Below are positions 1-3,817 of a stretch of DNA of 3,817 nt, one piece after another (positions within the stretch are counted from its first letter, which is position 1; the number at the start of each line of letters is the position of its first letter). The position numbers were made by a program, and so were the translations under genes. The DNA lies in the IMG/VR virus record IMGVR_UViG_2671180921_000020, positions 1 to 3,817 of that record; one strand, written 5' to 3'. A model generated the notes under the pieces. That model was not told the DNA's origin. It saw nothing but the letters and a program-made list of their open reading frames with translations, and searched no databases. Source of the DNA: a virus (Duplodnaviria; Heunggongvirae; Uroviricota; Caudoviricetes).

Positions 1-267
1 GTGAGTGAGTCAAAATGCCAAATTAATGGCAACAAGATAGAACCGTGCGCGGCGCTGGCACAATCTCTGGAGCAGGATGCTGAATACACGACGCGAAAAG
101 GCCTGCTGATATACAAAATCTATAACCATGAATTAATTCATTCACAAGATCTGATCATGCTTCGGTCTGGTGAATTTTCTAAATCACCGATTCGAGTTTC
201 ATTTTGTCCGTTCTGTGGTAAGAGTCTGAAAACATGGGAAAAGGAGACAACCAGTGGGCAAGATTGA
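1..267 (+). CDS. Hypothetical phage protein, 5'-truncated C-terminal fragment, with a possible Cys-pair (zinc-ribbon-like) motif
   Basis: Open frame runs from base 1 to TGA at 265-267 with no in-frame ATG until about codon 53, so the true start is probably upstream of the window. Contains C-x9-C (KCQINGNKIEPC) and CPFC pairs. The next ORF begins 14 nt before its stop, preceded by an AAGGAG RBS. Confidence 0.55.
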   Translation: MSESKCQINGNKIEPCAALAQSLEQDAEYTTRKGLLIYKIYNHELIHSQDLIMLRSGEFSKSPIRVSFCPFCGKSLKTWEKETTSGQD

Positions 268-670
268 CTATCAGGCACTGCGTGGGGCGGCAGAGCAGGC
301 AATGCATGACGACTGGGGATTTGACGCGGACCTTTTCCATGAGCTGGTAACACCATCGATTGTGCTGGAACTGCTGGATGAACGGGAAAGAAACCAGCAA
401 TACATCAAACGCCGCGACCAGGAGAACGAGGAAATTGCGCTAACGGTAGGGAAGTTGCGCGTTGAGCTTGAGGCAGAAAAACAGCGTGCAAAGGATCTGT
501 TTATGGAAAATGCTCGGCTTAAGTCAGGTATAGCCGGTCTGATACACCTCGGTATTCGATATGCAGATGTTGAGGTCATGAGAATTGCTGGAGATGCCCA
601 GCTTTCTACCCCATGCACTGACAGCATCATAAACAGCATTGCAACAGGCATTCGCATCAAAGGAGAGTGA
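254..670 (+). CDS. Hypothetical phage early protein with coiled-coil segment; possibly Ead/Ea22-like
   Basis: GTG start at 254 lies 7 nt after AAGGAG (241-246). 138-aa ORF with a heptad-like charged segment (ELEAEKQRAKDLFMENARLK). The N-terminus (IDYQALRGAAEQA...W) resembles, from memory, the N-termini of Ead/Ea22-like proteins. Its stop at 668-670 is 1 nt before the next start. Confidence 0.6.
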   Translation: MGKIDYQALRGAAEQAMHDDWGFDADLFHELVTPSIVLELLDERERNQQYIKRRDQENEEIALTVGKLRVELEAEKQRAKDLFMENARLKSGIAGLIHLGIRYADVEVMRIAGDAQLSTPCTDSIINSIATGIRIKGE

Positions 671-671
671 T

Positions 672-1040
672 ATGAGCGCTATAACCAAAGAACGTATCAA
701 ATTATTCATTAAAAATCCGCTTGATAACGGACTTACTCGTGGCGAACAAATGGAACTGGCACGAATTGCACTGGCATCGCTGGAAGCAAAACCAATAGGT
801 GCTTTCCACATTGCAGAACAGCAGGTCGATGGCACAAGTGACTACATCAAGGATGGGGAGTGGCCTATTGATAATGGGACAATTGAAGTATACGCCGCCC
901 CTCCAGCGCCAGTAGTGCCGGAAGAAAAACCAATGCCGAACCCTCTTAGCATGTACGCGGTTGATGCTGTTGCCGCTATTGCAGAGGTGAGAGGATGGAA
1001 CGCCTGCCGTGCAGCCATGCTTAAGGGGGATAAATCATGA
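672..1040 (+). CDS. Hypothetical phage protein (122 aa), Pro-rich linker; possibly related to the Ea22-like family
   Basis: ATG at 672 is preceded by AGGAG (661-665). I chose it over the track's upstream start at 639, which has no RBS and overlaps the preceding gene. Ends with the ATGA overlap at 1037-1040, coupling it to the next gene. Confidence 0.6.
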   Translation: MSAITKERIKLFIKNPLDNGLTRGEQMELARIALASLEAKPIGAFHIAEQQVDGTSDYIKDGEWPIDNGTIEVYAAPPAPVVPEEKPMPNPLSMYAVDAVAAIAEVRGWNACRAAMLKGDKS

Positions 1041-1399
1041 TTAATCGAACCAAACTGGAGCACATCCTCGAGTATGCCAGGCAGCAGAGGCGCTTTGGCC
1101 AGCTTTGTAAAATTCTGCCAGGAGATATGGTTGAAATCGTGGAGATTGCCATGCGTAAGACTGGCAACTCTCCGGTAACTCCGGATGGTTGGATAAGCTG
1201 TAGTGAGCGAATGCCAAACGATAAACAGTATGTTTGGTGTTGGGGGAAGTCTTACGGCTGGACTGAGTGCGATACCTTCGAAGGGTATTACGATTGGTCG
1301 AGAAACAAATGGTGGGCAATTACTGACGATGGGGAAGAACCGGCATCGAAAGTAACCCACTGGATGACGCTATCGGAGCCACCGCAGGAGGTGAAGTGA
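1037..1399 (+). CDS. DUF551-like phage protein
   Basis: 120-aa ORF whose ATG at 1037 overlaps the upstream TGA (ATGA). Trp-rich C-terminal region (GWISCSERMP...YVWCWG...WW...VTHWMTLSEPP) matches the motif I recall for DUF551 phage proteins. AGGAGG (1386-1391) is embedded near its 3' end for the next gene. Confidence 0.6.
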   Translation: MINRTKLEHILEYARQQRRFGQLCKILPGDMVEIVEIAMRKTGNSPVTPDGWISCSERMPNDKQYVWCWGKSYGWTECDTFEGYYDWSRNKWWAITDDGEEPASKVTHWMTLSEPPQEVK

Positions 1400-1683
1400 T
1401 GGACTCCTTCGCGAAATATACGATTATTGACTGGGTAGCCTTCCTTCAGGTTTTGCTCATCTGGTTTTATATGGCTTACAGGAGTGGACAGTGGATTGTC
1501 AGTGTAGCCTGTAGCAAGGGATGGCGTTGGTGGAACCGAAAGAATAAAAAAGCGCTGGCCTTGGATTCGTTTTACGAAGCATTCAATCTTAACAGCCTTC
1601 AGCCTGGTTCTGTCGTTGTAGTCACCACTCAAAGCGGCATGACGATACAAATTCACAAGCCAAAGGAGGAAGGTCGTGGCTAA
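1399..1683 (+). CDS. Small single-pass membrane protein (94 aa), hypothetical
   Basis: ATG at 1399 overlaps the upstream stop (TGATG), 7 nt after AGGAGG. Residues ~8-28 (YTIIDWVAFLQVLLIWFYMAY) form an ~20-residue hydrophobic stretch followed by a basic cluster (RWWNRKNKK), consistent with an N-out/C-in membrane helix. The track start at GTG 1396 is also possible. Confidence 0.55.
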   Translation: MDSFAKYTIIDWVAFLQVLLIWFYMAYRSGQWIVSVACSKGWRWWNRKNKKALALDSFYEAFNLNSLQPGSVVVVTTQSGMTIQIHKPKEEGRG

Positions 1684-1957
1684 CCTGCAACTTGCCGTTA
1701 AAGGTGAATACTTCGATGCCATGATTCGAGGAGAGAAAACGGAAGAGTATCGCCTGTGTAATGACTACTGGAATAAGCGAATTATGTTCCGGGAGTATGA
1801 CCGCCTGATTATCACAAAGGGATATCCGAAGCGCGACGACTCCAGTCGCAGAATTGATGTTCCGTATGGAGGATATGAAGTGAAAACAATCACACCCCCC
1901 CACTTCGGTGATAAGCCGGTAAAGGTATACGCGATAAAGGTGAATATCAATTGCTAA
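1676..1957 (+). CDS. ASCH/PUA-like domain protein (putative), 93 aa
   Basis: GTG at 1676 lies 6 nt after AGGAGG (1664-1669) and overlaps the upstream stop by 8 nt. The N-terminal segment LAVKGEYFDAMIRGEKTEEYR resembles the ASCH-domain beta-strand/GxK motif as I recall it. Ends TAA at 1955-1957, last gene of the coupled chain. Confidence 0.5.
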   Translation: MANLQLAVKGEYFDAMIRGEKTEEYRLCNDYWNKRIMFREYDRLIITKGYPKRDDSSRRIDVPYGGYEVKTITPPHFGDKPVKVYAIKVNINC

Positions 1958-1981
1958 ATTAGTGGCATAGCATAAAGATGC

Positions 1982-2006
1982 TTGCATTAATGAAGTGTGT
2001 ATAATA
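1982..2006 (+). promoter_or_regulatory. Candidate sigma70-type promoter for the AT-rich-island ORF
   Basis: Perfect TATAAT hexamer at 2000-2005, immediately preceded by TGTG. TTGCAT at 1982-1987 is -35-like but only 12 nt upstream, which is a suboptimal spacer. Lies in AT-rich intergenic DNA about 65 nt upstream of the ORF start. Confidence 0.35.
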
Positions 2007-2071
2007 ACACCTAATCAATAGTAAACTACTGAAATAGCAAAAAAAAATGCATATTAAAGAGGATTCGAAAA

Positions 2072-2263
2072 TTGAAAATGTTCATGCAAATAGACAGACG
2101 CATAGATATTAATGGCAATTCATACTTAGTTAGATGCGAAGAGAGGCCTAACGGTGAGTGGCGTGTATATGATATTGACCGTAAGGTCAATATCAGCACC
2201 ATGAACAAAGACACTGCCTTTGATGAATGGAAAGCTGAAGCTAAAAAACAACATAATTCGTAG
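2072..2263 (+). CDS. Small hypothetical protein (61-63 aa) in an AT-rich island; moron-like
   Basis: ORF ending TAG at 2261-2263. Candidate starts are TTG 2072, ATG 2078 and ATG 2084, downstream of AAGAGGA (2057-2063). AT-rich codon usage contrasts with flanking genes. Flanked by a promoter-like element upstream and a hairpin plus T-tract downstream. Confidence 0.5.
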   Translation: MKMFMQIDRRIDINGNSYLVRCEERPNGEWRVYDIDRKVNISTMNKDTAFDEWKAEAKKQHNS

Positions 2264-2305
2264 AATTACAAAAACCCTAACCAATTGATGGATTTCTTTT
2301 ATCTG

Positions 2306-2330
2306 AACTCGCTACGGCGAGTTTTGTTTT
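2306..2330 (+). terminator. Rho-independent terminator candidate
   Basis: Perfect 7-bp stem AACTCGC (2306-2312) / GCGAGTT (2317-2323) with a 4-nt loop TACG, followed by TTGTTTT (2324-2330). Confidence 0.5.
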
Positions 2331-2343
2331 ATGGAGATGATAA

Positions 2344-2511
2344 ATGCACTTCCGAGTTACAGGTGAATGGAATGGAGAACCATTCAACAGAGTTATCGAA
2401 GCAGAGAACATCAATGACTGCTATGACCACTGGATGATATGGGCGCAGATAGCACATGCAGACATAACCAATATTCGAATTGAAGAACTGAAAGAACACC
2501 AAGCCGCCTGA
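2344..2511 (+). CDS. Small hypothetical protein (55 aa), not in the supplied ORF track
   Basis: ATG at 2344 lies 7 nt after GGAG (2333-2336) and directly follows an in-frame TAA. Translation: MHFRVTGEWNGEPFNRVIEAENINDCYDHWMIWAQIAHADITNIRIEELKEHQAA. Stop TGA at 2509-2511 falls inside the loop of the downstream terminator hairpin. Occupies the position immediately upstream of xis. Confidence 0.5.
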   Translation: MHFRVTGEWNGEPFNRVIEAENINDCYDHWMIWAQIAHADITNIRIEELKEHQAA

Positions 2512-2526
2512 TGGCGGCTTTTTCTT
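2501..2526 (+). terminator. Rho-independent terminator immediately upstream of xis/pI
   Basis: 8-bp GC-rich stem AAGCCGCC (2501-2508) / GGCGGCTT (2513-2520) with loop TGAT, followed by a T-rich tract TTTTTCTT (2519-2526). Confidence 0.65.
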
Positions 2527-2565
2527 GCGTGTAATTGCGGAGACTTTGCGATGTACTTGACACTT
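2525..2565 (+). promoter_or_regulatory. pI-type CII-dependent promoter with CII recognition repeats TTGC-N6-TTGC
   Basis: TTGC at 2525-2528 and 2535-2538 separated by 6 nt (GTGTAA) is the canonical lambda CII site architecture. The surrounding sequence matches lambda pI as I recall it. A weak -10 is expected around 2551-2557, so the transcript would start inside xis. Confidence 0.7.
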
Positions 2566-2769
2566 CAGGAGTGGAACGCACGCCAGCGACGCCCAAGAAG
2601 CCTTGAAACAGTTCGTCGATGGGTGCGCGAATGCAGGATATTCCCTCCTCCGGTTAAGGATGGAAGAGAGTATCTGTTCCACGAATCAGCGGTAAAGGTT
2701 GACTTAAATCGACCAGTAACAGGTAGCCTTTTGAAGAGGATCAGAAATGGGAAGAAGGCGAAGTCATGA
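2551..2769 (+). CDS. xis: Excisionase Xis (lambda-type, 72 aa)
   Basis: Protein MYLTLQEWNARQRRPRSLETVRRWVRECRIFPPPVKDGREYLFHESAVKVDLNRPVTGSLLKRIRNGKKAKS matches lambda Xis as I recall it. GGAG RBS sits 8 nt upstream, and the 3' end overlaps the int start by 23 nt as in lambda. Confidence 0.9.
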   Translation: MYLTLQEWNARQRRPRSLETVRRWVRECRIFPPPVKDGREYLFHESAVKVDLNRPVTGSLLKRIRNGKKAKS

Positions 2770-3817
2770 GCGCCGGGATTTACCCCCTAACCTTTATATA
2801 AGAAACAATGGATATTACTGCTACAGGGACCCAAGGACGGGTAAAGAGTTTGGTTTAGGCCGAGACAGGAGGATAGCAATCACTGAAGCAATACAGGCCA
2901 ATATTGAGTTATTTTCAGGACACAAACACAAGCCTCTGACAGCGAGAATCAACAGTGATAATTCTGTTACGTTACATTCATGGCTTGATCGCTACGAAAA
3001 AATCCTCGCCAGCAGAGGAATCAAGCAGAAGACACTCATAAATTACATGAGCAAAATTAAAGCAATAAGGAGGGGGCTGCCTGATGCTCCACTTGAAGAC
3101 ATCACCACAAAAGAAATTGCGGCAATGCTCAATGGATACATAGACGAGGGCAAGGCGGCGTCAGCCAAGTTAATCAGATCAACACTGAGCGATGCATTCC
3201 GAGAGGCAATAGCTGAAGGCCATATAACAACAAACCCGGTCGCTGCCACTCGCGCAGCAAAATCAGAGGTAAGGAGATCAAGACTTACGGCTGACGAATA
3301 CCTGAAAATTTATCAAGCAGCAGAATCATCACCATGTTGGCTCAGACTTGCAATGGAACTGGCTGTTGTTACCGGGCAGCGAGTTGGTAATTTATGCGAA
3401 ATGAAGTGGTCTGATATCGTAGATGGATATCTTTATGTCGAACAAAGCAAAACAGGCGTAAAAATTGCCATCCCTACAACATTGCATGTTGATGCTCTCG
3501 GGATATCAATGAAGGAAACACTTGATAAATGCAAAGAGATTCTTGGTGGAGAAACCATAATTGCATCTACTCGTCGTGAACCGCTTTCATCCGGCACAGT
3601 ATCAAGGTATTTTATGCGCGCACGAAAAGCATCAGGTCTTTCCTTCGAAGGGGATCCGCCTACCTTTCACGAGTTGCGCAGTTTGTCTGCAAGACTCTAT
3701 GAGAAGCAGATAAGCGATAAGTTTGCTCAACATCTTCTCGGGCATAAGTCGGACACCATGGCATCACAGTATCGTGATGACAGAGGCAGGGAGTGGGACA
3801 AAATTGAAATCAAATAA
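2747..3817 (+). CDS. int: Site-specific tyrosine recombinase, lambda integrase Int (356 aa)
   Basis: Full-length ORF starting MGRRRSHERRDLPPNLYIRNNGYYCYRDPRTGKEFGLGRDRR (lambda Int N-terminal arm-binding domain) and ending ...SDTMASQYRDDRGREWDKIEIK. Catalytic residues are at lambda positions (R212 codon 3380-3382, HELR at H308/R311, Tyr342 codon 3770-3772). TAA stop at the last bases of the window. Confidence 0.93.
   Translation: MGRRRSHERRDLPPNLYIRNNGYYCYRDPRTGKEFGLGRDRRIAITEAIQANIELFSGHKHKPLTARINSDNSVTLHSWLDRYEKILASRGIKQKTLINYMSKIKAIRRGLPDAPLEDITTKEIAAMLNGYIDEGKAASAKLIRSTLSDAFREAIAEGHITTNPVAATRAAKSEVRRSRLTADEYLKIYQAAESSPCWLRLAMELAVVTGQRVGNLCEMKWSDIVDGYLYVEQSKTGVKIAIPTTLHVDALGISMKETLDKCKEILGGETIIASTRREPLSSGTVSRYFMRARKASGLSFEGDPPTFHELRSLSARLYEKQISDKFAQHLLGHKSDTMASQYRDDRGREWDKIEIK

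Follow-up and report, generated by a model that had tools for sequence, protein, structure and literature searches.

The stretch of DNA analysed here (the window: 3,817 nucleotides, positions 1 to 3,817 of the IMG/VR virus record IMGVR_UViG_2671180921_000020) carries six short genes, A to F, each joined to the next by a start/stop overlap or a 1-nt gap. Such a chain raises the question of whether its products form a single accessory system or whether unrelated genes have simply been packed together. The evidence presented below makes it very likely that the block is part of the hypervariable early-left accessory ('ea' or exo-xis) region in an E. coli prophage of the lambda type, and that it is made of six independent and exchangeable genes. 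Regions of this type are already known, and the block is an ordinary mosaic example of them.

The six genes and their junctions

All six open reading frames matched PHROG families (E values from 1e-39 to 1e-49) and three exceeded the Pfam gathering score; the + strand frames are therefore real genes, as an earlier note on this DNA had argued, and belong to conserved phage protein families. Direct reading of the sequence also agreed with that note on where all five junctions, their start and stop codons and their Shine-Dalgarno (SD) motifs lie (Table 1). At every junction the upstream stop codon is within a few nucleotides of the downstream start, and the SD lies inside the upstream reading frame.

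Table 1 Coordinates of the genes, junctions and terminator-like hairpins in the window.
Feature	Position	Strand	Description
Gene A	1-267	+	88 aa; phrog_4030
A/B junction cassette	241-267	+	SD AAGGAG 241-246; B start GTG at 254; TGA 265-267 closes the upstream gene (stop of A, 14-nt overlap); ~15 nt leader moves with B
Gene B	254-670	+	138 aa; short mosaic Ead/Ea22-family protein; PF13935
B/C junction	660-674	+	SD AAGGAG 660-665; B stop TGA 668-670; 1-nt gap; C start ATG at 672; +1 geometry goes with the 3' end of B
Gene C	672-1040	+	122 aa; phrog_60/5117
C/D junction	999-1040	+	~38 nt conserved leader encoding GWNACRAAMLKGDKS and a stop, then ATGA 1037-1040; SD-like AAGGGGGA 1023-1030; mosaic unit across the gene boundary
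Gene D	1037-1399	+	120 aa; PF04448
D/E junction cassette	1382-1401	+	CGCAGGAGGTGAAGTGATG; SD AGGAGGT 1386-1392; TGATG 1397-1401
Gene E	1399-1683	+	94 aa; DUF4752; PF15944
E/F junction	1663-1683	+	SD AAGGAGGA 1663-1670; F start GTG at 1676; TAA 1681-1683 (stop of E, 8-nt overlap) closes the upstream gene within F codons 2-3 (GTGGCTAAC)
Gene F	1676-1957	+	93 aa; ASCH-like (putative PUA-type beta-barrel); phrog_625
Gene G	2072-2263	+	63 aa; phrog_16329; in a 32-36% GC island
Hairpin, intrinsic-terminator-like	2305-2324	+	First 3' of the chain
Gene H	2344-2511	+	Lambda/434 orf55 homologue; phrog_676
Hairpin, terminator-like	2501-2520	+	After gene H
xis (excisionase)	2551-2769	+	PF07825, 139 bits
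Integrase, lambda-type	2747-3817	+	PF00589 and PF09003

The protein encoded by gene A has four cysteines (C6, C16, C69, C72) which, judged from the sequence, could form a zinc ribbon. Gene B encodes a member of the Ead/Ea22 family (83.6 bits against PF13935, cut-off 27): its residues 1-78 are 87% identical to the N-terminus and coiled coil of lambda Ea22, the alignment goes no further than residue 78, the remaining 60 aa being unrelated; neither the lambda Ea22 alignment nor a PDB sequence search found the lambda-type dimeric C-terminal domain in it. Ea22 variants of Stx phages likewise differ in their C-terminal domain, and ea22 has been described as a mosaic, in a region whose genes are expressed very unequally (PMC10834534). 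Gene C corresponds to a 'head' module which is usually fused to DUF551 and ends in the C-terminal motif GWNACRAAML; its relatives are labelled in RefSeq as truncated DUF551 proteins 'missing C-terminus'. Gene D consists of an N-terminal module (phrog_24004), the linker NSPVTPDGW and a DUF551 domain (57 bits against PF04448 at residues 51-117, cut-off 22).

Gene E matches DUF4752 (PF15944, 122.6 bits, cut-off 27). Its product is probably a small membrane-anchored protein, given a single hydrophobic helix at the N-terminal end (residues 8-28) and a basic stretch after it. The match of gene F to the ASCH family (PF04266) reached 16.1 bits (E value 0.019), under the gathering cut-off of 21.2; its homologues are named 'ASCH domain-containing protein' in the source databases. 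ASCH-superfamily structures (3iuw; ZmASCH, 5gus/5y6c; YqfB, 9kyh) were prominent among the top Foldseek PDB matches to its AF2 model (pLDDT 87.4), with weak scores (best E value 0.013, probability 0.98, TM 0.44-0.60). Scans of all eight small proteins against NCBIfam and PADLOC gave nothing significant, PDB sequence searches with B, D and F returned chance-level matches only, and a Pfam rescan up to an E value of 10 added only the sub-threshold ASCH match of F and chance matches for A. A literature search for DUF4752 found no papers, and the literature on the ASCH domain in prophages held nothing that bore, by title or abstract, on the gene F protein.

Position in the prophage and transcription

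The window is 100% identical to a contig of an NCBI draft assembly carrying a lambda-like prophage, in which the order is N36 - cIII - Kil - recombination genes - Abc2 - A to F - G - H - xis - int - pectinesterase gene. N, cIII, kil, the recombination genes and Abc2 lie 5' of the block on the same strand, and xis-int lies downstream; the placement of the block in the early-left (pL-direction) exo-xis variable region, proposed before from the window alone, was thereby supported. We take the pectinesterase gene located 3' of xis-int to be ybhC, and hence the integration site to be lambda attB. Two features characteristic of the lambdoid pL exo-xis/'ea' region were found: the position of A to F between the recombination genes and xis-int, and an ea22-family gene followed by a variable gene set (PF13935; 15 downstream types). 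The set of genes downstream of ea22 has been described as variable (PMC8614690).

Simple scans found no + strand promoter-like or terminator-like sites in window positions 1-2227, the earliest + strand promoter-like match in the window being at 2228-2257. Scanning of the source prophage from the recombination-gene region to the terminator after gene G likewise found no internal + strand promoter-like or terminator-like sites; the last + strand terminator-like site of the recombination-gene region is at positions 1412-1431 of L476. Since the prophage to which the window is identical carries N, cIII and kil on this strand ahead of the block, a single pL-type transcription unit is plausible; judged from this context, the N-antiterminated pL message probably covers all of A to F.

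Shuffling of the genes among relatives

Of 5,426 complete E. coli genomes, 3,456 contained pieces of the block; coverage of the block reached 80% in none of the 5,426 (best 69%), and no phage record covered at least 80% of the window. Taking for each gene its 80 closest relatives gave a sample of 474 IMG/VR loci, many of them truncated at contig ends; no locus in it had all six genes, and 51 different presence combinations were observed. The number of downstream neighbour types in the sampled relatives was 8 for A, 15 for B, 26 for C, 19 for D, 10 for E and 9 for F, and the number of upstream neighbour types was 12 for B, 15 for C, 4 for D, 5 for E and 7 for F. The proposal that the six genes occur as one set is contradicted by this synteny comparison, in which they occur independently and in shuffled combinations. 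Mosaic breakpoints cluster at the junctions and were also found within B, C and D (positions 1141-1230 in the case of D). A few near-identical prophages retain the six-gene chain intact, and in two of them it is combined with a different xis/int module; the identity within this small lineage is 99.5-100%, so the unchanged chain probably reflects recent common descent. Lar-DUF551 fusions were also found among the relatives.

Junction sequences retained across partners

The geometry of the junctions was retained when the partners changed. The gene after B begins at +1 in 52 of 75 relatives, and 15 different genes take that place; the offset ahead of E is -1 in 71 of 73 loci, and the one ahead of F is -8 in 60 of 77. 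Behind differing upstream genes, DNA identity to the window extends over ~15-17 nt for B and E and over ~38 nt for D, and C and F share the SD alone. The 17 nt before the ATG of E are retained behind unrelated upstream genes (four families besides that of D), and as a consequence these unrelated genes all end in ..QEVK followed by the stop. Similar tails (..SEQD/..SERN) end several unrelated proteins encoded upstream of B; A itself ends in ..TSGQD. In Salmonella, the 8-nt overlap recurs between F homologues and the DUF551 genes that precede them. Two of the relatives, L099 (X-E-F) and L008 (X-F), are distinguished by E, which lies between SD-like sequences in the first and is missing from that place in the second. 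Exchange through short conserved flanking sequences is mentioned in a passage of PMC2327257 that cites Clark 2001.

These observations suggest how the chain may be built. Each gene would be translated from its own SD, embedded in the final codons of the preceding gene. A leader of ~15-38 nt (SD and spacer) moves with B, D and E; F, as well as B in its 14-nt-overlap form, brings within its own first codons a stop that closes any upstream reading frame; at D/E and C/D the upstream stop overlaps the start codon itself; and the 3' end of B retains the +1 junction whatever gene comes next. Recombination at short shared SD/start sequences and at intragenic domain linkers would swap, insert and delete cassettes, and exchange of this kind would leave the operon translatable. 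The overlaps would then exist because the genes are joined at, or a few bases before, the start codon, with no spacer left, and would serve as a general plug-in interface that this operon has in common with lambda cIII-kil-gam-bet-exo-orf60a. Termination-reinitiation coupling may add expression, and would do so with no partner specificity. Most likely, the gene products act separately, each modulating the host or the lysis-lysogeny decision: B is an Ea22 variant (Ea22 itself being pro-lysogenic), D a DUF551 protein, E a small, probably membrane-anchored DUF4752 protein and F an ASCH-like protein that probably binds nucleic acid. The junction analysis thus offers a concrete picture of the cassette swap, with the upstream stop in or beside the downstream start, which fits the published boundary-sequence model of lambdoid mosaicism.

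Packing and coupling in related operons

The tight packing of the block is real, but it is the norm for such operons and is not a distinguishing signal. In the pL operon of lambda, the genes between cIII and orf61 are linked by seven consecutive junctions of the overlapping or abutting kind, and in two other relatives about half or more of the junctions are of this kind. The lambda junctions also join genes with unrelated products (kil/gam, exo/orf60a); the products of bet and exo, likewise joined by an overlapping or abutting pL junction, act as partners. Five junction RNAs of 71 nt each were folded, and the z-scores against shuffles were +0.98, -0.18, +0.81, +0.42 and +0.65, no SD-masking hairpin that could enforce coupling standing out from the shuffles. 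The junction RNAs being no more structured than shuffles, with an accessible SD at each start, independent initiation is possible. Neither this nor the published unequal expression of genes in the region (PMC10834534) speaks for the stoichiometric co-expression that the note had proposed.

Alternative explanations

The earlier note had suggested that A to F might be a multi-component accessory system with stoichiometric co-expression. Such a system could be an anti-defence or a host-takeover complex, its components kept in fixed ratios by translational coupling. The five successive junctions that overlap or abut, with an SD at each of them, the lack of internal promoter-like or terminator-like sites in the scans and the persistence of the intact chain in the near-identical prophages are in line with this suggestion. 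It is nevertheless extremely unlikely: the full set is missing from all the genomes (at 80% or more of the block) and loci surveyed, every gene has many alternative neighbours, unrelated partners are joined by the same junction geometry, lambda pL genes of unrelated function are packed alike and the SDs are not sequestered in RNA structure. PADLOC gave no significant defence-system match either (the sole match, of B to a type II restriction enzyme model, had an E value of 0.012; anti-defence models are not included in PADLOC). As the partners in the window are not conserved, the junction geometry is no indication that the products assemble stoichiometrically. Smaller units within the chain were weighed in the same way. 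Among the six genes, only E and F appear loosely linked: F directly follows E in 44 of the 68 closest E relatives, more than free shuffling predicts, the adjacent pair occurs in 29 flank combinations among 63 loci, and F is present in 68% of the E-anchored loci vs 8-28% of the loci anchored on A to D. E and F might thus be a functional module moving as a unit (a membrane-anchored DUF4752 protein and an ASCH-like protein, with the 8-nt overlap), the other four genes being independent. We regard such a module as improbable, because E is directly upstream of F in only 24 of 77 F relatives, 24 loci have E with no F beside it and 59 have F with no E beside it, the IMG/VR relatives number 474 for F and only 178 for E, no DUF4752 gene adjoins the F homologues of Salmonella, Citrobacter and other Enterobacteriaceae, and linkage together with common descent can explain the adjacency. 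An obligate toxin-antitoxin-like pair was rejected, since each of the two genes often occurs without the other.

The relation between C and D admits another reading, in which both are halves of one former DUF551 gene (split, or a pseudogene remnant) and the ATGA is a scar. The RefSeq label of the C-like genes, the alignment of positions 116-183 of the phrog_60 profile to C and of positions 203-283 to D, and the GWNACRAAMLKGDKS tail, which ends the protein before D-type N-termini in 29 of 32 loci, speak for it; among relatives, the end of C and the beginning of D do move as one. D has, however, its own N-terminal module, start codon and SD, and the ATGA arrangement recurs in 27 of 32 relatives, indicating a stable two-gene organisation instead of a recent frameshift; we consider a split gene quite unlikely. 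Programmed frameshifting at the ATGA was also considered and rejected, as no slippery heptamer was seen on reading the sequence of the junction. At each junction the SD, the start and the stop of the preceding reading frame lie within ~25 nt, and part of this moves with the downstream gene. A further reading, which is unlikely, makes the SD-like sequences the preferred crossovers of a promoter-less integron-like array, with cassettes that can come and go while translation stays intact, and E-F a true two-gene unit. The reading of the block as an accessory region of independent, exchangeable genes is the one we retain.

Comparison with known regions

The exo-xis region of lambda and Stx phages (orf60a, orf63, orf61, orf73, ea22, ea8.5, orf55), the subject of work in the Wegrzyn and Donaldson laboratories, occupies the same site, upstream of xis-int and in the pL direction. 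It shares with the window an ea22-family gene and an orf55 homologue, and resembles it in its small non-essential genes, tight packing and variable set after ea22. The window differs in lacking the orf60a-orf63-orf61-orf73 block, with gene A in the slot just before ea22, a slot that is assigned in records to a TraR/DksA-family gene (lambda orf73); its Ea22 variant lacks the lambda C-terminal domain, and C, D, E, F and G stand in place of lambda ea8.5. The early-left 'ea' genes of P22, HK620 and Lederbergvirus (eaA to eaI, Ead) include Ead/Ea22, DUF551 and ASCH-like genes in the same order as in the window, with the same 1-nt gap and 8-nt overlap, and resemble it also in exchange at short conserved gene-boundary sequences; the window, in contrast, has a lambda-type integration module, at a site taken as lambda attB, and a different combination of cassettes. 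Boundary-sequence mosaicism of these early-left 'ea' genes was reportedly described by Clark et al. in 2001 and Juhala et al. in 2000. The coupled operons of true complexes (lambda bet-exo, ribosomal protein operons) also have overlapping or abutting starts and stops with the SD in the upstream reading frame, but the partners in the window, unlike theirs, are not conserved.

The comparison calls for caution: lambdoid early operons join unrelated and freely exchanged genes by start/stop overlaps and embedded SDs by default, and such overlaps therefore do not show that the products form a complex or a 'system'. A search for single-gene host-modulating or anti-defence functions could nevertheless sensibly include this region, the leads being the Ea22 variant, the DUF551, DUF4752 and ASCH-like proteins and, in relatives, the Lar-DUF551 fusions.

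Gene G is moron-like and lies outside the overlapping chain. Its apparent absence from L476, L477 and L480 was rejected: the alignment of L476 shows that the gene is missing from the gene calls but not from the DNA, and L477 and L480 match the window through position 2538.

Co-occurrence of the six genes in related loci

The six consecutive + strand genes of the block (A to F), which the earlier note had proposed as a possible multi-component accessory system, do not occur together as a set in the relatives sampled. Pieces of the block were found by megablast (query 254-1957) in 3,456 of 5,426 complete E. coli genomes, with a best coverage of 69% and at least 80% of the block in none of the 5,426; no phage record covering at least 80% of the window was found. 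Among 474 IMG/VR loci (the 80 closest relatives per gene, searched with all six proteins), none carried all six genes, and 51 different presence patterns were observed. Sampling of the closest relatives favours co-occurrence, and its absence is therefore a robust result. Together with the many alternative neighbours, these counts refute the system by the synteny comparison that the earlier note had itself put forward.

Immediate-neighbour families of each gene of the block, counted only for loci with enough flank
Gene	Downstream	Upstream
A	8	left out of scoring
B	15	12
C	26	15
D	19	4
E	10	5
F	9	7

The only pair notably staying together was E-F, F lying directly after E in 44 of 68 loci. Over 63 loci the adjacent pair had 29 different combinations of flanks, E was present without its adjacent partner in 24 loci and F in 59, and F had 474 IMG/VR relatives versus 178 for E. 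No DUF4752 gene (the family of E) was found beside the F homologues of Citrobacter, other Enterobacteriaceae and Salmonella. We consider it quite improbable that E and F are a true functional unit.

We regard the block as one example of the well-known lambdoid exo-xis or 'ea' accessory region. Early-left operons of relatives show equally tight gene packing throughout: in lambda, cIII, kil, gam, bet, exo, orf60a, orf63 and orf61 are joined by seven consecutive overlapping or abutting junctions, linking both functional partners (bet/exo) and genes with unrelated products. The variable gene content 3' of ea22 was described previously (PMC8614690), and the mosaic structure of regions of this kind has been partly ascribed to recombination at short boundary sequences that are conserved (PMC2327257, citing Clark et al. 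2001).

Megablast also detected pieces of Ea22-like and DUF551 genes on E. coli plasmids (717 places), several of the plasmids being 93-109 kb in size; to judge from their size these may be phage-plasmids, and the cassettes may thus circulate beyond integrated lambdoid prophages.

Gene junctions and expression

Direct reading of the window and of the ORF list confirmed all the junction coordinates of the earlier note. Its claim that the + strand frames are the real genes was likewise borne out by PHROG family matches for all six (E-values 1e-39 to 1e-49) and by Pfam matches well over the gathering score for B (Ead_Ea22), D (DUF551) and E (DUF4752).

Stop codons, start codons and SD motifs at the five junctions of the block (window coordinates, + strand)
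Junction	Upstream stop	Downstream start	Spacing	SD motif
A/B	TGA 265-267	GTG 254	14-nt overlap	AAGGAG 241-246
B/C	TGA 668-670	ATG 672	1-nt gap	AAGGAG 660-665
C/D	within ATGA 1037-1040	within ATGA 1037-1040	4-nt overlap	AAGGGGGA 1023-1030
D/E	within TGATG 1397-1401	within TGATG 1397-1401	1-nt overlap	AGGAGGT 1386-1392
E/F	TAA 1681-1683	GTG 1676	8-nt overlap	AAGGAGGA 1663-1670

In the IMG/VR relatives, the geometry of these junctions stays constant across changing partners. The gene following B, which may be any of many unrelated genes, starts at +1 nt in 52 of 75 loci; the upstream gene lies at -1 for E (71 of 73 loci) and at -8 for F (60 of 77). Unrelated proteins end alike ahead of E (..QEVK) and ahead of F (..QEVNRG or ..KEEGRG), and those ahead of B, from several families, have the C-terminus ..SEQD or ..SERN. 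Among loci with an upstream gene other than that of the window, leader identity to the window is confined near the start codon for B and E (about 15-17 nt); about 38 nt match ahead of D despite the different upstream gene, and the SD alone matches for C and F. The upstream stop codon is found within the opening codons of the following gene in F (GTGGCTAAC) and B (..ATTGAC), and overlaps the start codon in TGATG (D/E) and ATGA (C/D). Any ORF fused in the right frame at such a joint would terminate at the same point, whatever its content. Loci L099 (X-E-F) and L008 (X-F), which have gene X in common, are a direct example in support of this: E lies between SD-like sequences in the first and is missing there from the second, ccgcaggaggt being followed by gaagtgATG in L099 versus taaccGTG in L008. 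Similarity breakpoints cluster at gene junctions, and also inside B (~370, ~490), C (~760-800, ~900) and D (1141-1230, the NSPVTPDGW linker preceding the DUF551 domain), the C tail and D head forming one mosaic unit across the C/D boundary.

Stoichiometric expression of the six genes, as had been proposed from the overlaps, is not supported. The 71-nt RNAs at the five junctions were no more structured than shuffled sequences (z -0.18 to +0.98), and their folds gave no sign of SD masking pending translation of the upstream ORF. Each gene may be initiated independently, perhaps with a contribution from reinitiation. Expression of exo-xis genes is reported to be strongly unequal, with ea22 ranking highest in Stx phages and lowest in lambda (PMC10834534).

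Source prophage and operon context

The window is 100% identical to LOCS01000013.1 of GCA_001606755.1, and nine contigs from public assemblies encode a protein identical to B. The order in these prophages is N (Pfam N36), Nmad5, DUF2528, cIII, kil, a 62-aa gene, 226-aa and 195-aa genes, Abc2 (anti-RecBCD), A, B, C, D, E, F, G, H (orf55), xis and int; beyond int lie a host pectinesterase gene, which we take to be ybhC, and an aconitase gene, a site presumed to be lambda attB. This order, from N, cIII and kil to xis and int, places the block within the early-left (pL-direction) operon, in agreement with the earlier note. Simple scanning of the + strand detected no promoter-like or terminator-like sites in window 1-2227, the first promoter-like match being at 2228-2257 and the earliest terminator-like hairpins at 2305-2324 and 2501-2520; no + strand terminator-like sites were detected in 1432-4755 of the near-identical prophage L476. 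Co-transcription of the six frames can reasonably be inferred.

Upstream of the window, L476 694-2278 encodes the 226-aa protein (with a weak AAA_22 match), the 195-aa protein and a P22-type Abc2 (Anti-RecBCD_p2). Lambda-type exo/bet are absent from this prophage; its early-left operon, too, is thus a hybrid of lambda and P22. Two other prophages (L477 and L480) match the window over 1-2538 (99.5% identity), depart from it about 13 nt before xis begins (region 2538-2551) and have a different 66-aa gene at the excisionase position; their integration module is swapped at a boundary just 3' of the orf55 terminator.

Individual genes

None of the proteins matched the PADLOC defence models significantly (sole hit B, E-value 0.012). 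A has four cysteines that, judging from the sequence, could form a zinc ribbon. It fills the slot immediately ahead of the ea22-family gene, occupied in lambda-type records (lambda locus, L003 2558-3002) by a TraR/DksA-family zinc-finger gene, lambda orf73; similarity to lambda starts at window 253, one base before the B start codon. In B, residues 1-78, which cover the N-terminal segment and the first part of the coiled coil, are 87% identical to lambda Ea22; an unrelated C-terminus of 60 aa follows, the lambda CTD being absent. Ea22 is pro-lysogenic, tetrameric and mosaic, with varying C-termini, one variant having DUF551 (PMC10834534, PMC7093339).

E has a single N-terminal hydrophobic helix and then a basic stretch, and is probably a small membrane-anchored protein. 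F is ASCH-like, a candidate member of that family: it scored 16.1 bits against Pfam ASCH, below the threshold of 21.2, and its confident AF2 model (pLDDT 87.4) had ASCH-superfamily structures prominent among the best PDB fold matches, with weak scores (E-value 0.013, TM 0.44-0.60).

The setting of gene G (1958-2330) is moron-like. G (2072-2263, 63 aa, phrog_16329) lies in an island of 32-36% GC versus 45-52% nearby, between a 114-nt AT-rich spacer and the terminator-like hairpin at 2305-2324. The A-run at 2039-2047 is A9 in the window and A7 in L476, elsewhere 99.95% identical, which could reflect homopolymer slippage or sequencing error.

D consists of a second 'head' module plus DUF551, a domain also found in the CPS-53 prophage protein YfdS, the loss of which causes H2O2 sensitivity (PMC4776307). 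Two Salmonella loci (L492 and L494, 1549-2508) encode a protein of 319 aa in which DUF551 is joined to a Lar restriction-alleviation domain (PF14354); its gene precedes an F homologue, with an 8-nt overlap as in the window. This may point to DUF551 as a C-terminal module commonly attached to anti-restriction or other 'head' domains.

C is itself a 'head' module with the terminal motif GWNACRAAML, and its RefSeq relatives are annotated DUF551 proteins without the C-terminus. In the type I-E CRISPR array that lies between cas2e and iap in E. coli EC42405 (NZ_CP043414.1), the final spacer has the exact sequence of window 787-818, inside C, and a canonical AAG PAM (784-786) lies just ahead of this protospacer; the identity and the PAM indicate that an E. 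coli strain has gained immunity to a phage that carries this part of C.

Follow-up and report, generated by a model that had tools for sequence, protein, structure and literature searches.

The gene at positions 1399-1683 of the phage DNA analysed here (the window, 3817 bases) belongs to the DUF4752 family, and its product is, on the sequence evidence, very probably a single-pass inner-membrane protein. The most likely role for the DUF4752 protein is that of an accessory lytic-phase membrane factor acting on a component of the host envelope. A preliminary description of this DNA is partly supported by our analysis: its structural half is supported in silico, while its functional half is unsupported.

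Operon setting and reading frame

The window is a tightly packed chain of + strand genes ending in lambda-type xis and int, and it corresponds to the early-left (exo-xis) portion of a lambdoid temperate phage. Its features are:

1-267, + strand: small Cys-containing ORF, 88 aa (phrog_4030)
254-670, + strand: Ead/Ea22-like gene
672-1040, + strand: phrog_60/5117 gene
1037-1399, + strand: DUF551 gene, the upstream neighbour (PF04448, E 3.7e-15)
1399-1683, + strand: DUF4752 gene, the target, 94 aa plus TAA
1676-1957, + strand: ASCH-like gene, the downstream neighbour (phrog_625, E 6.9e-49; weak ASCH match, E 0.019)
1958-2343: AT-rich stretch containing a 61-aa ORF at 2078-2263
2344-2511, + strand: 55-aa ORF (phrog_676)
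2551-2769, + strand: lambda-type excisionase gene (xis)
2747-3817, + strand: lambda-type integrase gene (int)

The window's modules are all known, and the exact mosaic occurs in no phage record or complete E. coli genome, the best coverage being 61% among phage records and 66% among complete E. coli genomes. The exo-xis region is pL-driven, is on within minutes of infection, and is highly variable outside a small conserved cassette (PMC10834534). RefSeq names a homologue of the downstream ASCH-like gene 'ASCH domain-containing protein'. At the left end of the window, ORF 1-267 encodes a C-terminal CPFC motif with a weak zinc-ribbon-like match, and its 3' end shares 14 nt with the Ead/Ea22-like gene, which starts at a GTG.

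The DUF4752 ORF runs from an ATG at 1399 to a TAA stop at 1681-1683 and encodes 94 aa, just where the preliminary description had placed the gene. A GTG at 1396, one codon upstream of the ATG, is an alternative start. The following signals lie at the two ends of the gene:

1386-1391, + strand: Shine-Dalgarno AGGAGG of the DUF4752 gene, 7 nt before the ATG, read from the sequence
1397-1401, + strand: TGATG stop/start overlap of the DUF551 stop with the DUF4752 ATG
1664-1669, + strand: AGGAGG of the ASCH-like gene, inside the DUF4752 3' end

The TGATG overlap is an arrangement indicating that translation of the DUF4752 gene would be coupled to that of the DUF551 gene. On the other side, the GTG of the ASCH-like gene (1676) overlaps the DUF4752 3' end by 8 nt, and the same 8-nt overlap is found in identical form in phage ST104. 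When the window was compared with four divergent genes (47-66% protein identity, with dS near saturation), dN/dS was 0.09-0.32 in both the N- and C-terminal halves, and the forward frame is open in all seven homologues checked. By these measures, 1399-1683 reads as a genuine coding gene under purifying selection. We also considered an antisense ORF of 144 aa (1288-1722, - strand) that spans the whole DUF4752 gene and is open in the window and in one other locus (L002). It was rejected as a gene because it is not conserved, being interrupted in 5/7 homologues, and for the same reason we read it as a by-product of the codon usage of the forward gene.

A simple sigma-70 consensus scan found no promoter-like site in 1-1960. 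Given this and the overlaps at both junctions, the DUF4752 gene would depend on the upstream early transcript. The proposal that the gene is embedded in an early operon therefore holds up well, with the missing promoter, the overlapping junctions and the shared orientation with xis/int all in agreement.

This setting bears on whether the gene might be a prophage-expressed exclusion or moron gene, constitutive in lysogens like SieB, HK97 gp15 and Cor. A small membrane protein found in the prophages of about 10% of E. coli genomes would fit such a role, but neither a promoter-like site upstream (by the consensus scan) nor a framing pair of terminators marks the gene out, it sits within an early operon under repressor control with apparent translational coupling to both neighbours, and PADLOC gives no match. 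The GC content of the gene is also the same as that of its neighbours and unlike that of the AT-rich island just downstream. Reliance on read-through early transcription argues against a classical lysogen-expressed exclusion gene, so we regard this reading as unlikely and give it very little credence.

The AT-rich island itself (1958-2343) has a GC content of 0.33-0.37, compared with 0.44-0.55 across most of the window. Its 61-aa ORF (2078-2263) matches phrog_16329 and no Pfam family, and a terminator-like hairpin comes after it at 2305-2324. The island looks like a moron-type insertion, unlike the DUF4752 gene. Just upstream of xis, the stop of the 55-aa ORF (2344-2511) falls within a strong bidirectional terminator-like hairpin at 2501-2520 (8 pairs, 6 of them GC, then a T-run). 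Antitermination would be needed for early-left transcripts to reach xis/int.

Family membership and genomic neighbours

The window protein is a full-length match to Pfam DUF4752 (PF15944; E 7.1e-36, 122.6 bits against a cutoff of 27), covering profile positions 2-84 of 84, and it also matches phrog_667 (E 9.8e-39). The identical 94-aa protein has already been deposited from 75 contigs as 'DUF4752 family protein', and it is thus an already catalogued member of a family that has no assigned function. No Pfam family other than DUF4752 matched at E <= 0.1, no PADLOC-DB model matched the protein at the same threshold, and searches of NCBIfam, PADLOC and Rfam returned nothing relevant for the gene or protein. 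Sequence searches against solved structures gave only chance-level matches (E >= 0.066), and a literature search for DUF4752, PF15944 and phrog_667 found no paper.

A word-indexed search recovered 47 relatives of the protein, and an exhaustive profile search recovered 46 cluster representatives, many of them 82-108 aa long and only 16-31% identical. All 31 aligned relatives pass the PF15944 model. The window protein contains the family motifs DW...IWFYM, GWRWWNRK, LALDSFYEAF and PG...T.SG (alignments A1 and A2), and it is a typical member of the DUF4752/phrog_667 family, agreeing in length, motifs and architecture with the relatives examined. Near-identical DNA is present in 51 phage records, including HF4s (99.3%), ST104 (orf7), CUS-3, HK106, mEp043/213, IME10, Kapi1 and many Stx phages, and the gene occurs in 543 of 5426 complete E. 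coli genomes (about 10%). A scan of representative genomes yielded only two loci, and annotated DUF4752 members also occur in SPN1S (an epsilon15-like phage), Klebsiella phages and D6 (a P1-like phage).

In several Stx phages (NC_008464.1, which is Stx2 phage 86, and PV189400/403/407, which are phi296/315/419) the DUF4752 copy matches over 284 nt instead of 285 and aligns only as two tblastn pieces. These copies are probably frameshifted pseudogenes. Their apparent frameshifts, together with the presence of the gene in only about a tenth of the complete E. coli genomes, suggest that the DUF4752 gene is dispensable.

Two matches had to be interpreted with care. A 2749-bp contig (JAJXBQ010000315.1), on which a DUF4752 gene of 97% identity has genes resembling Ea22 and DUF551 as neighbours, is filed under a 'Segatella copri' metagenome-assembled genome; it is almost certainly a mis-binned Escherichia phage contig. 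A 1151-aa protein (P0052) gave ten matches to profile positions 31-53, the Trp/Arg-rich juxtamembrane stretch, and these probably reflect a low-complexity repeat, not homology.

A DUF551 gene lies directly upstream of DUF4752 in 65 of 86 loci, and we noted that the DUF551 copies can be only 35-62% identical to that of the window where DUF4752 is 95-99% identical. Judged from these identities, the contrast is textbook lambdoid mosaicism with junctions at gene boundaries. DUF551 was rejected as a family-wide constant partner, as the 65/86 figure comes from close loci and the gene is absent in distant clades.

Downstream, an ASCH gene is present in 52 of the 84 loci with enough sequence, always with the same overlap, and absent in 32. 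The overlap conserved in ST104 had been a lead for an obligatory DUF4752-ASCH two-gene module, which we rejected given these counts and the absence of ASCH from divergent loci. The presence of ASCH tracks the C-terminal version of the DUF4752 protein, of which there are two: 94 aa ending in ...KPKEEGRG and 92 aa ending in ...KPKEEK (window 1664-1683, compared across L007-L086). All 52 loci with ASCH downstream have the long form, the short-form loci are all without ASCH, and nine long-form loci also lack it. This pattern places a mosaic junction within the last few DUF4752 codons.

Homologues of DUF4752 are found in lambdoid early-left regions (the window, L001 and, from Enterobacter, L002) and in nin regions, with the replication genes on one side and ninB on the other (L003, L006, L098, L168 and L169). 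A further homologue, 64% identical, is located at 4330-4614 of a Mu-like phage (L004, Logan ERR13998663), directly after Mu-type A/B transposase genes; the gene downstream of it encodes an unrelated protein of 103 aa that has no similarity to ASCH, and it overlaps by 8 nt as in the window. An Ead/Ea22-like gene is near DUF4752 in the window, L002, L093 and L098. We found no constant neighbour across the loci examined. Judging from gene content, the common denominator of the DUF4752 loci is a delayed-early lytic operon, and the variability of the neighbours indicates that DUF4752 moves between early operons as an independent single-gene module.

Predicted membrane anchor and structure model

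The sequence of the DUF4752 protein is MDSFAKY-TIIDWVAFLQVLLIWFYMAY-RSGQWIVSVACSKGWRWWNRKNKK-ALALDSFYEAFNLNSLQPGSVVVVTTQSGMTIQIHKPKEEGRG, and after the short N-terminal tail it divides into the following parts:

1420-1479, + strand: predicted transmembrane helix, codons 8-27, TIIDWVAFLQVLLIWFYMAY (hydropathy scales, AlphaFold2)
1480-1551, + strand: Trp-rich basic juxtamembrane helix, codons 28-51, RSGQWIVSVACSKGWRWWNRKNKK (charge count, hydrophobic moment)
1552-1680, + strand: predicted cytoplasmic mini-domain, codons 52-94 (AlphaFold2, conserved motif, dN/dS)

The Kyte-Doolittle 19-residue maximum is 1.77, at residues 8-26 (threshold 1.6), while the nine other window proteins reach at most 1.04. 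The same hydrophobic segment has a Wimley-White octanol 19-mer sum of -12.6 kcal/mol and an Eisenberg mean hydrophobicity of 0.71-0.77 with a low helical moment, and only 204 of 5000 shuffles of the protein (about 4%) reach an equal hydrophobic peak. On a simplified biological (Hessa) scale, the sum for residues 8-26 is a marginal +3.1 kcal/mol, and on that same simplified scale the sums of the relatives are -2.5 to +4.7 kcal/mol, mostly positive. We attribute the marginal sum to the invariant D11 and the near-invariant Q17.

Residues 28-51 contain 7 K/R and no D/E, compared with a single K/R in residues 1-7. The preliminary description of an N-terminal hydrophobic helix of ~20 residues followed by a positive cluster is therefore accurate, the two parts being residues 8-27 and 28-51. 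Windows starting at residues 33-40 have a hydrophobic moment of 0.42-0.49 and a negative mean hydrophobicity, as expected for residues 28-51 forming an amphipathic helix that would lie on the membrane surface. In the close clade, G41 to R47 (GWRWWNR) and K51 are invariant and K48 is nearly invariant.

The hydrophobic/basic layout is kept in 31 of 32 homologues that are 16-97% identical. The same proportion of relatives has a Wimley-White octanol minimum of -5.7 to -14.8 kcal/mol, and the same proportion has 0-1 K/R in the N-flank against 4-10 K/R in the 25 residues past the hydrophobic segment. The order of elements across the family is a short tail (often ending D-W), a hydrophobic block, a polar K/R-x-G-x-W helix turn, a short amphipathic block, a basic cluster, a helix motif A-[VIL]-[ND]-x-[FL]-Y-[DE]-A-F, and finally a P-G...T.(S/K)G..[IV].[IM] hairpin. 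Since hydrophobicity and charge asymmetry persist even as the sequence diverges, the segment is probably a real transmembrane anchor, and the charge bias predicts an N-out/C-in topology.

We think it improbable that this is not a membrane protein at all and that its hydrophobic helix is instead buried at the centre of a soluble homo-oligomeric helical bundle, whose basic stretch and hairpin domain would bind nucleic acid. The conserved hydrophobicity and charge asymmetry form the strongest computational argument for a transmembrane anchor. The earlier suggestion of a small protein anchored in the inner membrane is upheld by the agreement between three hydrophobicity scales, the family-wide charge bias, and the AlphaFold2 helix.

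Other ways of reading the N-terminus were rejected by inspection. For a cleaved signal peptide, the N-region is not basic and the flank past the hydrophobic core is strongly basic, and for a lipoprotein, there is no conserved Cys or lipobox in the DUF4752 relatives. In layout, the protein resembles single-span N-out/C-in proteins of the Pf3 coat type, which have a short N-tail that is uncharged or acidic, then a single hydrophobic helix, then a C-flank of basic character; the likeness is in topology and insertion logic only, not in homology or function. In proteins of the Pf3 coat type, such a charge pattern drives N-out insertion, typically through YidC.

AlphaFold2 was run with 11 and with 31 sequences, giving a mean pLDDT of 65.3 in each case. 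In these models there is a long helix at residues 5-45 (or 9-45) with pLDDT up to 89, within which residues 8-27 are helical at pLDDT 82-89, after which come another helix (50-61) and a beta-hairpin (72-76/82-86). In the C-terminal part the pLDDT is only about 55-64, the pTM is 0.32, and the C-terminal model was no better with the deeper alignment of 31 sequences. Fold searches gave no informative match. The C-terminal part does carry the conserved motif LALDSFYEAF...PG...T.SG..I.I. Going by the models, a single helix and a single hairpin are unlikely to form a stable monomeric domain, and from this small size we infer oligomerisation or binding to a partner. A MinE-like C-terminal domain (topological-specificity fold) was considered and rejected, with an hhalign probability of 0.14%.

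Function and comparison with known systems

On balance, we lean slightly towards the view that the DUF4752 protein is a bitopic inner-membrane protein of the antitermination-dependent early-left (exo-xis) operon that acts on a host membrane component. An N-tail of about 7 residues would face the periplasm, one transmembrane helix, roughly residues 8-27, would cross the membrane with its conserved polar D11 and Q17, and the Trp-rich basic amphipathic helix 28-51 would run along the cytoplasmic membrane face. At about 40 residues, the mini-domain made up of the cytoplasmic helix and beta-hairpin would be too small for independent folding, and it probably dimerises or docks on a partner. Lacking its own promoter, the gene would be expressed only during infection or induction. 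The gene would be dispensable, a single-gene module exchanged among the early operons of different temperate phages. Most probably, the protein would bind some component of the host inner membrane in the early part of lytic growth and modulate it; it might, for example, block further DNA entry or alter the physiology of the envelope or of division. Membrane insertion, N-out/C-in topology, oligomerisation, expression timing and a host target are all features that we infer, and we found no sequence evidence for a specific host target. The site of action would be the cytoplasmic face of the inner membrane or its interior, and the leading sub-hypotheses are that the protein keeps out incoming DNA during the lytic phase or that it modulates the physiology of the host envelope or of host division.

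The preliminary description had named a Kil-like or superinfection-exclusion function, and this claim finds no backing: Pfam returns only DUF4752, PADLOC returns nothing, and the protein is unrelated to Mu Kil. Superinfection exclusion in the lytic phase, in which the membrane-anchored product blocks the entry of later phages' DNA during replication, like T4 Imm, seems to us unlikely as the specific function. A small, N-terminally anchored protein from the early operons of several unrelated temperate phage types is what such a system would look like, and the apparent dispensability and mobility of DUF4752 are typical of accessory competition genes. However, the only Pfam match (E <= 0.1) is DUF4752, there is no PADLOC match, and the predicted layout puts most of the protein in the cytoplasm, while many blocks to injection work from the periplasm.

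A Kil-like division inhibitor, binding ZipA, FtsA or the Min system at the membrane and causing filamentation, is distinctly unlikely in our view. Predicted early expression is compatible with it, as is a cytoplasmic domain held at the membrane, the site of divisome assembly, and the homologue in the Mu-like phage occupies the slot directly after B, where Mu carries kil; but this positional argument comes from a single locus (L004). Homology to Mu Kil was rejected at an hhalign probability of 0.13%, no Pfam Kil-family match was found, and, as noted above, a MinE-like C-terminal domain is ruled out. Mu Kil and the ST104/P22 Kil have no long hydrophobic stretch in their translated sequences (the ST104/P22 Kil was compared by eye only). 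In phage ST104, the operon with the DUF4752 gene already includes kil, along with a gene annotated as superinfection exclusion.

At a level of confidence that we would call doubtful, DUF4752 might be a mechanistically new class of early-lytic, membrane-anchored host-takeover or competition factor that approaches its target machine in a way unlike Kil, SieB or Imm. If so, the factor would be common to lambdoid, P22-like, epsilon15-like, P1-like and Mu-like temperate phages, and it would act on a host inner-membrane machine through its helix-hairpin domain and the conserved polar residues inside the membrane. The gene itself is ordinary and already catalogued, and its sequence gives no pointer to an unexpected mechanism.

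The variable lambdoid exo-xis and nin regions are classic "viral dark matter", and DUF4752 is present in roughly one in ten complete E. coli genomes, Shiga-toxin prophages included, and in temperate phages of several unrelated types. An early membrane protein that is conserved and recurs this widely is a reasonable candidate for a host-modulating or phage-competition role. It would be easy and cheap to test, because the laboratory phages HK106, mEp043 and mEp213, which infect K-12, carry the gene. By word search, a modelling review of exo-xis proteins (PMC8614690) and a study of Ea22 (PMC10834534) contain no mention of a transmembrane or membrane-anchored exo-xis protein, and DUF4752 is not discussed in either.

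Among known systems, the Kil proteins of lambda/P22 and Mu are, like DUF4752, small accessory products of early operons, and they differ from it in the two respects described above, the lack of a long hydrophobic stretch in Mu Kil and ST104/P22 Kil and the coexistence of kil with DUF4752 in ST104. The early membrane blockers of DNA entry of the T4 Imm type, which we take to be proteins of about 80-95 residues with an N-terminal hydrophobic anchor, early and non-essential, resemble DUF4752 in these features. In the Pfam search (E <= 0.1), DUF4752 showed no detectable sequence relationship to these proteins, and the DUF4752 phage is temperate. With the lambda exo-xis proteins (Ea22, Ea8.5 and Orf60a/61/63/73), DUF4752 has in common its genomic neighbourhood and early, pL-driven expression.

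Follow-up and report, generated by a model that had tools for sequence, protein, structure and literature searches.

Gene content of the window

The DNA analyzed here (the window: a whole stretch of 3,817 nucleotides from IMG/VR virus record IMGVR_UViG_2671180921_000020) comes from a lambdoid leftward early operon, of which it forms the int-proximal end; the operon reads on the + strand. In order, and all on this strand, it carries an Ea22-like gene (254–670), an unnamed ORF (672–1040), a DUF551 gene (1037–1399), a DUF4752 gene (1396–1683), a gene for an ASCH-like protein of 93 aa (1676–1957), the small ORF studied here (ORF63; 2072–2263), orf55 (2344–2511), xis (2551–2769) and int (2747–3817), the last being ~97% identical to lambda int. 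The ASCH-like gene was assigned through PHROG 625 (E 7e-49) and a weak Pfam ASCH match, and its RefSeq label is ASCH domain protein; orf55 was identified as the homologue of lambda lambdap35 and 434 ORF55 through PHROG 676 (E 2e-39) and the annotations of both phages. The genes from 254 to 1957 overlap each other or are spaced by 2 nt at most. A strong two-way hairpin terminator, which overlaps the stop codon of orf55 and precedes xis, is predicted at 2501–2520 (fold energy −17.6 kcal/mol).

An earlier annotation made from the letters alone (hereafter, the sequence-only reading) had described positions 1958–2340 as an AT-rich, self-contained cassette inside a pL operon. The operon assignment is reasonable, since the near-identical prophage of E. 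coli X14-3 carries N, Ral, Kil, recombination, Ea22 and Lar genes upstream on the same strand. The cassette had been placed between the accessory operon and xis; its actual neighbours are the ASCH-like gene and orf55, so that it does not lie directly beside xis.

A mosaic replacement between the ASCH-like gene and orf55

When HK022 and E. coli EC5931 were aligned with the window, identity was seen to break off at 1948/1949 and to return at 2290. Read in this way, the flagged stretch is a composite of two pieces: a mosaic replacement of 340 nt (1950–2289) and a lambda-type backbone piece (2290–2340). The replacement takes the place of ~30 nt in empty-site phages, namely the last ASCH codons together with the 5′ arm and loop of tL4, and the final two codons and stop of the window's ASCH-like gene lie inside the replaced segment. 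In HK022 and EC5931 the same ASCH-like gene directly adjoins tL4 and orf55. This empty-site arrangement is common in E. coli: the span from ASCH to orf55 is ~510 bp in many genomes (e.g., O26:H11 11368) versus 821 bp with the insert, and many of the 1,457 E. coli genomes that possess the ASCH-like gene have tL4 and orf55 directly after it. The insert itself is present in 27 of 5,426 complete E. coli genomes. The flanking genes are thus adjacent in related phages without the island, and the stretch is extra DNA, as the sequence-only reading had supposed.

The sharp drop in base composition reported earlier was reproduced. GC content in 200-nt windows was 0.325–0.365 across 1901–2400, and that of 1958–2289 was 0.337, versus a mean of 0.472 (sd 0.025, minimum 0.413) in equal-size windows elsewhere, placing the segment more than 5 sd under the rest of the window. 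The low value is attributable to a non-coding leader (GC 0.28) and to a protein with many K, N, D and I residues. The AT-biased codons that had been claimed were not borne out: GC3 was 0.42 in ORF63 and 0.41–0.56 in its neighbours, and rare codons made up 7.9% of ORF63 versus 7.3% of the other genes (Fisher p=0.80). In codon usage, ORF63 is indistinguishable from its neighbours.

Hairpins at the downstream border

From 2290 onward the window is ~97% identical to lambda, and the piece 2290–2340, which also holds the orf55 ribosome-binding site, is on this comparison ordinary lambda/434/HK022 backbone. In the GenBank entries of HK022 (X51962) and 434 (M60848), tL4 is annotated on the first hairpin of this backbone, AATCCTCGC..GCGGGGATTTCTTTTA. 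A search of the window for the complete tL4 hairpin (AATCCTCGC-loop-GCGGGGATT plus T-tract) did not find it; comparison with HK022 and 434 identified a remnant at 2290–2301 (+ strand) that consists solely of the 3′ arm and the T-tract, and the fold energy of 2264–2304 was just −3.0 kcal/mol. By removing the 5′ arm, the insert destroyed tL4, which is disabled here.

The terminator scan detected a hairpin with T-tract at 2305–2334 (+ strand; stem 2305–2324), in which an 8-bp stem is followed by TTTTGTTTT and the fold energy is −11.9 kcal/mol. Lambda, 434 and HK022 carry this hairpin too, with one stem base different, as the second of two, placed after tL4. Matches to the query were found in 2,219 of the 5,426 complete E. 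coli genomes, nearly all of them solely over 2289–2340. Because the hairpin is so widespread in phages and genomes without the insert, it is part of the backbone and not of the cassette. The clean hairpin plus T-tract of the sequence-only reading is therefore present, but its membership in the AT-rich cassette fails, as identity to lambda, 434 and HK022 has already resumed at 2290.

ORF63 is a conserved protein-coding gene

ORF63 runs on the + strand for 63 codons from TTG at 2072 to TAG at 2263, giving a protein of 63 aa from the TTG or 61 aa from an ATG at 2078, in agreement with the ORF of 61–63 aa originally proposed. A Shine-Dalgarno sequence, AAGAGGA (2057–2063, + strand), is located 8 nt upstream of the TTG, which aligns with ATG, GTG or TTG starts in homologues. 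Comparison of the window with the HK639 homologue yielded pN 0.21 and pS 0.80; first, second and third codon positions differed 14, 12 and 34 times, a pattern that argues for strong purifying selection on the forward frame. Among four lineages checked frame by frame, the ORF63 frame alone was open in all, and the seven homologues recovered were intact without exception (7/7).

Close relatives (30, from IMG/VR, RefSeq and one Stx2a phage) were set against the window by BLAST, and one additional locus brought the alignment to 31. A search for disruption of the ORF in these relatives revealed it to be intact in 31/31, with most changes synonymous or conservative. ORF63 varied at 7 of 192 positions and the upstream leader at ~18 of 114, so that variation in the ORF was about fourfold below that of the leader. 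An antisense ORF (2026–2214) was rejected: it is open in the window and HK639 because it shares its wobble positions with ORF63, and it contains 2–3 stops in lineages L040 and L041. GenBank submitters annotate ORF63 as a hypothetical protein, and the PGAP/RefSeq annotation of all 27 complete E. coli genomes is blank at the matching position. From conservation, codon-level selection and its match to PHROG 16329, ORF63 is judged to be a genuine, conserved protein-coding gene.

The AT-rich leader and its TATAAT

The untranslated leader of ORF63 (1958–2071, + strand; 114 nt, GC 0.28) is the sole long gap among otherwise overlapping genes. It gave no sign of RNA structure (fold z-score −0.79), and it was not alignable with the leaders of distant homologues. 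Leaders of 105–124 nt are found in three other lineages, and the homologues in L040 and L045 have none, overlapping an upstream DNA-polymerase-III-theta-like gene.

An exact TATAAT at 2000–2005 (+ strand) is a candidate −10-like hexamer, at the position given by the sequence-only reading. The promoter role assigned to it was weakly backed. The consensus scan did not call a promoter there and no TGn extension was found; the best −35 partner at 15–19 nt spacing matched 2/6 positions; when the 114-nt leader was shuffled, 16% of the shuffles contained an exact TATAAT (P≈0.16); and the hexamer is polymorphic, T2000 being A (AATAAT) in 9 of the 31 relatives. HK639 has a better promoter match than the window upstream of its homologue, TTGCCG-17-AATAAT, and when the diverged leaders of HK639 and L046 were compared, the sole conserved island was G[AG]ATAATAT, 42–43 nt before the start codon.

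Genomic contexts of ORF63

Of the 30 close relatives, 29 match the window without a break from at or before 1675–1677, the start of the ASCH-like gene, through at least 2280. Downstream, two types of junction were observed, the lambda type of the window and one in which identity ends at 2280. In the second type, ~240 nt follow position 2280, and after these come a LexA box, a dinI homologue, a small ORF with a UUG start and an irsA homologue. A LexA-controlled dinI-antirepressor-irsA operon of Gifsy prophages has been described (PMC3121763), and the second junction is this Gifsy-type context. The protein variant in this context is STM14_1438 of S. Typhimurium 14028S, which was found on at least 1,000 contigs; the ORF63 gene is very common in Salmonella Gifsy-type prophages.

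A terminator after ORF63 was sought in the Gifsy-type context and none was found. Since the shared block stops at ~2280 without one, the transferable unit (ASCH-like gene, leader and ORF63) has no terminator of its own. The block of ASCH-like gene and ORF63 travels in both E. coli and Salmonella, where it occupies one of two places: the part of the leftward early operon nearest int, as in the window, or a position upstream of the Gifsy dinI-antirepressor operon. In other lineages, homologues of ORF63 are located beside the theta-like gene, beside unknown genes, or directly before xis/int, and six of the seven contexts have a predicted intrinsic terminator 15–45 nt past the stop codon. The partial matches seen in E. 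coli OkiPb01684 and MEI1A-0323 represent an IS66 insertion and a decayed prophage remnant, respectively, and are uninformative on function.

Protein family and predicted fold

ORF63 matched PHROG 16329 with E 3.2e-49, residues 1–63 aligning with profile positions 1–63 of 63, and all six aligned members match this family, which carries no functional assignment. Across six sequences, 37–97% identical to ORF63, the residues F4, Q6, I7, D8, R9, G15, V20, R21, E24, P26, G28, W30, D34, F50, W53 and A57 were invariant. A profile search of 1.8 billion representative proteins, together with a word-indexed search, added four further diverged members only (37–65% identity, 60–62 aa), on phage-like contigs. 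Judged by this distribution, PHROG 16329 is a small family confined to enterobacterial temperate phages. The plasmid collection yielded no match, and a single 13-residue hit in a Hyphomicrobiales MAG from the GTDB peptide-pattern scan was discarded as spurious.

The AlphaFold2 model of ORF63, built from a five-sequence alignment, had a pLDDT of 88 and a pTM of 0.73, with predicted strands at residues 6–13, 16–24, 30–34 and 40–43 and a C-terminal helix at 49–61. The protein had not been recognized from the sequence alone, and the searches likewise gave no name: Pfam, NCBIfam, PADLOC and a PDB sequence profile returned no match to ORF63, and Foldseek returned nothing at E≤0.001 against PDB and BFVD. 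A DsrB match for one family member (E about 0.05–0.07) was treated as noise. No enzyme-like or DNA-binding signature was found in ORF63, and we infer that it is probably a small, compact, soluble, non-essential accessory protein that acts by binding another protein. No Rfam family rose above noise in a scan of the whole window; the region therefore does not correspond to a known sRNA. Literature searches on the peptide, the PHROG identifier, STM14_1438 and tL4 found nothing relevant, and a Salmonella prophage transcriptome paper does not mention the STM14_1438 locus.

Discussion

We consider it probable that the flagged stretch is a composite holding a real gene, ORF63, which arrived in a block with the ASCH-like gene and encodes an accessory binding protein read mainly from pL. 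Judged from its position, ORF63 would most likely be made chiefly from the N-antiterminated pL transcript after induction or infection, co-transcribed with the ASCH-like gene on an RNA that continues into orf55, xis and int. It may in addition have a weak promoter of its own. Three observations count against this account: the 114-nt leader in a tightly packed operon and its exact TATAAT would fit a separate promoter, the −10-like island G[AG]ATAATAT precedes the start codon in HK639 and L046, and the terminator predicted after the gene in six of seven contexts would fit a gene that usually ends its transcription unit.

The same observations favour the strongest competitor, which is close to the proposal of the sequence-only reading, that the stretch is a true moron with its own sigma-70 promoter (−10 at 2000–2005), transcription stopping at the 2305–2324 hairpin, expression in the repressed prophage and a function in lysogenic conversion, superinfection exclusion or anti-defence. 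A moron is extra DNA of different GC content that has its own promoter and terminator and is expressed from the repressed prophage (PMC3594210). The insert adds DNA between genes that adjoin each other in relatives, its GC content is divergent, and its small gene is real; in addition to the long AT-rich leader with an exact TATAAT, HK639 has the TTGCCG-17-AATAAT arrangement, and the −10 region is the one island conserved between the HK639 and L046 leaders. However, a terminator carried with the element is lacking, because the hairpin comes from the recipient backbone and occurs also in phages without the insert; the unit is thus not self-contained as described. Moreover, the block ends at 2280 without a terminator and none follows it in the Gifsy-type context, the window's TATAAT has neither a −35 (best 2/6) nor a TGn, could arise by chance (P=0.16) and is AATAAT in 9/31 relatives, the L040 and L045 homologues overlap the theta-like gene with no leader, and codon usage resembles that of the neighbours. 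Taken together, we regard a true moron as unlikely.

A broader and still less likely version would make ORF63 the founder of a ~62-aa phage family that inhibits a host function or defence by direct binding, is expressed in lysogens from a weak −35-independent promoter in the lineages with AT-rich leaders, and has spread as a true moron among lambda-like, HK639-like and Gifsy-like prophages of E. coli, Shigella, Salmonella and Enterobacter. An anti-defence or host-modulating role of ORF63 would, if true, be of moderate interest.

The ASCH-like gene and ORF63 could alternatively form a two-gene functional unit, for example with ORF63 as partner or regulator of a putative RNA-binding ASCH protein, which would explain their joint movement. 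The identity that is unbroken from the ASCH start to at least 2280 in 29 of 30 relatives, in lambda-type and Gifsy-type contexts alike, speaks for such a unit. However, ~98% of the E. coli genomes with this ASCH-like gene have no ORF63, homologues elsewhere lie beside unrelated genes, and a single recent recombination history can explain the linkage, as the sequences are 94–98% identical; we consider this unit highly improbable. A spurious ORF in non-coding DNA, whether a spacer with a regulatory role, an sRNA or a decayed sequence, has next to no probability, since the empty PGAP annotation in 27 complete E. coli genomes, the TTG start and the antisense frame open in the window and HK639 are outweighed by purifying selection on the forward frame, antisense stops in L040 and L041, conserved core residues in a family spanning 37–97% identity, a confident fold prediction, the lack of an Rfam match, and the gene calls already made by GenBank submitters and PHROGs.

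The composite with a mainly pL-read, delayed-early accessory gene is the most economical model, and much of it is already known in kind: the family is catalogued as hypothetical protein, and such an architecture is what lambdoid mosaicism typically gives. What the sequence-only reading picked out is a rare mosaic insertion with an unannotated but genuine small gene. ORF63 thereby joins the accessory genes of the int-proximal variable region of lambdoid prophages, as a conserved phage protein of 63 aa, predicted to be well folded, that is missing from the annotation of all 27 RefSeq E. coli carriers. The locus also illustrates that a hairpin beside an AT-rich island may be recipient backbone, and that empty-site relatives settle such cases.

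Comparison with known systems

With respect to fold, the closest resemblances of the ORF63 model were to MmoD, TriX and the HicB N-terminal domain, small folds of inhibitor or immunity type, at 10–13% sequence identity; with no significant Foldseek match and no partner gene, this likeness hints at how the protein might act and is no evidence of homology.

The nearest named relatives are HK639 gp31 (YP_004934061), whose core is 67% identical to ORF63, and STM14_1438 of Salmonella Typhimurium 14028S, which differs from it at one residue. All three proteins are ~62 aa and are encoded among early accessory genes by DNA that is AT-rich relative to its flanks; the gp31 gene lies in an AT-rich island near the integrase gene (GC 0.38 versus 0.55–0.58 in the flanks). 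Unlike ORF63, gp31 is annotated with an N-terminal extension of 26 residues. This extension is less conserved than the core and is probably not translated, because the core starts with GTG in one relative; the annotated start codon of the HK639 homologue is thus probably wrong. HK639 also has its own terminator, whereas the window insert does not, and the STM14_1438 copy is located upstream of the Gifsy-type dinI-antirepressor operon rather than beside xis/int as in the window.

In lambda, the corresponding order is ea8.5-tL4-orf55, and ORF63 sits where ea8.5 does: each closes the series of accessory genes, with the tL4 region and orf55 coming next. Lambda retains the 5′ arm of tL4, in contrast to the window, and BLASTP gave no alignment between ORF63 and lambda Ea8.5 at E≤100.

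The window insert resembles the lambdoid morons of HK97 and HK022 in that extra DNA of low GC content separates two genes which related phages have side by side, and in that one small accessory gene is preceded by a −10-like element and followed by a hairpin resembling a terminator. It departs from them in several ways. The hairpin that follows its gene is recipient backbone, its mobile block takes in the ASCH-like gene on the upstream side and brings no terminator, its promoter is only a candidate, and it lies within an early operon that would transcribe it anyway. We therefore describe the ORF63 region as a moron-like but ordinary accessory gene, whose own promoter is only a candidate.

Start codons and 5′ coding sequence of the ORF63 family

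Members of the ORF63 family mostly begin with non-ATG start codons. TTG was found in the window (pos. 2072) and in the diverged lineage L046 (pos. 2501), and GTG in the lineages L041 (pos. 4001) and L045 (pos. 2501) as well as in the further family member P0009; ATG was restricted to phage HK639 and the lineage L040. Judged by conservation, the annotation of HK639 gp31 (L005, pos. 3423–3689) is 26 codons too long, and PGAP left ORF63 without annotation in all 27 RefSeq complete E. coli genomes that have it (equivalents of 1958–2340). Comparison of the coding sequences revealed a 17-nt stretch, TTCATGCAAATAGACAG, corresponding to codons 4–9 and including the rare codon ATA, whose synonymous sites were identical across four lineages (window, pos. 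2081–2097; L040 and L041, pos. 4010–4026 in each; L045, pos. 2510–2526). The proteins of these four lineages are just 37–51% identical, and HK639 and L046 carry other synonymous codons at this site. Either recombination or selection acting at the mRNA's 5′ end could account for the shared codons.

Genes neighbouring ORF63

In two diverged lineages, L040 (pos. 3759–4183) and L045 (pos. 2265–2689), a DNA polymerase III theta-like gene (PF06440) is overlapped at its end by the ORF63 homologue through ATGA or GTGA, an arrangement that looks as if the two genes were translationally coupled. Such an overlap may be a hint to function.

The variant found in Gifsy-type prophages, Salmonella STM14_1438, was present on at least 1,000 contigs. 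In these prophages a LexA box, TACTGTGTTTATATACAGT, lies approximately 240 nt downstream of the block formed by the ASCH-like gene and ORF63 (L020, an IMG/VR contig, pos. 5400–6700), and this layout was repeated in L010, L012, L016, L018, L021, L028 and L032. The box is followed in the same L020 region by a dinI homologue, a UUG-start ORF of 82 aa and an irsA homologue; the 82-aa ORF is probably a GfoA/GfhA-type antirepressor.

On the other side of ORF63, the ASCH-like gene contains a run of seven C's (pos. 1895–1901, encoding T-P-P-H), a homopolymer that could be frameshift-prone; a Gifsy-type relative has CATCCGC (T-H-P-H) in its place. Further upstream, an 88-aa ORF (pos. 1–267) with a CPFCG zinc-ribbon-like motif at its C-terminal end matched PHROG 4030, whereas its matches to Lar-like restriction-alleviation models were only weak. 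The slot directly before the ASCH-like gene is taken by a Lar-family gene in E. coli X14-3.

Leader variation and flanking sequences

A CAATTG hexamer is located at each end of the replaced segment (pos. 1948–1953 and 2282–2287), the right-hand copy lying beyond the Gifsy-type junction at 2280. This pairing may be due to chance or may be a trace of a recombination joint. Within the leader, the length of the A-run at 2039–2047 varied from 6 to 9 among 31 close relatives. The decayed torI-type remnant prophage L043 (E. coli OkiPb01684) carries the IS66-family element ISEc8 in the leader (about pos. 1400–1500, corresponding to approximately 2052 in the window); the Shine-Dalgarno sequence and ORF63 are still intact despite this insertion.

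Downstream of ORF63, a strong bidirectional hairpin terminator (pos. 2501–2520), whose loop contains the stop codon of orf55, lies 30 nt upstream of xis. This hairpin appears to be the positional counterpart of t'I, which is annotated as a terminator in phage 434. ORF114 of 434 is absent from both the window and lambda.

Follow-up and report, generated by a model that had tools for sequence, protein, structure and literature searches.

Organization of the orf55 locus

The window, that is, the whole 3,817-nucleotide stretch analyzed here (positions 1 to 3,817 of IMG/VR record IMGVR_UViG_2671180921_000020), corresponds, on the + strand, to the left-arm end of a lambdoid prophage. A 55-codon reading frame, orf55, lies directly upstream of xis and int in this window, among the following genes and elements.

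1037–1399: DUF551 protein of 120 aa (E = 3.7e-15), a small early gene
1396–1683: DUF4752 protein of 95 aa (E = 7.3e-36), a small early gene
1676–1957: ORF of 93 aa, PHROG 625
2072–2263: ORF of 63 aa, PHROG 16329, at the place of lambda's ea8.5
2305–2332, + strand: predicted intrinsic terminator, hairpin GAACTCGC-TACG-GCGAGTTT with a T-rich tail, directly 5' of the orf55 ribosome-binding site (terminator scan)
2329–2682, − strand: antisense ORF of 117 aa (ORF list)
2333–2336, + strand: Shine-Dalgarno sequence GGAG, 7 bases 5' of the orf55 ATG (read from the sequence)
2341–2343, + strand: in-frame TAA abutting the orf55 ATG on its 5' side (read from the sequence)
2344–2511, + strand: orf55 coding sequence, ATG start, 55 aa plus TGA (ORF list)
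2501–2527, + strand: predicted intrinsic terminator, 8-bp stem AAGCCGCC/GGCGGCTT, loop TGAT and a T-rich tail (terminator scan)
2525–2538, + strand: TTGC-N6-TTGC, CII-binding site and −35 region of the pI promoter (read from the sequence)
2551–2769, + strand: xis, excisionase of 72 aa (Pfam Exc, PF07825, E = 3.9e-41; excisionase in matching records)
2747–3817, + strand: int, lambda-type tyrosine integrase of 356 aa, overlapping the end of xis (integrase in matching records)

Translation of positions 2344–2511 gives the protein MHFRVTGEWNGEPFNRVIEAENINDCYDHWMIWAQIAHADITNIRIEELKEHQAA. Its start is unambiguous, since the in-frame TAA abuts the ATG, and the GGAG stands at a suitable spacing; an earlier note on this DNA, made from the letters alone, had pointed out both features correctly. 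It had also placed the stop codon within the loop of a terminator hairpin, and the TGA (2509–2511) indeed falls in the TGAT loop at 2509–2512. A length of 55 codons is not unusual by itself, because the ORF list of the window contains 45 ORFs of at least 30 aa; it is the conservation pattern that raises orf55 above chance. Across homologous loci, the GGAG and a similar spacing to the ATG are kept even where the DNA upstream is unrelated, and record OL657226 of phage 434 carries an annotated ribosome-binding site at the place equivalent to the GGAG of the window.

Among the genes further upstream, the start and stop codons of the DUF551 and DUF4752 genes overlap (GTGATG). The product of the 93-aa ORF scored below threshold against the ASCH domain (Pfam E = 0.019, 16.1 bits versus a cutoff of 21.2), and the 63-aa ORF gave no match in Pfam, NCBIfam or PADLOC.

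The reading frame corresponds to lambda orf55

A megablast search of window positions 1960–2560 against phage genomes aligned positions 2290–2560 with positions 29069–29339 of the lambda record J02459 at 96.3% DNA identity, and with phage 434, phage 2B8, several Stx1a-converting phages and many further phage records at 97–99% identity. The lambda counterpart of the reading frame lies at 29118–29285 on the complementary strand. At the protein level, 54 of 55 residues are the same as in lambda Orf55, the sole change being V41 in lambda to I41 in the window, and the PHROG 676 profile matched the protein over its full length (residues 1–55 of 55, E = 1.7e-39). The ribosome-binding site, the flanking terminator hairpins and the place directly upstream of xis are likewise the same in lambda. 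These results overturn the statement of the earlier note that the sequence was not recognized as lambda's.

The position of the reading frame had also been described as that where lambda carries ea8.5. Because the gene order in lambda is ea8.5, orf55, xis, the reading frame occupies the place of orf55 and not that of ea8.5. Ea8.5 is a different gene at a different place, upstream of orf55 in lambda; what the two share is that both are small, non-essential exo-xis genes transcribed from pL. Alignment of the window to lambda gave no match to ea8.5 DNA anywhere in the window, because homology to lambda starts only at about position 2290. The upstream neighbors therefore differ from those of lambda: a 63-aa ORF within an AT-rich island replaces ea8.5, and lambda's ea8.5 position is filled in the window by the ORFs at 2072–2263 and 1676–1957. 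The island itself (1958–2290) has a GC content of 0.33–0.37, compared with about 0.47 elsewhere in the window, and, given where lambda homology begins, it looks like a moron-like replacement cassette ending at the t-L4 hairpin. The reading frame of the window is the last exo-xis ORF, directly upstream of xis, between hairpins at the t-L4 and t'I positions; phage 434 differs from this arrangement in having an extra ORF114 between ORF55 and xis.

The gene had been taken to be unannotated, and existing records show otherwise. Record M60848 of phage 434 annotates ORF55 (AAA67903.1) here with terminator t-L4 on its 5' side, and places ORF114 and then terminator t'-I between ORF55 and xis. The modern 434 record OL657226 has a hypothetical protein at the place of orf55, with a terminator, a CII site and the pI promoter just downstream, and other phage records likewise list a hypothetical protein. 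The old lambda record J02459 carries no annotated coding feature over the orf55 stretch. In a genome-wide lambda study the gene is named lambdap35, and orf55 was skipped in the lambda CRISPRi essentiality map. It is counted among the exo-xis ORFs (PMC3824215), and a review states that the exo-xis ORFs were confirmed by lambda ribosome profiling (Liu et al. 2013), with orf55 not specifically named there.

In bacterial genomes, the protein of the window is identical to RefSeq WP_000545728.1, which PGAP annotated in an O157:H7 prophage integrated beside ybhC. RefSeq E. coli genomes label the product a hypothetical protein, and the exact protein of the window occurs under this label on at least 1000 contigs. 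The orf55 DNA was found in 2690 of 5426 complete E. coli genomes, 2183 of which hold at least 80% of the query. We put at about 85% the probability that the reading frame is the orthologue of lambda orf55 (lambdap35) and a real coding gene, the last of the exo-xis block in the leftward early operon.

orf55 evolves as a protein-coding gene

Pairwise comparison with lambda and the homologues gave dN/dS values of 0.03–0.15 for orf55. Between the window and lambda, six changes are synonymous and a single one, the conservative V41I, is non-synonymous. Against four Klebsiella or metagenomic homologues (73–75% protein identity), dN was 0.18–0.20 and dS exceeded 1.3, at or near saturation, with an omega of 0.11–0.15 where computable. 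In 80 IMG/VR viral contigs, 34 orf55 DNA haplotypes encode only 5 proteins, and the 18 polymorphic sites are distributed as 15, 3 and 0 over the third, first and second codon positions, respectively (binomial p = 1.9e-5). Full-length homologues measure 51–57 aa, and the frame, the length and the ribosome-binding site are retained down to 36–54% protein identity. Conservation across relatives and dN/dS analysis were among the checks that the earlier note had proposed, and their outcome upholds its view that this is a real small gene. These comparisons indicate that positions 2344–2511 constitute a protein-coding gene under strong purifying selection.

An alternative is that the reading frame is not a gene and that its conservation reflects non-coding DNA functions, namely the two terminators and the pI/CII element, or an opposite-strand gene. 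Regulatory elements are closely packed in this region, the 117-aa antisense ORF is longer than orf55, and many lambdoid phages share the DNA at more than 95% identity, so that conservation alone proves little. The excess of third-position polymorphism in the + frame (15 of 18 sites), the saturated dS with a dN of about 0.2 against the Klebsiella homologues, the preservation of length and frame down to 36% identity and the confidently predicted structure of the product all argue against this alternative, which we consider extremely improbable. The antisense ORF is ruled out because third positions of the + frame are its first codon positions; it and a purely non-coding explanation were both rejected on the codon-position pattern.

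Predicted terminators and the pI element around orf55

Both ends of orf55 are marked by predicted intrinsic terminators. The upstream hairpin (2305–2324), a second hairpin that lies 5' of the ribosome-binding site and went unmentioned in the earlier note, folds at −11.9 kcal/mol (z = −4.2), aligns to the 'terminator t-L4' of M60848 and corresponds to the predicted terminator t4-lambda (PMC4195576). Most E. coli contexts retain a t-L4-equivalent hairpin. In the minimum-energy fold of positions 2290–2345 (−16.4 kcal/mol, z = −4.4), AUUUCU (2292–2297) pairs with GGAGAU (2333–2338), enclosing the t-L4 hairpin and sequestering the Shine-Dalgarno sequence of orf55; this pairing is of doubtful significance because lambda has AUUUAU, which weakens it.

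The downstream hairpin (2501–2520) contains 6 GC pairs in its 8-bp stem, a 4-nt loop and the tail TTTCTTG, folds at −15.4 kcal/mol (z = −3.1; 0 of 200 shuffles fold as well) and is nearly identical in sequence to the predicted terminator t5-lambda (PMC4195576). With a GC-rich hairpin followed by a U-tract, the element at 2501–2527 has the form of an intrinsic terminator and is predicted to be one. It sits at the place of the 434 t'I, just upstream of pI and xis, a label taken from the annotation of M60848 and OL657226; the 434 t'I follows ORF114, and its stem sequence differs from that of the window hairpin. Immediately 3' of the terminator and 13 bases before the xis ATG comes the TTGC-N6-TTGC element. 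Its spacing to the xis start equals that of the features labelled 'CII binding site / pI promoter' in OL657226, and alignment demonstrated that lambda, 434 and the window do not differ over this stretch. Scanning the window with Rfam gave a single chance match, asX2, which was rejected (20.5 bits versus a gathering score of 70).

Leftward terminators are passed only by N-modified RNA polymerase from pL. With a predicted intrinsic terminator on either side and the CII-dependent pI downstream, orf55 would depend for its expression on the N-antiterminated pL transcript alone. It would then be produced early after infection or induction, along with xis, and transcription from pI during the establishment of lysogeny would not include it.

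In all E. coli contexts, the 5' arm of the downstream stem is formed by the two Ala codons (GCC GCC) that end the reading frame, and the loop contains the stop codon. The Klebsiella homologues (L106–L109) show this layout with other stem sequences, and it is also seen in two distant homologues, one after cI (L113) and one after N (L115). This arrangement would fit a leader-peptide-like role in which the reading frame acts mainly in cis, with ribosomes that finish in the terminator loop blocking the hairpin and thereby tuning read-through into xis and int. Such a role is very unlikely. Purifying selection strongly conserves the amino-acid sequence, a constraint not required of a reading frame that only carries ribosomes; four distant homologues (L111, L116, L117 and L118) have no terminator at the stop codon; transcripts that reach the end of orf55 come from pL and are already N-antiterminated, as is established for lambda; and in compact phage operons a terminator is often found right at a stop codon. 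Since the protein is constrained and the pL transcripts are antiterminated, coupling between translation and termination would be a minor possibility.

The Orf55 family and its genomic contexts

A profile search of 1.84 billion representative proteins yielded 53 matches, mostly fragments or fusions of the close E. coli group, and a word-indexed protein search yielded 96 clusters, nearly all from Escherichia and some from Klebsiella. Judged from these searches, the Orf55 family appears to be small and restricted to enterobacterial lambdoid phages. Residues W9, N10, F14, E19, E21, D22, D25, W33 and A39 are nearly invariant across the wider family, and all members are acidic, with a pI of 4.2–5.4.

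The Klebsiella homologues stand directly 5' of a different xis (90 aa, Exc family) and a 361-aa int. Distant homologues occupy several other places: two genes 5' of an excisionase-like gene (DUF4224 or DUF1233) and int; immediately after N; close behind cI, where the leftward operon begins; and after O- and P-like replication genes, in a nin-like position. Because distant homologues occupy such other places in early operons, Orf55 needs no functional tie to xis and int, and an obligatory functional link to these genes was rejected on the homologues found after N, after cI or in the nin-like position. What the homologues appear to have in common is the lambdoid early operon, not adjacency to xis.

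A recurring junction, consisting of a terminator T-run followed by ATTGGAGACAA(N)ATG, was observed in L001 (about 536–565), in L109 (about 2970–3000) and at several IMG/VR loci. It lies 3' of orf55 where ORF114-like genes come next, and 5' of orf55 in Klebsiella prophages. This junction may be a conserved linker for the mosaic exchange of small early-gene cassettes.

A host-range scan of the genome_contigs collection was uninformative and was set aside: its matches were mostly near-identical lambda DNA on low-coverage contigs of unrelated taxa, for which laboratory contamination is likely. Near-identical lambda DNA, including contigs of about 48.4–48.5 kb, was seen in assemblies of Shewanella, Kitasatospora, Oceanobacillus, Bradyrhizobium, Leeuwenhoekiella and others (L004–L025), and coverage is usually low where the contig title states it. 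The lambda DNA in these contigs is almost certainly control or ladder contamination and not real prophages.

Truncated, shifted and fused copies

Many prophages carry 5'-truncated or frameshifted copies of orf55, indicating that the gene is often dispensable. Truncation is rare in viral contigs: of 120 pattern-bearing loci inspected, 115 had the upstream part intact. The truncated copies that could be placed (L119–L121) lie in apparent defective prophages of bacterial genomes.

The truncated copies share a common breakpoint at 2394/2395, corresponding to codons 17–18 of orf55. In two truncated loci with unrelated upstream DNA, homology begins at TATCGAAGCAGAG; the upstream partner is a truncated ssb in L121 and a 60-aa ORF in L119. 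In at least 10 protein clusters, the Orf55 match starts at I18 or E19 after differing N-terminal sequences. This breakpoint may represent a recombination hot spot or a widespread defective-prophage remnant beside a LysR/GntP locus. A further fusion, the 112-aa protein P0100, joins the first 64 residues of the 93-aa ORF protein to Orf55 residues 9–55; because it fuses both, some prophages would have deleted everything between the 1676–1957 ORF and orf55.

A short tandem GGAAT/GAATG repeat lies inside orf55 at 2365–2376 (GAATGGAATGGA) and appears to be slippage-prone. Among the variants at the repeat are an in-frame duplication of 5 aa (P0007, L162) and indels that shift the frame (L158, L222); P0058, P0059 and P0076 are examples of frame-shifted proteins.

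Predicted structure of Orf55

The orf55 product is a 6.6-kDa acidic protein with a pI of 4.9 and a net charge of about −6. AlphaFold2, run with an 18-sequence alignment, returned a pLDDT of 90.1, with strands at residues 2–9, 12–19 and 41–49 and a helix at 23–37. Orf55 is thus confidently predicted to be a compact beta-beta-alpha-beta domain; structure prediction was among the checks that the earlier note had recommended. The same fold had been obtained in a published model of Orf55, where the protein was modelled as a possible RNA polymerase modulator (PMC8614690), and is reproduced here.

Domain searches of the 55-aa protein gave no match in Pfam or NCBIfam, and PADLOC gave no defense family at E up to 1. 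In Foldseek searches, no match reached E = 0.001 in PDB or BFVD. The best PDB match was T7 Gp2 on the E. coli holoenzyme (E = 0.047, TM 0.59–0.62), which is below significance; it was followed by eL20 and then by the epsilon subunit YkzG, and PurS also resembles the fold, none of them significantly. At the sequence level, hhalign of the Orf55 family profile against T7 Gp2 (NC_001604) gave a probability of 1.5%, BLASTP of Orf55 against Gp2 gave no alignment, and PDB profile searches at E up to 10 recovered no Gp2, epsilon or p56 chain. A match to copper nitrite reductase through an HFxVTGEWN motif in the PDB profile searches (E of about 0.4–1.5) was rejected as noise. The predicted fold of Orf55 is a common small alpha/beta unit shared by several phage inhibitor proteins.

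T7 Gp2 (PDB 2WNM, 2LMC, 4LK0, 4LLG) is, like Orf55, a small acidic phage early protein, and its beta-beta-alpha-beta topology is also the one predicted for Orf55; the two differ in that no sequence or structure score between them is significant. The weak hhalign alignment keeps the register of the structural alignment and sets Gp2 R56 and R58 opposite Orf55 N43 and R45, a correspondence also given in PMC8614690. The arginine pair on strand 3 through which Gp2 binds the beta-prime jaw is therefore N43 and R45 in Orf55: one of the two critical arginines is matched, and that residue, R45, is not conserved in the family: distant homologues have V, E, H, N or D there. The resemblance to Gp2 is a lead, not membership.

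Epsilon (YkzG/RpoY; PDB 4NJC, 6WVK) shows no sequence similarity to Orf55 and belongs to a different setting, as a cellular RNA polymerase subunit of Firmicutes. The likeness between the two lies in the Foldseek ranking described above. E. coli is not known to have an epsilon-like subunit.

Candidate functions of Orf55

A host-takeover or anti-defense role, as suggested in the earlier note, is plausible, but the searches made here yielded nothing that points specifically to it. With low confidence, we infer that Orf55 would be a non-essential accessory protein that acts as a stoichiometric binder of a host macromolecule. Replacement of the 2.2-kb orf55–orf60a segment by a lacZ cassette, or its deletion, still allowed phage to be recovered and plaques to be formed (PMC12318184).

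RNA polymerase would be the leading candidate target, because of the Gp2/epsilon-like fold. In its strict form, this candidate makes Orf55 a Gp2-type inhibitor or modulator that wedges in where the beta-prime jaw meets sigma-70 region 1.1, an arrangement put forward in a modelling study (PMC8614690). The fold is generic, with no Foldseek match at E = 0.001 in PDB or BFVD, no sequence homology to Gp2 is detectable, the equivalent of R56 is N43 and R45 is not conserved. The biology of the two phages differs as well, since the phage of Orf55, unlike that of Gp2, is temperate and reliant on host RNA polymerase. Lambda relies on the host sigma-70 RNA polymerase throughout its cycle, and a strong Gp2-type inhibitor would therefore harm lambda itself. 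We regard a Gp2-type mode of action as unlikely.

The second candidate target would be the machinery through which host replication initiation is blocked in a pL-dependent manner, and this block would be the leading candidate phenotype. A published study implicates the orf73-ea22-ea8.5-orf55 segment in the inhibition of host replication initiation (PMC9239242).

It is likewise unlikely that Orf55 is an anti-defense or DNA-mimic-type inhibitor, a small acidic protein that would neutralize a host nuclease, glycosylase or immune system. No significant structure or sequence match to any known anti-defense protein was found, and the conserved neighbors of orf55 are xis, int or recombination genes, not known anti-defense loci.

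The most inclusive proposal would join several of these elements: the Orf55 family would comprise temperate-phage Gp2/epsilon-like binders of host RNA polymerase or the replication-initiation machinery, serving as the effector of the pL-dependent replication-initiation block and of cell-cycle synchronization, with the stop codon in the terminator loop providing translation-dependent gating of xis/int read-through. As a whole, this proposal is speculative and quite unlikely to hold.

Significance

orf55 is already a known gene: catalogues of lambda and phage 434 genes have listed it for decades, RefSeq annotates it and a structural model of its product has been published. It belongs to the best-studied phage, occurs in roughly half of the complete E. 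coli genomes and is under clear purifying selection. The analysis narrows the question of what it does to a small enterobacterial lambdoid family whose members are all acidic, always lie in early operons and are not tied to xis and int. The published Gp2-like model relies on an arginine that the Orf55 family does not conserve. These narrowed points bear on experiments with the exo-xis region, including work on Shiga-toxin prophages.

Follow-up and report, generated by a model that had tools for sequence, protein, structure and literature searches.

In a 3,817-bp stretch of DNA (the window), which runs from the exo-xis region to int of a lambda-like phage or prophage and reads in the same sense as leftward (pL) transcription, positions 2501–2565 very probably form the t′I–pI junction of a lambda-type integration module, in which an intrinsic terminator is set against the CII-activated promoter of the integrase gene. 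The arrangement is more than a chance one because of homology, conservation and covariation, and not because of either motif by itself.

Gene context and elements of the junction

On its + strand the window encodes an Ea22-like protein (PF13935), proteins of the DUF551, DUF4752 and phrog_625 families, a protein of 61–63 amino acids (2072/2078–2263; phrog_16329) within an AT-rich island, and three genes of the lambda integration region taken from the open reading frame list and family searches. These are ORF55 (2344–2511; phrog_676, E = 1.7e-39), so annotated in M60848 and the homologue of lambda orf-55 (lambdap35 in NC_001416); xis, for a 72-amino-acid excisionase (2551–2769; PF07825 Exc, E = 3.9e-41); and int, for a lambda-type tyrosine integrase of 356 amino acids (2747–3817; PF00589 with the PF09003 arm-binding domain), which overlaps xis by 23 nt. 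The Xis protein is 98.6–100% identical to those of lambda, 434 and HK022. By megablast, homology to lambda-like phages starts at 2290, and 2290–2800 is 97–99.6% identical to lambda, 434, HK022, 2B8 and many Stx phages. However, no single phage record or complete E. coli genome covered more than 66% of the whole window, and the upstream gene set is therefore a new mosaic: this combination of exo-xis genes is absent intact from the phage records and complete E. coli genomes searched. We noted by eye two possible slippage sites in this part of the window, a C7 homopolymer inside the phrog_625 reading frame (1895–1901) and an A9 run (2039–2047) about 25–30 nt upstream of the possible starts of the AT-rich reading frame.

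The t′I terminator hairpin, located on the + strand at 2501–2520 by terminator scan, folding, homology and covariation, is formed by the arms AAGCCGCC (2501–2508) and GGCGGCTT (2513–2520) around a TGAT loop (2509–2512). It has eight pairs, six of them G–C, and a minimum free energy of −15.4 kcal/mol (z = −3.86), with an equally good fold in 1 of 200 shuffles. The T-tract TTTTTCTT (+ strand, 2519–2526), read directly from the sequence, is immediately 3′ of the stem and would give the U-tract of the terminator; it is T at seven of its eight bases, with a single interrupting C, and its final two Ts are the opening two bases of the CII box. The preliminary description of this DNA had started the hairpin at 2501 and drawn the T-tract at 2519–2526, and both are exact to the base by scan and direct reading. 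The overlap that it had seen between the T-tract and the first TTGC (2525–2528) is likewise real in the sequence, and the same 2-nt overlap recurs in the annotation of the 434 genome OL657226. The element thus has three features of an intrinsic terminator, namely a GC-rich stem of at least five pairs with a short loop, a U-rich tract on the 3′ side, and pairing kept in evolution. The window holds six terminator-like sites against 3.0±1.8 expected, and the scan alone is not significant.

The stop codon of ORF55 (TGA, 2509–2511) makes up the first three bases of the hairpin loop. A ribosome stopping there could cover the right arm and hinder folding of the hairpin on tightly coupled transcripts. 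In 434 and HK022 this problem does not arise, as the hairpin begins only 59 nt past the end of ORF114. No convincing IHF-like site (WATCAANNNNTTR) was seen by eye in or near the hairpin. An Rfam search at a permissive E-value returned only asX2, a Xanthomonas sRNA, on the − strand of window positions 2501–2606 (20.5 bits against a gathering score of 70, E = 0.9). We rejected this match as chance, as its score is far below gathering, and no known RNA family is present.

The CII binding site, TTGC-N6-TTGC (TTGCGTGTAATTGC; + strand, 2525–2538), was found by pattern search and is the same as the annotated CII site of 434 pI and as that of lambda. It occurs once in the window, against a chance expectation of 0.32, and at least one such site appears in 54 of 200 shuffles, so that on the motif alone the CII box is weak evidence. 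The −35 hexamer of pI, GTGTAA (+ strand, 2529–2534), was transferred from the ‘minus_35_signal pI’ of OL657226 through an identical alignment; it sits between the two TTGC repeats and matches TTGACA at three of six positions. The probable −10 hexamer, TGTACT (+ strand, 2552–2557), was placed by spacing; it overlaps the xis start codon, has four of six consensus matches and would leave a spacer of 17 nt from the −35, and the promoter feature of OL657226 ends at the equivalent of 2556. A sigma-70 scan makes no call at pI, and core elements as weak as these would fit dependence on an activator. By geometry, 7 nt past the −10, and by equivalence to the lambda start, transcription from pI would begin at a T at 2564 (+ strand), 13 nt inside xis and within the 2560–2570 range given in the preliminary description. 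In lambda, pI presumably initiates with UTP at about 29065, equivalent to 2564 of the window. A position of pI within xis is documented (PMC2951348).

We also noted that four TTGY/TTGR repeats, phased at about one helical turn, run through the promoter region (TTGC at 2525, 2535 and 2546, TTGA at 2557). OL657226 labels the additional repeats, at N7 spacing, as ‘pseudo-CII sites’.

A second, intact terminator-like hairpin, found by scan, fold and alignment, lies farther upstream on the + strand (2305–2324), with arms GAACTCGC and GCGAGTTT around TACG, followed by TGTTTTAT; the segment 2295–2340 folds at −13.6 kcal/mol (z = −3.16). This hairpin is the ‘t4-lambda’ of the ARNold predictions for lambda (PMC4195576). 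We rejected its identification as tL4, as alignment with the annotated tL4 of 434 and HK022 puts tL4 at the preceding, truncated hairpin, of which the right arm and T-tract only (GGATTTCTTTTAT; + strand, 2290–2304) remain. The left arm of tL4 was lost at a mosaic junction near 2290, and the hairpin at 2305–2324 and t′I are therefore left as the barriers; the insulating point may thus be sharper in this window. Upstream of that junction, in place of lambda ea8.5, is the AT-rich island (1958–2304; GC about 0.33 against 0.44–0.53 in the flanks), which has a moron-like look. No convincing promoter was found for the island; the promoter scan gave no convincing + strand promoter upstream of its reading frame or at 2325–2500, and a TTGCAT/TATAAT pair at 1982–2005 was rejected as its spacer is only 12 nt.

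Identity with annotated elements and conservation among relatives

We compared the junction with the annotated records of 434 and lambda. M60848 (phage 434) has a terminator “t′-I” directly before xis, and “t-L4” farther upstream. OL657226, a complete 434 genome of 2022, annotates in succession ‘terminator, PMID:6305007’ and ‘pI promoter; CII-controlled’, together with the −35 of pI and a CII binding site whose first 2 nt also belong to the terminator feature. By alignment, the window does not differ from the pI region and xis start of 434 at any position from 2514 to at least 2570. In comparison with lambda, 19 of the 20 hairpin bases are the same, and the sole difference in the junction is C2518, which is T in lambda; this makes the third stem pair G–C instead of the G·U of lambda and lowers the folding energy to −15.4 from −13.0 kcal/mol, with pairing kept. 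Los et al. (PMC4195576) list the same lambda hairpin as the ARNold prediction ‘t5-lambda’. No regulatory feature is annotated at the t′I–pI site in the lambda records J02459 and NC_001416, and the terminator is not treated in the paper announcing the 434 genome. The window element lies directly upstream of pI and xis and downstream of the last exo-xis reading frame, and is homologous in sequence to t′I of lambda and 434, as an orthologue would be. An intrinsic terminator at 2501–2526, as had been proposed for this DNA, is thus well supported by the match to 434 t′-I in position and sequence and by covariation, and a CII-dependent pI from 2525 onward, as predicted, by the identity of the window with the CII site and the CII-controlled promoter annotated in OL657226. 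The 131-nt junction of the window type is 100% identical in O157:H7 and O145 genomes, and the junction is present in 2590 of 5426 complete E. coli genomes.

To see how the stem varies where the promoter does not, we used 123 loci, from IMG/VR and reference genomes, that share an identical 29-nt pI core. These contain 12 hairpin variants. The third stem pair is G·U in lambda and the majority, G–C in the window type, or A–U, and is mismatched in three loci; the top pair is C–G in the ORF55 context and A–T in the 434/HK022 context; and one locus has a double change from C–G to U–A. Over eight distinct hairpins, 85.9% of cells pair, against 30–53% with slid partners. Both sides have changed in three pairs, and the covariation score was reached in none of 500 shuffles. 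These comparisons indicate that the RNA structure of the hairpin is under selection. Coding constraint cannot explain its conservation, because in 434 the hairpin, with the end of ORF114 59 nt upstream, is entirely non-coding. The sequence on the 5′ side is variable: ORF55, ORF114 and at least three other fusions join 30–60 nt before the hairpin, while the hairpin and pI are constant. As the hairpin is kept through these upstream exchanges, the terminator travels with pI, xis and int, and not with the upstream gene.

Among more distant relatives at least six unrelated hairpin sequences occupy the equivalent spot. Cedecea colo (L146; Xis 82% identical) has two tandem terminators, the second being GGCTGC...GCAGCC followed by TTTTTTAT, which runs into TTGCGTGTAATTGC; two IMG/VR loci (L150, L152) carry variants of the Cedecea colo hairpin, and a third (L151) has GGCCGCC...GGCGGCC. 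In Salmonella phage SI8 (Xis 80%), ACCAGC...GCTGGT and TTTTTC are followed by TTGCGTGAATTTGC, and in Flyfo siphovirus Tbat2_3 (Xis 43%) two terminators precede TTGCGTTCCCTTGC. In a group of seven IMG/VR loci (the L158 group), GGAGC-TTCG-GCTCC followed by TTTTTTG lies about 110 nt upstream of xis and about 24–34 nt from a variant box, TTGCGAGTAATTGC; the box is adjoined by CGTTCCC, with no T-run. Judging from the gap in this group, direct abutment of terminator and box is not obligatory. A terminator was present in every examined relative with a CII-type box, and Providencia and Pseudomonas phages with Xis of 42% identity had neither.

We quantified this association over 225 loci with 45 distinct upstream segments. 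In each of the 45, a terminator-like site lies no more than 80 nt from the box, against a rate of 6.2% in random segments of those loci, and in 44 of 45 the stem ends 4–8 nt before the box; the same distance holds for hairpin types A–D and F. The 45 segments are not mutually independent, whereas the unrelated hairpins, at least six in number, are. The hairpin, its overlap with the box, the identity to annotated elements of lambda and 434, the selection on RNA structure and the conserved architecture are, then, established here.

In Tbat2_3 (L231, 283–389) the first base of the TTGC-N6-TTGC is 44 nt ahead of the annotated xis start; in lambda this distance is 26 nt. It is possible that a pI-like transcript in this phage includes the xis start codon, which might change the logic of Int without Xis.

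The scan of genome contigs with Xis returned mostly lambda DNA contaminating unrelated assemblies, with Cedecea colo as the one informative relative. Lambda-identical xis regions (Xis 99%) occur in assemblies of organisms that include Shewanella, Chromatium, Pseudomonas, Oceanobacillus, Neobacillus, Nocardioides and Enterococcus (loci L127, L128, L130, L133, L135, L138, L140 and others) and most likely stem from contaminating or spiked-in lambda DNA. Several of the contigs are about 48.4 kb long and have names that indicate low coverage, and others are short. A record named ‘Campylobacter phage CJLB-4’ (MW057783.1, 48,361 bp; H34, H94) carries lambda xis/int at 97.1% DNA and 98.6% Xis identity and at lambda-like coordinates, and is probably lambda, mislabelled or as a contaminant.

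Proposed working of the junction and alternative explanations

Neither a cII nor an N gene was found in the 3.8-kb window, from the exo-xis region to int, in the open reading frame list and by domain and family searches, and cognate CII and N regulators are therefore assumed. Termination, CII dependence and a start site near 2564 would carry over to the window by homology. On the + strand (the pL direction), transcripts without N-type antitermination would fold the hairpin at 2501–2520, and the RNA would probably be released in the U-tract at about 2525–2527, some 25 nt before the xis ATG, so that in a lysogen Xis and Int could not be expressed by stray exo-xis transcription. When N-modified, pL transcripts would read through, carrying xis and int. 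CII on the TTGC-N6-TTGC (2525–2538) would recruit RNA polymerase to the weak −35/−10 pair, and transcription from about 2564, inside xis, would give Int without Xis. The preliminary description had assigned Int without Xis to pI transcripts and both genes to N-antiterminated pL transcripts, which is the standard lambda logic stated in PMC2951348 and PMC5300877.

A terminator at this place would most plausibly be selected for shielding xis and int from stray transcription in the lysogen, in which Xis together with Int would cure the prophage. Such an insulating role requires an upstream source of unmodified transcription, and none of the + strand candidates at 2325–2500 is convincing. In lambda, pL transcripts lacking N stop kilobases upstream, at tL1. 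Since N-less transcripts would stop there, and the hairpin at 2305–2324 intervenes, t′I would be the last fail-safe and not the main gate. The main determinants of the ratio of Int to Xis are the location of pI within xis and sib retroregulation. Thus, the logic ascribed earlier to the junction stands, but to call it ‘governing’ the decision between integration and excision was an overstatement.

It could be argued that the hairpin is only the 3′-end terminator or mRNA stabilizer of orf55, and that its proximity to pI is genome compaction without insulating meaning for xis and int. Indeed, the ORF55 stop lies in the hairpin loop, a common gene-end arrangement, and terminators at gene ends are frequent in phage genomes. 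We consider this explanation improbable, however, as the hairpin remains with pI through replacement of the gene before it, is placed as in the window with respect to the box in 434 and HK022, where ORF114 ends 59 nt before it, and has six unrelated hairpins in that same place elsewhere. An action mainly on the opposite strand, stopping antisense transcription from int/xis into the exo-xis region as a bidirectional terminator would, is very unlikely. The scan also calls the hairpin on the − strand, whose RNA folds at −16.1 kcal/mol (z = −2.74), and an A-rich run, GAAAGAA, lies upstream of the hairpin at 2490–2496; but the U-tract after the − strand stem, GGTGTTCTTT, is poor and displaced, the T-runs of the examined types B, C, D and F are on the + strand side only, and no − strand promoter was found downstream by the scan. 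A chance hairpin next to a chance TTGC repeat is barely conceivable. The frequency of the repeat expected in the window (0.32) and the merely 2-fold enrichment of terminator-like sites would allow it, but the comparative data, that is, identity to annotated elements, covariation, and 45 of 45 contexts against the 6.2% background, effectively refute it.

We give little credence to a role of the region at the DNA level for pI, in which the T-rich tract (−45 to −38) is a UP-like element or a contact for alpha-CTD or CII and the RNA hairpin is incidental, though such a role could add to termination. Of the six hairpin types that closely abut the box, five have a T-run immediately before the first TTGC, and its position relative to the putative start would match the location of a UP element. 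Against this, compensatory stem changes point to selection on pairing and not on sequence, the box of the L158 group is adjoined by CGTTCCC and not by a T-run, and unrelated stems replacing one another are the expectation for a terminator. An intrinsic terminator insulating xis and int remains the preferred reading. Within it, we regard as unlikely that the sharing of bases between U-tract and CII box is functional coupling and not mere compaction. CII bound just downstream might act as a roadblock that raises termination at t′I, in which case read-through into xis would be shut off exactly as pI turns on; polymerases terminating at t′I might transiently occlude the CII box; or the T-tract might double as a UP-like element for pI. 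The 4–8-nt distance from stem to box in five independently derived hairpins would be compatible with selection for tight juxtaposition.

Relation to known systems

The t′I–pI junction as such is already known: it belongs to the classical int/xis control region of lambda, and deposited 434 records annotate it. We take the t′I paper cited in the annotation to be that of Benedik, Mascarenhas and Campbell (1983), ‘The integrase promoter and T′I terminator in bacteriophages lambda and 434’. The present comparison makes a modest addition: the terminator is kept with pI, xis and int through many mosaic exchanges and is replaced by at least six unrelated hairpins, which argues for real selection in lambdoid prophages to block unmodified transcripts from reading through into xis. 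Terminator and box together also serve as a simple guide for the annotation of promoters of the pI type and of the limits of modules in prophages.

An insulating terminator has been described at the end of Tn916, where it stops stray upstream transcription that would prematurely express the genes of the element and is overcome by antitermination (PMC11658703). It differs from t′I in belonging to an unrelated element with an unrelated sequence and in not being fused to an activator-dependent promoter. In lambda itself, tI/sib, downstream of int, is also a terminator whose read-through by N-modified polymerase separates pL from pI transcripts (PMC2951348). It differs in lying beyond the int stop and attP, outside the window, and in acting post-transcriptionally, through RNA processing and decay, and not as an upstream insulator. 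In the other CII-dependent promoters of lambda, pRE and paQ, the TTGC-N6-TTGC flanks a poor −35, as it does at pI of the window; neither is known to us to have an upstream terminator directly against it. The OL657226 annotation gives the consensus as ‘ttgynnnnnnttgy’. The closest counterpart is the t′I–pI junction of lambda and 434. The stem of 434 and HK022 has a different, shorter sequence (GCCGCA/TGCGGC) than that of the window, but the junction is alike in its position between orf55 (or ORF114) and xis, and its CII box, −35, −10 region and xis start are the same.

What the first reader, a model, noticed from the sequence alone, without database searches (positions are those of the whole stretch)
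2525..3817. Lambda-type xis-int module; attP/attL and sib expected immediately beyond the window
Xis and Int are recognisably lambda-type, and the 23-nt overlap and pI architecture are conserved. In lambda the attachment site and the sib retroregulation hairpin lie directly downstream of the int stop, which is the last base here. If this is a prophage, the phage-host junction is probably within a few hundred bp downstream. The upstream accessory genes do not look like lambda's ea22/ea8.5 arrangement, so the module boundary of this mosaic phage seems to lie upstream of about 2340-2500.
Basis: partly seen in the sequence, partly recalled or inferred. Interest (0 to 1): 0.4.

Follow-up and report, generated by a model that had tools for sequence, protein, structure and literature searches.

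The report
Phage lambda integration module, ordinary prophage
This stretch is the textbook excisionase-integrase gene pair of phage lambda, almost letter for letter, at the end of a prophage inserted at lambda's classic site in the E. coli chromosome; it is ordinary and already fully explained.

Summary
The two genes overlap by 23 nt. The cII box of promoter pI (TTGCGTGTAATTGC, 2525-2538) lies in a stretch (2519-2591) identical to lambda.

Lambda DNA homology covers 2290-3817 (97.6%, no gaps) and includes a 55-aa ORF (2344-2511) that lambda also has. The breakpoint is at 2289/2290. There, lambda's ea8.5 is replaced by an AT-rich island holding a 63-aa ORF.

Two near-identical public contigs (99.95% over the whole window; 100% over 1829-3817) extend the sequence. 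After the int stop come 88 nt identical to lambda's P' arm and 15-bp core, then E. coli DNA, with ybhC starting 134 nt after the int stop. This is attL at lambda's attB. The outermost arm site, P'3, already overlaps the last four bases of the window.

sib is not downstream. In a complete related prophage it sits with the P arm at attR, 41.7 kb away, as prophage permutation predicts.

Across prophages the integration module is exchanged at 2524/2525, just after the terminator that follows the 55-aa ORF.

Already known; low interest.

The parts
2290..3817 (+). Block collinear with phage lambda 29339-27812 (orf55, pI, xis, int)
   Evidence: 97.6% identity, 36 mismatches, no gaps. The homology starts at 2290, in the 3' half of a hairpin that lambda and STEC383 carry complete.
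2344..2511 (+). 55-aa ORF, homologue of lambda lambdap35 (NP_597778.1); function unknown
   Evidence: 54/55 identical to the lambda ORF. Matches phrog_676, function unknown; no Pfam or NCBIfam match.
2501..2524 (+). Terminator-like hairpin (8 bp, 6 G-C) plus T-run; the orf55 stop codon is in its loop. Population-level left boundary of the integration module.
   Evidence: Found by the terminator scan. Folds at -15.4 kcal/mol, z = -3.5. Prophages with other integration modules are identical up to 2524 and diverge from 2525 on.
2525..2538 (+). cII recognition box TTGC-N6-TTGC of promoter pI
   Evidence: The only such match in the window. It lies in 2519-2591, which is 100% identical to lambda. 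That pI is cII-activated and lies in xis comes from PMC5300877 and PMC2951348. A -10 near 2552-2557 and a start near 2564 are my inference from spacing and recalled lambda literature.
2551..2769 (+). xis, excisionase (recombination directionality factor), 72 aa
   Evidence: 71/72 identical to lambda Xis. Pfam Exc, E = 3.9e-41. PDB 1pm6 and 1lx8.
2747..2769 (+). 23-nt xis/int overlap
   Evidence: ORF coordinates. The geometry is the same as lambda 28860-28882.
2747..3817 (+). int, lambda-type tyrosine integrase, 356 aa
   Evidence: 352/356 identical to lambda Int. R212, K235, H308, R311, H333 and Y342 are all present. Pfam arm-binding, core-binding and catalytic domains. PDB 5j0n and 1z1g.
3814..3817 (-). 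First four bases (ATAA) of arm-type Int site P'3, which overlaps the int stop codon; the rest of attL lies beyond the window
   Evidence: In L014 (99.95% identical to the window) the arm-type matches AAATCATTAT, CAGTCAAAAT and AGGTCACTAT lie at 4210-4240 on the minus strand, and L014 4213 corresponds to window 3817. The sequence is identical to lambda.
1958..2289 (+). AT-rich (about 33% GC) island with a 63-aa ORF (2072-2263) that takes the place of lambda ea8.5. Not part of the module; it marks the module's left limit relative to lambda.
   Evidence: Composition. No lambda match. Present in 1 of 50,697 phage records and 30 of 5426 E. coli genomes. Matches phrog_16329, function unknown.

Best explanation
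This is the site-specific recombination module of phage lambda itself (pI, xis, int and the start of attL), at the int end of a lambdoid prophage integrated at lambda's attB, between ybhC and ybhB of E. coli. The surrounding genes suggest a P22-like prophage.

How it works is taken from lambda and not tested here.

- Int is a heterobivalent tyrosine recombinase. It binds arm-type sites through its N-terminal domain and core sites through its central and catalytic domains, and it exchanges strands within the 15-bp core.
- Xis bends the P arm and directs the reaction towards excision.
- During establishment of lysogeny, cII activates pI. Its box is at 2525-2538, and transcription starts a few codons into xis. 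That transcript encodes Int without Xis.
- After induction, antiterminated pL transcripts read through the hairpins at 2305-2324 and 2501-2520 and encode both proteins.
- In the free phage, sib beyond attP triggers RNase III-dependent decay of pL-derived int message. In the prophage, sib is at the other end (attR), so the pL transcript yields both Int and Xis for excision.

Shown here: the sequence identity, the intact catalytic residues, the conserved pI box, attL and the host junction in near-identical contigs, and sib at attR in a related complete prophage. Inferred: activity of the promoter and the proteins, and that the window's own source is integrated.
For: - Int is 352/356 and Xis 71/72 identical to lambda.
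- DNA is 97.6% identical to lambda over 2290-3817 with no gaps.
- The catalytic residues R212, K235, H308, R311, H333 and Y342 are unchanged. So are residues 99, 282, 283, 287 and 319, recalled from the literature as core-specificity determinants.
- Pfam finds the arm-binding, core-binding and catalytic domains, and Exc for Xis. The PDB search returns lambda Int and Xis structures.
- The cII box is unique in the window and sits in a stretch identical to lambda.
- All six displayed contigs carrying exactly this Int protein have ybhC 134 nt downstream. L014 matches the whole window at 99.95% and L016 matches 1829-3817 at 100%.
- The 88 nt after the int stop are identical to lambda's P' arm and core, and host DNA follows. 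P'1-P'3 are found as three adjacent arm-type matches.
- In STEC383 the P arm and a sib hairpin identical to lambda's lie at attR beside ybhB.
- The regulatory logic is as stated in PMC5300877 and PMC2951348.
Against: - The window stops at the int stop codon. Its own downstream sequence is not seen, and integration is inferred from near-identical contigs.
- No contig shows the whole prophage of this exact mosaic. L014 begins 398 nt upstream of the window, so whether the prophage is complete or encodes a cII is unknown.
- Four Int substitutions (H164P, D215N, A245T, I248V) and one Xis substitution (G59S) have not been tested for activity. D215N is three residues from the catalytic R212.
- No record in the phage or E. 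coli complete-genome collections covers 80% or more of the window.
Confidence: 0.95

Rival explanations
1. The window comes from a free (virion or circular) phage genome, not a prophage. In that case complete attP (P'OP) and the sib hairpin would follow within about 275 nt, as in lambda.
For: The window ends at the int stop, so nothing in it distinguishes attP from attL. In lambda the core lies 74-88 nt and the sib hairpin about 234-275 nt past the int stop. Phage genomes with this module exist, for example vB_EcoP-720R6 and HK106.
Against: All six places shown (out of 24 contigs read) that carry this exact Int protein have attL followed by ybhC. These include a 99.95% match to the whole window and a 100% match to 1829-3817. 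No phage record covers 80% or more of the window.
Confidence: 0.05
2. The module is a relic in a defective ('grounded') prophage. The genes look intact, but the element can no longer excise because attR, cII or other functions are missing.
For: The closest contigs break inside the prophage: L014 starts 398 nt upstream of the window and L016 starts at window 1829. Related loci L005 and L010 keep orf55 and a small RDF-like gene but have no integrase before host csc genes, which shows that decay happens in this region.
Against: xis, int, the pI box and attL carry no frameshift, stop or indel relative to lambda. In int, 21 nucleotide differences from lambda change only 4 codons, the pattern expected under purifying selection. 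Contig breaks in draft assemblies are commonly caused by repeated prophage sequence (general experience, not tested here). A related complete prophage (STEC383) has both att ends and a full P22-like gene set.
Confidence: 0.2
3. The integrase has a different site specificity (HK022-like or new) in spite of its lambda-like appearance.
For: There are four amino-acid substitutions relative to lambda Int. The lambda and HK022 integrases are close relatives that differ in core specificity (recalled knowledge).
Against: HK022 is only about 84% identical in DNA. Residues 99, 282, 283, 287 and 319 are the lambda residues (their role is recalled from Dorgai, Yagil and Weisberg 1995). The prophages carrying this exact protein sit at lambda attB with the lambda core TTAGTATAAAAAAGC at the junction.
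Confidence: 0.01

Closest known systems
Bacteriophage lambda int-xis-attP module (NC_001416 27583-29104; Int PDB 1z1g/5j0n, Xis PDB 1pm6/1lx8)
   Same: Gene order, gene lengths (72 and 356 aa) and the 23-nt overlap. The cII box of pI, the upstream 55-aa ORF and its terminator hairpin. The P' arm and core in the extended contigs, and the integration locus (ybhC | prophage | ybhB). Int is 99% and Xis 99% identical in protein; DNA is 97.6% identical.
   Different: 36 nucleotide differences. Int carries H164P, D215N, A245T and I248V; Xis carries G59S. Upstream of 2290, ea8.5 is replaced by an AT-rich 63-aa ORF island and by P22-type accessory genes (ASCH-type, DUF4752, DUF551). In the integrated form, sib and the P arm are at the far end of the prophage.
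Prophage of E. coli STEC383 (NZ_CP091026.1) and phages vB_EcoP-720R6 / HK106
   Same: All have the lambda-type xis-int-att module (STEC383 98.0% identical over 2290-3817; the phages about 97% over their matched pieces) joined to non-lambda early-left accessory genes (Ead/Ea22, DUF551, DUF4752). STEC383, the only one whose full gene set was examined, also has P22-like morphogenesis genes.
   Different: None carries the 1958-2289 island, and each covers only 53-66% of the window.
Phage HK022 int-xis
   Same: Homologous module with the same organisation.
   Different: Only about 84% identical in DNA, with a different core specificity (recalled knowledge). The window is clearly the lambda type, not the HK022 type.

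Membership tests
Lambda-type heterobivalent tyrosine integrase | Catalytic residues Arg-Lys-His-Arg-His plus the Tyr nucleophile (lambda R212, K235, H308, R311, H333, Y342) | tested here: met
   All six are present at the lambda positions. Pfam Phage_integrase E = 1.8e-40.
Lambda-type heterobivalent tyrosine integrase | N-terminal arm-type DNA-binding domain and central core-binding domain | tested here: met
   PF09003 Arm-DNA-bind_1, residues 1-69, E = 7.1e-33. PF22022 and PF02899 cover residues 81-171. Residues 1-163 are identical to lambda.
Lambda-type heterobivalent tyrosine integrase | Cognate att site next to int, with arm-type sites P'1-P'3 and the 15-bp core GCTTTTTTATACTAA | tested here: met
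   Only 4 nt of P'3 lie in the window itself. In contigs 99.95-100% identical to the window, the 88 nt after the int stop are identical to lambda and contain three adjacent arm-type matches and the core.
Lambda-type heterobivalent tyrosine integrase | Integration at E. coli attB-lambda between the gal and bio regions (ybhC / ybhB) | tested here: met
   ybhC starts 134 nt after the int stop in all six contigs shown that carry the exact Int. In STEC383, bioA-ybhB flank attR.
Lambda-type heterobivalent tyrosine integrase | Recombination activity dependent on IHF, Xis and Fis | not testable with these tools
   Needs in vitro or in vivo recombination assays.
Lambda Xis (Pfam Exc, PF07825) recombination directionality factor | Winged-helix excisionase of about 72 aa encoded directly upstream of int and overlapping it | tested here: met
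   PF07825 E = 3.9e-41. 71/72 identical to lambda Xis. PDB 1pm6 E = 7e-45. 23-nt overlap with int.
cII-activated promoter pI | TTGC-N6-TTGC box flanking the -35 region, with the start site inside xis so that the transcript lacks the xis start codon | tested here: met
   The box is at 2525-2538, and 2519-2591 is identical to lambda. The position of the transcription start is inferred from lambda. Activity and the presence of a cII gene in this phage could not be tested.
sib / tI retroregulation of int | RNase III-sensitive hairpin about 235-275 nt downstream of the int stop, beyond attP | tested here: not met
   In lambda the hairpin is at L001 4319-4359 (-24.3 kcal/mol for the folded segment). 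The attL-side loci have host DNA there and no match to lambda's P arm + sib. In prophage STEC383 the identical hairpin lies at attR. This is the expected prophage arrangement, not a departure from the lambda system.

The most novel reading that the evidence does not exclude
The 55-aa ORF and its terminator (2344-2524) may be a conserved junction piece at which whole integration modules are swapped between lambdoid and P22-like phages of E. coli and Salmonella. Three different modules abut it at exactly the same base (2524/2525):

- lambda xis-int;
- a 211-aa gene plus a 387-aa Int beside tRNA-Arg(tct);
- a 66-aa RDF-like gene.

The uncharacterised 55-aa protein might also have a role of its own in integration or excision control. 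The evidence shows the shared breakpoint but says nothing about function. Such boundary sequences are already part of the modular theory of phage evolution.
Probability: 0.1. Interest if true: 0.3.

Novelty: already known. Interest (0 to 1): 0.07.

Why it matters
It matters little beyond annotation. The result fixes the window as the int end of a prophage at attB-lambda. It places the phage-host junction 74-88 nt past the window end. It also gives base-precise mosaic boundaries: 2289/2290 relative to lambda, and 2524/2525 relative to phages with other integration modules. One point is useful for anyone annotating prophages: sib should be sought at attR, not next to int. The only mildly interesting by-products are the unannotated AT-rich 63-aa ORF island and the shared module-swap point after the orf55 terminator.

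Tried and rejected
- The Rfam scan of the window at E <= 1 gave only a chance-level hit (asX2, 20.5 bits against a gathering score of 70) on the minus strand at 2501-2606. No known RNA family was found.
- The simple terminator scan did not detect lambda's sib/tI hairpin because its stem is long and imperfect. I located it by reading the sequence and folding it instead.
- The sigma-70 scan found fewer promoter-like sites than in shuffles (3 against 7.2) and did not flag pI. That is expected for an activator-dependent promoter with poor hexamers.
- Arm-type consensus matches over the whole of L014 are no more frequent than chance (15 against 12.6). Only the three adjacent, lambda-identical sites next to the int stop are meaningful.
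- NCBIfam gave nothing for orf55, the 63-aa ORF, the ASCH-like ORF, Xis or the RDF-like protein of L005. PHROGs gave only 'unknown function' families for the accessory ORFs.
- I tried to judge whether the 63-aa ORF is under selection by comparing it with L004. The two are 100% identical there, so the comparison is uninformative.
- The Casjens and Hendrix lambda review (PMC4424060) is not held in the library, and the GenBank lambda records carry no pI or sib features. The pI start site and the residue roles therefore rest on recalled literature.
- HK022-type specificity was considered and rejected (about 84% DNA identity; lambda core at the junction).

Full report
**1. What is in the window.**
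All sizeable ORFs lie on the + strand in a tight array.

| Coordinates | Product | Assignment |
|---|---|---|
| 1-267 | 88 aa | phrog_4030, function unknown |
| 254-670 | 138 aa | Ead/Ea22 family |
| 672-1040 | 122 aa | unknown |
| 1037-1399 | 120 aa | DUF551 |
| 1396-1683 | 95 aa | DUF4752 |
| 1676-1957 | 93 aa | annotated 'ASCH domain-containing' in related E. coli records |
| 2072-2263 | 63 aa | inside a 33% GC island |
| 2344-2511 | 55 aa | homologue of a lambda ORF |
| 2551-2769 | 72 aa | xis |
| 2747-3817 | 356 aa | int |

Family assignments are, and composition. The int stop codon is the last base of the window.

**2. Check of the observation.**
- Int is 352/356 identical to lambda Int, and Xis is 71/72 identical.
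- The Int substitutions are H164P, D215N, A245T and I248V; the Xis substitution is G59S.
- All six catalytic residues are present: R212, K235, H308, R311, H333 and Y342.
- Pfam finds the lambda arm-binding domain, the core-binding domain and the catalytic domain in Int, and Exc in Xis.
- The PDB sequence search returns the lambda Int and Xis structures.
- xis and int overlap by 23 nt (2747-2769), exactly as lambda 28860-28882.
- TTGCGTGTAATTGC, the TTGC-N6-TTGC box recognised by cII at pI, is the only such match in the window, at 2525-2538. It lies in a stretch (2519-2591) with no difference from lambda.

**3. Extent of the lambda homology.**
BLASTN against lambda gives one ungapped block, window 2290-3817 = lambda 29339-27812, at 97.6% identity with 36 mismatches. 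The block includes the 55-aa ORF, which lambda also carries (lambdap35, 54/55 identical).

The breakpoint at 2289/2290 falls inside a hairpin. Lambda and E. coli STEC383 have it complete (AATCCTCGCACTCGCGGGGATT); the window keeps only its 3' half. Upstream, lambda's ea8.5 is replaced by the AT-rich island 1958-2289.

Further upstream, window 253-481, covering the 5' end of the Ea22-family gene, is 92% identical to lambda ea22. The region is therefore mosaic rather than wholly unlike lambda.

In int, 21 nucleotide differences change only four codons. Seven synonymous differences cluster at 2854-2902. The last 240 nt of int are identical to lambda.

**4. What lies beyond the window.**
Looking up the exact Int protein found it on many contigs. 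All six places shown have a pectinesterase-family gene (ybhC) starting 134 nt after the int stop.

L014 (GCA_047972925.1) matches the whole window at 99.95%; the only difference is two fewer A in a poly(A) run at 2039-2040. L016 matches 1829-3817 at 100%.

Aligned with lambda, the 88 nt after the int stop are identical to lambda's P' arm and the 15-bp core (read here as TTAGTATAAAAAAGC). The sequences then diverge into E. coli DNA, AGGCTTCAACGG... leading to ybhC. This is attL (BOP') at lambda's attB.

Three adjacent arm-type matches give P'3, P'2 and P'1 at L014 4210-4240. L014 4213 corresponds to window 3817, so P'3 (AAATCATTAT) overlaps the int stop codon. The att site therefore begins in the last four bases of the window.

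**5. sib.**
In lambda the sib/tI hairpin (ATTAGCGCAAGGTGATTTTTGTCTTCTTGCGCTAAT followed by T6) lies about 234-275 nt past the int stop, beyond the P arm. Lambda's P arm + sib segment has no match in any of the attL-side loci.

In the complete genome of STEC383, a P22-like prophage of about 42 kb carries the same integration module. Its int-side end reads int, attL, ybhC. Its other end reads bioA, ybhB, then B'-core, the P arm (88% identical to lambda) and a sib hairpin identical to lambda's, 41.7 kb from int.

This is the classical permutation. sib acts on int only in the unintegrated phage (regulation as summarised in PMC5300877 and PMC2951348).

**6. Module boundaries in the population.**
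The 63-aa ORF was found on many contigs, of two kinds.

- In one set (L003-L009), window 1675-2527 is 96% identical. A 211-aa gene and a 387-aa integrase beside tRNA-Arg(tct) and a fimbrial operon follow it. I infer these are Salmonella prophages at argU/fimU.
- In L005 and L010, window 1162-2538 is 98.9% identical. A 66-aa RDF-like gene follows, and there is no integrase before host csc genes.

All three types are identical through the orf55 terminator hairpin and its T-run, and they diverge from window 2525 on. The exchangeable integration cassette thus starts at 2525, which is the first base of the cII box and also the finding's start coordinate. The orf55 piece belongs to a different, more widely shared segment.

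**7. Mechanism.**
Shown here:
- sequence identity to lambda;
- intact catalytic residues;
- conserved pI box;
- the attL junction in near-identical contigs;
- sib at attR in a related complete prophage.

Taken from established lambda biology (PMC5300877 and PMC2951348 for the regulation; recalled primary literature for the binding sites):
- cII-activated pI starts inside xis and gives Int alone, for integration.
- N-antiterminated pL transcripts read through the two hairpins (2305-2324 and 2501-2520) and give Xis plus Int, for excision.
- sib destabilises pL-derived int message only when it is contiguous with int in attP.

The -10 near 2552-2557 and a transcription start near 2564 (lambda about 29065) are my inference from spacing and memory.

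**8. Comparison and novelty.**
This is not merely like lambda's module; it is a natural allele of it. HK022-type modules are about 84% identical.

No phage record or complete E. coli genome covers 80% or more of the window. The particular mosaic of accessory genes is therefore individual, which is normal for lambdoid phages. The verdict is 'already known', with low interest.

**9. Caveats.**
- Completeness of the prophage and activity of the variant proteins are untested.
- The roles of Int residues 99, 282, 283, 287 and 319, and the pI start site, rest on recalled literature and not on a tool result.

Noticed in passing
window 1958-2289 (ORF 2072-2263): An AT-rich (about 33% GC) island with a 63-aa ORF (phrog_16329, function unknown) sits where lambda has ea8.5. 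It occurs in only 1 of 50,697 phage records and 30 of 5426 complete E. coli genomes, and RefSeq annotates no feature under it there. Window 2049-2357 is 100% identical to prophages L003-L009 (inferred Salmonella, beside tRNA-Arg and a fimbrial operon), while the flanks differ by 3.5-7%. This suggests a recently exchanged, moron-like cassette.
   Followed up: partly
window 2501-2525; L003 and L005 about 10430-10460: Three different integration modules abut the same orf55 terminator, with homology ending at exactly the same base (2524/2525): lambda xis-int; a 211-aa gene plus a 387-aa Int at tRNA-Arg(tct); and a 66-aa RDF-like gene.
   Followed up: partly
L005 10498-11228 and L010 10133-10863: After orf55 comes a 66-aa RDF-like gene (from memory it resembles TorI of KplE1; no family match in NCBIfam). 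About 530 bp without an integrase follow, and then host csc sucrose genes. This looks like a prophage that has lost its integrase.
   Followed up: no
L001 4043-4083 (lambda 27814-27854) = window 3775-3815: Both lambda GenBank records annotate the Int-binding region 'int 4' inside the int coding sequence. By sequence, the P'1-P'3 arm-type sites lie at lambda 27785-27815, and there is no arm-type match in 27816-27854. The record's coordinates look shifted by about 40 nt.
   Followed up: partly
L018 (E. coli STEC383 NZ_CP091026.1 3444700-3486920): A complete prophage of about 42 kb with P22-like head, portal, tailspike and DNA-transfer genes uses the lambda xis-int-att module. Its P arm is only 88% identical to lambda, but its sib hairpin is identical.
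   Followed up: partly
window 2039-2040: The only difference between the window and contig L014 over 3817 nt is the length of a poly(A) run upstream of the 63-aa ORF: the window has two more A. It could be an assembly or sequencing artefact, or slippage.
   Followed up: no
window 3777-3804 (+): A sigma-70-like match (ATGACA-16-CAAAAT, 9 of 12) inside the 3' end of int points out through attL towards ybhC. The same match exists in lambda. The scan as a whole found fewer sites than shuffles, so it may be chance.
   Followed up: no
window 254-670: The Ea22-family gene is chimeric relative to lambda ea22. Window 253-481 is 92% identical and the last 27 nt (647-673) also match, but the middle and the length differ: 138 aa against 182 aa in lambda.
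   Followed up: no
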